NCBI GenBank assembly: GCA_963755715.1
Contig: CAVWLW010000033.1
Span: 1-64,000, forward strand
Direction of reading: 5' to 3'
Source: an uncultured delta proteobacterium
GTDB lineage: Bacteria > Desulfobacterota > Binatia > UBA9968
DNA: 64,000 nucleotides
Made by a program: the position numbers and the translations under genes. Shown here in pieces: positions 1-64,000 of this stretch. The notes under the pieces were generated by a model. It did no database searches, was not told the origin of the DNA, and saw nothing but the letters and a program-made list of their open reading frames with translations. Positions within the stretch are counted from its first letter, which is position 1, and each line of letters starts with the position of its first letter.

Positions 1-70
1 GTCCCAACGGGAATCGAACCCGTGTTCCCGACGTGAGAGGCCGGTGTCCTAACCGCTAGACGATGGGACC
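1..70 (-). tRNA. tRNA-Glu(CTC), 3' end cut by the window edge
   Basis: Reverse complement GGTCCCATCGTCTAGCGGTTAGGACACCGGC-CTCTCAC-GTCGGGAACACGGGTTCGATTCCCGTTGGGAC forms a cloverleaf with anticodon loop CTCTCAC and a GGTTCGATTCC T-arm. Confidence 0.95.
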
Positions 71-71
71 T

Positions 72-147
72 TGGCTGAGGAGGAAGGACTCGAACCTTCA
101 ATCGCCTGATCCAGAGTCAGGTGGCTTACCAATTAGCCGACTCCTCA
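72..147 (-). tRNA. tRNA-Gln(CTG)
   Basis: Reverse complement TGAGGAG...CCTGA-CTCTGGA-TCAGG...GGTTCGAGTCC...CTCCTCAGCCA; anticodon CTG; CCA encoded; directly downstream of gltX. Confidence 0.95.
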
Positions 148-174
148 AAGTCGCGAGTGATAAAACTAGAAGAA

Positions 175-1605
175 TTAGTTAGGCGAGTCAAGTTGCGGGA
201 TATATTCTAATGCCTTTCGCAGCCGGTCAATCGTGCGCTCTTTGCCGAGGACCGCGATGACATCGTGAATCCCGGGACTCACGGCGGCGCCGGTCAAGGC
301 GACCCGCACAGGTTGAGCGAGTTTGCCCATCTGTATGCCGTATTCGTTAAGCGTATTCGTGAAAGCTTGCTCGATCGCCGCCTCAGTGAATTCGCTTAGC
401 ATCGCGAGTTTCTCGATCAAGCTCTGAATCGGCGCGGCGGCGTCTCTGGTTAAAAACTTTTTTGCCGCCTTTTCCTCAAGAACGATTTCGTCGGACAAAT
501 AATAATGCGCCGCATCGACCAATTCGGTTAGCGTTTTCGCGCGTTCTTGCAGCGTCGCGAGCATTTTTTCCAGCCATTTCTTGTCCTGCGGCACGGGATA
601 ACCTTTGGCCTGAATATAAGGCACGATCTCATCGGCCAATTGCGCGAGCGGCCGAGATTTTAAATAATGAAAGTTGACCCACAAGAACTTTTCCGGATTG
701 AAAACTCCGGCGGATTTGCCGACGTTTTCAAGGGTAAACTTCTCGATCAATTCTTCGCGCGAGAAGATCTCCTGGTCGCCATAGGACCAGGCTAGACGAA
801 CCAAGTAGTTCACCACCGCCTCGGGAAAATATCCCATGTCACGGTAAGCGGTGACCGAAGTCGCGCCATGGCGCTTGCTCAGCCTTGCTTTATCGGTGCC
901 GAGGATTAGCGGCACGTGGGCAAATTGCGGCAATTCATGGCCGAGCGCTTGGTAAAGCTGGATCTGGCGCGGCGTATTGCTTAAATGGTCGTCACCGCGA
1001 ATGATGTGGGTAATCTCCATGTCGATATCGTCGACGACCACGCAAAAATTATACGTCGGCGTGCCGTCCGAGCGGGCGATGATGAGATCGTCCAATTCGC
1101 GATTGTCGAAAACGACATCGCCCTTGATCAAGTCGCGGACTACGGTCGAGCCCTCGGCCGGTGAGCGGAACCGAACGACATAGGATTTGTCAGTCGGCAG
1201 CGACGGGATCACGCCTTCGGGCGGACGACACGTGCCGTCATAGGCGGGTTTGCGTTTCTCTTTCTGTGCCAACTGTCGTTTGGCATCCAACTCCGCTGGT
1301 GTACAGGTACACGGATAGGCTTTACCGTTCGCTAATAGCTCTTTGATCTTGTCTTTATAGAGTGAATAGCGCTCGGTTTGATAAAACGGTCCTTCGTCAT
1401 AGTCGAGCTCCAGCCATTTCATTGCGTCTAGGATGGCTTGGATTGCCTCCGGCGTCGATCTCTCGCGATCGGTGTCTTCGATGCGCAATATGAACTTGCC
1501 GCCGTAATGGCGAGCGAAGAGGTAATTAAAAAGCGCCGTGCGAGCGCCGCCGATGTGCAGATAGCCGGTCGGGCTTGGCGCGAAACGAGTGCGGACTTGA
1601 GCCAT
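175..1605 (-). CDS. gltX: Glutamate--tRNA ligase
   Basis: RFAPSPTGYLHIGG (HIGH motif), LRIEDTD, IRGDDH, LSKRHG (KMSKS-like); followed by tRNA-Gln and tRNA-Glu. Confidence 0.97.
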   Translation of the reverse strand: MAQVRTRFAPSPTGYLHIGGARTALFNYLFARHYGGKFILRIEDTDRERSTPEAIQAILDAMKWLELDYDEGPFYQTERYSLYKDKIKELLANGKAYPCTCTPAELDAKRQLAQKEKRKPAYDGTCRPPEGVIPSLPTDKSYVVRFRSPAEGSTVVRDLIKGDVVFDNRELDDLIIARSDGTPTYNFCVVVDDIDMEITHIIRGDDHLSNTPRQIQLYQALGHELPQFAHVPLILGTDKARLSKRHGATSVTAYRDMGYFPEAVVNYLVRLAWSYGDQEIFSREELIEKFTLENVGKSAGVFNPEKFLWVNFHYLKSRPLAQLADEIVPYIQAKGYPVPQDKKWLEKMLATLQERAKTLTELVDAAHYYLSDEIVLEEKAAKKFLTRDAAAPIQSLIEKLAMLSEFTEAAIEQAFTNTLNEYGIQMGKLAQPVRVALTGAAVSPGIHDVIAVLGKERTIDRLRKALEYIPQLDSPN

Positions 1606-1703
1606 GCCGTAAGCTAACAGGCAGGTAAAAAGCCGTCAACGGCGCGTTAAAATTCTGTTTTGATTATGATATTATCCAGTTATTCACAGAGGAGAATGGG
1701 CCG

Positions 1704-3438
1704 TTGGAAACAAAAACAAATGAAGGGGGCGGAGGAGCGACGATGGGTGCGGCTGATACCGCGCCGTCTCATTTTATTCGAAATATCGTTGCGGAAGATC
1801 TCAAGCACGGCAAAAATCAAGGAAGGGTACACACTCGATTTCCGCCGGAACCGAACGGCTATCTTCATATTGGCCATGCCAAATCGATTTGTCTCAACTT
1901 TGGATTGGCCGCCGAGTTCGGCGGACTGTGCAATCTTCGTTTTGACGATACCAACCCGAGCAAGGAAGACGTCGAATACGTCGATTCGATCAAAGAAGAC
2001 GTTCGCTGGCTCGGTTTCGATTGGGACGACCGGGAATTTTACGCATCAGACTACTTCGAGCCGCTCTATCAGTTCGCGATTCAACTGATCAAAGCCGGTA
2101 GGGCTTTTGTTTGCGATTTGAACGCGGATCAAATGCGCGAATATCGAGGAACGCTAACAGAGCCCGGCAAGAACAGCCCCTATCGCGATCGCTCAGTGGA
2201 AGAAAACCTCGATCTGCTTCAGCGCATGCGCGCGGGCGAATTTGCCGACGGCAGCCGGACGCTACGCGCGAAAATCGATATGGCGTCTCCGAACATCAAT
2301 ATGCGTGACCCGGTCATGTACCGGGTTTTGCGTGCGACGCATCACCGCACCGGTGATACATGGTGCATTTACCCAACGTACGATTTTGCCCATGGTCAGT
2401 CGGATTCGATAGAGGGGATTACTCATTCGATCTGCACGTTGGAGTTCGAAGATCACCGTCCGCTCTACGACTGGTTTCTCGATCAGCTCGGCATTCACCA
2501 TCCACAACAGATCGAATTCGCGCGCTTGAATCTCACCCATACGGTCTTGAGCAAGCGCAAACTGCTTCAACTGGTTCAGCAGGGACATGTCACGGGTTGG
2601 GATGATCCGCGGATGCCAACGTTAGCTGGTTTCCGTCGCCGCGGCTACACCCCCGAAGCGATTCGCAATTTCTGCGAGCGCATCGGCGTGGCCAAAAGAA
2701 ATAGTGTCGTGGATATTGCCATGCTCGAGCACTCTCTGCGAGAAGATCTCAACAAGCGCGCGCCGAGAGTCATGGCGGTGTTACGGCCAATCAAAGTCGT
2801 GCTGGAAAATTATCCCGAGGGGCAGGTCGAGGAGTTAGAGGCGGTCAACAATCCCGAAGATCCGAGCAAGGGAACACGTAAAGTTCCCTTCTCGCGTGAG
2901 CTTTATATCGAACAGGACGATTTCCGTGAAGAGCCGCCAAAAGGTTTTTTCCGCTTGTCTCCCGGCAAGGAAGTGCGCCTGCGCTACGCCTACATCATCA
3001 AATGTATTGGCGTGGTGAAGGACCCGAAAACTGGCGAGATGACGGAATTGCGCTGCACTTATGACGCAGAGACAAAAAGTGGCTCATCGCAGAGCAAACG
3101 CAAAGTTAAAGCAACGATTCATTGGGTCTCTGCCGCGCACGCTCTACCGGCTGAGGTAAGACTCTACGATCATTTATTCACGAAGGAAGATCCCGACGAC
3201 GTGCGCCGAAGGCTCGGATTGGCTCACGAACATCAATTCGAAATCATTAGAACGCTTGGCATTCTGTCGGGTCGAGCCCTATCTCGCGAACGCGAAGCCC
3301 GGCGAACGATTTCAGTTTGAGCGGCTCGGCTATTTTTGCGTCGACAGCGAAGATTCGTCGCCCAACAAGCTAGTATTCAACAGGTCCGTTACTTTGCGGG
3401 ACACGTGGGCAAAGGTAGAAAGATCAATAAAAAAGTAG
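1704..3438 (+). CDS. glnS: Glutamine--tRNA ligase (frameshift near 3205, probably an assembly error)
   Basis: [34 protein letters not shown]; the C-terminus [11 protein letters not shown]...[11 protein letters not shown] continues in ORF 3256..3438. Confidence 0.93.
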
Positions 3439-3457
3439 CTCTGCCGAAGGATGCAAC

Positions 3458-4752
3458 CTAAAACCGATAGGCAGCATGAAAGCCTAATAGGTTTTGAAAT
3501 ACGTTGAACTTGTCTTTGCCGGTGACGCCTGGAAACGAAAGCGCGTTCGGATCGCCGCCAGTTTCTAACACGTTATTGTTTACGCGACGCGTTTTGTAAA
3601 ACACAGCCATATAGCCGAGGTCTAGTTTGAGCTGCCGCCAATTATATCCAAGGCCAGCAGTAAGAGTTAGTAATCAGCGCCCGGGATTGCGGGCCCCAAG
3701 GTGCTGGAGGGGATCGGTGTCTGATCCAATCCAAGCCCAGCCCTCACTTCAATGTTCTCATGCACTTTATAAGCACTGCCAAACCTGAGAGAACTCGAGT
3801 TCTTCCAATTTTGTGGAATAAAAAAACCCGATATAGGAACTGCGCCTCCCAGGCCTGGCAACGGGCTCGAAAATGATGCTCTGAGATGCTCGAACTTACT
3901 CCATTGAGCGTAGTCGTATTGCAGTTCCACACCCCATTTCGGATCGATCTGCCAATGCACTCCGACGTTGATTAGGGGTGGCGTTGGTAGATGTATACCG
4001 GATGCCTTCGAATTCGCGGCCAAACCTCCCGCGCCCGGCGCGTCTACGAATTTTACGTCCGCTGACTGAAAGTTGATATCGACATGGCTCGTATAGGTCA
4101 GTCCGAATCGAAGACTATCGTTAGGTTTCACGAGAATCCCGACCTTGTAACCATATGCGTTGTCGGTATCGGTGACGCGTAGTTTTCCATCGCCAAAAGG
4201 ACCAAAGAAAATAGCTCTGGAAAAAGTGCCTGATGCATGCACGAAGCTGACACCACCCCCGATTGAAAAATATGGCACCGGTTCCCAGGCCACGCTGGGA
4301 GTAATGAAAATAGTACGTAATTCCGATCTTACGGCCGCGTAGCGGGTGAAAGCGTCAGGTTTATAGCTCGTCGCCAACCCGAAAGGAGTATAGCTACCGA
4401 TACCGAGAGAAAGTTGAGTATTTGGTATGTGATAATTGGCAAATAGATTCGGTAGAAAATCATCGTCGTGTATGTTTTTCGAAGTTGCACCGGAGTTCTT
4501 AACGCTGCTAATCGTGTTTACATACGTGAGACCCCCGAGGATCTGATTTCCGTCCACCTGCGTTAATGCAGCGGGGTTTACATACACGGCTGAAGGATCA
4601 TCGACGCCAGCTACTGCGGCTCCCCCCATGGATTCCGCTTTTGCTGTTTGGGGCGGAATGGCATAGCCACCAGCGAAAAGATCATTATTAATTAGTGGGA
4701 GTGAAAGCAAAAGATAAAAAAAAGTCGCGAATTTCGCGATTTTTCTATTCAT
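3458..4752 (-). CDS. OmpP1/FadL-family outer-membrane transporter for hydrophobic compounds (frameshift near 3667)
   Basis: Signal peptide, MGGAAVAGVDDPSAVYVNPAALT, TPFGL, PQNWKN motifs; after a frame change it continues LTLTAGLGYNW...GFHAAYRF-stop (TAG at 3458-3460) with the terminal Phe typical of beta-barrels. Confidence 0.85.
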
Positions 4753-4782
4753 TTACCGCTCCATTATCAACTTGACTGCTTA

Positions 4783-4827
4783 TGGCAAAGCTTATATATC
4801 ATTGCCAATTGCTGCCAAATTTTGCCA
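4783..4827. promoter_or_regulatory. Phased (T/C)TGCCA repeats in the fadL-like/HTH divergent region
   Basis: TTGCCA at 4802, CTGCCA at 4812, TTGCCA at 4822 (exact 10-bp period) plus an inverted TGGCAA at 4783; TTGACT at 4772 may be a -35 element. Confidence 0.5.
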
Positions 4828-4841
4828 TAGCCGAGGAATCA

Positions 4842-5033
4842 ATGCAAGAAATTTTATTAACCGCAGAACAGGTGGCGCGCTATCTTAGAATCGATAAATT
4901 TACGGTTTATCGTCTGGTTACGCAGAAAAAGATTCCCGCGTTCAAGGTTGGTAGCCAGTGGAGGTTCAAAAAGGAGCTATTGGACGAATGGTTAAAGAAA
5001 AATTCTAACTTGGCCTCAGAAGTAGAGCCATGA
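4842..5033 (+). CDS. Small excisionase/MerR-like (HTH_17, BldC-like) DNA-binding protein
   Basis: LLTAEQVARYLRIDKFTVYRLVTQKKIPAFKVGSQWRF is the classic pattern; GAGGA RBS before ATG 4842. Confidence 0.85.
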   Translation: MQEILLTAEQVARYLRIDKFTVYRLVTQKKIPAFKVGSQWRFKKELLDEWLKKNSNLASEVEP

Positions 5034-5069
5034 TGGTTATTGGCACCACGGACCAGAGTTGAGTAGAAT

Positions 5070-6335
5070 ATGCAAAACAGAGAATTCGATAAAGGCCCGC
5101 GTCGCGTTGTCGTAACAGGACTCGGAGTCGTTTCGGCGATCGGCATCGGCAAGGAGTTATTTTGGGATTCTCTGAGGCTTGGCCGGTCTGGAATACGGGA
5201 AATTACATCCTTTGATACTTCTTCTTATGACTGCCAGATTGCCGGAGAAATTACCGAGTTTAATCCCGATGATTTTATGCCGGCGCAAACTGCGCGCCGG
5301 ATCGATCGTTTTGCGCAATTGGGACTTGCCGCCGCAAGACTAGCGGTGAGCGATGCAGGATTGGATATTGCCCGGGAAAAACCAGGGGTGGTTGGAATCA
5401 TTCTCGGCACGTCTATCGGTACCCTTTGCTACGCGGAGCAACAGATCGCGCTTTTCTATGAAAAGGGCGTGAAGCGGATCAATCCTTTCTTTGCCACCTC
5501 GGTGATTCCAAGCAGTGCGGTTACGCAGATAATGCTGGATCTCGGCATTCACGGCCCCTGCCGCACACTCACGACTGCTTGTGCGTCCGGCACCGGTTCG
5601 GTCGGCGAAGGATTTCGTCGAGTTAAAGACGGAGAATTGGATATAATACTGGCGGGGGGAGCCGAAGCGCCGATTACCCCTTTGGTGCTGTCGACTCTAT
5701 CTGCGATCCAGCTCTTATCGAAAGCCAATGACACGCCGCAACGGTCCTATCGCGCATTTAGCAGGGACGCTGCGGGTTTCGTGTTAGGTGAAGGCTCCGG
5801 TATCTTGATTCTCGAAGAACTGGAGCACGCATTGCAACGAGATGCGAAAATTTATGCCGAGGTCATCGGCTACGGCGCTTCATCGGACGCTTATCACGTC
5901 ATGATCTTCGACCCGCAGTTTGATCAACCCGTGGCGGCTATTCGAAACGCCTTGGAAGAAGCCCACATCACACCTGCGGACCTGGACTATGTCAATGCGC
6001 ACGGCATCGCGATTCCCGCCAATGACCGCTCCGAAGTCGAGATTTTCAAGCTGGCGCTGGGCGAGGCGATGTCGAAGATTCCGGTGAGTGCGACCAAGCC
6101 TCTGACAGGTCATGTCCTTGGTGGCGGCGGAGCGTTGGAGTTGATCGGTTGTTGCTTGATGTTGGAGCATCAATTCTTGCACCCCACGATCAATCTATCC
6201 GAGACTGATCCATCTTATGGGCTTGATTTCATTCCCGAGGTTGGACGACATGAAGAGGTCGACTCGATGCTCTCCGTCTCGTTTGGATTCGGTGGTTACA
6301 ATGCCGCTTGTGTGATTCGACGATACGAAACCTAA
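5070..6335 (+). CDS. Beta-ketoacyl-ACP synthase II (FabF)-family protein
   Basis: RRVVVTGLG, TACASG (catalytic Cys), GFVLGEG, YVNAHG, TKPLTGH, SFGFGGYNA. Confidence 0.9.
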   Translation: MQNREFDKGPRRVVVTGLGVVSAIGIGKELFWDSLRLGRSGIREITSFDTSSYDCQIAGEITEFNPDDFMPAQTARRIDRFAQLGLAAARLAVSDAGLDIAREKPGVVGIILGTSIGTLCYAEQQIALFYEKGVKRINPFFATSVIPSSAVTQIMLDLGIHGPCRTLTTACASGTGSVGEGFRRVKDGELDIILAGGAEAPITPLVLSTLSAIQLLSKANDTPQRSYRAFSRDAAGFVLGEGSGILILEELEHALQRDAKIYAEVIGYGASSDAYHVMIFDPQFDQPVAAIRNALEEAHITPADLDYVNAHGIAIPANDRSEVEIFKLALGEAMSKIPVSATKPLTGHVLGGGGALELIGCCLMLEHQFLHPTINLSETDPSYGLDFIPEVGRHEEVDSMLSVSFGFGGYNAACVIRRYET

Positions 6336-6353
6336 CTTTTTTAAGGCGCCAAT

Positions 6354-8520
6354 GTGACCGTCTACTCCATTCCAACACTGGCCACCGCACTCCTGTCATT
6401 TGGCTTGGGCGTTTTCATTCTTGGTAGGAACAGCAAGTCCAAATTAAATTGGACGTTCGCGTCCTGGTGTTTTCTCACCTGTTACTGGCAGAGCTGTTGG
6501 ACCGTTCTCTTTAACCTGAAGGACCCGCAGTACGCGGAATTGCTCGCACGGCTCGGCTACTCCGGCATCATTTTCATTCCGATCGTCTTTTTTCATTTTG
6601 TCGTTGAATTTATCAAAGGCACCCAGCAGCGTTTTCTGTCATATCTTTTTTATAGCCTCGGCGGTCTGTTTTTGCTTTCGACGTGGCTGACGGATTTTTT
6701 TGTCGCGGGGATTTATCAATATCTCCTGGGGATATTATCCGCGTGGCGGCGCGCTGCACCTTTTCTATCTGCTTTTCTTAGTTGTAATATTAACTTCCGG
6801 GTTGCAACTGCTATGGCGGTTCAAGAGTCAGTCCACGGCCCAACCGACTCGATTGAATCAAACGAAATATGTCATGGCTTCCACGCTGATTTATTCCGTG
6901 GCGGGCATTGATTTTCTGGCGAACTACGGACTCCCGTATTATCCGCTGGGTCTCGTTTTTACCAACGTTCACGCGTGCATTATCGCCTATGCCATTATCC
7001 AGTACCGGCTGCTCGACGTGAGCGTCGTCATCAAACGAAGTCTGATCTACGCGCTCGTTTTAATCGCGCTGCTCGTCCCCTGTTATATCATTGTAATCGG
7101 TGGCCAGCTCTACTCTTTCGGGAGCATCAGCTATTGGTTTTCATCAGTGACCCTCGTGCTGCTGCTCGGCGTGGGGTTCCTGTTTCCAAAATTTAGATTC
7201 AAAACCGAGGATGCGCTCGAACGCGTGCTGTTTCGAAGGCGAATCGATTACCGAGATACGCTTTTGCGCTCGAGTCGCGATATGGTTTCGATCGTCGATG
7301 TCCAAGCATTATCGGATAAGCTCGTTCACACGATCGGAGATGCGCTGGGCATCGAGAAAGTATCGCTTTTGCTCAATAACGATTCGACGCGCGCCTATGA
7401 GCTCGAAGCATGCGTCGGATTGGATTTTGATCAGCCCCGCGCCGTGTTCCTTTCAAGCGAAAGCCCTTTGATCCAAGTGATTCAACGGCGTCGAGAGCCC
7501 ATCGTCAAGGAAGAGCTGGAATGGATTCCGCTCGGCCCCGGAACGCCCCAGACTGTAGAAACCATGGCGAAGCTCGGCGCAGAAATAAGTTTGCCTATCA
7601 TATCGAAAGAGAAGTTGATCGGCATTCTCAATCTCGGCCACAAAGAGGACAAAACAATTTACTCCAACGAGGATCTCGAACTTCTTTCCACTCTCACCAA
7701 TCAAGCCGCGATCGCAATCGAGAACGCGCGCCTATACGAAAATTTAAAACAGTCTCAAGACACGCTGCGCCGTGCCGATCGGCTCTCGTCATTGGGCTTA
7801 CTGACGGCCGGTTTAGCGCATGAGATAAGAAATCCGCTCGTCGCGATCCGAACTTTCACTCAGCTATTGCCGGAACGATACGACGACGCGGAGTTCCGTG
7901 AGGGGTTCCAGGGTCTCGCCCTTAAGGAAGTTGATCGGATTTGTGGGCTAATAAACGATCTTTTGAGCTTCGCACGCCCTTCTAAGCCGAACGTGTCACC
8001 CGAGAATCTCAATGACGTGGTCGACAACATCGCGCGCATTCTGGAGACTCAAGCCAAGGAAAAAGGTGTAGCTATCGCACGCGAGTTTGGCGATGATCTG
8101 CCCAAGGTTTGGATTGACAGGGAACAGATGAAGCAGGTATTTATGAACCTAATTTTAAACGCTATCCAGGCCATGCAGGAAGGTGGATCAATAAGCATTT
8201 CGACTCGTGCCGTCTCACGAAATAGCGCCGAACCCTCTGGTGAGTTCGTGCAAGTCGAGGTTCGGGATACTGGCATCGGTATTCCCGAAGAAAACGTGCA
8301 ACATATTTTTGATCCTTTTTTTACCAGCAAGGATGAGGGGAGCGGTTTGGGGTTGGCGGTGTCTCACCAAATCGTGCAAGAGCACGGCGGCTTCGTCACC
8401 GTTGAAAGCACGGTTGGCAAGGGGACCGCGTTCTTCGTTCACGTTCCGGTGGGCAAGCCAGTGCGTCCGGCCGCAGCCAATGGTCGGGCTCAGGTGAATG
8501 AAGCGAATCTTAATCATTGA
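6354..8520 (+). CDS. Sensor histidine kinase: N-terminal 7TM-type membrane domain, GAF, HisKA, HATPase (frameshift near 6723)
   Basis: ORFs 6354..6911 and 6700..8520 join as GIYQY(S)WGYYP; many TM helices; GAF (LPIISKEKLIGIL...AIENARLY); LAHEIRNPL, NLILNA, DTGIG, DPFFTSK, GSGLGL. Confidence 0.88.
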
Positions 8521-10392
8521 CGAGTCGGAAATCGTCCGCGAGACGTTAGCGTTGATTCTCGGACGTGAATTTGCCGTATCGAAGCGAACGCTCGGCGCCC
8601 AAGGGCTTTCTTTTGCCGACGGCCAGGACGCCGTCGACTTGTTGATTCTCGGCGTATCGCCGCAGCATGGCTTGGAGGCCGCAAGCCTCACGCGCTTCGC
8701 TTCTCAATTGCCATTTGCGGTGCTCTTTCTGGTTGATTCGAAAGCCACGGCACGAGGGATTCCTCAGGAGCCTCAGGTCGACTGTCTTGCTAAACCGTTC
8801 AATCCCTACGAGCTGCACGAGAAGGTCGGGCAACTGCTGGCGCGCCGGTCGACTGCCGTCGGTCCGCGACCGCAGTCGCACGATTCTCGGGGTGTTTCGC
8901 GCTATTTGGAATTTCCTTACCTGAGTCGCAGTGCGGCGACTTTGGTAAAACGGTTTGCTTCAGCTCGCCTGCCCCTGTTAGTCAGTGGTGAAATCGGCTG
9001 CGGACAGGATCGAATTGTCGAGGGGATTTGTCAGCTCCAGAAAAATCCCGGCGTAAAACTCGCGATCAACGCGGCGGAGGCAAATAGTGAATACCTTGAG
9101 CAAAAAAAGTTTCATTTCTCGTTTCACGAGCGATTGAGAGCGGCGCCGACGACTGTGATCGTTCAGGATCTTGACAAAAGCTCACCTGCCGCGCAGTCGC
9201 TGCTCCTGGTTTTTCTCCAAGAGGCGGAAGAAAAGCTGGATGAAATTCGCTGTCTGGCTACGGCCACCGGCGATTTATTGGAGAAGGTTTACCGCGGCGA
9301 GTTTCTCGAGGCGCTTTATTATAAGCTGGCAACGCTCACGCTAAAGCTCCAGCCGGTTCGAGAGCGCAGGGATGATATTCCGGTCCTGGCCGACTGGTTT
9401 GCCCGTAGTTATGCCGACGTGCTGCGGATCAGCGAGCCGACCTTTTCTGCGGAAGCGAGCAGCCGGTTGTGCAATTATCTCTGGTTCGGAAATCTCATGG
9501 AGTTGGAAACCGTGATTGCTCGAACCTTGGCCTTACGCCGCAAGTCGAGCATTGAGGCGGTCGATCTGGTCTTTGACTTTGGCGATGAGGCCGCGCACAT
9601 GGCCGATTTGGCGGATCTCACTGAGTTCACGCCTGGTGATGCGACCGCCGATCTCAAGCCGGCGCAACCGAGCCTTCAGCCGTACGGCGTAGTGGGTGAC
9701 ACGAATGGATCGACCAACGGTCAGCGTCAATCCAGTTGATTTGAATGTGGTTATCCATGAACTCGCCCACGAGTTTAAGAATCCGATGGTCACGATCAAG
9801 ACGTTTGCCCAATTGCTCGGCGACCGCTATCAAGATGAAAACTTTCGCACGCCGTTTTCAAGAAGTCGTCGGCAGCGACATCGAGCGCATGGACGAGCTG
9901 TTGGAAGTCATGATCGAGTTCGCCGACTTTGCCCAGCCGCGCAAAAGCACCGTGGCGCTGGAAGAAAAGCTGCGAAACGCGTTGAGTGAAATTCAGCCGG
10001 ACTGCACCAAACGTCAAACGCGCATCGAATGGAAGCAGAACGGCGCCGCGCAGCTTGTGCGCGCGGATGAAGCCCAGTTGGAATATATCCTGAAAAACGT
10101 TTTGCTGGCGGCCCTGTCACAAGCGCGGATGGGGAGTGAGATCGAAATCGATTTGTCGTCCGGCGGCGCCCTAGTCATCAGCTATCTCCGTGAAGGAGGG
10201 CGGGTCGCGTCGATCGCTCATTATTTGGACGAAAAATCGCGTCCCCAAGAAAGCCTTTTGCCGCTGCGCGTCATACTCGCGAAACACTTATTGGAAACAA
10301 ATGGCGGTCGCTTTGCCGCGGCACCCTTAGACAGCGATAGAGAAACATTGAGAATGGAGTTTCCGGTTGTAGAGGAGGGACAGCAACGCTGA
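8498..10392 (+). CDS. Degenerate REC / sigma54-AAA+ / HisKA / HATPase-like fusion (frameshifts near 9725 and 9850)
   Basis: ILIIDES...AKPF receiver; GEIGCGQD, LYYKL, RERRDDI, WFGNLMELE AAA+ remnants; LAHEFKNPM in ORF 9696..9989; C-terminus in ORF 9745..10392. Confidence 0.7.
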
Positions 10393-10393
10393 C

Positions 10394-11800
10394 ATGAGCC
10401 AACCCGTAATATTAGTCGTCGATGATGAGGCGGGGGTGAGACAATCCCTGCAAATGGTCTTCAACAAGTCTTACCGCGTGATCGAAGCATCCGCCGCGGA
10501 TGAGGCTATCCAAAAAGTCGCCGATGAGTCGCCGGATGTCGTGCTGCTGGACATCATGATGCCGGGCACGGACGGTCTCGCGGTCTTGAAGCAAATTAGA
10601 TCGGTCAATGGCGATTGCCAAGTCATCATGCTGACCGGACTCAACACCGCGCGCACGGCCTTCGCGGCCAAAGGCACCGGCGCGTTTGACTACGTGACGA
10701 AACCTTTTGATGTCGAAGAGCTGCGCTTGCGCGTCGAGCATGCGCTGGAAAAGGTCCTGTTGTCGCGCGAGCTGGAACGCTTAAAAGAAGAAGTCGGGCG
10801 CAAATACGGCGTCGAACATGTGATCGGCAAGTCCAAACAGATTATCGACGTATTTAAAGCCGTGAGCATGGTGGCCGCCAAAAAAAGCACGGTGTTGATT
10901 ACCGGGGAAAGTGGTACCGGCAAGGAACTCATTGCGCGCGCGATTCACTATAACAGCGATCGGCGTTCGAAACCGTTCGTGGTGGTCAACTGCGCGGCCC
11001 TGCCCGACACTCTGATCGAGAGCGAACTGTTCGGCTACGAACGCGGTGCGTTTACCAACGCGTCACAAAAGAAAGTCGGACGATTCGAGCTGGCTCATGG
11101 CGGCACCTTGTTTCTCGACGAGATCGGCGAGCTCAATCTCGGCACGCAGGCGAAGTTCTTGCGCGCGATCGAGCAAGAAACATTTACCCGGCTGGGCGGC
11201 ACCGACGAAATCAAAGTCGACGTCCGGGTCATTGCCGCGAGCAATCGCGATCTTGAGCAGCTGGCCAAAAACGCGGAGTTTCGCCCGGATCTGTTTTATC
11301 GCCTTAACGTGGTGGGCCTCTTCCTTGCGCCCTTGCGAGAGCGGCCCGACGATATCCCGCTGCTGTTGGATCATTTCGTGCGCCTCAAATCGCAAGAGCA
11401 TTCCATTGCGGCCAAGAACCTTTCACCGGAAGTGGTGGATTTTTTCACTTCCTACGCCTGGCCGGGCAATATCCGCGAACTGGAAAATTTAGTCGAGCGC
11501 CTGACCATTTTGACGCCGCATGACACGATCATGCTGCGCGATCTGCCTACGGGGATGCGATCCACGGATCAGACCGCGACCCTCAAAGAGGACGTGCTCA
11601 GCGGGTCGCGTCCGCTCAGCGACGCCGTGGATGAGTTTGAACGGGAATTGATCGTAAAAGCCCTGCAGCGCACCGGCTTTAACCAAACCAAAGCGGCGTC
11701 GCTGCTCGGCACCAGCCGGCGGATTTTAAAATACCGAATCGAGAAGCTAAAGATCAACGATCCCAACGATTCCGAATCGGAAGTTAAATTATCGCCATAA
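10394..11800 (+). CDS. NtrC/AtoC-family sigma54-dependent response regulator
   Basis: REC (VVDD, LLDIMMP, KPF), GESGTGKE, ESELFG, GAFTNA, LFLDEIG, WPGNIRELEN, Fis-type HTH (NQTKAASLLG). Confidence 0.95.
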   Translation: MSQPVILVVDDEAGVRQSLQMVFNKSYRVIEASAADEAIQKVADESPDVVLLDIMMPGTDGLAVLKQIRSVNGDCQVIMLTGLNTARTAFAAKGTGAFDYVTKPFDVEELRLRVEHALEKVLLSRELERLKEEVGRKYGVEHVIGKSKQIIDVFKAVSMVAAKKSTVLITGESGTGKELIARAIHYNSDRRSKPFVVVNCAALPDTLIESELFGYERGAFTNASQKKVGRFELAHGGTLFLDEIGELNLGTQAKFLRAIEQETFTRLGGTDEIKVDVRVIAASNRDLEQLAKNAEFRPDLFYRLNVVGLFLAPLRERPDDIPLLLDHFVRLKSQEHSIAAKNLSPEVVDFFTSYAWPGNIRELENLVERLTILTPHDTIMLRDLPTGMRSTDQTATLKEDVLSGSRPLSDAVDEFERELIVKALQRTGFNQTKAASLLGTSRRILKYRIEKLKINDPNDSESEVKLSP

Positions 11801-11889
11801 GTGGACAAATTTGTTCCGCAAATATCTTCGCTCGCCTTCATTTCACCAAAATATCTTTTTAAATTAGTGATTTACTTCACTAGGTCTAG

Positions 11890-11905
11890 TGGCATATTAC
11901 TTGCT
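11890..11905 (+). promoter_or_regulatory. Sigma54 (-24/-12) promoter
   Basis: TGGCATATTACTTGCT fits the TGGCA...TTGCW consensus with GG-N10-GC spacing; upstream palindrome ACAAATTTGT (11805-11814) and an AT-rich IHF-like tract. Confidence 0.75.
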
Positions 11906-11918
11906 GCATCCTTCGGGC

Positions 11919-13040
11919 ATGGATGCCAGCAAACCCAGTATCTTAGTCGTTGACGATGAGATGGGTCCACGAGAATCTCTCAAAATGATTCTCAACCCGT
12001 ATTACAACGTGCATACCGCGGACCGTGGGACGCAGGCGGTGGAGATGCTGAAACAGCTCCCGGTCGATCTCGTGACAGTCGATCTCAAAATGCCCGGCTT
12101 TAGCGGCATCAATGTGCTCGAGAAGGTCAAGCAGCACGACCCCGATATCGAGGCGATCATTATCACGGGCTATGGATCGCTCGATACGGCCATCGAAGGA
12201 CTTCGGCTCGGTGCCTTCGATTACATTTCGAAACCTTTCGATGTCAATCACATACTTTCCTTGGTTCGGCGCGGCCTGGAGCGACGCACGGCCAAGGCTC
12301 GGCTCCGACAGGTCAAATCGGATTTTCTGTCCAATATTTCACACGAATTAAGAACCCCTCTTAGTGTCGTCGTCGGATTCGTCTACCTGTTGCTCAATCA
12401 GGTGATCGGTAAGCTGACCGAGGACCAGCAAAAAGTTCTCGAAACCGTCTATCGCAACTCGGAAGAACTGCTCGAGTTGATCGATAACGTTCTCTGGATG
12501 ACTTCGCTGAATGCCGGTGATGCGAACGCGACGATCGAAAAATTCGACGCGCGCGACGTGGTCCATGAGGCACTGAAGCGCCATGAAAAAATGATTGGTG
12601 AAAAGGGCCTGCAAGTGAACGTTCACGCGGGGGATCACGACCTGCCGTTGGTTAGCGACCGCGCCAAGGTCGACCGGATTTTTCAGAACGTCTTCAACAA
12701 CGCCGTTAAATTTACCGCCGAGGGGCAGATCGACGTAAAGGTGCAAGCGACGCCTGATAAGAACGGGATCGAGTTCGAAATCATCGATACCGGAGTAGGC
12801 ATCGAAGAAAGCAAGATCGATTCGATCTTCGAACCCTTTCATCAAGCAGATAACTCGGTCCAGCGCGCCTATTCAGGCTTGGGCTTAGGGCTCACGGTCG
12901 CTCGACGAATGGCGGAATTGGTCGGCGGCAGATTGACCGTGACCAGCAAGCCGGGCTCGGGTACGCGAGTTTCTATGACCTTTCCGTCGCAGGTCAATGG
13001 CGCGACGGCGTCGACTCTAGAGCAGCGCAAATATGGATAA
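11919..13040 (+). CDS. Hybrid response regulator / histidine kinase (REC-HisKA-HATPase)
   Basis: VVDDE, VDLKMP, KPF; SHELRTPL; NNAVKF; DTGVG; FEPF; GLGLGL. Start placed at ATG 11919 because the upstream GTG overlaps the sigma54 promoter. Confidence 0.9.
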   Translation: MDASKPSILVVDDEMGPRESLKMILNPYYNVHTADRGTQAVEMLKQLPVDLVTVDLKMPGFSGINVLEKVKQHDPDIEAIIITGYGSLDTAIEGLRLGAFDYISKPFDVNHILSLVRRGLERRTAKARLRQVKSDFLSNISHELRTPLSVVVGFVYLLLNQVIGKLTEDQQKVLETVYRNSEELLELIDNVLWMTSLNAGDANATIEKFDARDVVHEALKRHEKMIGEKGLQVNVHAGDHDLPLVSDRAKVDRIFQNVFNNAVKFTAEGQIDVKVQATPDKNGIEFEIIDTGVGIEESKIDSIFEPFHQADNSVQRAYSGLGLGLTVARRMAELVGGRLTVTSKPGSGTRVSMTFPSQVNGATASTLEQRKYG

Positions 13041-13737
13041 CGGCCGCTATATTTGGTGCCGCAACTGCGGTGCGATTCATCACGTGACCGCTTTCGATCG
13101 GTATCCGATCTATGCCCTCGAGGGAGGTGAGGCGCAGGCGCTGCCGGCGAACGACTGGCGAGATTTTATGGCGCGCCATGCCGGTCATCGACTCGAAGCG
13201 ATGACGGCCACGGGAAATGACTACCTTCCTTCAGGTTCCGCGTTTGATCCGATGGCCATCGCCTATCTTGAAGTTAGCAACGGCGCAGAAACATTGCTGC
13301 TGCGCCGAAACCGCAAGCGCATCGACGAAGCGCTTAACTATGAAATTGTCAACGGCCGGTTGGTTCAGACGGAAGTGAGTCTGGAGGTCCAAGAGGAAGC
13401 GATCCGCAAAGAGATGAAACTGCACTTTTGCTGGTCGCCCGCTGCGCCCTTGGCAGATGAGAAAATCAACTATTTCGTTTCCTTGTTTAGGGAGATTGTC
13501 AACCACATCGATCCCGCTTCCGCGCACCCAAGCCAATGCTCCGACGTCGATGAAAATCTCAGCTACTGTCAGCTCGACTCGGCTATAGTCGAAACTTTAA
13601 TCGCGAGCTGCGAAGGTTATTTTCTTCCGGTGGAGTTGGCCTCGCTACGCAGGTTCGTCGAGACCCATAGCGATAGCGGTAACGTGATGGCATTGGTGAA
13701 ATGCCGCGCCGTTATCGTCGAGCAGCGGCCGCAATAG
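13033..13737 (+). CDS. Hypothetical protein with a CxxC...HxxH putative Zn site
   Basis: Overlaps the stop of the hybrid kinase; WCRNCGAIHH and RHAGH. Confidence 0.7.
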   Translation: MDNGRYIWCRNCGAIHHVTAFDRYPIYALEGGEAQALPANDWRDFMARHAGHRLEAMTATGNDYLPSGSAFDPMAIAYLEVSNGAETLLLRRNRKRIDEALNYEIVNGRLVQTEVSLEVQEEAIRKEMKLHFCWSPAAPLADEKINYFVSLFREIVNHIDPASAHPSQCSDVDENLSYCQLDSAIVETLIASCEGYFLPVELASLRRFVETHSDSGNVMALVKCRAVIVEQRPQ

Positions 13738-13817
13738 TCATTCCGCTTACCGATTTGTTTCGCAGCCTTACCTTATCGTTTGTCGTCGCGGATTTCTGCA
13801 GTGTCTCGCGTTTCATT

Positions 13818-14360
13818 TCACTCAACCAAGACTTCGTCTGTCTTGTCGACTTCTTTGAGTCTTACCTGAACGTTTCCTCCAGCCGATAAATTTATCTTCT
13901 TGCCGACGTAATTGGCAGCAATGGGCAATTCGCGCCCACCGCGGTCGATCATCACCGCGAGATGGATCATGCGCGGCCGGCCGAGATCGATCAAATGGTC
14001 GACCGCCGCGCGCACCGTTCTGCCGGTGTTGAGCACGTCATCGAAGAGCACGACGACTTTGTTGGCAATGTCGAAGGGGATGCGCGTGTGATCGATGGTG
14101 CCGCCGGGTAAAAGCGCGTTCAGATCGTCGCGATACAAGGTGATATCCATCTCACCGACGGGGATTTCTTTGCCGTGCCGCTTGCGGATGAATTCGGCGA
14201 GCCGTTTCGCGACATACGGCCCGCGAGTGCGGATCCCTATAAAAACGATCTGATCCAGATTGCCGTACGCTTTCGTCATCTCTCGGGCGAAACGTTCGAG
14301 AATCACTTTGATTTGGACGGCGTTGAGGATGCGTTTGTGCTTGGACTTAGACGGTTTCAT
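13818..14360 (-). CDS. pyrR: Bifunctional pyrimidine regulator / uracil phosphoribosyltransferase
   Basis: GIRTRG, MDITLYRDDL, VLFDDVLNTGRTVRAA, DRGGRELPI. Confidence 0.92.
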   Translation of the reverse strand: MKPSKSKHKRILNAVQIKVILERFAREMTKAYGNLDQIVFIGIRTRGPYVAKRLAEFIRKRHGKEIPVGEMDITLYRDDLNALLPGGTIDHTRIPFDIANKVVVLFDDVLNTGRTVRAAVDHLIDLGRPRMIHLAVMIDRGGRELPIAANYVGKKINLSAGGNVQVRLKEVDKTDEVLVE

Positions 14361-15645
14361 TGCCGACTCGAATCATCGTTTCCATTAGTAACTGGGCGCC
14401 CAGGGCAATATCGTCAGGATCGGTCCACTCGAGCGGGTTATGGCTGATGCCCCGGCGGCTCGGGATGAAAATCATACCGGCGGGTGTGATTTTCGCCATC
14501 TGCATGGCATCGTGCCCCGCGCCCGAGGGCATGATCTCATAATCGATAGCCTTTTCATCGCAGAGTTGCCGGGTAATGCGCAGCAAGCGCTTGTCCAAAG
14601 GCACCGGTTCCTCCGCGCGGATATTCAAGACTTCGATGGCGATGCCGCGGTCTCGGGCAATCGCCGCGCCGCGCTGTTTGACCAGGCGCGCCACCTTGTC
14701 TTTCGCTTGGGCGGAGGTGCTGCGAATGTCGATCGAAAGCTCGGCCCGGCCGGGCACGGCGTTGATCACGCCGGGTTCGATCTTCATCGCGCCGACGGTG
14801 CCGACCACTCGGCCTTTCTCCATCGAGGAAAATTTCCGGCAAATTTTTTCCACGTACTCGATCAATTGGGCGGCGGCGACGAGGGCGTCTTTGCGCATCT
14901 CCATCGGCGTCGTGCCGGAGTGATCGGCCTGGCCTGTAAAGATGACTTTGAAGCGACTGGGCGCCGCGATCGAGGTCACGAGACCGATTCTTTTCGCTTT
15001 GGCCTCGAGAATCGGCCCTTGCTCGATATGCAGCTCCAGATAAGCTTTCATGCTCTTCGGATCGCGCGCAAGTCGAGAGAGATTGCGCGGCGAGATCCCC
15101 AAGCTGGAAAGCACATCGGCGAGCTTCGTTCCTTGCGCATCTACGGCATTGGTCAAATCCTTGGGGTGCACTTCGCCGGCGACCAGACTGCTACCAAGGG
15201 TCGAAAAACCGAAACGGCTTGACTCTTCGCCGATGAAACAAACCACTTCAAGCGGCGCACGCAAGGTAATTTTGTTTTCACGGATCGTGCGGACCGCTTC
15301 GAGGGCGCCGATCACGCCAACGGGGCCGTCGTACTTGCCGCCGTGGATCACCGTGTCGAGATGCGAGCCGGCCAATAGCGCGGGTGCTTTGGGATCCGCC
15401 CCGTCCAATCGGCCGAAGATGTTGCCGATGGCGTCGACATGGATCTTAAGTCCGGCTTGTCGCATCAAGTGAATGAGCACTTGACGGCTGCGCAATTCTT
15501 TAATCGAAAATACCAGCCGCGTCACTGAACCGTGGTCGCCGATGCCGATGCGTCCGATGGCGTTGAGGTCGCGCATGAGGCGCCGTTTGTCGATTGTGGG
15601 CGCGTTACTTGGAGCCGGCATCGAGGCTGCTGGAAGTTGCTGCAT
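14347..15645 (-). CDS. M20-family Zn amidohydrolase (N-carbamoyl-amino-acid hydrolase / beta-ureidopropionase / allantoate amidohydrolase type)
   Basis: GSHLDTV, GKYDG, EESSRF, ELHIEQGP, HSGTTPM, SGAGHDA, SHNPLE. Confidence 0.92.
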   Translation of the reverse strand: MQQLPAASMPAPSNAPTIDKRRLMRDLNAIGRIGIGDHGSVTRLVFSIKELRSRQVLIHLMRQAGLKIHVDAIGNIFGRLDGADPKAPALLAGSHLDTVIHGGKYDGPVGVIGALEAVRTIRENKITLRAPLEVVCFIGEESSRFGFSTLGSSLVAGEVHPKDLTNAVDAQGTKLADVLSSLGISPRNLSRLARDPKSMKAYLELHIEQGPILEAKAKRIGLVTSIAAPSRFKVIFTGQADHSGTTPMEMRKDALVAAAQLIEYVEKICRKFSSMEKGRVVGTVGAMKIEPGVINAVPGRAELSIDIRSTSAQAKDKVARLVKQRGAAIARDRGIAIEVLNIRAEEPVPLDKRLLRITRQLCDEKAIDYEIMPSGAGHDAMQMAKITPAGMIFIPSRRGISHNPLEWTDPDDIALGAQLLMETMIRVGNETV

Positions 15646-15766
15646 GCGTCCTCATACTAGCAGCTTCCCCCACGGCTTAAAATCCATTTTCTGTCGCCGG
15701 CTTTATTGGAAACGGTGCAACCCTATGTTATAGCCAGCCTATCCCGCACGTTGAAAGGTATTCCCC

Positions 15767-16435
15767 ATGAGTGAAGTTTCTAGAAAAGTCGCTGAAATGC
15801 TGCTGTCGACCGAGTCCATCGCGGTCTATAAGGACAAACCCTTCGTGTTTGTCTCCGGCCGCATTTCTCCGGTTTATATCGACTGCCGCAAACTTTTGTC
15901 GTTCGCGGCGGAGCGCGAATACATCGTCACGGCATTGGCCAAAAAAGCCGAGACCGATATCGGACTCGACAAGATCGACGTTGTCGCCGGCGGCGAGACC
16001 GCGGGCATTCCCTACGCCTCGTTTGTTTCCCACTTGCTCAAAAAGCCGATGATCTATATCCGGAAACAGCCCAAAGGTTACGGCGGCACGAAACAGATCG
16101 AGGGTATTTTGGAGCCGGGCAAGCGAGTCATGCTGGTCGAAGATCTGATCACGGATGGCTTGAGCAAGCTGCGGTTCAATATCGGCATCCGCGGCGCCGG
16201 AGCGAAAATGACCAGTTGTCTCTGCGTCTTCGATTACGCGTCGGATCGATTGAACCAGCACGAAGGCAAAATCAATCTGGCCAAAAACGACATTCAACTT
16301 CACGTGCTCGCCAACTGGGACGACGTCTTGGATACCGGCTTGAGCAATCGCTATTTCAGTGAACAGTCGAGCCAGCAAATCATCGACTTCCTCAATGAGC
16401 CCGACAATTGGGGCCGCAAGATGGGCTTTGTGTAA
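15767..16435 (+). CDS. pyrE: Orotate phosphoribosyltransferase
   Basis: SGRISPVYIDCR, GGETAGIP, IRKQPKGYG, LVEDLITDG PRPP-binding motif. Confidence 0.9.
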   Translation: MSEVSRKVAEMLLSTESIAVYKDKPFVFVSGRISPVYIDCRKLLSFAAEREYIVTALAKKAETDIGLDKIDVVAGGETAGIPYASFVSHLLKKPMIYIRKQPKGYGGTKQIEGILEPGKRVMLVEDLITDGLSKLRFNIGIRGAGAKMTSCLCVFDYASDRLNQHEGKINLAKNDIQLHVLANWDDVLDTGLSNRYFSEQSSQQIIDFLNEPDNWGRKMGFV

Positions 16436-16465
16436 GCGCCCGAGACGGTGCGATTTTAAATTCGT

Positions 16466-16493
16466 CTAAGGGCACGGCAGGCCGTGCCCTTAG
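16466..16493. repeat. REP-like palindrome / hairpin
   Basis: CTAAGGGCACGGC-AG-GCCGTGCCCTTAG perfect inverted repeat resembling GTAG-type REP elements. Confidence 0.65.
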
Positions 16494-16536
16494 TATTTTC
16501 GGCGCCGGATTCAGTCGTAATTCGCCGAGGTGTTAA

Positions 16537-18006
16537 ATGAAAACTTTGCTGCGCAACGCTCTGATCGTCACGATGAACGAGAATGACGAGATCATCGAGA
16601 AGGGCACCATTGCCATCGACGATAATCGAATCACTTACGTTGGCCCCATCCAATGGACGCCGGCGGGTCCGTTTGACCGGACGATCGAAGCCGATCGTTT
16701 GATCGCCATGCCGGGCATGATCAACGCGCATTGCCACTCGCCTGCCAATCTCGTGCGCGGCATGATGCCGAGCAAGCCGCTGGAGATCTGGCGCGCCTAT
16801 TATCGGGCGTCGCTGCGCGACATGCGCGACGAGGATTTTTATGCGAGCGCGCTGCTTGGCGGCATGGAGATGCTCAAGAATGGCGCGACGACCGTGCTCG
16901 ATCATTTCTTCGGCAATCAGGCTTGCCGCTTTATGGGCGCCGGCGCGGCCATCCAAGCGATGCGCGATCTCGGTCTGCGCCACGTCGTCGCGCTTACCTT
17001 GTCGGACAAGAATTACGAAGAGACGATCCCGCTCGGCGATGGCGCGACGCGGGCAACTGACGAGATCAAGCGCATGAGCGCGAGCGAGGCGAAGGCGGCG
17101 GAGGCCTGGATCGATGACTGCGAAGGGTTTATCGAAACGTTTCACGCGCCCGAAAAATTGACTACCGCTTGTCCCGGCCCGTCGGCGGTGCAGCGCTGCA
17201 CGGACGCGTTGCTGACCCAATCCGCCGAGTTGGCGCGGCGAAAGAATTTGCCGATGCACATCCATCTCGCTGAAACCAAGGCTCAGGCGGTGATGGGACG
17301 GCAAATTTATCGCACATCGTTGCTCAAGCATTTGGATTCGCTCGGCGTGCTCCAGGCGAATCTTTCGTTGGCGCATTCGATCTGGATTGAAGAAAATGAC
17401 GTTGAGCTTTTTGCCGGGCGCGGCGTGACGCCGGTGCACAATCCGGCGAGCAATCTGCGCATTGGCAGCGGCCTCGCGCCGGTCAAGGAATGGCTTGCTG
17501 CGGGCGTCAACGTCGGATTAGGTACCGACGGTTCGGCATCGAACGACGGACAGAACATGTTCGACGCAGTTCGTTTGGCGGCGCTGATTCACAATCAAGC
17601 GGGGACGGATTTTAACGATTGGGTCACGCCGCCGCAGGCGCTCGCCATGGCCACGCGCAACGGCGCCCGTGCCTTCGGCGTCAACGCCGGCACAATTGCG
17701 CCGGGTAAGCTCGCTGATATTGTCTTGCTACGCCGGGATACTGCGGCCTTCACGCCGCTAAACAACGTTATGAGTCAGTTAGTGTTCTGCGAGAACGGAA
17801 GCTCGGTGGATTCGGTGATTGTCAACGGCGAAGTCGTTGTCCAGGACGGTCGCCTGGCAAAGGTCGATGAACGGGAAGTGCTCCGGCTCGCGACCGAAGC
17901 GCGCCTGAGACTCGATGCATCAATTCAAACTGAACTGGCTGCGGCCCGCACGACCGAACCGAGCCTTACGGAAATGTACTTTCGAGTATTCGAGAAGAGG
18001 GGATAA
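16537..18006 (+). CDS. Metal-dependent amidohydrolase (SsnA/AtzA/MtaD deaminase-like)
   Basis: PGMINAHCH, HIHLAE, LAHSIW, HNPASN, GLGTDG, GKLADIV. Confidence 0.9.
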   Translation: MKTLLRNALIVTMNENDEIIEKGTIAIDDNRITYVGPIQWTPAGPFDRTIEADRLIAMPGMINAHCHSPANLVRGMMPSKPLEIWRAYYRASLRDMRDEDFYASALLGGMEMLKNGATTVLDHFFGNQACRFMGAGAAIQAMRDLGLRHVVALTLSDKNYEETIPLGDGATRATDEIKRMSASEAKAAEAWIDDCEGFIETFHAPEKLTTACPGPSAVQRCTDALLTQSAELARRKNLPMHIHLAETKAQAVMGRQIYRTSLLKHLDSLGVLQANLSLAHSIWIEENDVELFAGRGVTPVHNPASNLRIGSGLAPVKEWLAAGVNVGLGTDGSASNDGQNMFDAVRLAALIHNQAGTDFNDWVTPPQALAMATRNGARAFGVNAGTIAPGKLADIVLLRRDTAAFTPLNNVMSQLVFCENGSSVDSVIVNGEVVVQDGRLAKVDEREVLRLATEARLRLDASIQTELAAARTTEPSLTEMYFRVFEKRG

Positions 18007-18016
18007 ATAGTTAGCT

Positions 18017-18280
18017 TTAGTGCAGTCGTTTTTCAGCCGACCGCCCGCGGTGACGCGTCAGCATATCCTCTCGCCACAGTTCCGGGGTGTCGTATCCGCG
18101 GACTACTAAATCCTTGGCTCCCCAATCCGGATCTACGTCTGTGAAATCTACGGTTTGTATTCCTGATGAATTGTCCAGCGCCCGCGACTTTCTGATCGTG
18201 TTGCGCAGAATCAGCGCGACCAAAGCAAAACCGATCGACGCCGCGATGATTGTTCCGGTAAGCAAAATCAGCTGAGGCAT
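18017..18280 (-). CDS. Small hypothetical protein with an N-terminal TM helix
   Basis: Hydrophobic N-terminus; fills the gap between convergent genes. Confidence 0.45.
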   Translation of the reverse strand: MPQLILLTGTIIAASIGFALVALILRNTIRKSRALDNSSGIQTVDFTDVDPDWGAKDLVVRGYDTPELWREDMLTRHRGRSAEKRLH

Positions 18281-18409
18281 TGGCGGGTCCCTGAACGTGC
18301 AGAAAGCTATATCTTGGCGCTCGGGTGATCGTCAAGCGCTGCAATTGCTGATCGGCGCAAAGCAGCAATAACGCGAGTTTACAGTTTGAAGCGAGTCGGA
18401 GTGGTTCGA

Positions 18410-19822
18410 TCAAAGCGCCGGTCTTCGTTCATGCCAGGGAGTCGCCTGTTCGTAAGAATAAGCGACTCGTAGCGCAGTGGATTCCTCGAAAGGCGGGGCC
18501 GCGATCTGTAATCCGACCGGCAGATTGTCCGGTGTGAAGCCGCATGGGACCGAGATCGCAGGCAGGCCGGTTAAGTTGAATGGATTCGTGAAGCTCGGAC
18601 GGAGATTTTGCTCGTTCGGGTCCATGCCTTCGAACGTGTCGGGCGGGCGGGGCGCAGTCGGAACCGCGAAGACGTCGACGCGCTTAAAGTTGGCGCGAAT
18701 CTGTTCATTCAATACCGAGCGAGCGCGCTGGGCCGTCAAGTAGTCCGCTGCACTAAGGAAAGCGCCTTCGAGCATCCGGCGTCTTACCGTGCTGCCGAAT
18801 TTCATCGGCGTCTCTTGGTAGGTTTTTTCGTGATACGCGTAGGCTTCGGCGACTAAAATGGTTTGATTAGCTTTGCGTGCTATGGAGAAGGGCTTGCCAT
18901 CGAGCTCGACGATAAGCGCGCCGAGGTTTTTCAAGACTTCGAGCGCCTGATTGAAAACTGTTTCCGTCGCGGCATCGACGCCCAAATTCTCGTTAAACCA
19001 GCCGGCGCGGGGCACGCCGACGCGCAAACTCTTAATTCCCTCTCGAAGTTCAGCTCGGAAATCGGGCACGGGAACATTTGCCGACGCTGCGTCCTTGGCG
19101 TCGTAGCCTGCGATCGCTTGTAGCAAGAGCGCGCAATCCTCAACGCTTCGCGCCATCGGTCCGGCGTGGTCCAGCGACCAGCTCAGCGGTACGACGCCAT
19201 AACGGCTGACCCGGCCGTAGGTTGGCTTGAGGCCGACAATGCCACAGTGGGCCGACGGGGTACGAATCGAGCCGCCGGTGTCGGAGCCGAGCGCGCCGTA
19301 ACAAAATCCCGCAGCGAGCGCGGCGCCGGAGCCGCTGCTCGAACCGCCGGGAATGTGTGCAAGATTCCACGGATTGCGCACCGCGGGAAAAGGCGCGTCG
19401 ACCGACGGGCCGCCAAAAGCGAATTCGTGCATGCCAAGTTTGCCGAGTAGGATCGTGCCAGCCTCTTCGAGTTTTAAAACCGCCGTCGCATCGTAATCGG
19501 GAACCCATTTCTCCAGCACCGCCGAATGGCAAGTCGTGCGGATGCCCTTCGTCATGTAGAGATCTTTGAGCGCGATTGGAATGCCATGCAGCGGTCCTCG
19601 CTCTTTGCCCGATGCAAATTCTTGTTCCGCTTGGCGCGCCTGGGCACGCGCGCGCTCAGCGGTGATGGTGATGAAGCTATGCAGCTTGCCGTCGAGCGCT
19701 TCGATGCGTTCAAGGCAGGCTTCGGTGAGATCCACCGGTGAATAATCCTTGCGGCGCAGACCGGCGGATGCTTCGGCGATGGTCAAATAACAAAGGTCAT
19801 TGGATTTTATGACGGTACTCAT
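18410..19822 (-). CDS. Amidase-signature-family enzyme (GatA/AtzE-like)
   Basis: GPLHGIPIALKD, PGGSSSGS, GSDTGGSIRTP (Ser-cisSer-Lys triad). Confidence 0.93.
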   Translation of the reverse strand: MSTVIKSNDLCYLTIAEASAGLRRKDYSPVDLTEACLERIEALDGKLHSFITITAERARAQARQAEQEFASGKERGPLHGIPIALKDLYMTKGIRTTCHSAVLEKWVPDYDATAVLKLEEAGTILLGKLGMHEFAFGGPSVDAPFPAVRNPWNLAHIPGGSSSGSGAALAAGFCYGALGSDTGGSIRTPSAHCGIVGLKPTYGRVSRYGVVPLSWSLDHAGPMARSVEDCALLLQAIAGYDAKDAASANVPVPDFRAELREGIKSLRVGVPRAGWFNENLGVDAATETVFNQALEVLKNLGALIVELDGKPFSIARKANQTILVAEAYAYHEKTYQETPMKFGSTVRRRMLEGAFLSAADYLTAQRARSVLNEQIRANFKRVDVFAVPTAPRPPDTFEGMDPNEQNLRPSFTNPFNLTGLPAISVPCGFTPDNLPVGLQIAAPPFEESTALRVAYSYEQATPWHERRPAL

Positions 19823-20016
19823 TTTCGATCGCCGTCCGATGCGATAAAGACTCCGGCCGGCTCATCTCCAGGCGCGATGATAGCGCGCAGCACAGCGACC
19901 TGTTGTTGAGCCCGTTTGACGCCGGGCAGCAGCCGTTGCAAATCATCGTCGGAAAGATTTAAGCCGGCAAGATCCGCCAGGACCCGCAAGTCCTCAATCG
20001 TAAATTCTTTTGCCAT
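19819..20016 (-). CDS. Small GatC/AtzG-like amidase partner
   Basis: 65 aa, LADLAGLNL...EPAGVF; 4-nt overlap with the amidase start. Confidence 0.65.
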   Translation of the reverse strand: MAKEFTIEDLRVLADLAGLNLSDDDLQRLLPGVKRAQQQVAVLRAIIAPGDEPAGVFIASDGDRK

Positions 20017-20143
20017 CGTTTGCCTCGGATGCTATGACTTTTTGCGAGCGCGCTTAAGATGCAATCAATTCAGTTCCGGCGCCCGCTCATGGCCGTCAGT
20101 CTGTTCGGTGCATGGATCGCGCATTGTCGCAAATTGACGAAGT

Positions 20144-21175
20144 TTAATTCTTCGGCACCAACACCTCGCGGATTTTCGCGACGCTCTTCGCGTCCATTTT
20201 AAATAAATTCTTGACGATACCATCCATTTCACTTCCGGTCAGTGGATTGATTTCGAGCTTCGATTTTTTCATCTCGGCGAGCAGCTCCGGGTCCTTCATC
20301 GTGGCGTTGAAGCCATTGCGTAAAATATCAACACGGCTTTTTGGCATGCCCGGCGGCAAGGCATAGGCGCGCAGTATCGCCGATGGCGCGTGGATGCCGG
20401 CCTCGATCAACGTGCGCGCGTCCGGCGTCTTGGCGAAATCGATGGCATTGGGGACGTTGGGAATATCTTCGGCTTTCTTCGCGTTGACCTGAATGATGGC
20501 TTTGACCATGCCGGATTCGAGGCCATTCGCCCATGTGGTTCGGATCGACGCCCAGGTCCAGCAGCCGCCGTCGACTTCACCGGCTTCGGCGGCGACGCGA
20601 ATATTCGAAGTTCCTTTGAACCCTTCGATCAATTGGATCGGCAAACCGAGCGCGGCTTTCAAGACGCGCGGCACGTCGGAATCGTTCGCGCCCGGGGCTT
20701 CGCCGCCGAGCTTCACCGTTTTTTTGCCGGCGAACCAGTCGTCCAAGGAATTGATGCCGCTGGCTTTGGTCAGCGCGCAGACGGTCTCGTCTTGCACCGG
20801 CGCGCCGAGCCACTCAAATTTGCGCGCGTCGAACTCGATTCCTTTATCGCCCATGATCTGCTGCAAGACGAGCGAGCCGATAAAGTTGCCGATGACCAAA
20901 CCGTCCGGCGTCGCCTTGAAAAGAGAATTGGCCGCCACCCGGCTGCCCGCGCCGGTCATGTTGTCGACAATGATCGCAGGGTTGCCCGGTACGTGGCGCC
21001 CCATGTGACGGGCGATGACGCGCGCGTAGGCATCGAAGCCGCCACCAGCGGCAAAGCCAACGATGATGCGGATGGTTTTGCCGCGATAGAAATTCTCATC
21101 GGCTGAGGCGGCGTACCCCGAGCGAGGTGTGAAAGTTGCCACTAAAGAGATTAGGACGATTAGGAGTCTGAGCAT
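20144..21175 (-). CDS. Bug/TctC-family tripartite tricarboxylate transporter substrate-binding protein
   Basis: Signal peptide; FYRGKTIRIIVGFAAGGGFDAYAR, NMTGAG, PDGL, PPGMP; GGAGG RBS. Confidence 0.9.
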   Translation of the reverse strand: MLRLLIVLISLVATFTPRSGYAASADENFYRGKTIRIIVGFAAGGGFDAYARVIARHMGRHVPGNPAIIVDNMTGAGSRVAANSLFKATPDGLVIGNFIGSLVLQQIMGDKGIEFDARKFEWLGAPVQDETVCALTKASGINSLDDWFAGKKTVKLGGEAPGANDSDVPRVLKAALGLPIQLIEGFKGTSNIRVAAEAGEVDGGCWTWASIRTTWANGLESGMVKAIIQVNAKKAEDIPNVPNAIDFAKTPDARTLIEAGIHAPSAILRAYALPPGMPKSRVDILRNGFNATMKDPELLAEMKKSKLEINPLTGSEMDGIVKNLFKMDAKSVAKIREVLVPKN

Positions 21176-21189
21176 GGTGCCTCCTTCAG

Positions 21190-21282
21190 GGTTCAAGTCG
21201 TTTAGCCAGTTCAAGCGGCTCAAGCTATTCGAAAGGAATCGTAGTCCGACTAAACGCTTGAGCTATTTGAAGCGCATGAAAC
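21190..21282. repeat. Degenerate TTCAAG-unit tandem/inverted intergenic repeat
   Basis: gttcaagtc-gtttagcca-gttcaagcg-gctcaagct (9-nt period), mirrored by cttgagct-atttgaagc. Confidence 0.45.
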
Positions 21283-21306
21283 GATCTCTTACTGGAATCG
21301 GCAGGC

Positions 21307-22485
21307 TCAGCGCAAGTTGCCGGTGTGGCCGAGGGAGTACCGTCCCGGTTGCGGCCAGACAGTGAGGCCGTGCGGCTCGGTTTTCACGGGAATACTTTTA
21401 ACGTTGCCGTTGGTCGTGTCGATAACGTAAACCGAGTTGTCGTAGCGGCCGGAGAGCCAAAGCTGTTTGCCGTCGATGCTGATGTTGCCCATGTCCGGGC
21501 TGCCGCCGCCGGGGATCGGCCAGGTCGCTTCTACTTTTTGCGTCGCGAAGTCGATCACGCTGACACTGCCTTTGCCTTTCGGCGGGCCGTAAACGCGCGC
21601 GACACCGCGGTTGGCGACGTAGAGCTTCGTGCCGTCTCGGCTCGGATACAAACCGTGCGTGCCGATGCCGGTTTTGATATGGCCGAGCTCCGTAAACTTG
21701 TCGCCATCGACGACGAAAACCCCATCGGCCTTCATATCCGCGACATAAAAAACTTTGCCGTCGGGCGAGATGCGCACGTCCTGCGGCATGCCGCCTTTGG
21801 AGAACTTGAGATAGCCGGCGACCTTTTTTTCGACAAGGTCGATCTTCACCACGCTTTTGGCGTACTCGCAGGTAAAAATCGCATAGCGCCCATCAATGGA
21901 AAAATCGGCGTGATTGATGCCGCGGCAGTTCGGCGTTTCGATCGAGTATTTGAGCGCCATCGTGTGCGGATCGCGAAAGTCGAGGCGCTTATGCGCTTCC
22001 GCGACGACGATCGCGGCGCTGCCGTCCGGCGTAAAATACATATTATAAGGATCGTCGACGGGAATATTTTTGCCGGGCTTGCCGGTGAGCGGGTCGATCG
22101 GCGTGACGCTGCCGTCGGTGCGGCCTTCGGCGTTATTGTTGACCCAGAGAGTTTTTAGGTCCCACGACGGCACCACGTGCTGCGGGTTAATGCCGACTTT
22201 GTATTTGTCGACGACTTTCAACGTTGCGGGATCGATCACCCAGACATCGTTGGAGGTTCGATTGGGCACGTAGACTCGATGCAGGTGTTTCGCCACGACC
22301 GGGCTGAGGTTTTCCGGGCGTGTTTCACTGTAGAGATTCTTTGGATCGACGACCGCCGGCATGCCAGGAACGGTCTGGATCGTCTTTGCAGTTGTCTCCG
22401 CTCCGATCGCCATCGCGGAGAGACAAAAAACCCTTGCCACGATGAACGCTGCGAACAGCGAGACACAAGGCTGACGATGCCGCAT
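21307..22485 (-). CDS. YVTN/YncE-family beta-propeller protein, exported
   Basis: Signal peptide; VYVPNRTSNDVWVID, LYVANRG, SVSVID repeats. Confidence 0.85.
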   Translation of the reverse strand: MRHRQPCVSLFAAFIVARVFCLSAMAIGAETTAKTIQTVPGMPAVVDPKNLYSETRPENLSPVVAKHLHRVYVPNRTSNDVWVIDPATLKVVDKYKVGINPQHVVPSWDLKTLWVNNNAEGRTDGSVTPIDPLTGKPGKNIPVDDPYNMYFTPDGSAAIVVAEAHKRLDFRDPHTMALKYSIETPNCRGINHADFSIDGRYAIFTCEYAKSVVKIDLVEKKVAGYLKFSKGGMPQDVRISPDGKVFYVADMKADGVFVVDGDKFTELGHIKTGIGTHGLYPSRDGTKLYVANRGVARVYGPPKGKGSVSVIDFATQKVEATWPIPGGGSPDMGNISIDGKQLWLSGRYDNSVYVIDTTNGNVKSIPVKTEPHGLTVWPQPGRYSLGHTGNLR

Positions 22486-22587
22486 GAATCTTACCTCCGA
22501 GATAAAAACCGTCGCCCGCCGAGCATTGACGCCCGGCGGGTGCATGAATGTTAAACGAAAACTATTGAGATTACGAGAATGGCGTGG

Positions 22588-24903
22588 CTAGGCGGCAGTT
22601 TTTTTCTTCTTGTTCTGGATGGCCCAGTAGACGTTTTCCGGTTTGAGCGGCAGATCGTAGACACGCACGCCGGTGGCGTCCGCGACCGCGTTGCCGATCG
22701 CTGCGGGCGTCGGCGCGAGGCCGGGCTCGCCCAAGCCTTTGGCGCCATAGGGGCCTTCGGGCTCGGCGCATTCGACGACGATCGAGATCAGCTCCGGAAT
22801 ATCCAACGAAGTTGCCAGATGATAATCGAGAAAAGACGGATTGCGCACTTTGCCGCTCTTGTCGATAACCATCTCTTCGTGCAATGCGGAGCCGATGCCC
22901 ATCACCACGCCGCCTTCGATTTGCGCCACACAATTGAGCGGGTTGATCGCCTTGCCGACGTCGTGGGCCGCGGACATGCGCAGCACGCGCACGCGCCCGC
23001 TATCCTCATCGACGGCGACTTCGGCTGCTTGCGTGGCGTACATATAAAAAGCCGATGCATGATCGCTGTGACCGGTCTCGAGATCCAGGTCTTTGCCGAT
23101 TTCGTAGGTGTAGGAGCCGTCGCCGCGCACTTCGCCGTTAATGCCGAGCTTGCGCCGCACGACTTCGCCGATCGGCAGAGCCTGCTGCGGCTGGTCTTTC
23201 AAGAAAACTTTGCCGTCGGCATAGTCGAGATCTTTGACCCCGGCTTCGAGCATCGGGCTCGCCGCTTCCATGATCTGCTCGCGCGCGTGAATCGAGGCGC
23301 GGCGCACCGCGTTGCCCATGTGATAGGTGCTGCGGCTCGAGGTTGTCGACGCGTCGAAGGGAATCACGTCGGTGTCGAGCTGATGCATGTGCACTTTTTC
23401 CATCGGCACTTTGAGTTCCTCGGCGGCGACTTGCGAAAGAATCGTGTTGCAGCCCTGGCCGATTTCCACCGTGCCGGCCAGCACCGTGACTTCGCCTTTA
23501 GCGTTGACGACGACACCGGCAGCGGATGTGGTCGGTGACCGGGTCGGTTTCTGGATACACGCGAAACCTTTGCCGATTTTTACCCCCGGCCTGACGTTCG
23601 ACGGTTTCTTGCCCCAATCGATTGCTTCAGTCGCTTTTACCAAGGTTTCTTTGAGACCGACGGCGTGGAGTTGCTCGCCCCAGTATGAAATGTCGCCTTC
23701 GACAAAGATATTTTTCATGCGAATGTCGACGGGGTCCATGCCTAACCGTTTGGCGATCTCGTCCATTTGTTGTTCACCAGCCCAGGCTCCTTGAGGAATG
23801 CCATAACCTCGATAAGAACCGGCGACCGGCTTATTCGTGTAAACGGCATAGCCGTCAACTTTCACATGCGGAATGCGATAGGGCCCCGGCGCCGGCAGGC
23901 TGCCGCGAATACAAACCGTCGGGCTCTTTTCGGCGTAGGCGCCGGCGCCCCAGTAGATTGTCATCTCGCGCGCCATCAGGGTGCCGTCTTTTTTCACACC
24001 GCTTTTCGAATAAACCACGGCCTCATGGCGCGTCAGCGTCGAAATAAAAGTTTCTTCGCGATTGAACTTTACACGCACGGGGCGCCCGTTGGTATGAAAG
24101 GCCAGGGCCACCGCGATCGGCTCGACTTTCAAGCCGCCCTTGGAGCCAAAACCGCCGCCTTGCAGCGGATTGATGAAACGGATCTTTTCCTTGGGCATAC
24201 CCAACGCTTCGGTAATTTCATGTAGGGCGCGGAACGGCGCGTCGTTGGCAACCCAAATCGTCAATCGTCCCGATTCTTTGTCGAACTGCGCGTGCGCTGA
24301 GTGGGGCTCCATGGCCGCGTGCTGGATGATCGGCACGAAATATCTTTCTTCGAGCACGAGATCGGATTCCTGGAAGCCTTGCGCGACGTTGCCGGTGCGC
24401 AGCTTGAAATGTTCGGCGACGTTGGGCATCGCGCCTTGGACGACGAATTCAGCTTTTCGGTACTTGGCGAAGTCTTCATGAATTTCTATGCAGCCCGGCT
24501 TGCAGGCTTCCTCGGGATCCGTATACACGGGCAGATCTTCGTAGTCGACCTCGATCAATTTTACCGCAGCCTGCGCGATATCTTCGTCTTCCGCTGCGAC
24601 CGCTGCGACGGGCTCGCCAATAAAGCGCACTTTGCCTTGCGCCAAAAATGGCTTGTCTTTCACCGACTCGCCGTGTGTCCAAGGCACGTCTTCTCCGGTC
24701 ACGACAGCAACAACGCCGGGAAGTTGTTTAGCTTTGTCGGTGTTAATCCGTTTGATCTTGGCATGCGCTTTGGTGCTGAACAAAGTTTTGCCGTAAAGCA
24801 TGTTCGGTAGCACGAGATCATAGCCATAAACCGCCTGGCCGGTGATTTTCTCTTCAGCATCAACGCGCTGAACCGGTTTACCCACGACTGTCAGTTCCGC
24901 CAT
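22588..24903 (-). CDS. Xanthine-dehydrogenase-family molybdopterin-binding large subunit
   Basis: GGGFGSK, YRGYG, GQG, AHDVGKAINP, QIEGG, KGLGE. Confidence 0.95.
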   Translation of the reverse strand: MAELTVVGKPVQRVDAEEKITGQAVYGYDLVLPNMLYGKTLFSTKAHAKIKRINTDKAKQLPGVVAVVTGEDVPWTHGESVKDKPFLAQGKVRFIGEPVAAVAAEDEDIAQAAVKLIEVDYEDLPVYTDPEEACKPGCIEIHEDFAKYRKAEFVVQGAMPNVAEHFKLRTGNVAQGFQESDLVLEERYFVPIIQHAAMEPHSAHAQFDKESGRLTIWVANDAPFRALHEITEALGMPKEKIRFINPLQGGGFGSKGGLKVEPIAVALAFHTNGRPVRVKFNREETFISTLTRHEAVVYSKSGVKKDGTLMAREMTIYWGAGAYAEKSPTVCIRGSLPAPGPYRIPHVKVDGYAVYTNKPVAGSYRGYGIPQGAWAGEQQMDEIAKRLGMDPVDIRMKNIFVEGDISYWGEQLHAVGLKETLVKATEAIDWGKKPSNVRPGVKIGKGFACIQKPTRSPTTSAAGVVVNAKGEVTVLAGTVEIGQGCNTILSQVAAEELKVPMEKVHMHQLDTDVIPFDASTTSSRSTYHMGNAVRRASIHAREQIMEAASPMLEAGVKDLDYADGKVFLKDQPQQALPIGEVVRRKLGINGEVRGDGSYTYEIGKDLDLETGHSDHASAFYMYATQAAEVAVDEDSGRVRVLRMSAAHDVGKAINPLNCVAQIEGGVVMGIGSALHEEMVIDKSGKVRNPSFLDYHLATSLDIPELISIVVECAEPEGPYGAKGLGEPGLAPTPAAIGNAVADATGVRVYDLPLKPENVYWAIQNKKKKTAA

Positions 24904-24920
24904 TGTTCCACTCCTAAAAT

Positions 24921-24963
24921 TTGTTCAACCCGTTCAAATGGTTCAAACTTCAAACCTTTGAAG
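24921..24963. repeat. GTTCAA tandem intergenic repeat
   Basis: gttcaaccc-gttcaaatg-gttcaaac-ttcaaacc-tttgaa between the XDH subunit genes. Confidence 0.45.
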
Positions 24964-24984
24964 GAAAAAAGGTTATGATAAATT

Positions 24985-25464
24985 TTACGCGCTCTTTGCG
25001 CGCAGGATCGCCGCCGCGTCTTGCACTGCCTGGATGATCTTGGCGTAGCCGGTGCAGCGACAGAGGTTGCCGGAAAGCGCATAGCGGATGTCGTCTTCGG
25101 TTGGGTTGGGATTTTCGTCGAGCAACGCTTTCGACATCATCAACATTCCTGGCGTGCAGTAACCGCACTGGGCGCCGCCGTCCTGCAAGAATGTTTTTTG
25201 AATCGGATGAAGCTCGGGGCCGATTTTCAACCCTTCAATCGTGACCACGTCGGCGCCGTCGAGCTCGCCGGAAAGAACCAGACAGGAATTCACCGGCTGG
25301 CCATTCAAAAACACCGTGCAAGCGCCGCAATCGCCCGTGCCGCAGCCTTCTTTGGTGCCGGTCGCGCCGATTTCATCGCGCAGCAAATCGAGTAAGAGCC
25401 GGTGCGTCGCCGCTTCGCGGCTGACGCTTTTCCCGTTTAACGTAAATTGGATTTTCTTGTTCAT
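24985..25464 (-). CDS. XDH-family 2[2Fe-2S] small subunit
   Basis: GCGTGDCGACTV, QCGYCTPG, NLCRCTGY. Confidence 0.96.
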   Translation of the reverse strand: MNKKIQFTLNGKSVSREAATHRLLLDLLRDEIGATGTKEGCGTGDCGACTVFLNGQPVNSCLVLSGELDGADVVTIEGLKIGPELHPIQKTFLQDGGAQCGYCTPGMLMMSKALLDENPNPTEDDIRYALSGNLCRCTGYAKIIQAVQDAAAILRAKSA

Positions 25465-25483
25465 GACAACCTCAAAAATAAAC

Positions 25484-25564
25484 TGGAGTGTTGGAGTACT
25501 GGAGTGTTGGGTTAGGAATTTCGAAAACCCATGACTCCATCACTCCAATACTCCATCACCCCAT
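25484..25564. repeat. Inverted repeat built from TGGAGT / ACTCCA tandem units
   Basis: tggagtgttggagtactggagtgttgggtt ... aacccatgactccatcactccaatactccatcacccca. Confidence 0.7.
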
Positions 25565-25569
25565 TTCTT

Positions 25570-26481
25570 CTAGTATCTTCTTTCGCGCCGTTCCACCCAA
25601 GTCTTCGCCGGCCCTACGGCGGCGTTGAGCAGTGCCCGCTTGGTCATGGCGCCGACCATGGCGCGGCGGTATTCGGCGGTGGAACGCACGTCGCTGATCG
25701 GTTTGGCTTCTTCGGCGGCAATAGCTCCGATCTTTTCCGCCAACTCTTCGGTGAGAACCTGCCCTTCGAGAGCCGCTTCGGCGCGCTTGGCGCGGATCGG
25801 CGTCGGCGCGACTGCGCCAAGCACGATGCGGACGCCGTCACATTTCTTGTCTTTCTCGCCCAGATTGTAGGCAACCGCGACGCCGACGTAAGCGAGGTCC
25901 ATCATCTCGCGGGGCGAAAACTTGATATATTCGCCGACGAGTCGCGGACCGGTTTTAGGTATCGAGACTTCCGTCAGGATTTCCTCCGCGCTCATCACGG
26001 TTTGCCCCGGTCCTTTAAAAAATTCTTCCAAATTAATTGACCGTTCGCCAGTGGCGCCGGCGATTTTAGCCGTGGCATTCAAAGCGATCAAAGCGGGCGC
26101 GGTGTCGGCGGACGGCGTCGCGTTGGACATGTTGCCACCGATCGTCGCGCGATTGCGAATCTGAATGGAGCCGACCTCGGCGGCACTTTGCGATAGAAAT
26201 GGATATTTTTTTGTGATCAAACGCGAGATCTCGATCTCGCGCATGGTCGTGAGAGCGCCGAGTGTGATCGTGCCATCGCTGTTTTCGCGAATGCCGGCAA
26301 GACCGGGAACGCGCTTCAAGTCAACGATGTACTTGGGCAGCAAGCCCTTTTCTTTCATGGCAATGACCAAGTCGGTCCCGCCCGCGAGAAAGCGGCCGCC
26401 AGGGCCGTTTTCGCTGACCAGCCGTCTCGCTTCTTCGAGCGTAGCAGGCTGGTAGAATTCGAATGGTTCGGTGCGTTTCAT
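25570..26481 (-). CDS. XDH-family FAD-binding medium subunit
   Basis: LAGGTDL, QIRNRATIGGN, SAD, GAVAPTP, PISDVR. Confidence 0.95.
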   Translation of the reverse strand: MKRTEPFEFYQPATLEEARRLVSENGPGGRFLAGGTDLVIAMKEKGLLPKYIVDLKRVPGLAGIRENSDGTITLGALTTMREIEISRLITKKYPFLSQSAAEVGSIQIRNRATIGGNMSNATPSADTAPALIALNATAKIAGATGERSINLEEFFKGPGQTVMSAEEILTEVSIPKTGPRLVGEYIKFSPREMMDLAYVGVAVAYNLGEKDKKCDGVRIVLGAVAPTPIRAKRAEAALEGQVLTEELAEKIGAIAAEEAKPISDVRSTAEYRRAMVGAMTKRALLNAAVGPAKTWVERRERRY

Positions 26482-26506
26482 GAAAATAGTGCCGTGAGGA
26501 TGTTGC

Positions 26507-26530
26507 GGGGCGACCGCCGGTCGCCCCTAC
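26507..26530 (-). repeat. GTAG-type REP element
   Basis: Reverse complement GTAGGGGCGACCGGCGGTCGCCCC: a GTAG tetranucleotide followed by a palindrome. Confidence 0.75.
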
Positions 26531-26543
26531 AATTCCTCGCTCC

Positions 26544-27914
26544 TTATACGAGTGGTTTAAGCGCTTTGCCGATGGCTTTGCCGCAAGGCTCGCCGTCTCT
26601 CATTTGAACGTGGCCGCGCACGACGGTCAATATCGGCATCCCTTTGACCTTCCAGCCGTGCCAGGGCGACGGTTTGTTCTTGCTGTGAAGTTTGTTGACG
26701 TCGATCGTGCCTTCCTTATCCATGTCAACGACAGTGATGTCGCCGTCGGAGCCGAGCCGGATGGCGCCTTTTTTCGGATAGACCTGCCACACTTTGGCCG
26801 GATTTTCGGAAGCGACTTTGACGTATTGATTCAACGTCAATCGACCTTTGTTGACCTCGGTTAAAATTAGCGGCACGCCGGTCTCGACGCCGCAGAAACC
26901 GGAGATGCAATCCCAGATGGCCGGCTTGGTGAGCTTGCCATAGATATCCGACCCTTTTTCTTCGAGCGTGTGCGGTGAATGATCGGTCGCCAAGGTATCG
27001 ACGAAGCCTTCGCGCAGACCTTGCCATAAAACTTCCGCGTGATCTTGGGTGCGAACCGGTGGATTCATCTTCAAGAGCGAACCGACCTTGTCCATGTCGT
27101 TCGGTTCGCGCAGCAGATAGTGCGGGCCGGTTTCAGCGGTGACTCTCAAGCCGCGCGCCTTGGCGTCGCGCACCATGTAAGCGGCTTGCTTCGAGCTCAT
27201 ATGGAAAACGTGCAGCTTGGTGCCGAAAGTCTCGGCGAAGAAGAGTGCGTGATGCACGGATTCTGCCTCGCAGATATCGGGACGAGAAGCTTCCCAATAG
27301 CGCGCTTCGTTTTTATTTTCCTGCTTGAGCTTGTTGGTGCAGTACGCCATGATCTGGCGATTTTCCGCGTGAATTCCCAGCGGCAGCTTCGATTGTGCGA
27401 TGTAATCGAAAGCTTCCACGCACATGCCGTCATCGGGAAAGGGGAGGTTGCCGATGGTTTCACCGAAGAAAATCTTGTAACCGATCGCGCCGGCGGCGGC
27501 CATCGGCAAAATATCTTTGGTATTGGTTTGTACGACGACCCCGGTGATACCGAAGTCGACCAGCGATTTGGCTTCGCCCAGCTCTCTCTTGACCTTCACC
27601 TGCTCGGCGTCAGCCGTTGGTGGCACCGTATTCGGCATGTCGACGACGGTGGTAATTCCGCCGCAAACCGCCGCGGTAGAACCCGTGTTGAAATCCTCTT
27701 TGTGGGTCATGCCTGGTTCTCTGAAGTGCACGTGGCCGTCAAACAGACCCGGCAATATATGTTTGCCTTTGACGTCGACCTCCTGCTTGCCTTGAGGCAG
27801 CGAGTCGTCGGCACCGATCGCGACGATCACTTCGTTGCTGATCGCCACGCCGCCTTTAAAAGTTGCCTCGGGTGTGACCACCCAACCATTTTTGATAACT
27901 AAATCTGCAGCCAT
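26544..27914 (-). CDS. Cyclic amidohydrolase (allantoinase / dihydropyrimidinase / dihydroorotase family)
   Basis: DGHVHFREPG, GGITT, DMPNT, HAEN, HVFHMS, KMNPPVR, TDHSPH. Confidence 0.9.
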   Translation of the reverse strand: MAADLVIKNGWVVTPEATFKGGVAISNEVIVAIGADDSLPQGKQEVDVKGKHILPGLFDGHVHFREPGMTHKEDFNTGSTAAVCGGITTVVDMPNTVPPTADAEQVKVKRELGEAKSLVDFGITGVVVQTNTKDILPMAAAGAIGYKIFFGETIGNLPFPDDGMCVEAFDYIAQSKLPLGIHAENRQIMAYCTNKLKQENKNEARYWEASRPDICEAESVHHALFFAETFGTKLHVFHMSSKQAAYMVRDAKARGLRVTAETGPHYLLREPNDMDKVGSLLKMNPPVRTQDHAEVLWQGLREGFVDTLATDHSPHTLEEKGSDIYGKLTKPAIWDCISGFCGVETGVPLILTEVNKGRLTLNQYVKVASENPAKVWQVYPKKGAIRLGSDGDITVVDMDKEGTIDVNKLHSKNKPSPWHGWKVKGMPILTVVRGHVQMRDGEPCGKAIGKALKPLV

Positions 27915-27926
27915 TTTTCTTCCTTT

Positions 27927-28661
27927 CTATTTGTTTTTCTTATTGTTTGCTTCAATAACTCGGAGTCCGCGAATCGCTTGCCGCTGTTGGAGATCGGTCA
28001 TGACGTTTTTTTTGCCGGCTTGAATGTGGCTGCGCAGAACGGCGACAGCTTCGTCGGCATCGCGGCGTTCGATCGCCTCGAGCACCAGTAAATGTTCCTG
28101 GTGCGCGGCCAGCCCGCGGGCAGGATCGTACAGTCCGTCGGTCCGGCGCTTGAGCACGATGCGCTCGAACACGTGGTTCAGCGTGCTCATCAAAGTTTCA
28201 TTGCCGGCGAGCTCCGCGATCGCCAAATGCACCTCCTGGTCGAACATCAGCCGCTCTCGGGTGAACCGGTTTTGCACGTCGCGCCCGTAGGAATTCATCT
28301 TCGCTCGCAAGCGAGCGAGCGCGGCATCGGTGAGATTCGCGATCGCCTTTTCCACAGCGAAGGCTTCCAGCGCTTCGCGGAGCTCATAGAGCTCTTCGGC
28401 CTCTTGCATTCTAATTTCTTTGCAGGTAAAACCGCGATTCGGTAGAAAGGAGACGTATCCTTCCTGAACAAGTCTCGTCAATGCTTCGCGTACCGGCGTG
28501 CGACTGACGCCGAGACGCTCGCTGAGCTGCTGATGATGCAGCTTCTGTCCCGGCATGATCTCATTGCAAAGAATCAAATTTTTTATCTGGTTGTAGACGC
28601 GAGCTGAAAGATTTTCAATGGCGCGCGGTTTAGTTTTAGATCGCTTGAGCGAGTCAGACAT
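27927..28661 (-). CDS. GntR-family (FCD) transcriptional regulator
   Basis: LSERLGVSRTPVREAL wHTH; ELREALE, HLAIAELAGN, EH..VLEAI FCD domain. Confidence 0.92.
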   Translation of the reverse strand: MSDSLKRSKTKPRAIENLSARVYNQIKNLILCNEIMPGQKLHHQQLSERLGVSRTPVREALTRLVQEGYVSFLPNRGFTCKEIRMQEAEELYELREALEAFAVEKAIANLTDAALARLRAKMNSYGRDVQNRFTRERLMFDQEVHLAIAELAGNETLMSTLNHVFERIVLKRRTDGLYDPARGLAAHQEHLLVLEAIERRDADEAVAVLRSHIQAGKKNVMTDLQQRQAIRGLRVIEANNKKNK

Positions 28662-28670
28662 GGATCGATT

Positions 28671-28684
28671 TTTTGTATGCAAAA
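28671..28684. promoter_or_regulatory. Candidate GntR operator
   Basis: TTTTGTATGCAAAA near-palindrome just upstream of the gntR start; a minus-strand TTGACA-17nt-TAGGGT promoter lies at 28730..28702. Confidence 0.5.
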
Positions 28685-28875
28685 GTTTATGCAATTGCGG
28701 AACCCTATCCGATCCAATTAGGGTTGTCAACGAAGGCGCATCCACGCTTGCAAAAACGCATGGAAATGATAAGGAGTCATGCGATTTGAGGGTCATAGAG
28801 AATCCTCAATCAGGGTTTAGGCAAAATTTACATCGTCCACCCTACATCAATATATTATTTTTTTAAGGAGGCATT

Positions 28876-29691
28876 GTGGCACAGACTAAACTACAGGCGG
28901 TTGGATTACGGCACGAGTACTATCAGCCGCGCACGGGCGGCAGACTCTTGGCCCTGGATAACATCAACCTGCAGGTCGAAGAGGGCGAGTTCGTCAGCAT
29001 CGTCGGGCCCAGCGGTTGCGGCAAAACCACCTTTATTAATCTCTGCGACGGTTTGCTCAAGCCGACCGCGGGCCACATCGCCATTGACGGTGTGCCCGTG
29101 ACCGGCCCAGGCACGGATCGCGGGATGGTGTTTCAGGATTCCTGCCTCATGCCGTGGCGCACCGTGGCGAAGAACGTGATTTTTGGTCTGGAGTGCCAAG
29201 GTCTCGACAACGGAGAGGGCCAAGATCGCGCCAAAAAATTCATCAAACTGGTCGGCTTGCAGGGATTCGAAGATCACTATCCGCACGAGCTCTCCGGCGG
29301 TATGCAGCAGCGCTGCAATTTGGCGCGCGCGCTCACCGTCGATCCCAAAATCCTGATCATGGACGAGCCATTTGCCGCTCTTGACGCGCAAACGCGTGAA
29401 ATCATGCAGGCGGAATTGCTGCGCATCTGGCGCGAGTCGGGCAAGACCGTGCTTTTCATCACGCATCAAATCAACGAGGCGATTTATCTCGCCGATCGCG
29501 TAATCGTGTTTGGCGCGCGTCCTGGAAAAGTAAAAGAGATGATCAAAATCGATCTGCCGCGCCCGCGCGATCTTTCCATCAAGCGCGATCCGAAATTCTT
29601 ACAATACGAAGATCGGCTTTGGAGTTTGATTGAAGAAGAGGTCAAAAAGACCATGCTCCAAGATCAAGTGGTCCGTAACATCAATAACTGA
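28876..29691 (+). CDS. ABC transporter ATP-binding protein (NitT/TauB type)
   Basis: GPSGCGKT, LSGGMQQR, MDEPFAALD, ITH, LPRPR. Confidence 0.93.
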   Translation: MAQTKLQAVGLRHEYYQPRTGGRLLALDNINLQVEEGEFVSIVGPSGCGKTTFINLCDGLLKPTAGHIAIDGVPVTGPGTDRGMVFQDSCLMPWRTVAKNVIFGLECQGLDNGEGQDRAKKFIKLVGLQGFEDHYPHELSGGMQQRCNLARALTVDPKILIMDEPFAALDAQTREIMQAELLRIWRESGKTVLFITHQINEAIYLADRVIVFGARPGKVKEMIKIDLPRPRDLSIKRDPKFLQYEDRLWSLIEEEVKKTMLQDQVVRNINN

Positions 29692-29706
29692 GATTCCCCG
29701 ACAGGG

Positions 29707-31407
29707 TTGGACATGAGCAGTCGTTTCAATTCCCAATCCCTGATTCTAGTCGGCTGTACCGCTTTCGTTCTCTACCTCGCCGGGATTCCTCTCGTGATGC
29801 TGCTTTATGGTAGCATCCGGAGCGCTCCCATTGGTGAACCGGGAGCGACTTACACGATTCAGAATTACGTCAAGGCTTATTTCGATAAGGAATTCTATCT
29901 TCTACTTCTCAATTCCGTTTATTACGCTCTCGGCACCTGCAGCCTGACTTTCGTGATCGGAACGTTTCTCGCTTGGGTGAGCGAACGAACCAATACGCCG
30001 CTCAAGAAATTGTTCGTGGTCATGTCGCTGATCCCGTTTATTATCCCCGGCATTCTCAGCACGATTTCATGGATCCTCCTCCTCAGCCCGAAGATCGGCT
30101 TGATCAATATTGTCGTCAAGGAAGTTCTCGGACTCGAAGCCGCGCCGTTTAACGTCTATTCGATGTGGGGCATGATCTGGGCGGAGGCGATCCATCTTTA
30201 CCCGTTGGTATTCCTCTTGATGTCGGCGGCGTTTCGCAACATGGATACATCTCTCGAAGAAGCCGCGCTCACCGCCGGGTCGAGCACTCTGCAAACTTTT
30301 TGGAAGGTCACGCTGCCGCTCATGCGCCCGGCGATGTTCAGCGTTCTGTTGATCAACTTCGTGCGCGGCATCGAAGCCTTCGAGGTGCCGGCGCTGATCG
30401 GCGTGCCGGCCAAGATCTCGGTTTTTACCACCAAGATTTTTCTGGCTATTCATCAGTTTCCTTCTGACTTCGGCCTGGCCGGCGCTTACGCGGTGACGCT
30501 CTTGGTCATCAGCACAGTCGGCGTGCTTATTTATGGTAGGATCACGCGCAAGGAAGAGCGCTACGCGACGGTCACCGGCAAGGGCTATCGACCCCGGGTG
30601 ATCGATCTCGGCAGCTGGAAGTATTTGACGCTGGGAATCTCGTTCGTAATTTTTTTCCTGGCGGTCATTTTGCCGGTGTTCGTCTTGCTCTGGTCCTCGT
30701 TCATTCCTTATTACGGCGTGCCATCCATGGAACTGGTGCGGAAAATGACCTGGGCCAATTATCAATATATTCTCAATTATCCCCTTGCATTGACTGCTTT
30801 TAAGAATAGTTTTTATCTGTCCGTCGGGTCGGCGACGCTGGTTATGTTGCTGACCTCGGTGATCGCGTGGATTACCGTCAAGACGAAATTGCCGGGAAGA
30901 GCGTTTCTCGACAATATGACCTTTATCCCGATCGCCATGCCGGGAATCGTGTTGGGCGTAAGCCTGATCTGGGTTTATCTCACTTTGCCGATACCCATCT
31001 ACGGAACGATTTGGGTCCTGCTCCTGGCTTACATGACGAAATTTATTCCGTACGGCATTCGCGCGGCGTCGTCGTCGATGATTCAGATCAACAAGGAATT
31101 GGAAGAAGCGTCGTTTACCGCGGGCGGCACGTGGTTTCAAACTTTCAGGAAAGTCATCCTGCCGCTGCTCATGCCCGGTTTTACCGCCGGTTGGATCTAT
31201 ATCAGCATCATCGCGCTGCGTGAGCTTTCGACCTCGATCTTGCTTTATTCCTATAATAGTACCGTACTTTCGATCATGGCATTCGATCTTTGGGAGGGCG
31301 GCCAATATACCTATGTGTGTGCCCTGGGTGTGTTGATGGTGCTTTTGCTCGTTGCTATGGCGTTCACCGCGCGCAAGCTCGGCGCGAAGATCGGTATCGC
31401 GGAATAA
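29707..31407 (+). CDS. ABC transporter permease with two TM modules (FbpB type)
   Basis: Two EAA loops (LEEAALTAG, LEEASFTAG); many TM helices; VTGKGYRP. Confidence 0.92.
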   Translation: MDMSSRFNSQSLILVGCTAFVLYLAGIPLVMLLYGSIRSAPIGEPGATYTIQNYVKAYFDKEFYLLLLNSVYYALGTCSLTFVIGTFLAWVSERTNTPLKKLFVVMSLIPFIIPGILSTISWILLLSPKIGLINIVVKEVLGLEAAPFNVYSMWGMIWAEAIHLYPLVFLLMSAAFRNMDTSLEEAALTAGSSTLQTFWKVTLPLMRPAMFSVLLINFVRGIEAFEVPALIGVPAKISVFTTKIFLAIHQFPSDFGLAGAYAVTLLVISTVGVLIYGRITRKEERYATVTGKGYRPRVIDLGSWKYLTLGISFVIFFLAVILPVFVLLWSSFIPYYGVPSMELVRKMTWANYQYILNYPLALTAFKNSFYLSVGSATLVMLLTSVIAWITVKTKLPGRAFLDNMTFIPIAMPGIVLGVSLIWVYLTLPIPIYGTIWVLLLAYMTKFIPYGIRAASSSMIQINKELEEASFTAGGTWFQTFRKVILPLLMPGFTAGWIYISIIALRELSTSILLYSYNSTVLSIMAFDLWEGGQYTYVCALGVLMVLLLVAMAFTARKLGAKIGIAE

Positions 31408-31469
31408 TCATTCATCTTGAAACTTGATGTTGGCGCGGGCTACGCGGCAGCGGGTCATTGGGAGGAGAC

Positions 31470-32618
31470 ATGGCAGAAAAAAGAGATATGGTGCAGATCG
31501 CTTCGCTGGAAAAATACTTTGGCGAGGACAAAGAGCGGGTGCATGTTCTCAAGGGCGTAACGCTAAATATTCCCGAGGGGTCGCTCTACACCTTTCTCGG
31601 CCCCAGCGGATGCGGCAAGACGACAACGCTCCGCTGCGTGGCCGGTTTGGAACGGCCGGATGGAGGCAAAATCAGCATTGCCGGCCAGACGGTGTTCGCT
31701 TCCGGAGAGCGAGTCTACGTGCCGACCAACAAGCGGCCGATCGGCATGGTGTTTCAGTCCTACGCGATCTGGCCGCATATGACTGTGGCCGAAAACGTCG
31801 CCTATCCGCTGACCATCCAGCGACGCCCTAAGGATGAGGTTAAGCGTAGAGTGGGCGATGTATTGAAAATCGTCGGACTCGACGGCTTGGAAGACCGCCC
31901 GGCGCCGAAACTCTCCGGCGGCCAGCAGCAGCGTGTCGCCTTCGCGCGCGCGCTCGTCAACGAGCCCAAAGTGATGTTGCTGGACGAGCCGTTAAGCAAT
32001 CTTGACGCGAAGTTGCGCGTACAGATGCGGTCGGAGATCAAAGCGCTGCAACGCCGAACCAACATCACGACCATTTTCGTTACCCATGATCAAGCCGAAG
32101 CCTTGGCCATCTCCGATCAGATCGCGGTCATGTACGGCGGCACGCTGATTGAAGTCGGCGCGCCGCATCAGCTTTATTCCCGTCCGACGCGCCGCTTCAC
32201 TGCGACGTTTTTGGGACTGACCAACTTGATCGACGGCAAAATCGTCGAGCTCCACGGCGATGCGCAACCCGGAAAGATTCAAACCAAAAAAGGCCTGCTC
32301 TCTTTCATCCCGGCGCCGGGCTTGAAGCAGGACCAAGCCGCAGTGATATCGATTCGCCCCGAAAACATTCCCTTATATAAGGAACGGCCGCAGGGGCTGG
32401 AAAATGTTCTGGAAGGCAAAATCACCGAAGCGATCTTCATGGGCGATGCTTATCAGTGCAAAGTCGCGGTCGGCGACGATTTGCTCGCGGTGCACACGCA
32501 TCCTTTTAACTCGGTTAGTCCGGGCGACAAAGTCTACTTGCAGTTGGATCCTAAAAGTTGCAATGGGCTTCCAGCGGATGATAAAGAAGGTATTGATGAA
32601 TCCATGTTGGGGGACTAG
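31470..32618 (+). CDS. ABC transporter ATP-binding protein (FbpC/PotA type with TOBE domain)
   Basis: GPSGCGKTT, VFQSYAIWPH, LSGGQQQR, LDEPLSNLD. Confidence 0.94.
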   Translation: MAEKRDMVQIASLEKYFGEDKERVHVLKGVTLNIPEGSLYTFLGPSGCGKTTTLRCVAGLERPDGGKISIAGQTVFASGERVYVPTNKRPIGMVFQSYAIWPHMTVAENVAYPLTIQRRPKDEVKRRVGDVLKIVGLDGLEDRPAPKLSGGQQQRVAFARALVNEPKVMLLDEPLSNLDAKLRVQMRSEIKALQRRTNITTIFVTHDQAEALAISDQIAVMYGGTLIEVGAPHQLYSRPTRRFTATFLGLTNLIDGKIVELHGDAQPGKIQTKKGLLSFIPAPGLKQDQAAVISIRPENIPLYKERPQGLENVLEGKITEAIFMGDAYQCKVAVGDDLLAVHTHPFNSVSPGDKVYLQLDPKSCNGLPADDKEGIDESMLGD

Positions 32619-32653
32619 AATCCCGGAAACAGAATTTGAAAGGAGACTGTCCA

Positions 32654-34144
32654 ATGACAGCACTAGAGGCTAGAAAGTTAGCCGAAGATGACATGAAAGC
32701 GGGGAAGACCCCGAAATACACCGATTTGCGTGATTGGTTGGAAATCGTCGACAGCATCGGCGAGCTGAAAAAGGTCGATGGCGTCGACTGGAATCTCGAA
32801 ATGGGCACGCTTGCCGAGATCTTTGCCCGTGAGTCCAAGAGCGGCGTGACGCCGGCGGTTTTGTTTGACAACGTCCCGGGTTATCCGAAAGGATTCCGCA
32901 CTCTGTTCGCCCAAAACGCTTCGTTCAAACGCATGGCTTTAAATTTGGGCCTGGACATGAACCTTTCCAGTCTCGATTTGGTTCGCGCCTTCCGCCAAAA
33001 GCTAGTGAGCCATGAGCCGATCAAGCATAAAGTCGTCACCAAAGGCCCCATTCTCGAGAACGTGGATTCCGGCGACAAAGTTGATTTGCTCAAATTTCCC
33101 GTGCCGTTCATGCACGAGCTTGACGGCGGTCGCTTCATCGGCACTGCCTGTTTAGTGACCACGCGCGATCCGGACGAAGGCTGGGTTAATTTCGGCGCTT
33201 ATCGCGGCATGGTGCACGACAAGAACAGCATGGGGCTTTATATTTCGCCCGGCAAGCACGGCAGCATCCAGCGCAATAAATACTTCGAACGCGGCAAGCC
33301 TTGCCCGGTCGTCGTTTCCGTTGGTCAAGACCCGGTTTTGTTCATGGTATCCGGTAACGAAATCGATTACGGCGTTTCCGAGTTCGATTACGCGGGCGGT
33401 CTCAAAGGCGCTCCCGTTGAAGTTATTGAAGGGAAGTCCACCGGGCTTCCGTTTGCGGCCAATGCGGAAATCGTCATCGAAGGTTGGATGGATCCGACGG
33501 ACAGAAAGACCGAAGGTCCGTTCGGCGAATGGACCGGTTACTACGCCAGTTCGAGCCGTCCCGAGCCGGTGATTCGCGTCGAAAACGTTTACTACAGAAA
33601 CGAGCCGATTCTCTGCTGTGCTCGTCCCGGCCGCCCGCCGTCGGATTATTCCATCGCTAAATGCATGGTGAAGGCGGCGTTGATCTGGGAGCAGGTCGAG
33701 AAATGCGGCGTGCCGGATGTCAAAGGGGTGTGGTGTCACGAAGCCGGCGGCGGCCGCCTCTTCAATATCATCTCGATCAAACAGCGCTATCCCGGCCATG
33801 CGCGCCAGGCGATGCTTGCTGCGTCGCAAGTTCACGCCGGCGCTTATCTTGGCCGTTACGTCATCGTCGTCGACGAAGACATCGATCCGACCAACACCTT
33901 CGATGTAATCTGGGCGTTAGCCAGCCGCTCCGATCCGGTGGAGTCGATTGAAATCCTCCGCCGTTGCTGGAGCGGCCCGCTCGATCCGCGCATCCAACCG
34001 GGCAAGAAGGGCTTCAACTCGCGCGCGGTGATCGATGCCTGCCGGCCGTTCGAGTGGATGAAAGACTTCCCGCCGGTAGCCGAATCTTCTCCGGAGCTGA
34101 AGGAGAAGATCTACAACAAGTGGAAGAAAGTTATCGAAGCATAG
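32654..34144 (+). CDS. UbiD-family (prFMN-dependent) decarboxylase
   Basis: HELDGGRF, NFGAYR, AEIVIEG, EGPFGEWTGYY, VVDEDIDP, VIWAL, IDAC. Confidence 0.93.
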   Translation: MTALEARKLAEDDMKAGKTPKYTDLRDWLEIVDSIGELKKVDGVDWNLEMGTLAEIFARESKSGVTPAVLFDNVPGYPKGFRTLFAQNASFKRMALNLGLDMNLSSLDLVRAFRQKLVSHEPIKHKVVTKGPILENVDSGDKVDLLKFPVPFMHELDGGRFIGTACLVTTRDPDEGWVNFGAYRGMVHDKNSMGLYISPGKHGSIQRNKYFERGKPCPVVVSVGQDPVLFMVSGNEIDYGVSEFDYAGGLKGAPVEVIEGKSTGLPFAANAEIVIEGWMDPTDRKTEGPFGEWTGYYASSSRPEPVIRVENVYYRNEPILCCARPGRPPSDYSIAKCMVKAALIWEQVEKCGVPDVKGVWCHEAGGGRLFNIISIKQRYPGHARQAMLAASQVHAGAYLGRYVIVVDEDIDPTNTFDVIWALASRSDPVESIEILRRCWSGPLDPRIQPGKKGFNSRAVIDACRPFEWMKDFPPVAESSPELKEKIYNKWKKVIEA

Positions 34145-34171
34145 GAAGAACGTCGTTAACGTTTGTTTCAG

Positions 34172-34210
34172 AAAGGGGTGGTTGTTTACACAGCCGCCCC
34201 TTTGTTTTTT
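34172..34210 (+). terminator. Rho-independent terminator after the UbiD gene
   Basis: AAAGGGGTGGTTG...CAGCCGCCCCTTT hairpin followed by GTTTTTT. Confidence 0.7.
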
Positions 34211-34609
34211 GCTCGGCGAATCCAAACTAGAAAGTTTCGACACGATGCATTGGCTAATTCATTTATCTTCCGGCGCATCCCCCCTCTCTCATGCTCTAGG
34301 AAGGCTTAAAGATCGCCTGACGCGGCGAAAACCCTGAGACCGCACCAAGATCGACGCTTCGAGAATTCTCAAAACGTGAAATTTCCCGAGGGATTTCCTA
34401 GCCCGCGAATCCTGAACTTAATGCGCATAACGATCACGAATCTTGCTCCCTCCATGGCCGCGCTTGCCGTGCATCGCTCCCTGCTCTTTGCCCTTAATCT
34501 CGCGCGCGTGGCTTGCTCGACGAACACGCGAGTCTAATCAACCACCCCCAAGAGCACGAAGACGTTTTCTAGAGACAAAGACGTATGCCAATTGCGGAAT
34601 GTTGGATGC

Positions 34610-35605
34610 CTAGCTTTTCATAGCTATTAAAACGGAGTCCGGATCAAAAGGAACGGGGCTGGAACGGAAAGGTCCTTTGATACGTGCGAATCCGGATTGG
34701 CGCAGCCACCCAAGAATCTCTTCACGTGCATAACAGCGTCCTCGGGGCGTGTGTAAAAGAAGCAAGACGGAAAATAACGCGGCCCACTCGTGAGCGGTTC
34801 TGTCCCGACTCATGAATACGTCGCGCACGATCAAATGACCTTGGGGGTTCAGACAGCGATAAAGCTTCCGCAGCAGAGAGCGGTTTTCTTCGATCCCGTG
34901 GGCGTGAAGGACATTGGAAACAAATACGGTATCGAATCCCCGTGGCAGCGCATGCCGTAAGAAATCCACCCCGATGACCCGCACTCTGTTCGCCATACCC
35001 GCTTGCCTGACCGCAGCGCGCGCCAGAGGAAGAATACGCGGATGCTCGACGAGGGTCGCTCGCAGGTTAGGATAACGACGACAAAAAGCCACGGAAAAAG
35101 CTCCAAGCCCGCCACCGACGTCCAGCAGAGTCTCGGTGCGGGCCAAGGGTAATTTTTCGATCAAATAAGGCGCAATCTCGCGGCCATCGAGATCGAGACT
35201 GTGAAGCAATCGCTTGGCTTTCCTCTGATCGGAGAAGAAAGGCTTCTGGATCATGGGTCTCGTGTCAGCGCTAAGGGCCGAAGCAAGTCCGCCCCAAGTG
35301 TCCCAAGCGTCGTAATCGGGCAGCAGAAAAGTTGCTCCGCCGCGACTGAGATAACGCGAAGCGAAGGGAGAATTGGCATATTTTTCTCCGCGCTTTCGCA
35401 TTAAACCCATGGCGCACAGCGCGTTAAGAAAAATCTGCCACCCGGCTGGACTTCCGCCGAGATGCGCAGCCAGAGCTTTAAGGCTTCTTTCCCGCTGGCC
35501 GATCCAACCGAATAGATCAAAATGGGCCGCAGTGATAAGGATGCAAGAGCGCCAATAACTACTCTCGCTTCGAAGTCGCTGAAGGTTCCATTTCCTAGCG
35601 GGCAT
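34610..35605 (-). CDS. SAM-dependent O-methyltransferase (dimerisation domain plus Methyltransf_2)
   Basis: LLDVGGGLG, DFL, SNVLH, N-terminal winged dimerisation region. Confidence 0.88.
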   Translation of the reverse strand: MPARKWNLQRLRSESSYWRSCILITAAHFDLFGWIGQRERSLKALAAHLGGSPAGWQIFLNALCAMGLMRKRGEKYANSPFASRYLSRGGATFLLPDYDAWDTWGGLASALSADTRPMIQKPFFSDQRKAKRLLHSLDLDGREIAPYLIEKLPLARTETLLDVGGGLGAFSVAFCRRYPNLRATLVEHPRILPLARAAVRQAGMANRVRVIGVDFLRHALPRGFDTVFVSNVLHAHGIEENRSLLRKLYRCLNPQGHLIVRDVFMSRDRTAHEWAALFSVLLLLHTPRGRCYAREEILGWLRQSGFARIKGPFRSSPVPFDPDSVLIAMKS

Positions 35606-36671
35606 GACTGCTCTTTGACTTGAGCACTCGGTTCAGGCGTGTGCTCGCGGCCATTCTATAAAGCCGCTCATAACCATTCACCATTTGTTCCACAGAAAAA
35701 CGCTCTTGGACCCAGTTCCGACAGCGCGCGCGATCCAGCGTCTCGACCCGATGAGTCATCTCGACCATCTCATCTTCGTTTTCGACCAGATAGCCGGTCT
35801 CGCCGTTCTTGATCAACTCCGGCATTGAGCCCCGTTGGTAGGCCAGCACCGGAGTTCCCGCAGCCATGGCTTCTATCACGACCATGCCGAACGGCTCGTC
35901 CCACTGAAGGGGGAAAAGGAAGCCTTTGGCCTTGCCCATCATTGCCACGAGATCGTGATAGGCCAGCCGCTCGATATAGCGGATGCGATCTCCGTCGATG
36001 TGCGGCTTGACCTCTTTGAGAAAGTACTCCTCGCTCCAAGGCAGGTGAGTGGTGACATGGCCGATAATGACGAGCCTCGCTCCAGCCTTCTTGGCAACGC
36101 GGATCGCCTCGGCAATGCCTTTCCCCGGCGTCATTCGACCGACGATGATGAAGAAATCTTCCGGCTGGTCGTTAAACGAGATCTCGTCCAGATCGACGGC
36201 GTTATAAACGACCGGGAGCGATTCGTCTCCCAGCATTTTCCTTTGAGCCTGGCTGACACAGACCGGCAGGCAATGCGGGAAGTGTTTTCGATAATATTCG
36301 TGCAGTTCCTTCTCGATATAAGCGTAAGTGACCAAGGTGGGCGTTTTCACGAAAGCTGAGAAATAAGGGGCCAGGGTCGTCCAGTGAGCATGAATCACAT
36401 CGAAACGTTCGGCCTGACGATAAAGGTTGTAGGTATTTCGTGCCTCGAACTCCTTTTCAAGATAAAACGTGGACTTTGGATCATCCTGGCTGGCGATCGG
36501 TAAAACAGCTTGGAGCTCGCACTCAACTTTTGAGTCTCCCGAAGCGAAAAGCTCTACATGATGCCCGCGAAGAGTAAGCTCCCGGCAGAGATAATAGACG
36601 ATCCGCTCCGTTCCGCCGTGCGTCTTCGGTGGAACAGAGATATAAACGCTGTTGATTTGAGCAATCTTCAT
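35595..36671 (-). CDS. Glycosyltransferase family 4
   Basis: VPPKTHGGTER, GRMTPGKG, EPFGMVVIEAMAAGTPV. Confidence 0.93.
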   Translation of the reverse strand: MKIAQINSVYISVPPKTHGGTERIVYYLCRELTLRGHHVELFASGDSKVECELQAVLPIASQDDPKSTFYLEKEFEARNTYNLYRQAERFDVIHAHWTTLAPYFSAFVKTPTLVTYAYIEKELHEYYRKHFPHCLPVCVSQAQRKMLGDESLPVVYNAVDLDEISFNDQPEDFFIIVGRMTPGKGIAEAIRVAKKAGARLVIIGHVTTHLPWSEEYFLKEVKPHIDGDRIRYIERLAYHDLVAMMGKAKGFLFPLQWDEPFGMVVIEAMAAGTPVLAYQRGSMPELIKNGETGYLVENEDEMVEMTHRVETLDRARCRNWVQERFSVEQMVNGYERLYRMAASTRLNRVLKSKSSHAR

Positions 36672-36852
36672 GACAACATTTAGAACCTATTCCGTTTATT
36701 AACTTTGTTGCAAGGCACGGCAAAAGCCAATCAAAATCAGTTCGCAAAGAAATATTTGCCTTACGCGCCGTCGCGCAGGACCACCTGAGCGCGTATGGGA
36801 TCTTCTACGACTAACCAATCTTAACCACGTTCGCGGACCCTGAAACTACGCG

Positions 36853-37368
36853 TCAATTGCCGGTGAGGCCTTTCGCGATACGGTCGATGCCTGCTTGCGC
36901 GCACGCAGCGTCCTCGGTTCCTCCGCCCTTCGAGCCTGGCGTGCCCGATACGCCGATCGCACCGACCAACGAATTGCCCGCGTGTATGGGCAGACCGCCC
37001 GCTGCAGTAGTGATATTCGCTAAATGCAGCGGTCCTGCATTGCCGGGATTCTTTGCGGCGTTTTTGCCGAATTCGGCGGACGACATGTCATAGGTTAACG
37101 CCGTGTGCGCTTTGCGCAGGCTGTGCTCGACGCTGTGCGGGCTCGCGCCGTCGTCGCGTATACTGACCACGACCCGGTCGGCGCGGTCCAGCACTGTGAT
37201 CGTCACGACGCTGCCGTGCTTACGGCACGCTTCCAGCGCCACCGTCGCCATTTCAAGCGCCGCATTAGCCGAGATCGAGCGTTCGCTTACCAGGGTTTGG
37301 GCGTTGCTTGCGCAGGGTAGAAACGCCAGTGCCATTGCCAAGAAAGTTCGTCCGTAGATCTTTTTCAT
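36853..37368 (-). CDS. Exported GlcG/HbpS-like heme-binding protein
   Basis: Signal peptide; RDDGA, KAHTA, GGLPI, GAIGVSG, D..CA.AG. Confidence 0.88.
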   Translation of the reverse strand: MKKIYGRTFLAMALAFLPCASNAQTLVSERSISANAALEMATVALEACRKHGSVVTITVLDRADRVVVSIRDDGASPHSVEHSLRKAHTALTYDMSSAEFGKNAAKNPGNAGPLHLANITTAAGGLPIHAGNSLVGAIGVSGTPGSKGGGTEDAACAQAGIDRIAKGLTGN

Positions 37369-37555
37369 GCTATTTGCCTCCTTCGATTACAGTCCGCCCA
37401 ATTAGCAATCCGGGGCAAAACGTAGCTGATTGCGATTTCGGCTGTCAACTGCAATTCAGGCTTGAGATTGTTTCCAGCAATATTCTCTTTCTAGATTCAT
37501 TGACAGTTCTGCGAAGCAGGGCTTATAAATGAAACATCCTTCCCGGAGGTGAATC

Positions 37556-38323
37556 ATGGGAAAGCTCAGGCATATCGCGTTCATTTCGGCGGAACCTAAG
37601 AAACTCAGCGATTTTTATCAGAAGTATTTCGGCTTCGAGGAGTGCAAGGTCTTTCCTAGCGGCTCGCGTATGGTGATCGATCCGCTTTTCAACTTGGCTT
37701 TCCTGCAAAGAGCGGCGGTGGAAGTGGCGATGGCGGGAACGCACCGAGCCGACGGCAGCGAAAATGAATTGACGATCGGGATCCATCACTATGGCTTCAT
37801 GGTGGATGATCTCGATCGAGCAGTGGCGAAACTGCCGGCTGGATTAACTCGCGGTACTACGCCGCAGGTTTCCGCCGGCGTCGGCGGCCCCGAAGGGGCG
37901 CGGCCTGCCGAGGTCCGGTTCCTCGATCCTTGGGGCAATAACGTCGATCTTTCCTCTCGCGGATTTCTCGGTAGAGAAGAAAAGAAACTTCCCGGCGTGC
38001 GTCTGCTCGCCGTGCAAGTTCCTGATTTGGCTGCGGCCTGTGAATTTTACCAGCGGCAGTTCGATCTCGAGCTCGTCGGCTGGACGGATGATGGAACGGT
38101 CCGCCTGAGCGACGGCACGGTGACGTTGCTATTGACCAAGTCACAAGTGCGGCCGAAGAGCGGCGTGCAATATTTCGGCATTCAAGTGAGCGATCTTGCG
38201 GGCACCAAAAAGCGGTTGCAGGATGGCGGTGTGGCGGTTTCGGAGGCGGGCAGTGGCCAGATTCAATTCACTGACCCGGAAGGAAATCGAGTTGTCGTGT
38301 CGGAAGCGGGTTGGGTGAATTAA
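37556..38323 (+). CDS. Two-domain VOC/glyoxalase-family protein
   Basis: KLRHIAF, GIHHYGF, DPWGNNVDL, DPEGNRV. Confidence 0.85.
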   Translation: MGKLRHIAFISAEPKKLSDFYQKYFGFEECKVFPSGSRMVIDPLFNLAFLQRAAVEVAMAGTHRADGSENELTIGIHHYGFMVDDLDRAVAKLPAGLTRGTTPQVSAGVGGPEGARPAEVRFLDPWGNNVDLSSRGFLGREEKKLPGVRLLAVQVPDLAAACEFYQRQFDLELVGWTDDGTVRLSDGTVTLLLTKSQVRPKSGVQYFGIQVSDLAGTKKRLQDGGVAVSEAGSGQIQFTDPEGNRVVVSEAGWVN

Positions 38324-38526
38324 GCGGACCAGTCTTTCATAAGCTTCAACACAGCCACCGCATGTTCTCGGCTGACAGTTGGAAAATCAGCGAGAAAATC
38401 GTCAAGCCGACCTCCCTCCTCGACATAGTCGATAAGCGTTTGCACCGGGACGCGCGTGCCGGAGAAAACGACGGCACCGCTCATGACTTTTTCTGACCGC
38501 GTGACGAGTGGTTGTGGAACCGGCAT
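38320..38526 (-). CDS. DUF433-family protein (putative antitoxin)
   Basis: MSGAVVFSGTRVPVQTLIDY..G..LDDFLADFPTV; GAGG RBS before ATG 38526. Confidence 0.8.
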   Translation of the reverse strand: MPVPQPLVTRSEKVMSGAVVFSGTRVPVQTLIDYVEEGGRLDDFLADFPTVSREHAVAVLKLMKDWSA

Positions 38527-38760
38527 AGCGCACCTCTTGTTGAATACTTGCGCGTCAAGTAAATCGAAGCTAAAACCGACGTGTTTAACAGGCATCGTCG
38601 AACAGTCTGCTCGGTTAGATAAATCGTCTAGCCCGAAGTCCGTCATATCCCTGCTTGCTGTATTAGCGTGGATATCCAGGCGGGTGTCTACATATCGCAT
38701 ACTTGCCAAAACATACAAACTTAGATTCATGGCAAAGTCGTCCTAAGCGCCGTACTGCCT

Positions 38761-39279
38761 TCATCCGTGATGTATTTCCATCGGCTGAACAAGCTGCGTC
38801 TCCACGTCGCTGGGCAGTTCAATACGTCGCACAATTTTCGGCCAAAGCTCAAGCGGCGGTGCTTTGATCAAAGATGCATTGAGGGTCACGTCATCAAGAT
38901 CGTCGTGCAAGTAAGGGCGACGACCGCAATGGCGCGCGTCACACGACATACGTTTCCCTGGGTAGCACTCGCGCCAGTGGCAGATGCGGCCAATGTAATT
39001 GCCCGCCGGATCAGCCAGGAAGATGTCAGCACCTTTATTTCTGCTCTGCGCGTGCCCCTTCAGTCTTCGGCCTGCAGTCGCCAACGGCTTGAGATCGGCA
39101 TCATCATCCACAGTGACCAACAAATCCGCATCCTTTGGATTTTGTTTGTCTGTCGCCAATGAACCGACGAGAGCGATACGCCGGACTCCAGGACAACTAC
39201 GGGCGCGCTCCACAAAGAACCGGACTTCGGCGAGCAGAGCGTCTCGAATCGTTAGCTCACTGCTTGTTATTTGGGTCAT
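38761..39279 (-). CDS. Minimal nucleotidyltransferase-like protein with a Cys/His-rich insert
   Basis: LVGSL...KDADLLV (GS...DxD), later ADIF; CHWREC...CDARHC. Confidence 0.65.
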   Translation of the reverse strand: MTQITSSELTIRDALLAEVRFFVERARSCPGVRRIALVGSLATDKQNPKDADLLVTVDDDADLKPLATAGRRLKGHAQSRNKGADIFLADPAGNYIGRICHWRECYPGKRMSCDARHCGRRPYLHDDLDDVTLNASLIKAPPLELWPKIVRRIELPSDVETQLVQPMEIHHG

Positions 39280-39306
39280 TGCTTCGTGTATCAGTAAAAG
39301 TGGTCT

Positions 39307-39616
39307 CTACCGCTTCTCCGGTGGAATATTTTGGATAGAAGCCGCGAACTTCGCATGAGCTGCGGGATACTGGCCTGTGCTTAATCTTGGTGCTCGCGGG
39401 GTTCGTGCCGAGGAAGTTGTCGCCCGTCCAGTTCCTCGATGGCCTGATGGGTCTCGGAACGAACCTACCGCCGCAGTTCGGGCAGACGTTATCAAGCACT
39501 CTGTCAACGCACGTTGGGCAGAACGTACATTCATAAGTGCAAATGCGTGCTTCGACTGAACTTGGCGGCAATGCCTGTTGCAGTGTTCGCAGGTCGGGCG
39601 GAGTTCTAGCTAGCAT
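39307..39616 (-). pseudogene. DUF1272-family protein, disrupted
   Basis: Reconstructs to MLELRPTCEHC..LPP.S.EARICTYECTFC...CPNCGG.F.PRPIRP...IPPEKR with three indels, one of them a CTAG duplication. Confidence 0.7.
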
Positions 39617-39932
39617 CGCTCTCTTAATGGACGGCTGACCGCGTTCAAGCAACATCAAAAACTCCTGCTCTGTTTTTCAGCACCGTCAAATCGTCGTCCG
39701 TTGAAATTTATCTTTTCGATCAGCAAGGTGTCAATGACTTTACACTCGTCGTCGTTTCAATGTACCTGATCAATATATCTATATATCTCCGACATACCCG
39801 CGTGGCAGAGGTCCATGGGATATGACCGGCTGCATGAATGCCTGCGGTCACTCCATATTTTGCGCGGCTGGACGCTTGACGCTTTCCGTACGGGAGGTGT
39901 ACTTGTGGCGTAATCCTGAAAGGAGATCAAAA

Positions 39933-40307
39933 ATGCGCGTACTCAAAATGAGTGAACTTGAAGAAAAGCCGATGGACACGGCGACGCCCATCGCCGGCTG
40001 GACGGGTGGAGCAGTGAGCCGGACGCGGCAGGCAATTATTGGCGACGGGCAGTCGGAGAATTTCCGCTGTAACGTGGTCAATTTCCGGGTTGGCGCAACG
40101 ACTGGCTGGCATGTGCACGACTGCGATCAGATTCTTGTCGTCACAGCGGGAAAGGGAAAAGTCGCGAGTGAAACTGAAGAGCGTGATATCACGGTTGGCG
40201 ATGTCGTCCATATCAAAGCCGGAGAGCGTCATTGGCATGGCGCGTCGGCGACTTCGCCGCTGTCGCACATCACAGTGACGACGGTGGGCAGCACGTCGAA
40301 GCATTGA
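39933..40307 (+). CDS. Cupin-domain protein
   Basis: WHVHDCDQIL, GDVVHI.AGERHWHGA; AGGAG RBS. Confidence 0.9.
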   Translation: MRVLKMSELEEKPMDTATPIAGWTGGAVSRTRQAIIGDGQSENFRCNVVNFRVGATTGWHVHDCDQILVVTAGKGKVASETEERDITVGDVVHIKAGERHWHGASATSPLSHITVTTVGSTSKH

Positions 40308-40335
40308 GCAGGGTGGTGACGAAAGGGTTCTCGTG

Positions 40336-40411
40336 CTTCGAGAGGCTCGGCACGAACGGATAGTTCTTCGTCCTTTCAATTGTTTTTCCGTTCATCCTGA
40401 GCGTGTCGAAG
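40336..40411. repeat. Intergenic inverted repeat (CTTCGA..CTCAG..GAACGG type REP/MITE-like)
   Basis: cttcgagaggctcggcacgaacgga ... tccgttcatcctgagcgtgtcgaag, imperfect inverted arms. Confidence 0.65.
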
Positions 40412-40492
40412 GACTCCGAGAGAATCTTTCCGCGTGGTGATCTAGACGTGAACAGGTACTGATCCGGTTTTGGCTTCGGAGGAGGAATACTC

Positions 40493-41383
40493 ATGCAAAT
40501 TCTGAAAGGCGACTTGAGTAACGTCAAAGGAATCCCTCCGAGCGGGCTCTGCGTCGGCGTTCATCGCGCCGGCGCGGTGCATCAGAAGATGGTCGCGAAG
40601 CACGGCGACGGTCTCGCAGTCTGGTCGCTCAGACCCGATCTGGATTTCATTGCTTTCAAAAAGGAAGGGCTGGGCGAACAGGGGATTCGCTCCACCAGTG
40701 ATATGGAATCGATAGACGCCGGTGAAAAACTGATTTACGGCGTGCGCGGGGCGCCGCCCGAGGTGAGAGAAAAGGCGCGTGAGAAAGGCCTCACCCTGCT
40801 GGCCGACGCGACCTGTCCTTTTGTCACGCAGCAGGAAGAGGCGGAGATCGAGCTGCTGAACGCCGGCTGTCATCTGGTGGTTCTCAGCAGTCGCACGCAT
40901 CACGGCATCCCGAGGTTGCAGGGGATCGCGCGAGCGAAAGGCAAAGAAGTTTTTATCGTCGAGCGCGAGGAAGAAGTCGATTCGATTCGGCTCACTCGTT
41001 TCGAGCCCATCGGCGTGATCGTGCAGACGACCTTCTGGCTGGAAACGTACAAGAAAATTATGGCGCGCATACTCGAGCGCTTCGCCAACGTCCAGGTTCG
41101 CAACACTGCCTGCATCGACTCGCTGCAGCGACTTCCGGAGGTAGAAAAGCTAGCTAAACAAGTCGATGCGATAATTATTTTCGGCTGGACCGAAGGCATG
41201 ACGACCCGAATGATCGAAGTCGCCCGCGCTTTCAATGCGGACGTGCACAAAATCGAAAAGGTCGACGACCTCAGGTTGGACTGGCTGCGGGGAAAAGAGA
41301 AAGTGGGTATCATCGGCGCCAACGAGACCCCCGAGTGGATGATCAATGAAGCGATCGAGCGCATCAAAAGCATGGCGGCCTGA
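40493..41383 (+). CDS. IspH/LytB-fold [4Fe-4S] protein with a divergent active site
   Basis: GLCVGVHRA, DATCPFV, QTT, NTAC, VGIIGANETPEW align to IspH; several catalytic residues are replaced. Confidence 0.8.
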   Translation: MQILKGDLSNVKGIPPSGLCVGVHRAGAVHQKMVAKHGDGLAVWSLRPDLDFIAFKKEGLGEQGIRSTSDMESIDAGEKLIYGVRGAPPEVREKAREKGLTLLADATCPFVTQQEEAEIELLNAGCHLVVLSSRTHHGIPRLQGIARAKGKEVFIVEREEEVDSIRLTRFEPIGVIVQTTFWLETYKKIMARILERFANVQVRNTACIDSLQRLPEVEKLAKQVDAIIIFGWTEGMTTRMIEVARAFNADVHKIEKVDDLRLDWLRGKEKVGIIGANETPEWMINEAIERIKSMAA

Positions 41384-41386
41384 GCT

Positions 41387-41668
41387 ATGCCGAAAGTGAC
41401 GTTTATGCCGGTCGGCCAGTCGTTTGAAGTGGCGGCGGGGACGACGATCCTGGTTTCGGCGATCCAGAACGGCTTGCAGCTGCGCCACGACTGCACCGAA
41501 GCGATTTGCGGCACGGACCGGGTGAAGATCCTTTCCGGTAAAGAACAGCTGAGTGAAAAGAATGAGAACGAGGAATTGACCCTCGAAATGATGAACGCGG
41601 GGCCGGACGAAAGACTCGCTTGCGTCGCGCGGGTTGTCGGCGACGTGACTGTCCAAGTGATCGAGTAA
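41387..41668 (+). CDS. 2Fe-2S ferredoxin-like protein (Cys3Asp)
   Basis: MPKVTF, HDCTEAICGTDRV, ERLAC. Confidence 0.85.
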   Translation: MPKVTFMPVGQSFEVAAGTTILVSAIQNGLQLRHDCTEAICGTDRVKILSGKEQLSEKNENEELTLEMMNAGPDERLACVARVVGDVTVQVIE

Positions 41669-41686
41669 ACGACCCAAGGAGGATCG

Positions 41687-42793
41687 ATGGCGGCGCCAGT
41701 GGCGATTCTAGCAAAACCGGACGATCATCGCGGTATTCTCACCATGGCGGAGGCGGTCAATGCTATGATCGAGGCGTTTCGCAATTGGGCGCAGGACCCG
41801 CTGGTGGCGGAGCTTCGGCGGCGCACGCATACGCCGAAGAACGTACGAATTACTTTACACCAGGGCGCCGCGCCGGCTTACGGCACGACGGGCATCATGG
41901 CGCACGCGGAGCTTGTGCGCATTTTCGGCGACAAACAAAAATATCCGCGCCGCGGCCGCCCGGTGCTGGTGCTTTACGACAGCGACACCGCGGCTTTGAA
42001 ACTCATTCTAATCGGCGAAATGCATCCCAAAGAGCTGCCGGATGCAAACAGCGTGGTGGCGATGCCGACGGCCTGCGCTTCGATGGTCGGGACCGATCTG
42101 CTCGCGCGCAAAGATTGCCGGGTCGCGGGGATTTTCGGCGCCGGGGATCAGGCCAGACTGCACCTCCTCGCGCTCACCTGTATTCGGAAATCGATCAATA
42201 AAGTGCGTGTCTTCAGCCCGACCCGCGAAACCCGAGAAAAGTTCGCTGCGGAAATGAGCGCGGTTTTGAGTATCGAAGTCAGCGCCGCTGATTCTGCCGC
42301 AGAGGTGGTCGACGGCGCCGACGTGATCGTGTGCGCGACCAATTCGAACGTTCCTGTCTTTGACGGTAATTGGCTGGTTCCCGGCCAGCATGTCACCTCG
42401 ATCGTTTCGAGCAACATCGGATTGAAAAAGAGAGGCTATGTCGACCAAATGCGCCGTGAGATCGACGAGCGGACTCTGGAGCGCGCCGACATTTTGATGA
42501 CCAATGTTTGGGGACAGGAAGAACTGGACAAGACCGCAGTGTTTTGGGAAGCCTCACTCGATCGTCCGAATATCGCGCGCAAGATCGTCGACGCCGGAGA
42601 GGTGATTCGCGGTGAAAAAAACGGACGGACCGACGCTTCTCAAATCACCTATTTCAAAAACTGCGCGTTTTGGGGCATCGGCGCCGCGGCCATCGGCGGG
42701 CTGATCTACGACAAACTTTTGCAGCAGCGCAAGGGATTGGTGCTCGACTTCAACCCGCATGAATTTTATGACGATGCGTGGACGGAGGATTAG
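41687..42793 (+). CDS. Ornithine cyclodeaminase / mu-crystallin-family protein (divergent)
   Basis: VLYDSDT, GIFGAGDQA, VFSPT, ADVIVCATNS, PGQHV, REID, GR....ITYFKN. Confidence 0.85.
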   Translation: MAAPVAILAKPDDHRGILTMAEAVNAMIEAFRNWAQDPLVAELRRRTHTPKNVRITLHQGAAPAYGTTGIMAHAELVRIFGDKQKYPRRGRPVLVLYDSDTAALKLILIGEMHPKELPDANSVVAMPTACASMVGTDLLARKDCRVAGIFGAGDQARLHLLALTCIRKSINKVRVFSPTRETREKFAAEMSAVLSIEVSAADSAAEVVDGADVIVCATNSNVPVFDGNWLVPGQHVTSIVSSNIGLKKRGYVDQMRREIDERTLERADILMTNVWGQEELDKTAVFWEASLDRPNIARKIVDAGEVIRGEKNGRTDASQITYFKNCAFWGIGAAAIGGLIYDKLLQQRKGLVLDFNPHEFYDDAWTED

Positions 42794-42980
42794 ATCCGGT
42801 TGATTGAGAGAGAATGTGGATTACCGTGAAGATGATTAAAGTGAGGGATGCTTAGATTGCGCGGAACAACTCCGAGGAAGAGACGACAGATGGCTGACTG
42901 AGATGATTGGCGGAGATGCGTTCATGTCAGCCGCACGCCAAGTACGCCCAGATAGGCTGTCGACCGAAAAAGGATTAGCG

Positions 42981-43535
42981 ATGCCTTACATCAGAACCAT
43001 TCCGCCGCAGAGGCGACCGGCAAGCTCAAAGAAGTTTACGAGTCGCTGGCGGCGGGCCTTCGGCGGCGAGGGGAAAAGTCGCGATGGTGCGCCAAGTGCA
43101 GAGTTTGAATCCCGACGCTCTCATGGCGTGGAGCGACCTAGGCGCTGAGATCATGCACGGGCGGTCGAACTATTACGCGGCGCCAGCGCGAAATGATCGC
43201 GACCGTCGTGTCGGCGACGAATCACTGTAGCTATTGAACGACCGCTCACGGAGAGGCTCTCCGTACAGAGACCGACGACGATCCGTTCGTCGAAGCGATC
43301 AAGCAGGACTACACCAAAGTCGATTTGCCGGCCGAATGAGCGGGCGATGTTGGACTACGCTGTAAAGCTCACCATCGCACCGTCGAGCGTCGGGGAGGAA
43401 GACATCAAAATCTTGCGCTCACACGGCTTCGACGATCGCGATATCCTCGACATCATCTACGTGATTTGTCTGTACAACTTTAACGATCGGATCGCCGATG
43501 CCACAGGAATCAAAGCACACGATTTTCTTCGATAA
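42981..43535 (+). CDS. AhpD/carboxymuconolactone-decarboxylase-like peroxidase-related protein, putative selenoprotein (in-frame TGA 43235-43237; several additional indels)
   Basis: MPYIRTI...GKLKEVY...REMIATVVSATNHCSY-TGA-TTAHGEAL...AMLDYAVKLT...LRSHGFDDRDILDI...YNFNDRIADATG. Confidence 0.75.
43248..43264 (+). promoter_or_regulatory. SECIS-like hairpin
   Basis: ACGGAGA-GGC-TCTCCGT perfect stem beginning 11 nt after the TGA, with a G-led apical loop. Confidence 0.55.
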
Positions 43536-43642
43536 GGGATCAACTAGTTATTTGCAGAAATAGGTTCAATGATCACGACAGGGCCTCGGAACGAAGCTAA
43601 CGGTGTGCGTTCGGCAAGCACCCTAGCTGAAGGAAAGATTGG

Positions 43643-44431
43643 ATGATCGAGCTCTATCACAACGACATGTCGGTGTGCGCGCAAAAAGTTCGATTCACGC
43701 TCGCGGAGAAAAAGCTTGCGTGGGAAGGCCATCATTTGAATCTTCGCGCCGGCGATCAACAGGAACCGGAATATTTGAAGCTCAATCCGAATGCTGTGGT
43801 GCCGACCCTCGTAGACGATGGGAATATCATCATCGAGTCCACGGTCATCTGCGAATATCTCGACGACGCCTATCTTGAGCCGAAGCTTAAACCGGTCAAT
43901 GCGCTGGGGCGCGCACGCATGCGCTTGTGGACCAAGCAGCTTGATGAGGGCGTACACGCGGCGACCAGCGTCGTCAGCTCGGCGATCGCGTTTCGTTATC
44001 AAAAGCTTGCCATCGGCATGGAAGCGCTCGAAGAATTCCACAAAAAGATGCCCGATCCGGTGAAGCGGGAAAAGAGCTGGGAGAACGTTACCAAAGGCGT
44101 CGAGTCGCGCTTCTTTCCCGAGGCGATCCAGCGCTTCGACAAATTGCTCGCGGACATGGAGGCTTCATTAAAGGAATCATCGTGGCTCGCCGGAAATGAG
44201 TTTTCCCTCGCAGATATCGGCTACGCGCCGTACATTACCCGGCTCGATCATCTGCAACTGCAATTTCTCTGGGACAAGCGGCCTCATATTCCCGATTGGT
44301 ACGACCGCTTGCGCGAGCGCCGGGCTTACACGGAAGCACTGGAAAAATGGTTCAACGCCAACTATCTGCCGCTGATGAAAGAAAAGGGTCTCGAAGTTCG
44401 CGACAAAGTCAAAGCGATCGTGGCGGAATAA
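43643..44431 (+). CDS. Glutathione S-transferase-family protein
   Basis: SVCAQKVR, YLKLNPNAVVPTL, ESTVICEYLD, FSLADI. Confidence 0.92.
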   Translation: MIELYHNDMSVCAQKVRFTLAEKKLAWEGHHLNLRAGDQQEPEYLKLNPNAVVPTLVDDGNIIIESTVICEYLDDAYLEPKLKPVNALGRARMRLWTKQLDEGVHAATSVVSSAIAFRYQKLAIGMEALEEFHKKMPDPVKREKSWENVTKGVESRFFPEAIQRFDKLLADMEASLKESSWLAGNEFSLADIGYAPYITRLDHLQLQFLWDKRPHIPDWYDRLRERRAYTEALEKWFNANYLPLMKEKGLEVRDKVKAIVAE

Positions 44432-44459
44432 CTCTGCCTGAATTCCTGAAAGGTGAAAT

Positions 44460-45011
44460 ATGGAAAGCGCCGGATTGGTGTTGGGTGCTTTGGGTCGCGT
44501 TCGTCAAATGGTGCGCGAGGCGATCAGCGACTTAAGCGCGGACGAAATGCTCGCCCCACCCAAACCGCATATCGCCTGGCTCACTTGGCACATCGCGCGG
44601 GTCCAGGACGCTAATTTTTCTGGGCTTCTCGAGCGACCGCAGTTGTGGATCACCGATCGCTGGCACGAGCGCTTCGGTATGGCTCCCAATCCGCGGGATT
44701 ACGGCTCCGGCCATCGGCAATCCCGCGAGCAAGTCGATGCGTTTACTGTCACGGACAAAACATTGTTGCTCGATTATCTCGACGCCGTCTTCGCGCAAAC
44801 CAAAGACTACTTGTCGACTGTTACCAACGCCGATTTGAACCGAGTCCTCAACGAACCGCAATACTCTCCATTGCCCACCCTCAGCGTCCGTCTCGCCAGC
44901 GTCATCAATTGCAACACGCGCCACGCCGGTCAGATCGAATATCTGCGCGGCCTGGTCAAATACGGCGGTTGGTTTCCTGGTGCGGAAAAGCGAAGCAGTT
45001 CCGGGACATAG
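44460..45011 (+). CDS. DinB-family protein
   Basis: IAWLTWHIARVQD, RHAGQIEYLRG. Confidence 0.85.
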   Translation: MESAGLVLGALGRVRQMVREAISDLSADEMLAPPKPHIAWLTWHIARVQDANFSGLLERPQLWITDRWHERFGMAPNPRDYGSGHRQSREQVDAFTVTDKTLLLDYLDAVFAQTKDYLSTVTNADLNRVLNEPQYSPLPTLSVRLASVINCNTRHAGQIEYLRGLVKYGGWFPGAEKRSSSGT

Positions 45012-45183
45012 CGCTGTACCAGTGGCTGGTGTCGACCCTAGAGCCGGCGAGACTGTTTCGCTAAAGGTTCAGGAGCATCTGTCGGTCGCTTGCATGTGCC
45101 ATTGCCCTGGATCTCGCCTGCACGGTTCCTCTTGCTCCCCGTCCCGTTTCCGCAGTAGAGATTAAAGGGGAAGGGGCCGGACT

Positions 45184-46343
45184 ATGAAATTCTCAATCTT
45201 CATGATGCCGCTGCATCATCCGACAGAAAATCCGTCGCTGGCGTTCGATCGCGATATCTCGCTGATCCACTATGCGGAAGAGCTTGGCTATGACGAGTTC
45301 TTTATCGGCGAGCATCACTCCGGCGGTTGGGAAACCATGCCCGCGCCGGAAATGGCTCTGGCCAAAGCATCGGCGCATGCCCACCGCATTCGCCTTGGCA
45401 CGTCGGTCATCAGCGTGCCGTTTCATCATCCGTTTCACGTCGCCGAGCGGATGGCGTTTCTCGATCATCTCACGAAGGGCCGCGCTATTCTCGGCGTCGG
45501 CCCCTGCGCTCTGGTCACGGACAAGAATCTTTTCGGCCTCGCTACTGAAAAGCTCTACCCGATGATGGCTGAGTCGGTGGATATCATCGTACGCTTGCTC
45601 GAATCGCCCGAGCCGATCGACTACGACGGTCAGTACTGGAAGATCCATCAAATGCGCTTGCAGCTCCGTTCCTACCAACAGCCGCGCATGCCGCTCGCGA
45701 TCGCGTCGTCGGGGAATCCGGTGAGCCTCGAACTGGCCGGCAAGTACGGCATGCTGTTTCTGTCGCCGGCGGGGAAAAATAAGAGAAACAATCAAACCAA
45801 GGCGGAACAATGGAATGACGTCGAAGCGTATCGCCAGCGAAGTCACGGCACGCAAACTTCGCGCGACAATTGGCGCATCGCAACCTGCGTGTATCTCGCC
45901 GACAGCCGGGAAGAGCGTGGCGCGATGTCGAGGAGAATGTCGCGCGCGACATGCAGTATTTTTTCGCCATCGGTCTGAAAGCTCCTTACGAGGCGTACCC
46001 TGGACAGCCGGCGCAAGAAATCACGCCGCGTTCCGGCGCCGACCGGCGCGACTGGATTATCGGCACGCCGGACGACGCGATCGCGCAGATCGAACGCATG
46101 CAGACGGAAACCGGCGGCTTCGGCGGGCTTATGTTGACCACACATGAGTGGGCGAGCACGGAAAAGCTGCGGCACTCTTATGAGCTTTTCGCGCGCTACG
46201 TCATGCCGCACTTTCGCGGCCATACTCAAGGATACCGCGACGAGTGGCAGCGCATTCAGCAAGCAGTCACGAACGGCGGCAGTAAACTCACTCACACCGA
46301 TCAGCCGAGCGATCTGTCGAGTAAAGCTGGCGCGAGGTCATAA
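45184..46343 (+). CDS. LLM-class flavin-dependent monooxygenase (limonene monooxygenase-like; frameshift near 45915)
   Basis: FMMPLHHP.ENP, GEHHSGGWE, IRLGTSV, LDHLTKGR; C-terminus IIGTPDD...SYELFARYVMPHF in ORF 45870..46343. Confidence 0.88.
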
Positions 46344-46381
46344 GCGCCGCCGCGGCTCCATGCCGTTCAATACCAGAAAAT

Positions 46382-46729
46382 CTACTGGCGGGAATTGAGT
46401 TGTTGGATGTCGTCTGCCGCCATCCTCCGTCTGGCGATTGCTCGCGCTATTTCGATTCTTTTCTCAGCGATGTAGGCAAGATGCTCCGTTTCAACAACGT
46501 CGTTCTCTGTTGTCCATACACGCTCGGCTTGATCGAGCGTTAACCGCGCCCTATCCAGTGCTACTCCGGCGCGTCTGACTAGTTCGCGGTCTTGCCGCGC
46601 GCGATCGTAGTCGTCGCGCGCCCGCTGCAACGCTGGATTGCTTACGGCGCCGCAACCCAACGATAAAATCGCCAGCGATAAGAGCACCGCGCCAAGGCAC
46701 CTGGGATCGAGAAAGACATTGGGCTTCAT
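46382..46729 (-). CDS. DUF4398-type lipoprotein
   Basis: LSLGC lipobox; HLAYIAEKRIEIA helix. Confidence 0.65.
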   Translation of the reverse strand: MKPNVFLDPRCLGAVLLSLAILSLGCGAVSNPALQRARDDYDRARQDRELVRRAGVALDRARLTLDQAERVWTTENDVVETEHLAYIAEKRIEIARAIARRRMAADDIQQLNSRQ

Positions 46730-46732
46730 AAA

Positions 46733-47182
46733 CTACTCCTTGGTGGAAACGGGTGATGATGGCAGCCCTGTAGCGCGTTCGCTTTCGGACCGAAACGGGT
46801 CGAGCCGGCGCCGCAGATCGTCCGCCGCCCGGCGGGTAATTTCCGCTTCGGCCTTGGCCGCTGCGAGCTCGGCCTCGACTTGAGCGGTTTCGGCGAGCCG
46901 ACGCGCGTCGTCGTATTTTTTGGCGGCCATCGCCTTTTTAGACGCTTCGAGCTTCTCTCTGGCGCTTTGTAAATCCATCGGCGCGAGCTCATCAGCCCGC
47001 GCCTCGCTCGCCGCGCGCACGTCCAATTCCGCTTGGGACAAGATCCCGGTTGGTGGTTTGGCGCTGCTGCAGCCGATATTTTCAAAAACGAATAAGATCA
47101 ACAAAGACGGAAGAATTCCGACGCGAAAGGATTTTTTCTGCCGCCGCGTCAGGTCACGGTTCGGATCGGAGATCGCGCGCAT
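46733..47182 (-). CDS. DUF4398-type lipoprotein
   Basis: IGCSS; A..A.ADELAP.DL.SAREKL...ARRLAETAQVEAELA. Confidence 0.75.
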   Translation of the reverse strand: MRAISDPNRDLTRRQKKSFRVGILPSLLILFVFENIGCSSAKPPTGILSQAELDVRAASEARADELAPMDLQSAREKLEASKKAMAAKKYDDARRLAETAQVEAELAAAKAEAEITRRAADDLRRRLDPFRSESERATGLPSSPVSTKE

Positions 47183-47430
47183 GATTTTCCTCCCAGTTGG
47201 TCAATCGAACCAAGCCGTAGACGTCAGATGCAGCCGAGATCGGCGTGCTAATCGATTCGCCTAAATTGTATAACTCTCGATGTTAAGTACAAGTAGACAT
47301 AGTGTCCCACGTCTCCGCGTGCTTTTCGACCGGTGGACGCGCTGGGATGATCCTTATTTGTTGAAGCCGAGGTGTCGGAATTTGCGATGCATCTTTTCGC
47401 CCCGGCGAAAAATATATAAAGACTGAAGCC

Positions 47431-48645
47431 GTGAATTTAGCTCCGCTTTTTTACCGCGTGCCGCTCGCCATGCCTTATTGGAATGGCGCGATTTATCGAA
47501 GCGTGCTCCGTTCATTCTGTTCCGGGCGCGTCATCGATGGCGCAGACCTTGACGATCTGAGATCACGGCTAGTCCAAGAGCTTGGAGTCGAGGACGCGCT
47601 TCTGTGCGGTTCGGGAAGCTTGGCCCTCGAGATTGCGCTGCGCGCGTGCAAAGTGGCACGGGGCGACGAAGTGGTGATTCCGACCTTTTGCTGCACTGCC
47701 GTAGTTGCCCCGATTGTAGCGACGGGCGCGACGCCGGTTCTGGCGGACGTCGGTGAAGAGCTCAATCTTACGGTCGAGACGGTGCGACCGGTATTGACCC
47801 AGAAAACCCGCGCGATCATTGTGCCGCACCTTTTTGGCAATCCCGCCGACATCGAAGGGATCGCAGAACTGGCCGCGCGGAAAAACATTCGCGTGATCGA
47901 TGACGCCGCGCAAGCGCTTGGCGCGACGATCGACGGCCGGCCGGTCGGGAGCTTCGGCGCTGCCGGTATTCTCAGCTTTGGTAACGAAAAAGTTTGCTTC
48001 GGTCTCGGCGGCGGTATGGCTATTTTTCGCGATAAAAAACTTTTGCCGAGTGATTTGCGGTTACAACTCGCCCAGCCGAAGTTTTTGCCCACGCTTGGAA
48101 AACTCGCATCGACGCTGTGCGCGTGGCGTTGGCGCCGGTTGACGGCGCCGCTATTGAAATTATCCTCGGGGCTGCGACACCGAAGTCCCGAGTCAGCTCC
48201 GATAGCGTATCGGCGCGAATCGATGGCCAATCTCCAAGCAGCAGTCGCCAAGAATTTAATGCAAACCCTGCGTGAGAATATTCAAGCGCGCCGCGAGCGC
48301 GTGCGTGCCTATCAAAACTTACTGGCAGGAGTAGCGGGTTTACAACTGATTCCGCACCAGAGCGGCTCTGCCTGTTTAAGTCAGGTTGTGCGTTTGTTGC
48401 GTCCGAATGACCGCCGCGACTTGGCTGTGAACGCAATCACGGCGCTGGATCGGAGCGGTTATGAAATTCAGGGCAGCTACGTGCCCATTCATCTCCTGAG
48501 CAATTTCGGCATGTGTGTTTGGGATCATCTTCCTTATGCAGAAAGAATTTGGGCTGATCTCATCGAGCTGCCTTGCGAACCTGACGTGGAGCTCACTCAA
48601 GTCGAGCAAATCAGCGCGATTGTCAAAGCGAGCGTTCATTCGTAG
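47431..48645 (+). CDS. DegT/DnrJ/EryC1/StrS-family PLP aminotransferase
   Basis: GDEVVIP, HLFGNPAD, IDDAAQALGA, SFGNEK. Confidence 0.85.
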   Translation: MNLAPLFYRVPLAMPYWNGAIYRSVLRSFCSGRVIDGADLDDLRSRLVQELGVEDALLCGSGSLALEIALRACKVARGDEVVIPTFCCTAVVAPIVATGATPVLADVGEELNLTVETVRPVLTQKTRAIIVPHLFGNPADIEGIAELAARKNIRVIDDAAQALGATIDGRPVGSFGAAGILSFGNEKVCFGLGGGMAIFRDKKLLPSDLRLQLAQPKFLPTLGKLASTLCAWRWRRLTAPLLKLSSGLRHRSPESAPIAYRRESMANLQAAVAKNLMQTLRENIQARRERVRAYQNLLAGVAGLQLIPHQSGSACLSQVVRLLRPNDRRDLAVNAITALDRSGYEIQGSYVPIHLLSNFGMCVWDHLPYAERIWADLIELPCEPDVELTQVEQISAIVKASVHS

Positions 48646-48900
48646 CAGGTGTGCCGGCCCATTTTTCGTATTTTTCGCGCTGTAGGCTGCGCGCCAAATT
48701 GCCGTGGTGATTCCTGTCTTCCGCTCGACGCAAACCGGAAGTTTGTGATAACCCTCGGGGAGATGAGCGCCGCCTCGCCGATCAATATTTTTACGCTTTG
48801 GTTCTTCCTTCGTTGTTTCTGCTTCTACGTGCAGATTCTCCCGTCCGTTCGATTGCTAATCTAAATCAATGCTGAGCGCGCGTGAAATTTACGAGGTTCC

Positions 48901-50358
48901 ATGAACGATCTTCACTTTATCGACACCACCGTGCGCGACGGGCAGTTGAGCCTTTGGGCGCTCGGCATGAAAACCGGCGCGATGCTCGCTATCGCCGAGC
49001 AGATGGACCGGTGCGGCTTCGAGTCCATGGAGTTCTTTGGCTTTGCCGGCTACATCAAGATGGTTCGCGAGCACAAAGAAAATCCTTGGGACTGGATGGG
49101 ATTGGGCGCGAAGAAGTTTCGCCGCACGCGGCTGCGCTACCATGGCGGGCTTGCCACCGGCTTCGAGAAAATACCGCGCTCGGTGCGATTGCTGATGATC
49201 GAGCGCGTGGTGGCGCATGGCATTACGCTCACGCGCTCCTCGGATCCGTGGAACGACTACGAAGCCGCGGCGCGAGAGATCGAGGCGCTGAAAAAGCTCG
49301 GCATGGACGTGGTCATCAACATCATCTATTCGGTATCGCCGCGCCACACCGATGCATACTACGCCGAGCGCGCGCGCCAAGCCGCGGCGATCCAGCCTTA
49401 CCGGATTTGCTTCAAGGACGTGGGCGGGTTGCTGACTCCCGACCGCGCCCGCACGCTGATCCCGCTGATCCAACAAAACATCGGCGCCGTGCCGCTCGAG
49501 TTTCACGCCCACTGCAACAACGGCATGGCGCCGTTCAACTATCTCGAGGCGATCAAGCTCGGCGTCGACACCCTGCACACGGCGATACCGCCGCTGGCCA
49601 ACGGTTCGTCGCAGCCGTCGATTTTTAACATCGCCGCCAACGCCCGCGCGCTCGGCTTTAACCCGCTCGTCGATCTCGAAGCGATCAAGCCGGTTGAACA
49701 GCATTTCACTTACATCGCCAAGCGCGAAGGCCACCCGTCTGGCGCGCAGCGCGAATACGATCACGCGCAGTACTTGCATCAGGTGCCCGGCGGCATGATC
49801 TCCAACTTGCGCCATCAGCTGCGCACGATGGGTAGGGAAAATCGCTTGCAGGAAACTTTAGAGGAAGCGGGGCGGGTGCGCGCTGAGTTCGGCTATCCGA
49901 TCATGGTGACGCCGCTAGCGCAGTTCGTCGGCAGCCAGGCGGCGATCAACATCATTACCGGCGAGCGCTACAAGGAGGTGACCGATCAATCGATTCAGTA
50001 CGCGCTTGGGCATTGGGGCAAAGAAGCGCCGGCGGTGATGGATGAAAATATTAAAGACAAGATTCTCAATCGTCCGCGCGCCGACGATTGGCGCAAATGG
50101 TCGCCGCCGGATCTCTCGCTGCACCAAGTGCGGCAAAAATTTGGCGCGCCGGGTGTGTCGGATGAAGAATTGGTTTTGCGCGTGATCGCCGGCGAGGCTG
50201 CCGTCCAAGCGATGCTCGCGGCCGGCGCGCCCAGAGAATATCTCAGTGCGACACAACCCTTGATCAAATTAATCGGCGAGCTTGCAAAGCGCAAAGATTG
50301 TAATCAGGTTTACGTCCGAAAAGGCGAGCTGGTGCTTTGCTTGGAGAAAGAAAGCTAG
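48901..50358 (+). CDS. Pyruvate/oxaloacetate carboxyltransferase-like protein (no biotinyl domain)
   Basis: DTTVRDG, ENPW, KDVGGLL, HAH, HQVPGGMISN, GYPIMVTP. Confidence 0.88.
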   Translation: MNDLHFIDTTVRDGQLSLWALGMKTGAMLAIAEQMDRCGFESMEFFGFAGYIKMVREHKENPWDWMGLGAKKFRRTRLRYHGGLATGFEKIPRSVRLLMIERVVAHGITLTRSSDPWNDYEAAAREIEALKKLGMDVVINIIYSVSPRHTDAYYAERARQAAAIQPYRICFKDVGGLLTPDRARTLIPLIQQNIGAVPLEFHAHCNNGMAPFNYLEAIKLGVDTLHTAIPPLANGSSQPSIFNIAANARALGFNPLVDLEAIKPVEQHFTYIAKREGHPSGAQREYDHAQYLHQVPGGMISNLRHQLRTMGRENRLQETLEEAGRVRAEFGYPIMVTPLAQFVGSQAAINIITGERYKEVTDQSIQYALGHWGKEAPAVMDENIKDKILNRPRADDWRKWSPPDLSLHQVRQKFGAPGVSDEELVLRVIAGEAAVQAMLAAGAPREYLSATQPLIKLIGELAKRKDCNQVYVRKGELVLCLEKES

Positions 50359-50401
50359 CGCTTCGGCTTCGATCCGATTCGGCGGCAGCTTCATTGCACA
50401 G

Positions 50402-50438
50402 AAAAAAAGGCCCGAGCTCTTTTAGGCTCGGGCCTTTT
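50402..50438. terminator. Bidirectional Rho-independent terminator
   Basis: AAAAAAAGGCCCGAGC-loop-GCTCGGGCCTTTT between convergent genes. Confidence 0.85.
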
Positions 50439-50456
50439 CATTTCGGCTTGCGACTC

Positions 50457-52113
50457 CTAGTCTAAAGTTTCCAATTTCAAAACCGACGCGCCGTGGTTGC
50501 TGCCGACCCAGAACGTTACCGGCGAAGTATTGTTATCCACGAATACTCGGCGGATGTTGGTCTCCCGCGGCAACAGATAGTCGGTGAACTGGCTGGTCTT
50601 GGGGTCGAGGCGCGTGACCCGGTCGGTCCACATGGAGCCGGCCCAAACTTCACCGTTTTTATCCGGCACGACGTGGTAGGGCGCGCTCCAGGGGATCGGC
50701 ACCTTCCATTCCTGGATTTTCCCCGACTTCGGATCGAGCATGCCGATGCCATTGGCGCCGTATTCCGCGAACCAGAGACGATCCTGCGCATCGAATCGGC
50801 CGCGCCGCGGTCGGGAGCCTTGTGTGATCGTCGAGAAAACTTTGAACTCTTTGGTCTTGGCATCGATACGGCCGATGTTGTTGGCGCCAAACTCGAGCAA
50901 GTAGAGATTGTTCTCACTGTCCGACGGAATGCCGTAGGCGTTGATCGAGCGACCGGCGCCGGGAATCTGAAACTCGCCGAGATTTTCGTATTGTCCTGTG
51001 GCGAGATCGAGCCGATAGATGGCATGGGTGTCCTGATTGTTCGTCCAGACTTTGCCGTCCACGTGAGAATTCGCCGGGCTCACCATCGATTGCTGGGTGT
51101 GATCGCCCTGCCATTCCTTTGGCACCGGGTAAACCTGAAACTTTTCCGTCTTGCGGTCGAACTTGGCGATGCCGCCCTGATACATCAATGACACCCAAAC
51201 ATTTTGTTCCTTATCCAGCTGGAGATCGAGCGTCCCGAGGGGAAATCCCTTTTTCAGCACCGGGATCGGAAATTCCGTTACTTCGCCGGTCTTTGGATTC
51301 AGGCGGCCGATAAACTGTTCGCCGAAATCCGAGTACCAGACAAGCCCTTCGGAGTCTAGGACGACGTCGTGCGGCATCGCCAACTTCCGCGGCAGATCAT
51401 ATTCAGTGATGATCGTGTGCGTGGCTTTGCCCTTGGGCCGCGGCAAAGTTTTGAGCGGAAAACTCTGCTTCGAGTTGTAGCTCGCGTTCACGTTGGCAAG
51501 CCAGGCGCCGAGTTCCATCGGATCGACGCCGCGGGTGCGGTCGCGCTGCACGCTCCCGACAGTCACTTGCGGCCGGAGCGGACTGCTGCCCGGCGCATAA
51601 GTCGACATGCGGCGAAATACTTGCACCCACTCTTCCGCGCTTTTGTTGGCCTTTACGATACGTTCAATGGTGTGGCAGCCGTTACAACTTAGGAGAAAAT
51701 TTTTCTGCTGTTCCGTGCCGGGTATGCTCAGCAGCCATTCAGCGTCGGTTAGTTGCGCCGACGGATTTTCGGCCGCTTTGAGTTTGAGATTGGCGGTGGC
51801 GGTTTTGCCGGCGATCACGTCGACGGTCTTGGGACCGTCGAGATCGTAACCGACCGCACGAATTTTCAGAGCGTAATGGCCGGGCTCAAGTTTTTCACCG
51901 GGAAAGGCAAATCGTCCTTTGGCGTCGCTGACGACATTGACCGTCATCGTCGAGCCGTCTTTTTTGGCGCCGACGACGACGCCTTCCATCAAGCTTTTCT
52001 TTTTGCGAGCTGACTTGGCCGGTCAGTGCTATGGCGCCGTTGGCGTGAACATCGGTGGCGAGTAGTAACGAAAAGACTACCAGGGCGACGCTGGCGAGAA
52101 ATTTGTTCCGCAT
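50457..52113 (-). CDS. Exported protein: carboxypeptidase-regulatory-like domain, CxxCH cytochrome c, Vgb-like beta-propeller (frameshift near 51995)
   Basis: Signal peptide MRNKFLAS..., VSDAKGRF, CNGCH, repeated G.VW/IGRLDPKTG blades; GGAGG RBS. Confidence 0.82.
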
Positions 52114-52345
52114 TTGAATCCTCCTTAGACGGGCCGTTTTTGGAGATCCGAAGGGAAGCATGCACAAAGTAGCACCGGATCGTTCCCGGCGTCAATTGCC
52201 TTTTTTAACCCCCTATTTAGCTCTTGCGCGCGGGTGGTTGTGCGTTGCTCCGAGAAGCGGGTGTGGTGTATATATGCGCGTGTTGGAGACCTGCTCGACT
52301 CGATGCTGCAACAAGTCCGAGTCCGATCGCGGAAAAGGAGGGAAC

Positions 52346-54507
52346 ATGAAAAAAACAAAATGGCTATTTGTAAGTTCGATGATAAGCGTGGTTGCGATAT
52401 TCTTGATGCTCTCTCCATACCGGCTGAGCAGCCAACAAGGTGCAGTGGTGCGCGTCGACGGTGACGACGTCGGAGGCGTGGTCACCAGCGTGAACGGTCC
52501 GGAGGCCGGCGTCTGGGTGATCGCTGAGACAACGGATCTACCGACCAAGTTTGCCAAGATCGTGGTCACCGATGATCAGGGCCGTTACTTGATTCCCGAC
52601 CTGCCGAAAGCAAATTACAATATTTGGGTGCGTGGTTACGGGCTTGTCGACTCACCGAAAGTTCGGACGGCGCCTGGGAAGACGCTCAATCTCAAAGCGG
52701 TGATTGCATCGACCGATGCCGCGGCGGCTGAATATTATCCGGCAATCTACTGGTATTCGATGCTCAAGATTCCCGACAAGAGCGAATTTCCCGGCACCGG
52801 GGAAAAAGGCAACGGCATGCCGGAAAAACTAAAACATCAAGCTCAGTGGCTCGACGTAGTAAAAACCAATGGCTGCAACACTTGCCATCAACTGGGGAAC
52901 AAAGCGACACGAACAATTGCCAAACAGTTGGGTGAATTCAAATCGTCATCCGACGCCTGGCAGCGGCGCATTCTTTCCGGTCAGGCCATGACGTCGATGC
53001 TCAACGCCGTTGACAGAATCGATTCGAACCGCGCTATGGCCCTCTTCGGCGATTGGACGGACCGCATCGCTGCCGGCGAAGTGCCGAAGTCAAAACCACC
53101 GCGGCCCCAGGGTGTAGAGCGCAACGTCGTCATCAACGTGTGGGATTGGAGCAATCCCAAGGCTTATCTTCACGACGAGATTTCCACCGACAAGCGCAAT
53201 CCGACGGTCAATGCCAACGGGCCGATTTACGGCTCGACGGAATTGAGCACGGATCTTGTGCCGGTGCTTGACCCGCAACATCACAAAGCTTGGGAGATGA
53301 AACATCCCGTGCGCGATCCGAACACGCCGTCCGCGAAGACGGACCCGCTCGCGCCGTCGCCTTACTGGGGCGCTGAGCCGATCTGGGATAGCCAATCGAA
53401 CCAACACAATCCGATGATGGATGAAAAGGCGCGCGTGTGGTTTACGGCGAGAGTCCGTCCGCCGGAGAATCCCGATTTTTGCAAGAAGGGATCGAGCCAT
53501 CCGTCGGCTAAGGTTTTCCCCATCAACAGCGCGAACCGGCATCTATCGATGTACGACCCGAAAACAAAAAAGTTCACCTTGATCAGCACCTGCTTTTCTA
53601 CGCACCATCTGGTTTTTGCGGAAGATGCCGATCACACGCTCTGGACCAGCGCCGGTGGTCCCGCCAGCGGCGTCGTCGGTTGGCTGAACCGCAAGATGTT
53701 CGAAGAAACCGGCGACGAGCAGAAGTCGCAAGGCTGGACACCGCTGATTCTCGACACCAACGGCAACGGCAAGCGCGACGAATGGGTCGAGCCAAATCAG
53801 GCCGTCGATCCGACGAAAGACAAGCGCGTCGCGGCGGCTTTTACGGTATCGCCGTGAGCCCGGTGGACGGTACGGTGTGGGGATCTTCCCAGGGATTTCC
53901 CAGCTCCATCGTGCGACTCAACCCAGGGCCAAATCCTTCGGAAACCGCGCTCGCTGAATTATACGAGGTGCCGCTCGACGCCGGCGCCTACGGCATCCGT
54001 GGGATGGACATCGACCGCAACGGTGTGGTTTGGTCTTCGCTGTCGAGCGGCCATCTGGCGAGCTTTGACCGGCGCAAGTGCAAAGTGCTAAACGGCCCAA
54101 CAGCCACTGGCAAGCACTGTCCCGAAGGCTGGACGCTGCACACGCTGCCAGGACCCAACTTCGAGAGTTTGAAAGAGCCGGGCAGCGCGGAGGCAAGCTA
54201 TTACACCTGGGTGGATCAGTTCGATACTTTCGGTCTGGGCAAAGACGTGCCGATCGCCACCGGCAATCTGAACGATTCTTTGTTGGCTCTGGTGGATGGA
54301 AAGTTCGTCAACCTACGCGTGCCGTATCCTTTGGGATTTTACGCCAAGTGGATGGACGGCAGAATCGACGACCCGAAGGGCGGCTGGAAGGGCAGAGGCC
54401 TGTGGGCGACCACCGGCACGCGGACGCCATTCCACATGGAAGGCGGCAAGGGCACGCGGCCAAAGGTCGTGAAGTTCCAGTTGAGGCCCGATCCATTGGC
54501 GAAATAA
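52346..54507 (+). CDS. Exported CxxCH beta-propeller protein, paralog 1 (frameshift near 53835)
   Basis: GPEAGVWVIAET, VVTDDQGRY, CNTCH, DTNGNGKRD, HCPEGW, ends RPDPLAK. Confidence 0.85.
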
Positions 54508-54595
54508 GTTGGAACTGAACGAACGTCGCTGGACGCGGCTGTGAGTAAATGGTCTGGCGCATGTAAAGTCCTGACGGACGACTAAGGAGATTGCG

Positions 54596-56754
54596 ATGAA
54601 AAACACCAAGACGTTGGGTTTGATGTTGCTGGCTTCCGGTATTGTCGCGCTTATCGCGGCATGCGCGTCTCAGATGGGCGGCGAGCCAAGCACAGGCGCG
54701 GCCGTGCGTATAGATAACGACGACATTGGTGGCGTGGTCACCAGCGCCAATGGACCCGAGGCCGGTGTCTGGGTGATTGCCGAGACCCGCGATCTACCGA
54801 CTCGGTTCGCCAGGATGGTCGTGACCGACGACCAGGGCCGCTACGTCGATACCTGATCTGCCGAATGGGACTTACGACCTGTGGGTTCGTGGGTACGGGC
54901 TGGTCGATTCGCCAAAAGTGAAAGCAACTCCTGGCAAAATCGAAAACCTCAAGGCGGTCATCGCGCCGAACGAAGCCGCTGCGGCTCAATATTATCCGTC
55001 GATCTATTGGTACTCGATGATGAAGATTCCCGACAAGAGCGAGTTCGGGGGCAAGGGGAAAGTTCCCGCTGATATGACGCAGAATGAATACCTGAACTTG
55101 GTGAAGTCAAACGGCTGCGCTAACTGCCATGCGATCGGCAATCGCGCCATGCGCACCTTTCCCGACAACGTGCCGTTCCCCCTGGGCAAGTTCGCAACCT
55201 CCGAGGAAGCCTGGTTTCGCCGCATTCAGTCGGGACAGGGCGGCCATCCCATGTTCGAGACTACGGTCAAGCAACTCGGCACCGCGAATTTGCGTTATCT
55301 TGCCGACTGGACGGACCGCATCGCTAAAGGCGAGCTGCCTCACACGAAGCCAACGCGCCCGCAGGGTGTCGAGCGCAATATCGTCGTCACGACCTGGGAT
55401 TGGCTCGACGACAAACATTACCTGCATGACTTAATCGCGTCTGATCGGCGCTTTCCGAGCGTTAACGCCTACGGCCCTGTGTACGGTTCGACAGAGCTGA
55501 GCATCGATGTCATTCCGATCCTCGATCCCAAAACGAACAGCACCAAAAACTTTCCGGCACCCGTGCGCGACGCCGATACACCTATGGCGATGCAAGAGGG
55601 ACCGATGCAGCCGTCGCCCTATTGGGACAACGAGCGGATTTGGACTAGCAAGGCGAGCAATCACAACGGCATGTTCGACCGCAAAGGCCGCGTCTGGTTC
55701 GCCGCGGCGGTCCGCGGTCCGAACAATCCTGCTTTCTGCCAAAAAGGCTCGGACCATCCTTCGGCGAAAGCGTTTCCGGTTGAGCGCTCGAACCGTCAGT
55801 TTTCGATGCTAGATCCGAAGACCATGAAGTACACCTTCGTCGAGACCTGCTTTAATACACATCATTTGCAATTCGACGCCAATGACGTGCTGTGGGCCAG
55901 CACCGGCGGTGCGAATTCCCCCGTCATCGGCTGGCTCGACATGAAGATTTTCGACGAGACCGGTGACGCGGCCAAAGCGCAGGGCTGGACGCCCTTGATC
56001 CTCGACACCAACGGCAACGGCAAGCGCGACGAATACGTGGAGCCCAATCAGCCGGTGGACCCGACGAAAGACAAACGTATCGTGGCCGGATTCTATGCCA
56101 TCATGCCGAACCCGGCCGACGGCTCCGTCTGGGGTGCCGTACGGACTTTCCCTGGCTCGATCGTGCGCATCGCTCCGGGGTCGAAGCCCTCGGAGACGGC
56201 GCTCTCGGAGATCTACAATATCCCGCTGCCCGGCTTTGGTATCCGCGGGGCCGACATCGACAAGCAAGGCGTCGTCTGGGCGTCGCTCGCAAGCGGCCAT
56301 TTGGCGAGTTTCGATCGAAGAAAATGCAAAGGACCGTTGAATGGTCCCAAGGCGACGGGCGATCACTGCCCCGAGGGCTGGTCGTTCCACCAATATCCCG
56401 GTCCTGGCTTTCAGGGCATAGGCGAGAACAGCGCCGAATCGAGCTATTACTCATGGGTGGACCAGCACAACACGTTCGGACTCGGCGAAGACGTGCCGAT
56501 GTCCACCGGCAACTTACACAACGGCCTGATCGCGTTGAAAGACGGCAAGATGATCCTGCTGCGGGTGCCCTATCCCCTTGGCTTCTACGCCAAAGGCTTC
56601 GACGGACGCATCGACGATCCGAAAGCCGGTTGGAAGGGACGCGGATTGTGGAGCTCGAGTGGCGACCGCGCGCCTTGGCTGATGGAGAACGGCAAGAGGA
56701 TCCAAGCCGCTAGCCGTGAATTTCCAGATGCGCCCCGATCCGTTGGCGAAATGA
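54596..56754 (+). CDS. Exported CxxCH beta-propeller lipoprotein, paralog 2 (frameshifts near 54849 and 56697)
   Basis: Lipobox-like IAAC; same motifs; CANCH; reconstructed end FQMRPDPLAK-TGA. Confidence 0.82.
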
Positions 56755-56838
56755 CTCGAGCGCGAACGAAGGAGATGTTGCTCCCGATAGTCCGGCGTAG
56801 GCAGAAACTCTGATGAATCATCGGTTAAGGAGGCGGCC

Positions 56839-59001
56839 ATGAAAAACACGAAAGTGTTGGGTTTGATATTGATCCTTTGTTGCGTCGCCGCGTGGCTGAC
56901 GGTGTATCCGGTGCAGCTCGGCAGTCAACAAGACGCAGGTATACCCATCGATAATGACGACATCGGCGGCGTGGTCACGAGTGCGAAGGGGCCGGAAGCT
57001 GGCGTCTGGGTGATCGCCGAGACCAACGATCTTCCCACCAGATTTGCCAGGATGGTCGTCACGGACGATCAAGGACGCTACGTGATTCCGGAGTTGCCCA
57101 AAGCCAATTACGACATCTGGGTGCGCGGTTACGGATTGGTGGATTCACCGAAAGTGAAAAGCGCTCCCGGCAAGCTTCTCAACCTCAAAGCGGTGGTGGC
57201 GCCAAACGAAGCCGCGGCGGCGCAATATTATCCGGCAATTTATTGGTATTCGATGCTCAAGATTCCTGAAGCCAACGAGTTCGGCGGCAAGGGTGAGATC
57301 CCGGCGAAGCTGACTCAGACCGAATGGCTCAACACCATGAAGAACAACGGCTGCATCGGCTGCCATCAGCTCGGTCAGCTCTCCACGCGCACGTTTCCGA
57401 AGAGCGTCCCGCATCCGATCCACATGGGGACGTCCCAAGAATCGTGGTTCCGCCGCATCCAGTCCGGTCAATCCGGCGAGCAAATGTTTGACGTTATGGT
57501 CAAGCAAATGGGCGGCGCGCCGATTCGCTATTTCGCCGACTGGACGGACCGGATCGCCAAGGGCGAGCTACCGCAGACAAAACCTGAGCGGCCCCAAGGG
57601 ATCGAGCGCAATATTGTCGTCACGACCTGGGATTGGCTCAACGAAAAAAAATATCTGCATGACTTGATAGCCTCGGATCGACGTTACCCGACGGTCAACG
57701 CCTATGGACCGCTCTACGGCTCCACCGAATACAGCACCGACGTGATTCCAGTGCTGGATCCGGTCAAAAACACTGTGTCCAGCATCGTCGCGCCGGTGCG
57801 CGATGACAATATTCCGGAGGCGCTCGGGCCTGGGCATGCGGCGAGCGACAAACTCATGCAGCCGTCGCCTTACTGGGGCGGCGAGAAGCTCTGGGATACC
57901 AAGGCGAACAACCATAACGGCATGATCGATCGCAAAGGCCGCGTTTGGTTTGCGGCAAGATTTCGCGACGCGAATAATCCCGATTTTTGCAAGAAAGGCT
58001 CCGGCCATCCGTCGGCCAGAGTCTTTCCGTTGGAGCGGACCAATCGCCAGCTCACAGTCCTCGATCCCAAGACCGGACAATACTCGTACGTCGATACTTG
58101 TTTCGGCAGCCATCATTTGCAATTCGGCTACGACGCCAGTGAAACGTTATGGACCAGCGGCGGCGGGCAGGTGGTAGGATGGGTCAACACCAAAATGTTC
58201 GATGAGACCGGTGATATCGCAAAGTCGCAAGGCTGGACGCCGATGATTCTCGACACCAACGGCAATGGCAAGCGCGACGACTACGTAGAGCCGAATCAGC
58301 CGGTGGACCCAACTAAGGACAAGCGCATTGTCGCCGGCTTTTATGCGGTGATGCCCAATCCGGTGGACGGCTCGGTCTGGGGCACGTTCCGCAGTAATCC
58401 GGGCGCAGTCGTGCGCGTCGCTCCGGGAAGCAACCCTTCCGAAACTGCTCTCACCGAGATCTATAACGTACCAATGCCCGGTTTTGGGCCGCGCGGTGGT
58501 GATATCGATCGCCAGGGCGTCGTCTGGGTGTCCTTGGCGAGCGGCCACCTCGGTAGCTTCGATCGCAGGAAATGCAAAGGCCCGCTCAACGGACCAAAAG
58601 CGACCGGCGATCATTGCCCCGAGGGTTGGTCTTTTTATAAATATCCCGGACCGGGCTTCAAAGGTCTCGGCGATAATAGCGCCGAGTCGAGCTACTACAC
58701 CTGGGTCGATCAGCACAACACGTTCGGCCTCGGCGAAGACGTGCCCATGTCCACCGGCAACTTGAACGACGGCCTGATCGCCATGAAAGACGGCAAGATG
58801 ATCGTGCTGCGCGTGCCCTACCCGATGGGCTTTTACGCGAAGGGCTTCGACGGGCGCATCGACGATCCTAAGGCTGGATGGAAAGGGCGCGGCCTGTGGA
58901 CCACGAGCGGCGACCGCGCGCCATGGTTGAAAGAAGGCGGTAAAGGCGCCAAGCCGATCGTTGTGCACTTCCAGATTCGCCCCGATCCGCTGGCGAAGTA
59001 A
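56839..59001 (+). CDS. Exported CxxCH beta-propeller protein, paralog 3 (intact, 720 aa)
   Basis: Signal peptide; CIGCH; YLHD, NHN, SHHL; ends RPDPLAK. Confidence 0.9.
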   Translation: MKNTKVLGLILILCCVAAWLTVYPVQLGSQQDAGIPIDNDDIGGVVTSAKGPEAGVWVIAETNDLPTRFARMVVTDDQGRYVIPELPKANYDIWVRGYGLVDSPKVKSAPGKLLNLKAVVAPNEAAAAQYYPAIYWYSMLKIPEANEFGGKGEIPAKLTQTEWLNTMKNNGCIGCHQLGQLSTRTFPKSVPHPIHMGTSQESWFRRIQSGQSGEQMFDVMVKQMGGAPIRYFADWTDRIAKGELPQTKPERPQGIERNIVVTTWDWLNEKKYLHDLIASDRRYPTVNAYGPLYGSTEYSTDVIPVLDPVKNTVSSIVAPVRDDNIPEALGPGHAASDKLMQPSPYWGGEKLWDTKANNHNGMIDRKGRVWFAARFRDANNPDFCKKGSGHPSARVFPLERTNRQLTVLDPKTGQYSYVDTCFGSHHLQFGYDASETLWTSGGGQVVGWVNTKMFDETGDIAKSQGWTPMILDTNGNGKRDDYVEPNQPVDPTKDKRIVAGFYAVMPNPVDGSVWGTFRSNPGAVVRVAPGSNPSETALTEIYNVPMPGFGPRGGDIDRQGVVWVSLASGHLGSFDRRKCKGPLNGPKATGDHCPEGWSFYKYPGPGFKGLGDNSAESSYYTWVDQHNTFGLGEDVPMSTGNLNDGLIAMKDGKMIVLRVPYPMGFYAKGFDGRIDDPKAGWKGRGLWTTSGDRAPWLKEGGKGAKPIVVHFQIRPDPLAK

Positions 59002-59011
59002 TTCATTACGA

Positions 59012-59053
59012 TCCGGCGGAACCGTTGGTCGCGGTTCCGCCGGAATGTTTTTT
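59012..59053 (+). terminator. Rho-independent terminator
   Basis: TCCGGCGGAACCG-ttggtcg-CGGTTCCGCCGGA followed by a T-run. Confidence 0.8.
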
Positions 59054-60060
59054 TACCTCACTCCCGCCGCGTTCAAGTAATTCAGATCGACAAAGCGTTC
59101 AGGCTCCGGCAGAGGCTTTTTGATCGTGTCGGCTTCGCCCATGAAGGTGATGACTTGGGCCAAACCTTTGAGGTTGATCTCGGCTTGTTTTGGCAGGACG
59201 TTACGCTCGGGCTCAAAAAATAGCTTGAGCGTCTGCTCGGCGATCTCGCTTGACGAGTCGGTTGCTTCGACAATTATTTTCACGATGGTTTTGCGATTGG
59301 CCGGATCGCGAATGAATTTCAGCGCGGCGCCGAGGCCGCGCACATAGCGGACGAGCGCTTCTTTATTCGCGCTTGCCCATGAACGGCGCGCCGCCGTGAC
59401 GGTATAGACGAACTCGGGTACGGCTTCGGTGGACAGTCCGAGCAGCCGATTGCCGTCTTTCACCGCTAGCAGATCCTGCGGTTGGCCGAGCGGCACGGCG
59501 TCGCATTCGCCGCGCCGCAAGCATGTGTAGCGCGCCGGCGTTCCCTCGATGATCCTGACGCGGAAATCCTCATTGCGCAGACCGTGGAGGGCGAGCAGCT
59601 TGCGTGTCGAGAGGGTGATTGAGCCGGCTTCATCGGCGAGCCCGATGAGTTTGCCCTTGAGGTCGGCGAAGCTTTTTATTTCGGGCCTCGCCACTAGACT
59701 GTAAATAGGATTGTTGAACTCGGCGGCAATCGCCCTCGCGTCGGAGCCCGCGAGTACAGCCCGGATCAAAAACGCCGTCGCGATATGCGTCACGTCGGCG
59801 CTGCCGTCGTTGAGCGCGTCGAGCATTTTGTCCGAGCCGCCGGGGAGCGGCACGACCACGTGGAAATCCAGCTTCTCGCGGCGAAAGAAACCCTCCCGCT
59901 CGGCAACGGTTACCGGCAATGAAAAAATACTGCGTATCGCGGAGTAGCTTTGCGCGTAGCGCAACGATAGCGTTTGCGCGGCGGCGAATTGGCTGCCCGC
60001 GCAAAGAAGCGTGCTTACGGTGATAAAAAGTGAAAGCGGCAAGCGAGCTCGCGAGCGCAT
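59053..60060 (-). CDS. ABC substrate-binding protein (SsuA/NMT1-THI5 type)
   Basis: Signal peptide; EGFFRRE.L, IKSFADLKGK.IG, FVD..YL. Confidence 0.85.
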   Translation of the reverse strand: MRSRARLPLSLFITVSTLLCAGSQFAAAQTLSLRYAQSYSAIRSIFSLPVTVAEREGFFRREKLDFHVVVPLPGGSDKMLDALNDGSADVTHIATAFLIRAVLAGSDARAIAAEFNNPIYSLVARPEIKSFADLKGKLIGLADEAGSITLSTRKLLALHGLRNEDFRVRIIEGTPARYTCLRRGECDAVPLGQPQDLLAVKDGNRLLGLSTEAVPEFVYTVTAARRSWASANKEALVRYVRGLGAALKFIRDPANRKTIVKIIVEATDSSSEIAEQTLKLFFEPERNVLPKQAEINLKGLAQVITFMGEADTIKKPLPEPERFVDLNYLNAAGVR

Positions 60061-60114
60061 GATGAAATCGGTTTAGCGCGCCGCAGGAATTTCAAATCGA
60101 TTCATCGAAACGAT

Positions 60115-60513
60115 CTACTTCGCGCCGACTTGTTGCATGGTGCACTCGACTTCGACGGTGGCAGCTTTTTTATCGCGCGGTGGGCGCGTGAGCGTGCGAA
60201 TTTGCTTGTAGCCGTCCTTGCTGCACGAAATGGAGACACGGTTCGCGGTGATGTTCTTGCCGAAGCCCGGCAGTTTATAGACTCCGGTGGCGTCGGTGCG
60301 GGCAACGACGGATCCCAGGCCTTTGATCTCAGCCGTGACTTTGGCGTCGCGAATCGTTTTACCGGTGTTGTCCTTTACGAAGCCGAAGAAAGCCAAGCCG
60401 TCGGCTTCATCGTGAATATCGGGCGCATCGCCGCCCGCCCAGACGGGAGAAACAAACAACAGACTCACTGCCATGCCGAGCGCGAGATGAGTTTTAAGGT
60501 GCTGCATCGTCAT
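60115..60513 (-). CDS. Small exported carboxypeptidase-regulatory-like domain protein
   Basis: Signal peptide; FGFVKDNTGKTIRDAKV, RTDATGVY, CSKDGY, two Cys. Confidence 0.75.
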   Translation of the reverse strand: MTMQHLKTHLALGMAVSLLFVSPVWAGGDAPDIHDEADGLAFFGFVKDNTGKTIRDAKVTAEIKGLGSVVARTDATGVYKLPGFGKNITANRVSISCSKDGYKQIRTLTRPPRDKKAATVEVECTMQQVGAK

Positions 60514-60539
60514 TCGCCCTTCGTTCAGAACCGCCTTAT

Positions 60540-60878
60540 CTAGCGCATAAAAAAGCCGCTCAACATATAGCTGAAAACAACCATCGACGCTATCGGTACG
60601 GCCCAGGACCAACCGGACCAGAGCCGTTGCGCGAGCCGTTCGGGCATGAATCGAGCCAGAGTCGCCGCCGCGAAGGCGACAATGGCGGCTGTCGCTATCC
60701 AGCCGTACCAATACATGGCGGGACCGTCGCGCGGCGGCTGTACCAGCGGGCCGAATTCTTCGAGCGCCGGGTGATAAGTGAACAGCGCATAATTATTTTG
60801 CACCGCGATTAGATAACTGACTGAGTAAACTACGGTGAACACGACGGCACTGGAATGGAACGAGCGCGACGCGATCAT
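60540..60878 (-). CDS. Hypothetical membrane protein (3 TM)
   Basis: LFTYHP, GPAMYWYGW; 4-nt overlap with the upstream gene. Confidence 0.7.
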   Translation of the reverse strand: MIASRSFHSSAVVFTVVYSVSYLIAVQNNYALFTYHPALEEFGPLVQPPRDGPAMYWYGWIATAAIVAFAAATLARFMPERLAQRLWSGWSWAVPIASMVVFSYMLSGFFMR

Positions 60879-61339
60879 GATCCGAATCCTCTGATGTTGT
60901 TAAGAATATGTCCGACCAAAAAGCTCCACCACACGATAAACGCAAAGGTTGCGGTGATGACGGCGCGGGCGCGGGTCTCGCTTTCGGCCAGCGGTTGGCG
61001 CCAGAAGGACCAGTAAGCGGGGAGCATGCCCAGCCCCAGCGCGACGAAATGCTCTTTCAATTCGAATGCACCGTTGGCCTTCCACAAATCCAACTGCTCG
61101 AGCACGACGCGAACAGCCATGCGATATTCGCCGTAGATGATGCCTCCAAGGATCGCCGTGGCGACGTACAGAAAAATGATCGCCGAAACGTAGGACGGCG
61201 CGGACACGGCGCGCACGCGACCGACGAATGAGTCGGCGGTTTTGCGCGCCGGCACCAGGACACTGATGGCCTGGTGTGTGATCGAGCCGAGCAGCGCCAC
61301 CGCCAACAGACCGTGCACGATGAGCAAAAAGGTCGTCAT
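60875..61339 (-). CDS. Hypothetical 4-TM membrane protein with His residues in or near TM segments
   Basis: VHG...THQ, FELKEHF, GHILNN; GAGGAG RBS. Confidence 0.75.
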   Translation of the reverse strand: MTTFLLIVHGLLAVALLGSITHQAISVLVPARKTADSFVGRVRAVSAPSYVSAIIFLYVATAILGGIIYGEYRMAVRVVLEQLDLWKANGAFELKEHFVALGLGMLPAYWSFWRQPLAESETRARAVITATFAFIVWWSFLVGHILNNIRGFGS

Positions 61340-61520
61340 GAAGATTTCTCCTCGGCGTTCCCGCTGAGCGTTCCATACTCCGGTCCCGGTTCGATGTCTA
61401 GCCCATCGTCTATCATTACGGCGGAGGCGCCACGAAAAACAAGTTGCGCACAGATAAAAGAGCGGGTTCTTGTCGCTTGCGGCGCCATGATGTACTAGAG
61501 GAAGAAAGCGAGCTGGTTAT

Positions 61521-61976
61521 ATGGTGTTGATTAATCGTCGCACGTTGCGCATTGAATGGGGTCAGTGCGATCCCGCCGGGATCGTTTTTTATCCGCAATA
61601 CCTGATCATCTTCGACACCAGCACCGGCTGCTTGTTCGAGCGCACCGGCTTGACGCCTTCGGCGATGCGTAAAAAGTATCGCATCGTCGGCATGCCGATC
61701 GTCGAAGTGGGAGCGCGCTTTGTCATGCCCTGCCGATTCGACGACGACATCGTCGTCGAGAGCGAGGTTGGTGAGTGGGGCCGCAGCAGTTTTACGGTGC
61801 GGCATCGGATTGTCAAAGCCGGCGAGCTGGCGCTGGACGGTTTTGAGAAACGGGTTTGGGCGGCCGCAGATCCTGAACGCCTGGGCGCGATCAAGGCGCA
61901 AGCAGTGCCGGCGGAAATCATCGCGAGTCTATCCGATCCGAGCGGCGCGACAACTATAAAATTGGATCAAGCATAA
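61521..61976 (+). CDS. Acyl-CoA thioesterase (4-hydroxybenzoyl-CoA thioesterase hotdog family)
   Basis: IEWGQCDPAGIVFYP, P.RFDD, GRSSF. Confidence 0.9.
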   Translation: MVLINRRTLRIEWGQCDPAGIVFYPQYLIIFDTSTGCLFERTGLTPSAMRKKYRIVGMPIVEVGARFVMPCRFDDDIVVESEVGEWGRSSFTVRHRIVKAGELALDGFEKRVWAAADPERLGAIKAQAVPAEIIASLSDPSGATTIKLDQA

Positions 61977-61989
61977 TGGAGGCGGAACG

Positions 61990-62971
61990 ATGGAAACGTT
62001 AGCGTCTAACGTAACGGATCAAGTTGCTTCGACAAAACAACCGCGTTTCTCCGGCATGAGTCATGTGAGTTTGCCGTGCCGGAATCTTGAACGAGTCGAA
62101 GCTTTTCTATTCGCAAGTGATGGGTGGCGAGCTGTTCCACGAGATCGCCGGCTTCGTCGAGTACCGGATAGCAGACATCGTCATTGGGCTGTCCGAGCAG
62201 GAGGAGGGCTGGACCGGTCCGGACGACGAATATCCGCACTACGCTTTTTATCTCGACGGACAAAATTTCGAGCTAATGAAGAAATGGCTCGATCGCTACG
62301 CTGTGCCGAATTATCCTTACCGGCGTGACCAGACCGCGCTGATTTATTTTCGCGATCCATCGGGAAATCTTTTCGAGCTTTACTGTGACCGCGGCTATGA
62401 AGGCATCGAGTCTTTGCCATTGGCGCCGCGAAGGGGAGGGCCGGCGATCGATTTTCGCCGGCTCAATTATGTGTGGAATCATGGATACGCCGGGTCCGGC
62501 GTCGATCCCGAGATTCAGAAGCCGCAGCTCAGCGCTTTTGCGCACGCCAGCCTTTTCTGCGCCGATCTCGAACAGGCGAAGCGCTTCTTCACCCAAGTGC
62601 TCGGCGGCGAGCTGATTCACGATGTCGACGGCTTCGCCGAAGTGCGCGTCGCCGGGATCATCATCGGTCTCACGGTTCGGCCCGGGCGCACTACGGCGCG
62701 CAATGCCGAATTTCCCCATTATGCGTTTTTCGCGGAAGCAGAAGATTTTCTGCCGATGGTGGCATGGCTTCGTCAAAACGGGGTCGTCACGACCGAGCCG
62801 TGGACACGCGATGGCGTCAAAGGCCTTCTTTATTTTCGCGATCCGGCGGGAAATCTCTTCGAGATGTATTGCCGTCAAATCAAAGACGCAGCGAGCTTCG
62901 CGCGCGGCGCGAAGCAAGGCGGTAACTACACGATCGACCTTGCGGCGTTGGAGTATCGCTGGCCTAGTTAG
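61990..62971 (+). CDS. Tandem two-domain VOC-family protein (frameshift near 62091)
   Basis: Two repeats of H.SL.C.L..K.F..V.GG...PHYAF...YFRDP.GNLFE. Confidence 0.85.
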
Positions 62972-63108
62972 ATTAGGAAGACAAAGCAGGAAATTAGAAA
63001 AACTACCGAGCTCTGCGCGAACCGCGCAAATACCCGCCAATATTCGATCTCGCACCGGGCTCCCGCCGCGCCATTCAATTCGGATTAAGGCCGCTTGTTT
63101 TCGAAATT

Positions 63109-64000
63109 TTACGCTGACGCGCGGGTCAGTTGGTTCGATTCGCTTATTTTCGGCGCCGGCAAAGAGCTATCGTCGGCAGTGAGCTGAACCAATTGCGATA
63201 ATTGGTCGCGCGCTTCGCTCAATGTAGCGACCACCCGGTCGGCACCGACCGAAGTCAAAGAAGCCTGCGCATATTCCAAACTTCCGGAAAAATTCCAGCG
63301 GCCGACGAGGATTTTGACGTCGGCGCAACGGGCGCGGATTCTCTTGCAAAGATAACGGGCTTGCACCAGACCGCCGGGCGCGATCGCGCCGATACAAACC
63401 AGCCGCGGCTGCTTCTCTTCGACCAGCGCAACCACTTCGGCGGCGAGCATATTTGGCGAGGCGACGTCGATCGGATAACGGCGTGAATCGAGAAGCTTTT
63501 CGAGCGCAAGCAAGGCGATTTCGTCGGCCTCTCCGTCGGCGGGGAAAGCGAATATTTGAAAAACCTGGTCTGGCGGAGGAGCGGCCGGTTCGACCGATTC
63601 GGTCTTCTTTTCCGGCGATTTTTTAGCCGCGGCTTGTCGGTCGTCGAGATCTTCCAAGATTGCCCGGGTGCCATCGTGAACCGATTTCTGGTCTTTCTCG
63701 CTCAACTGATCACGGCGCCGGTCGCTCTTGCCCCGGCTCAAAGCCGGTATGAAAACGTCGTCGCAAAGCTCTGCGATCGAGTGGGTTTGCAAATATTCCT
63801 CGACGATTTCTTCGCCTTCGTCCTGATCGCTTGCCAACATGCGCTGATAGAAGTTGACGTAGGTTTCCAATGCCGGCGCATCGCTCAGCAGCACCGTCAC
63901 GAAGGCCATCTCTGGAACATATTTGGCGAACACCACCAAGCACACCGTGAGCGGCGTCGCCAAGACGAGCCCGACCGGTCCCCATAGCCAGGTCCAGAAT
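63109..64000 (-). CDS. AI-2E-family transporter, C-terminal part (5' end outside the window)
   Basis: FWTWLWGPVGLVLATPLTVCLVV, FYQRMLA.D; C-terminal Rossmann-like tail with ILVGRW. Confidence 0.85.
   Translation of the reverse strand, partial: FWTWLWGPVGLVLATPLTVCLVVFAKYVPEMAFVTVLLSDAPALETYVNFYQRMLASDQDEGEEIVEEYLQTHSIAELCDDVFIPALSRGKSDRRRDQLSEKDQKSVHDGTRAILEDLDDRQAAAKKSPEKKTESVEPAAPPPDQVFQIFAFPADGEADEIALLALEKLLDSRRYPIDVASPNMLAAEVVALVEEKQPRLVCIGAIAPGGLVQARYLCKRIRARCADVKILVGRWNFSGSLEYAQASLTSVGADRVVATLSEARDQLSQLVQLTADDSSLPAPKISESNQLTRASA

Follow-up and report, generated by a model that had tools for sequence, protein, structure and literature searches.

A conserved IspH-like paralogue with an exchanged substrate pocket and its own ferredoxin in Binatia

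The window analysed here, a 64,000-nucleotide stretch of a Binatia contig, carries a short operon that opens with an IspH-like (LytB-fold) gene at 40493..41383 (+), an open reading frame of 296 aa with an ATG start that was identified by profile matches, alignments, an AlphaFold2 model and Foldseek. Direct reading of the sequence places a Shine-Dalgarno element, GGAGGAGGAA, at 40478..40487 (+), ending 5 nt ahead of the ATG. A 2Fe-2S-type ferredoxin of 93 aa, the predicted electron donor, is encoded at 41387..41668 (+) and starts 3 nt past the IspH-like stop codon; it is followed after 18 nt by a gene for an ornithine cyclodeaminase/mu-crystallin (OCD) family protein of 368 aa at 41687..42793 (+), which has its own ribosome binding site, AAGGAGGA. 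Upstream, across a 185-nt gap, lies a Cupin_2 protein gene (39822..40307, +) that accompanies the module in just 5 close loci. Downstream are the frame-disrupted remnant of an AhpD/CMD-like gene (42981..43535, +), whose counterpart in relatives is intact and holds an in-frame TGA within a C-x-x-U motif, and a glutathione S-transferase (GST) gene (43643..44431, +), homologues of which cluster with the IspH-like gene in other loci (39-40% identity in the distant loci L076 and L077, 85-87% in L007 and L018). A promoter and terminator scan of 39300-43700 was uninformative: it returned 3 promoter-like sites (1.7±1.4 expected) and 6 terminator-like ones (4.7±1.8 expected), and on the + strand none is usefully placed. 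Contigs from the RNA libraries of four soil runs cover parts of the IspH-like gene and bridge both the IspH-like/ferredoxin and the ferredoxin/OCD junctions; these are contigs without a silent-stretch control, from libraries that DNA may contaminate, and they give a hint of expression in which the uncovered parts (e.g. 40508-40708) carry no weight.

The IspH-like protein matches Pfam PF02401 (LYTB) at 153.9 bits (cut-off 24.5), the match running from residue 16 to residue 292 and taking in positions 6-267 of the 267 in the profile, and a Pfam profile search finds no fused DNA-binding or signalling domain. As represented by its AlphaFold2 model (pLDDT 95.0, pTM 0.89), the protein adopts the LytB/IspH three-domain alpha/beta trefoil fold: all 11 Foldseek matches listed at E<=1e-15 are IspH structures, with TM values of 0.78-0.84 against E. 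coli IspH chains (3szu_A 0.84, 3ke8_A 0.81), and a look-up in the ESM Atlas returns LytB clusters only. The protein nevertheless falls under the cut-off of every NCBIfam IspH equivalog, scoring 138 vs 187.85 for TIGR00216 and 143.4 vs 276 for NF002187, and far below the cut-offs of six more IspH models.

Pocket residues were mapped by phmmer against solved IspH chains, by MAFFT alignment of 37 sequences of the clade with 73 canonical ones and by profile-profile hhalign. A previous sequence-only reading of this DNA had claimed that the Fe-S cysteines and the QTT motif of IspH are kept and that the diphosphate-binding and catalytic residues are lost, and the alignments bear this out motif by motif. 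The three cysteines (GLC20VGV, DATC108PFV and NTAC207) align to invariant Cys of the 73 canonical sequences and are present in every clade row covering those positions in the MAFFT alignment, and QTT occupies residues 178-180. The HN histidine is missing, there being no His within residues 44-56; the His41 position is taken by Asp51 according to MAFFT and hhalign, or by Leu50 or Phe52 in pairwise alignments. AHG has become V84-R85-G86 (His74 to Arg85) and S-x-N has become E234-G235-M236 (Ser225 to Glu234, Asn227 to Met236). HPEV reads H136-H137-G138-I139 by HMMER and hhalign, which puts Gly138 in place of the catalytic Glu126; MAFFT instead opens a 3-residue insertion and aligns Arg141 to Glu126, and neither alignment supplies an acidic residue. 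Overlooked by that reading were a further exchange, Ser269 to Glu278, and the retention of His124 as His136, so that the machinery for protons and anions would survive in part. Thr167 is likewise retained as Thr179, as are Val23 and Val111 near the cluster.

These exchanges are shared by the clade as a whole. R85, H136, R141 and Thr179 are found in all 37 clade sequences, E234 and M236 in 36 each and E278 in 35, and the Asp51 position is Asp or Glu in 36/37 rows; the 73 canonical sequences, for their part, hold Glu126 and His41 in 72 cases each, His74 in 71, and Ser225, Asn227 and Ser269 throughout. As judged from the aligned residues, such a pattern of exchange is not chance. According to the accessible text of PMC8837944, T167 of IspH stabilises the CH2OH group, His42 and His124 hold the diphosphate, the E126Q variant retains 0.3% activity, and E126A/D and H124A/F are almost inactive. 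With its pocket residues exchanged and a ferredoxin of its own, the IspH-like protein most likely reduces a compound other than HMBPP.

The sequence-only reading had itself named relaxed selection, with substitutions unconserved among homologues, as the case that would count against it. The substitutions are conserved over the clade down to 40% identity: among 22 sequences at 40-92% identity, R47, R85, Q114, E115, S132, H136, H137, G138, R141, D209, S210, P215 and N277 are invariant; Glu234 and Glu278 are missing from P0125 and P0128, the most distant pair. For 47 coding sequences, dN/dS has a median of 0.126 and a range of 0.033-0.273 (513 of 1081 pairs, with dS of 0.05-1.5), so selection on the gene is not relaxed but strongly purifying. 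Canonical IspH is encoded elsewhere in 6/6 carrier genomes checked (311-322 bits against PF02401), including the source genome (316 bits, on contig 6), and the IspH-like gene is not that genome's terminal enzyme of the MEP pathway. A quick tree, in which the close clade was thinned from 34 rows to 16, sets 26 non-canonical rows apart from 73 canonical rows with an SH-aLRT of 99. The gene is accessory, being carried by 29/301 genomes of its class, all of one order, by 4/25 genomes of its own family and by 1/5 other genomes of its own genus. Rare relatives occur in other metagenomes, and the distant ones (P0125, P0128, P0142, P0143, P0126 and P0132) are all singleton clusters, one of them named HMBPP reductase. 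A phylum-wide search at E<=1e-50 found the gene in 0/400 other genomes, a sample that included only 13 genomes of the window's class, so that little follows from it. One MAG copy of the gene is split into two pieces.

The adjacent ferredoxin, already noted in the sequence-only reading, is genuine, with 43.1 bits against Pfam Fer2 (PF00111; cut-off 21). Its motif, H34-D35-C36-x4-C41-G-T-D44 ... C79, offers three Cys and an Asp, whereas the plant/adrenodoxin pattern C-x4-C-x2-C ... C has four Cys. Asp44, at the third ligand position, is invariant in 26/26 ferredoxin orthologues, and E. coli SdhB offers an earlier case of Asp as a cluster ligand. The three-Cys ferredoxin may hold a [2Fe-2S] cluster. 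The ferredoxin lies directly 3' of the IspH-like gene in 34/37 loci outside one genus, comprising 27 loci of close groups and 7/7 distant metagenome loci with a GC content of 0.44-0.68, and in the single genus that lacks this adjacency an orthologue (64-69% identity) is present in 5/5 genomes checked. Furthermore, prediction of an IspH-like/ferredoxin complex gave a score of 0.69 (runs of 0.69, 0.67 and 0.69) against 0.00 for the best control, the runs sharing at least 91% of contacts with a partner pLDDT of at least 91. The 0.69 mark is reached by 116/157 solved complexes and 2/215 mismatched pairs, counts that are rough as the calibration used no ligands and other alignments. On the enzyme side the predicted interface comprises residues 12-17, 21, 24-25, 28, 109-110, 208 and 211, which flank Cys20, Cys108 and Cys207, and on the ferredoxin side residues 33-45, the cluster loop, together with 64-70. 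The two cluster sites are thus predicted to dock face to face. We know of no solved complex of IspH with a ferredoxin.

Beyond the ferredoxin, the surroundings vary. OCD, the variable third gene of the operon, is present in 10/27 close loci and missing from all other subclades, and was dropped as a fixed partner for that reason; a hydroxy-imino-acid substrate for the IspH-like protein, such as a hydroxyproline-derived pyrroline carboxylate, is pure speculation. Two subclades show linkage of the IspH-like gene to a PhdA-like UbiD decarboxylase, the order IspH-like, UbiD, LOG-like occurring at 25 loci, with UbiD directly downstream in 25/25 loci of one genus and within the same cluster in 3/7 distant loci. 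In L076 and L077 a MarR gene sits between those for the ferredoxin and UbiD. Among the 30 other loci of the two subclades nearest the window, none has a UbiD within 6 kb, and the window operon is itself a ferredoxin-OCD variant without an adjacent UbiD. The window does hold a UbiD-family decarboxylase gene at 32636..34144 (+), 6.3 kb upstream, with 45% identity to the operon-linked UbiD of other subclades. The source genome (G000) has 61 UbiD matches, so this proximity may be chance; the true orthologue of the linked UbiD (71% identity) lies on contig 62 beside unrelated genes, and the window copy was set aside as a linked partner. In all, four subclades show four neighbourhoods (CMD/OCD/RDH-like; UbiD/LOG-like; DAHP synthase/MBL; MarR/UbiD/GST), which therefore indicate no single pathway.

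We propose that the IspH-like protein has been neofunctionalised into a [4Fe-4S] reductase driven by ferredoxin, probably a dehydroxylase, whose substrate would be an anion other than a diphosphate, and give this model somewhat better than even odds. The three Cys would bind a [4Fe-4S] cluster that leaves one iron free for the substrate, and Thr179 would position the substrate hydroxyl; the equivalent of His124 is retained as well. In place of the diphosphate ring and Glu126 stand Arg47, Asp51, Arg85, His137, Gly138, Arg141, Glu234, Met236, Asn277 and Glu278, which are equally conserved. The ferredoxin would dock on the cysteine side of the cluster and pass electrons to the enzyme, allowing the free iron to carry out a two-electron reaction of the IspH type, most likely the reductive loss of an allylic or benzylic hydroxyl. 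The tail of the substrate would be an anion held by the arginines, carboxylate-like or possibly a monophosphate or sulfonate, in place of the diphosphate. The new Arg, His and Glu residues may line the pocket, or they may merely pair together. As His124, Thr167 and the hydrophobic side chains around the cluster persist, an HMB-type head group may still be recognised, and HMBPP itself may be bound in some other way. As the neighbourhoods are of a redox and aromatic-acid catabolic character (UbiD, MarR, GST, AhpD-like, OCD), the role of the module is probably catabolic or detoxifying rather than one in isoprenoid synthesis. The view of the sequence-only reading that this is a neofunctionalised enzyme with a new substrate is supported, and no computational check capable of overturning it did so, on the evidence of the conserved substitutions, the dN/dS values, the canonical IspH in 6/6 carriers, the failed equivalogs and the conserved ferredoxin with its predicted docking.

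Three other explanations have to be weighed against a reductase with a new substrate. The protein could still be an isoprenoid-type reductase, either acting on HMBPP in another binding mode or converting HMBP to dimethylallyl phosphate for the UbiX/prenylated-FMN route needed by UbiDs, which we regard as distinctly unlikely. The head-group machinery is indeed kept (the three Cys, Thr179, His136, Val23/Val111), three invariant arginines could hold a phosphate, and the linkage to UbiD in one genus and in some distant loci, with the 61 UbiD matches of the source genome, fits such a role; however, the acidic Asp51, Glu234 and Glu278 occupy diphosphate-ligand positions, Glu126 is lost, and UbiD is absent within 6 kb from the 30 other loci nearest the window. 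UbiX is missing from all the neighbourhoods examined, and the source genome has its two Flavoprotein-family genes on other contigs. Moreover, five genomes of the same genus that lack the IspH-like gene carry 28-45 UbiD matches, 4/5 of them holding an orthologue of the linked-type UbiD (87-95% identity), and the gene is therefore dispensable for general cofactor supply. It was on these counts, the UbiD matches of the five non-carriers and the missing UbiX, that a general supplier of UbiD cofactor was downgraded to a rival.

An alternative that we hold to be unlikely is a redox-neutral Fe-S lyase or hydratase, in which the free iron acts as a Lewis acid and the ferredoxin just keeps the cluster reduced or repaired. 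Quinolinate synthase NadA uses a free iron in this manner for non-reductive chemistry. NadA stands on the same fold and gives a weak Foldseek match to our model (5f35, E 4.5e-2), and the loss of the proton-donor Glu would fit an altered mechanism. In addition, the accessible text of PMC8837944 describes the hydration of alkyne analogues by IspH, which yields an aldehyde or ketone. Yet the ferredoxin gene is translationally coupled over 40-97% identity and its product is predicted to dock at electron-transfer distance, which argues for a stoichiometric supply of electrons. Least probable, and in our view very unlikely, is that the protein is no enzyme at all, whether an Fe-S redox, iron or oxygen sensor, a cluster carrier without catalysis, or a decaying duplicate. 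A sensing role has been proposed for the IspH cluster in a paper on IspH fusions (PMC4746011, from the part of its text available), the catalytic Glu and substrate-binding residues are gone, and the gene is patchy even within its family and genus, with one MAG copy in two pieces. Decay, however, is contradicted by the dN/dS range and the invariant replacement residues, the replaced positions being more conserved than a merely vacated pocket requires, and a sensor would be expected to sit less well with the missing DNA-binding or signalling domain.

Returning to the ferredoxin-driven reductase, a bolder form of this model, offered tentatively and with the chances against it, adds a fourth function to those served by the IspH/NadA/Dph2 fold. 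The clade would then consist of organometallic [4Fe-4S] reductases, coupled to ferredoxin, that strip an allylic or benzylic hydroxyl from a metabolite carrying a carboxylate or otherwise lacking a diphosphate; together with a PhdA-like prFMN decarboxylase they would help soil and sponge bacteria to break down aromatic or unsaturated acids. To our knowledge, such a reaction has yet to be described for any Fe-S enzyme with this fold. IspH is one of very few enzymes with organometallic catalysis at an open [4Fe-4S] iron, and a single physiological reaction is known for it. A conserved natural paralogue that keeps the cluster site, exchanges the whole substrate-anchoring ring and brings its own ferredoxin offers a direct route to other natural uses of IspH chemistry. 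Furthermore, hundreds of database entries named 'HMBPP reductase' are probably misannotated, and in metabolic reconstructions of Binatia and related soil bacteria the IspH-like gene should not be counted as the IspH of the MEP pathway.

The IspH-like protein shares with canonical IspH its Pfam family, the three-domain fold (TM 0.81-0.84), the three Cys, His124, Thr167/168 and the Val residues near the cluster, and presumably a dependence on reduced ferredoxin. It differs in being 20-27% identical by structural alignment and under all NCBIfam IspH cut-offs, in the exchange of six pocket residues, and in being encoded by a second, accessory copy with its own operon ferredoxin. In LytB1 and LytB2 of M. 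tuberculosis the canonical residues for catalysis and diphosphate binding are retained, and both proteins are regarded as HMBPP reductases. The IspH-like gene lacks those residues. The M. tuberculosis pair resembles our case as two non-redundant LytB-family genes in one genome (PMC4550268, accessible part). Among the non-standard members from a family-wide survey are the IspH-RPS1 and IspH-UbiA fusions, with a link to aromatic prenyl chemistry (PMC4746011); in the part of that source available, the fusions have a catalytically canonical IspH domain, whereas the IspH-like protein stands alone with its pocket rebuilt, and a clade lacking the catalytic residues is not described. Nor did such a clade appear in searches of the openly accessible literature on IspH/LytB homologues and paralogues, on the family and fold, and on UbiD in Binatota/Binatia, subscription-only papers being outside its scope. 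The other two families known to combine this pseudo-threefold fold with a [4Fe-4S] cluster in which one iron is open are quinolinate synthase NadA and diphthamide synthase Dph2. They give weak Foldseek matches to our model (6q2e_B, E 2.7e-3, and 5f35), have no detectable sequence relationship to the IspH-like protein, and differ from it in their chemistry, which is dehydration/condensation in the one case and radical SAM-like in the other.

We propose that the product of the IspH-like gene is a ferredoxin-driven reductase that uses two electrons in an IspH-type reaction. In the half of the site that meets the reacting end of the substrate, a predicted open iron, the threonine, His124 (canonical residues are numbered as in E. 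coli IspH) and the hydrophobic wall are preserved. The diphosphate-anchoring half has been rebuilt with three invariant arginines, one additional histidine and an asparagine, plus three carboxylates in most members of the clade, and the Glu126 position is vacated. The ferredoxin would drive the reaction at the enzyme; in the simplest case, an allylic or benzylic alcohol would lose its hydroxyl reductively. The tail of this alcohol would be an anion other than diphosphate, a carboxylate being the most plausible. A carboxylate tail fits the recurrence nearby of a UbiD-type decarboxylase of aromatic or unsaturated acids and a MarR regulator. More speculatively, the substrate may be an HMB-like or hydroxymethyl-aryl acid, a hydroxyproline-derived imino acid, as hinted by an ornithine cyclodeaminase-family (OCD) neighbour, or a zeatin-type side chain, as hinted by a LOG-like neighbour in one subclade.

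The gene (40493-41383, +) encodes 296 residues from an ATG start, 5 nt downstream of the end of a ribosome-binding site, GGAGGAGGAA, read from the sequence. Pfam LYTB matches the entire protein (153.9 bits, cut-off 24.5), which passes none of the NCBIfam models that NCBI uses for naming HMBPP reductase, scoring 138 against a cut-off of 187.85 for TIGR00216, 143 against 276 for NF002187, and still further below the cut-offs of six others. Its nearest solved relatives by phmmer are IspH of A. aeolicus (3dnf, E 9e-34) and then E. coli (E about 1e-18). The AlphaFold2 model (112-row alignment; mean pLDDT 95.0, pTM 0.89) retrieved only IspH chains from the PDB at E<=1e-15 with Foldseek, with TM 0.78-0.84 to closed E. 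coli forms; the next-best matches, at E>1e-3, included Dph2 and NadA, which are fold cousins of IspH. Profile, model and structural matches together bear out the IspH fold assigned by the sequence-only reading.

The active site was mapped by phmmer against solved chains, by MAFFT (37 clade, 2 outlying and 73 canonical sequences) and by profile-profile hhalign (22 clade against 50 canonical sequences). The alignments upheld what had been read from motifs alone: the three cluster ligands (Cys20, Cys108 and Cys207) and QTT (Gln178-Thr179-Thr180, with the counterparts of Thr167/168) are kept; the HN histidine is absent, His41 becoming Asp51 and the following Asn becoming Phe52 or Ile53; AHG has become VRG (His74 to Arg85); and SSN has become EGM (Ser225 to Glu234, Asn227 to Met236). 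The reported change of HPEV to HHGI, with loss of the glutamate, is likewise found by HMMER and hhalign, which place Pro125-Glu126 at His137-Gly138, whereas MAFFT opens a three-residue insertion and pairs Glu126 with Arg141. Two points are new: Ser269 is also replaced, by Glu278, and His124 is retained, as His136. The cluster-adjacent Val23 and Val111 are kept as well. We take Ser225, Asn227 and Ser269 to be diphosphate ligands, from IspH:HMBPP structures. With regard to the other positions, a review (PMC8837944) reports that the diphosphate is held by conserved His42 and His124, that T167 stabilises the substrate CH2OH, that E126Q leaves 0.3% activity and that E126A/D and H124A/F leave almost none. 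Searches of the openly accessible literature gave no description of an IspH clade without the catalytic residues.

A word-indexed protein search returned 371 relatives at E<=1e-5; the top 120 are all 72-94% identical and mostly named HMBPP reductase or hypothetical. Among 50%-identity representatives, searched exhaustively, a handful of clade proteins score 229-611 bits, ordinary IspH sequences lie below a gap at <=131 bits (about 30% identity), and two proteins, P0142 and P0143, fall between at about 140 bits. The replacing residues are near-invariant across 37 clade rows (R85, H136 and R141 in 37/37, E234 and M236 in 36/37, E278 in 35/37), and R47, R85, Q114, E115, S132, H136, H137, G138, R141, D209, S210, P215 and N277 are invariant in 22 sequences down to 40% identity. 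Median dN/dS is 0.126 (range 0.033-0.273; Nei-Gojobori on 47 intact coding sequences, giving 1081 pairs, of which the 513 with dS of 0.05-1.5 were used), and 0.03-0.06 between the window gene and its nearest relatives. In a quick maximum-likelihood tree of 99 rows, with the close clade thinned from 34 to 16, all 26 non-canonical rows split from 73 canonical rows (SH-aLRT 99), the latter being the best matches to the query and therefore not evenly representative of IspH diversity. Relaxed selection, raised in the sequence-only reading, is not what the substitutions show, and these conserved residues, the low dN/dS and the distinct clade speak for more than a decaying duplicate.

The window's own genome (7.4 Mb, 76 contigs) carries a canonical IspH on contig 6, with HN, AHG, SxN and SGAS motifs intact and 316 bits to PF02401, besides the IspH-like copy at 153.6 bits; both kinds occur in all five other carriers checked, from four genera (311-322 and 146-158 bits). 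Within the class, 29 of 301 sampled genomes carry the IspH-like gene, the window's included, and all belong to one order: 4 of 25 other genomes in its own family (1 of 5 others in its genus), 21/21 in one genus of a second family, 3/3 in a third, and none in 17 other families. A scan with distant members added seven loci in metagenome contigs (50-55% identity to the window protein, GC 0.44-0.68), and since these retain SLRP, GVRGAPP, HHG, QTTFW, GWTEGM and GANETP, the family extends beyond Binatia. In one MAG (L024, G548:C427:468-1732) the gene is split into overlapping parts, one for residues 1-223 and one for residues 87-296, and is disrupted or misassembled.

The ferredoxin is the only constant partner. 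The adjacent gene named in the sequence-only reading (41387-41668, +) begins 3 nt past the IspH-like stop codon, and the linkage is kept in 27 loci of close groups and 7/7 distant loci, or 34 of 37 outside the UbiD-linked genus; two of the three exceptions are cut off by the end of a contig. The 25 loci of that genus instead have a UbiD-family decarboxylase directly 3' of the IspH-like gene, and the ferredoxin orthologue (64-69% identity) lies elsewhere beside a metallo-beta-lactamase-fold (MBL) gene in 5/5 genomes checked; as the same gene lies 5' of the IspH-like-ferredoxin pair in the third family, the ancestral order was probably MBL, IspH-like, ferredoxin. The motif H-D-C-x4-C-G-T-D ... 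C is present in 26/26 aligned orthologues. The window protein has only three cysteines, and an invariant Asp stands where the third ligand is usually found, a pattern suggestive of a [2Fe-2S] cluster with unusual Cys3Asp ligation. Complex prediction with both clusters included scored 0.69 (runs 0.69, 0.67, 0.69; best of three controls 0.00), a mark reached by 116/157 solved complexes and 2/215 mismatched pairs in a calibration that was ligand-free and without our own alignments. At least 91% of contacts are shared between the runs, partner pLDDT is at least 91, and confident contacts join enzyme residues 12-17, 21, 24-25, 28, 109-110, 208 and 211, flanking the three ligand cysteines, to ferredoxin residues 33-45 (the cluster loop) and 64-70. 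The modelled geometry is as expected for electron transfer and supports binding of the ferredoxin to the enzyme. Contigs from RNA libraries (four soil runs in four studies; 90-100% likeness) span parts of the IspH-like gene and cross its junction with the ferredoxin (41246-41473) and that between ferredoxin and OCD (41657-41813, 41675-41893); lacking a silent-stretch control, they lend weak support to transcription and co-transcription.

An alternative made attractive by the UbiD link and by 61 UbiD matches in the window's genome is that the enzyme acts on HMBP and makes dimethylallyl phosphate for prFMN supply. It is weakened by five same-genus genomes that have 28-45 UbiD matches without the IspH-like gene, four of these five non-carriers keeping an orthologue of the linked UbiD type; moreover, UbiX was not found near the gene in the neighbourhoods examined, and UbiD lies within 6 kb in 0/30 other loci of the two subclades nearest the window. 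A non-catalytic sensor and a redox-neutral hydratase or lyase are both less likely, given the coupled ferredoxin and how strictly the new residues are conserved. The striking UbiD-family expansion in the window's genome includes, for example, window 32636-34144 and 22846-24291 on contig 62 of the same genome, where Flavoprotein-family (UbiX/CoaC-type) genes number only two.

Beyond the ferredoxin, the surroundings vary. The OCD/mu-crystallin family gene (41687-42793, +) starts 18 nt after it with its own strong ribosome-binding site, and OCD is near the IspH-like gene in just 10 of 27 close loci. In seven of these (e.g. L004:8369-9271) OCD is followed by a 301-aa RDH/QueG-like protein that carries a 2x[4Fe-4S] domain at its C-terminus, falls far short of the usual RdhA length and stays below the TIGR02486 cut-off at 108.6 bits; the window has none. 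The UbiD orthogroup of the UbiD-linked genus, whose best solved relative is the phenazine-1-carboxylate decarboxylase PhdA (7pda), recurs at 54-56% identity in two distant metagenome loci, L076 and L077, arranged as IspH-like, ferredoxin, MarR, UbiD, one further ORF, GST. After the IspH-like-UbiD pair of the UbiD-linked genus come a SLOG/LOG-like protein (LDcluster4, 134-137 bits; L026:8444-9016 and likewise the other 24 loci) and an AI-2E family transporter. AhpD/CMD-like proteins are recurrent neighbours, and in relatives such 'peroxidase-related' genes beside the module (L003:7226-7780, L004:4797-5440) have an in-frame TGA within C-x-x-U (…HCSYU…, …GCRFU…), as would be expected for AhpD-like selenoproteins; the window counterpart (42981-43535) loses frame just after MPYIRTIPP, leaving open only the C-terminal 62 aa, and is a pseudogene unless the assembly is wrong there. 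Two overlapping ORFs (45184-45978, 45870-46343) of a luciferase-like monooxygenase at 45184-46343 suggest a frameshift, and a stretch of small uncharacterised genes immediately upstream of the cupin (38320-39658, -; DUF433, DUF6932 nucleotidyltransferase-like, DUF1272 zinc-ribbon) may be a toxin-antitoxin-like insert.

Recurrent neighbours also include GSTs, a nitroreductase and a GntR regulator, and distant loci add Rieske dioxygenase subunits, aldehyde dehydrogenase and enoyl-CoA hydratase. The IspH-like and ferredoxin genes are a portable two-gene redox module in catabolic or detoxifying surroundings, not an isoprenoid operon. Judged from its sequence, the enzyme is a clear member of the LytB superfamily, yet by its function-defining residues it is not IspH.
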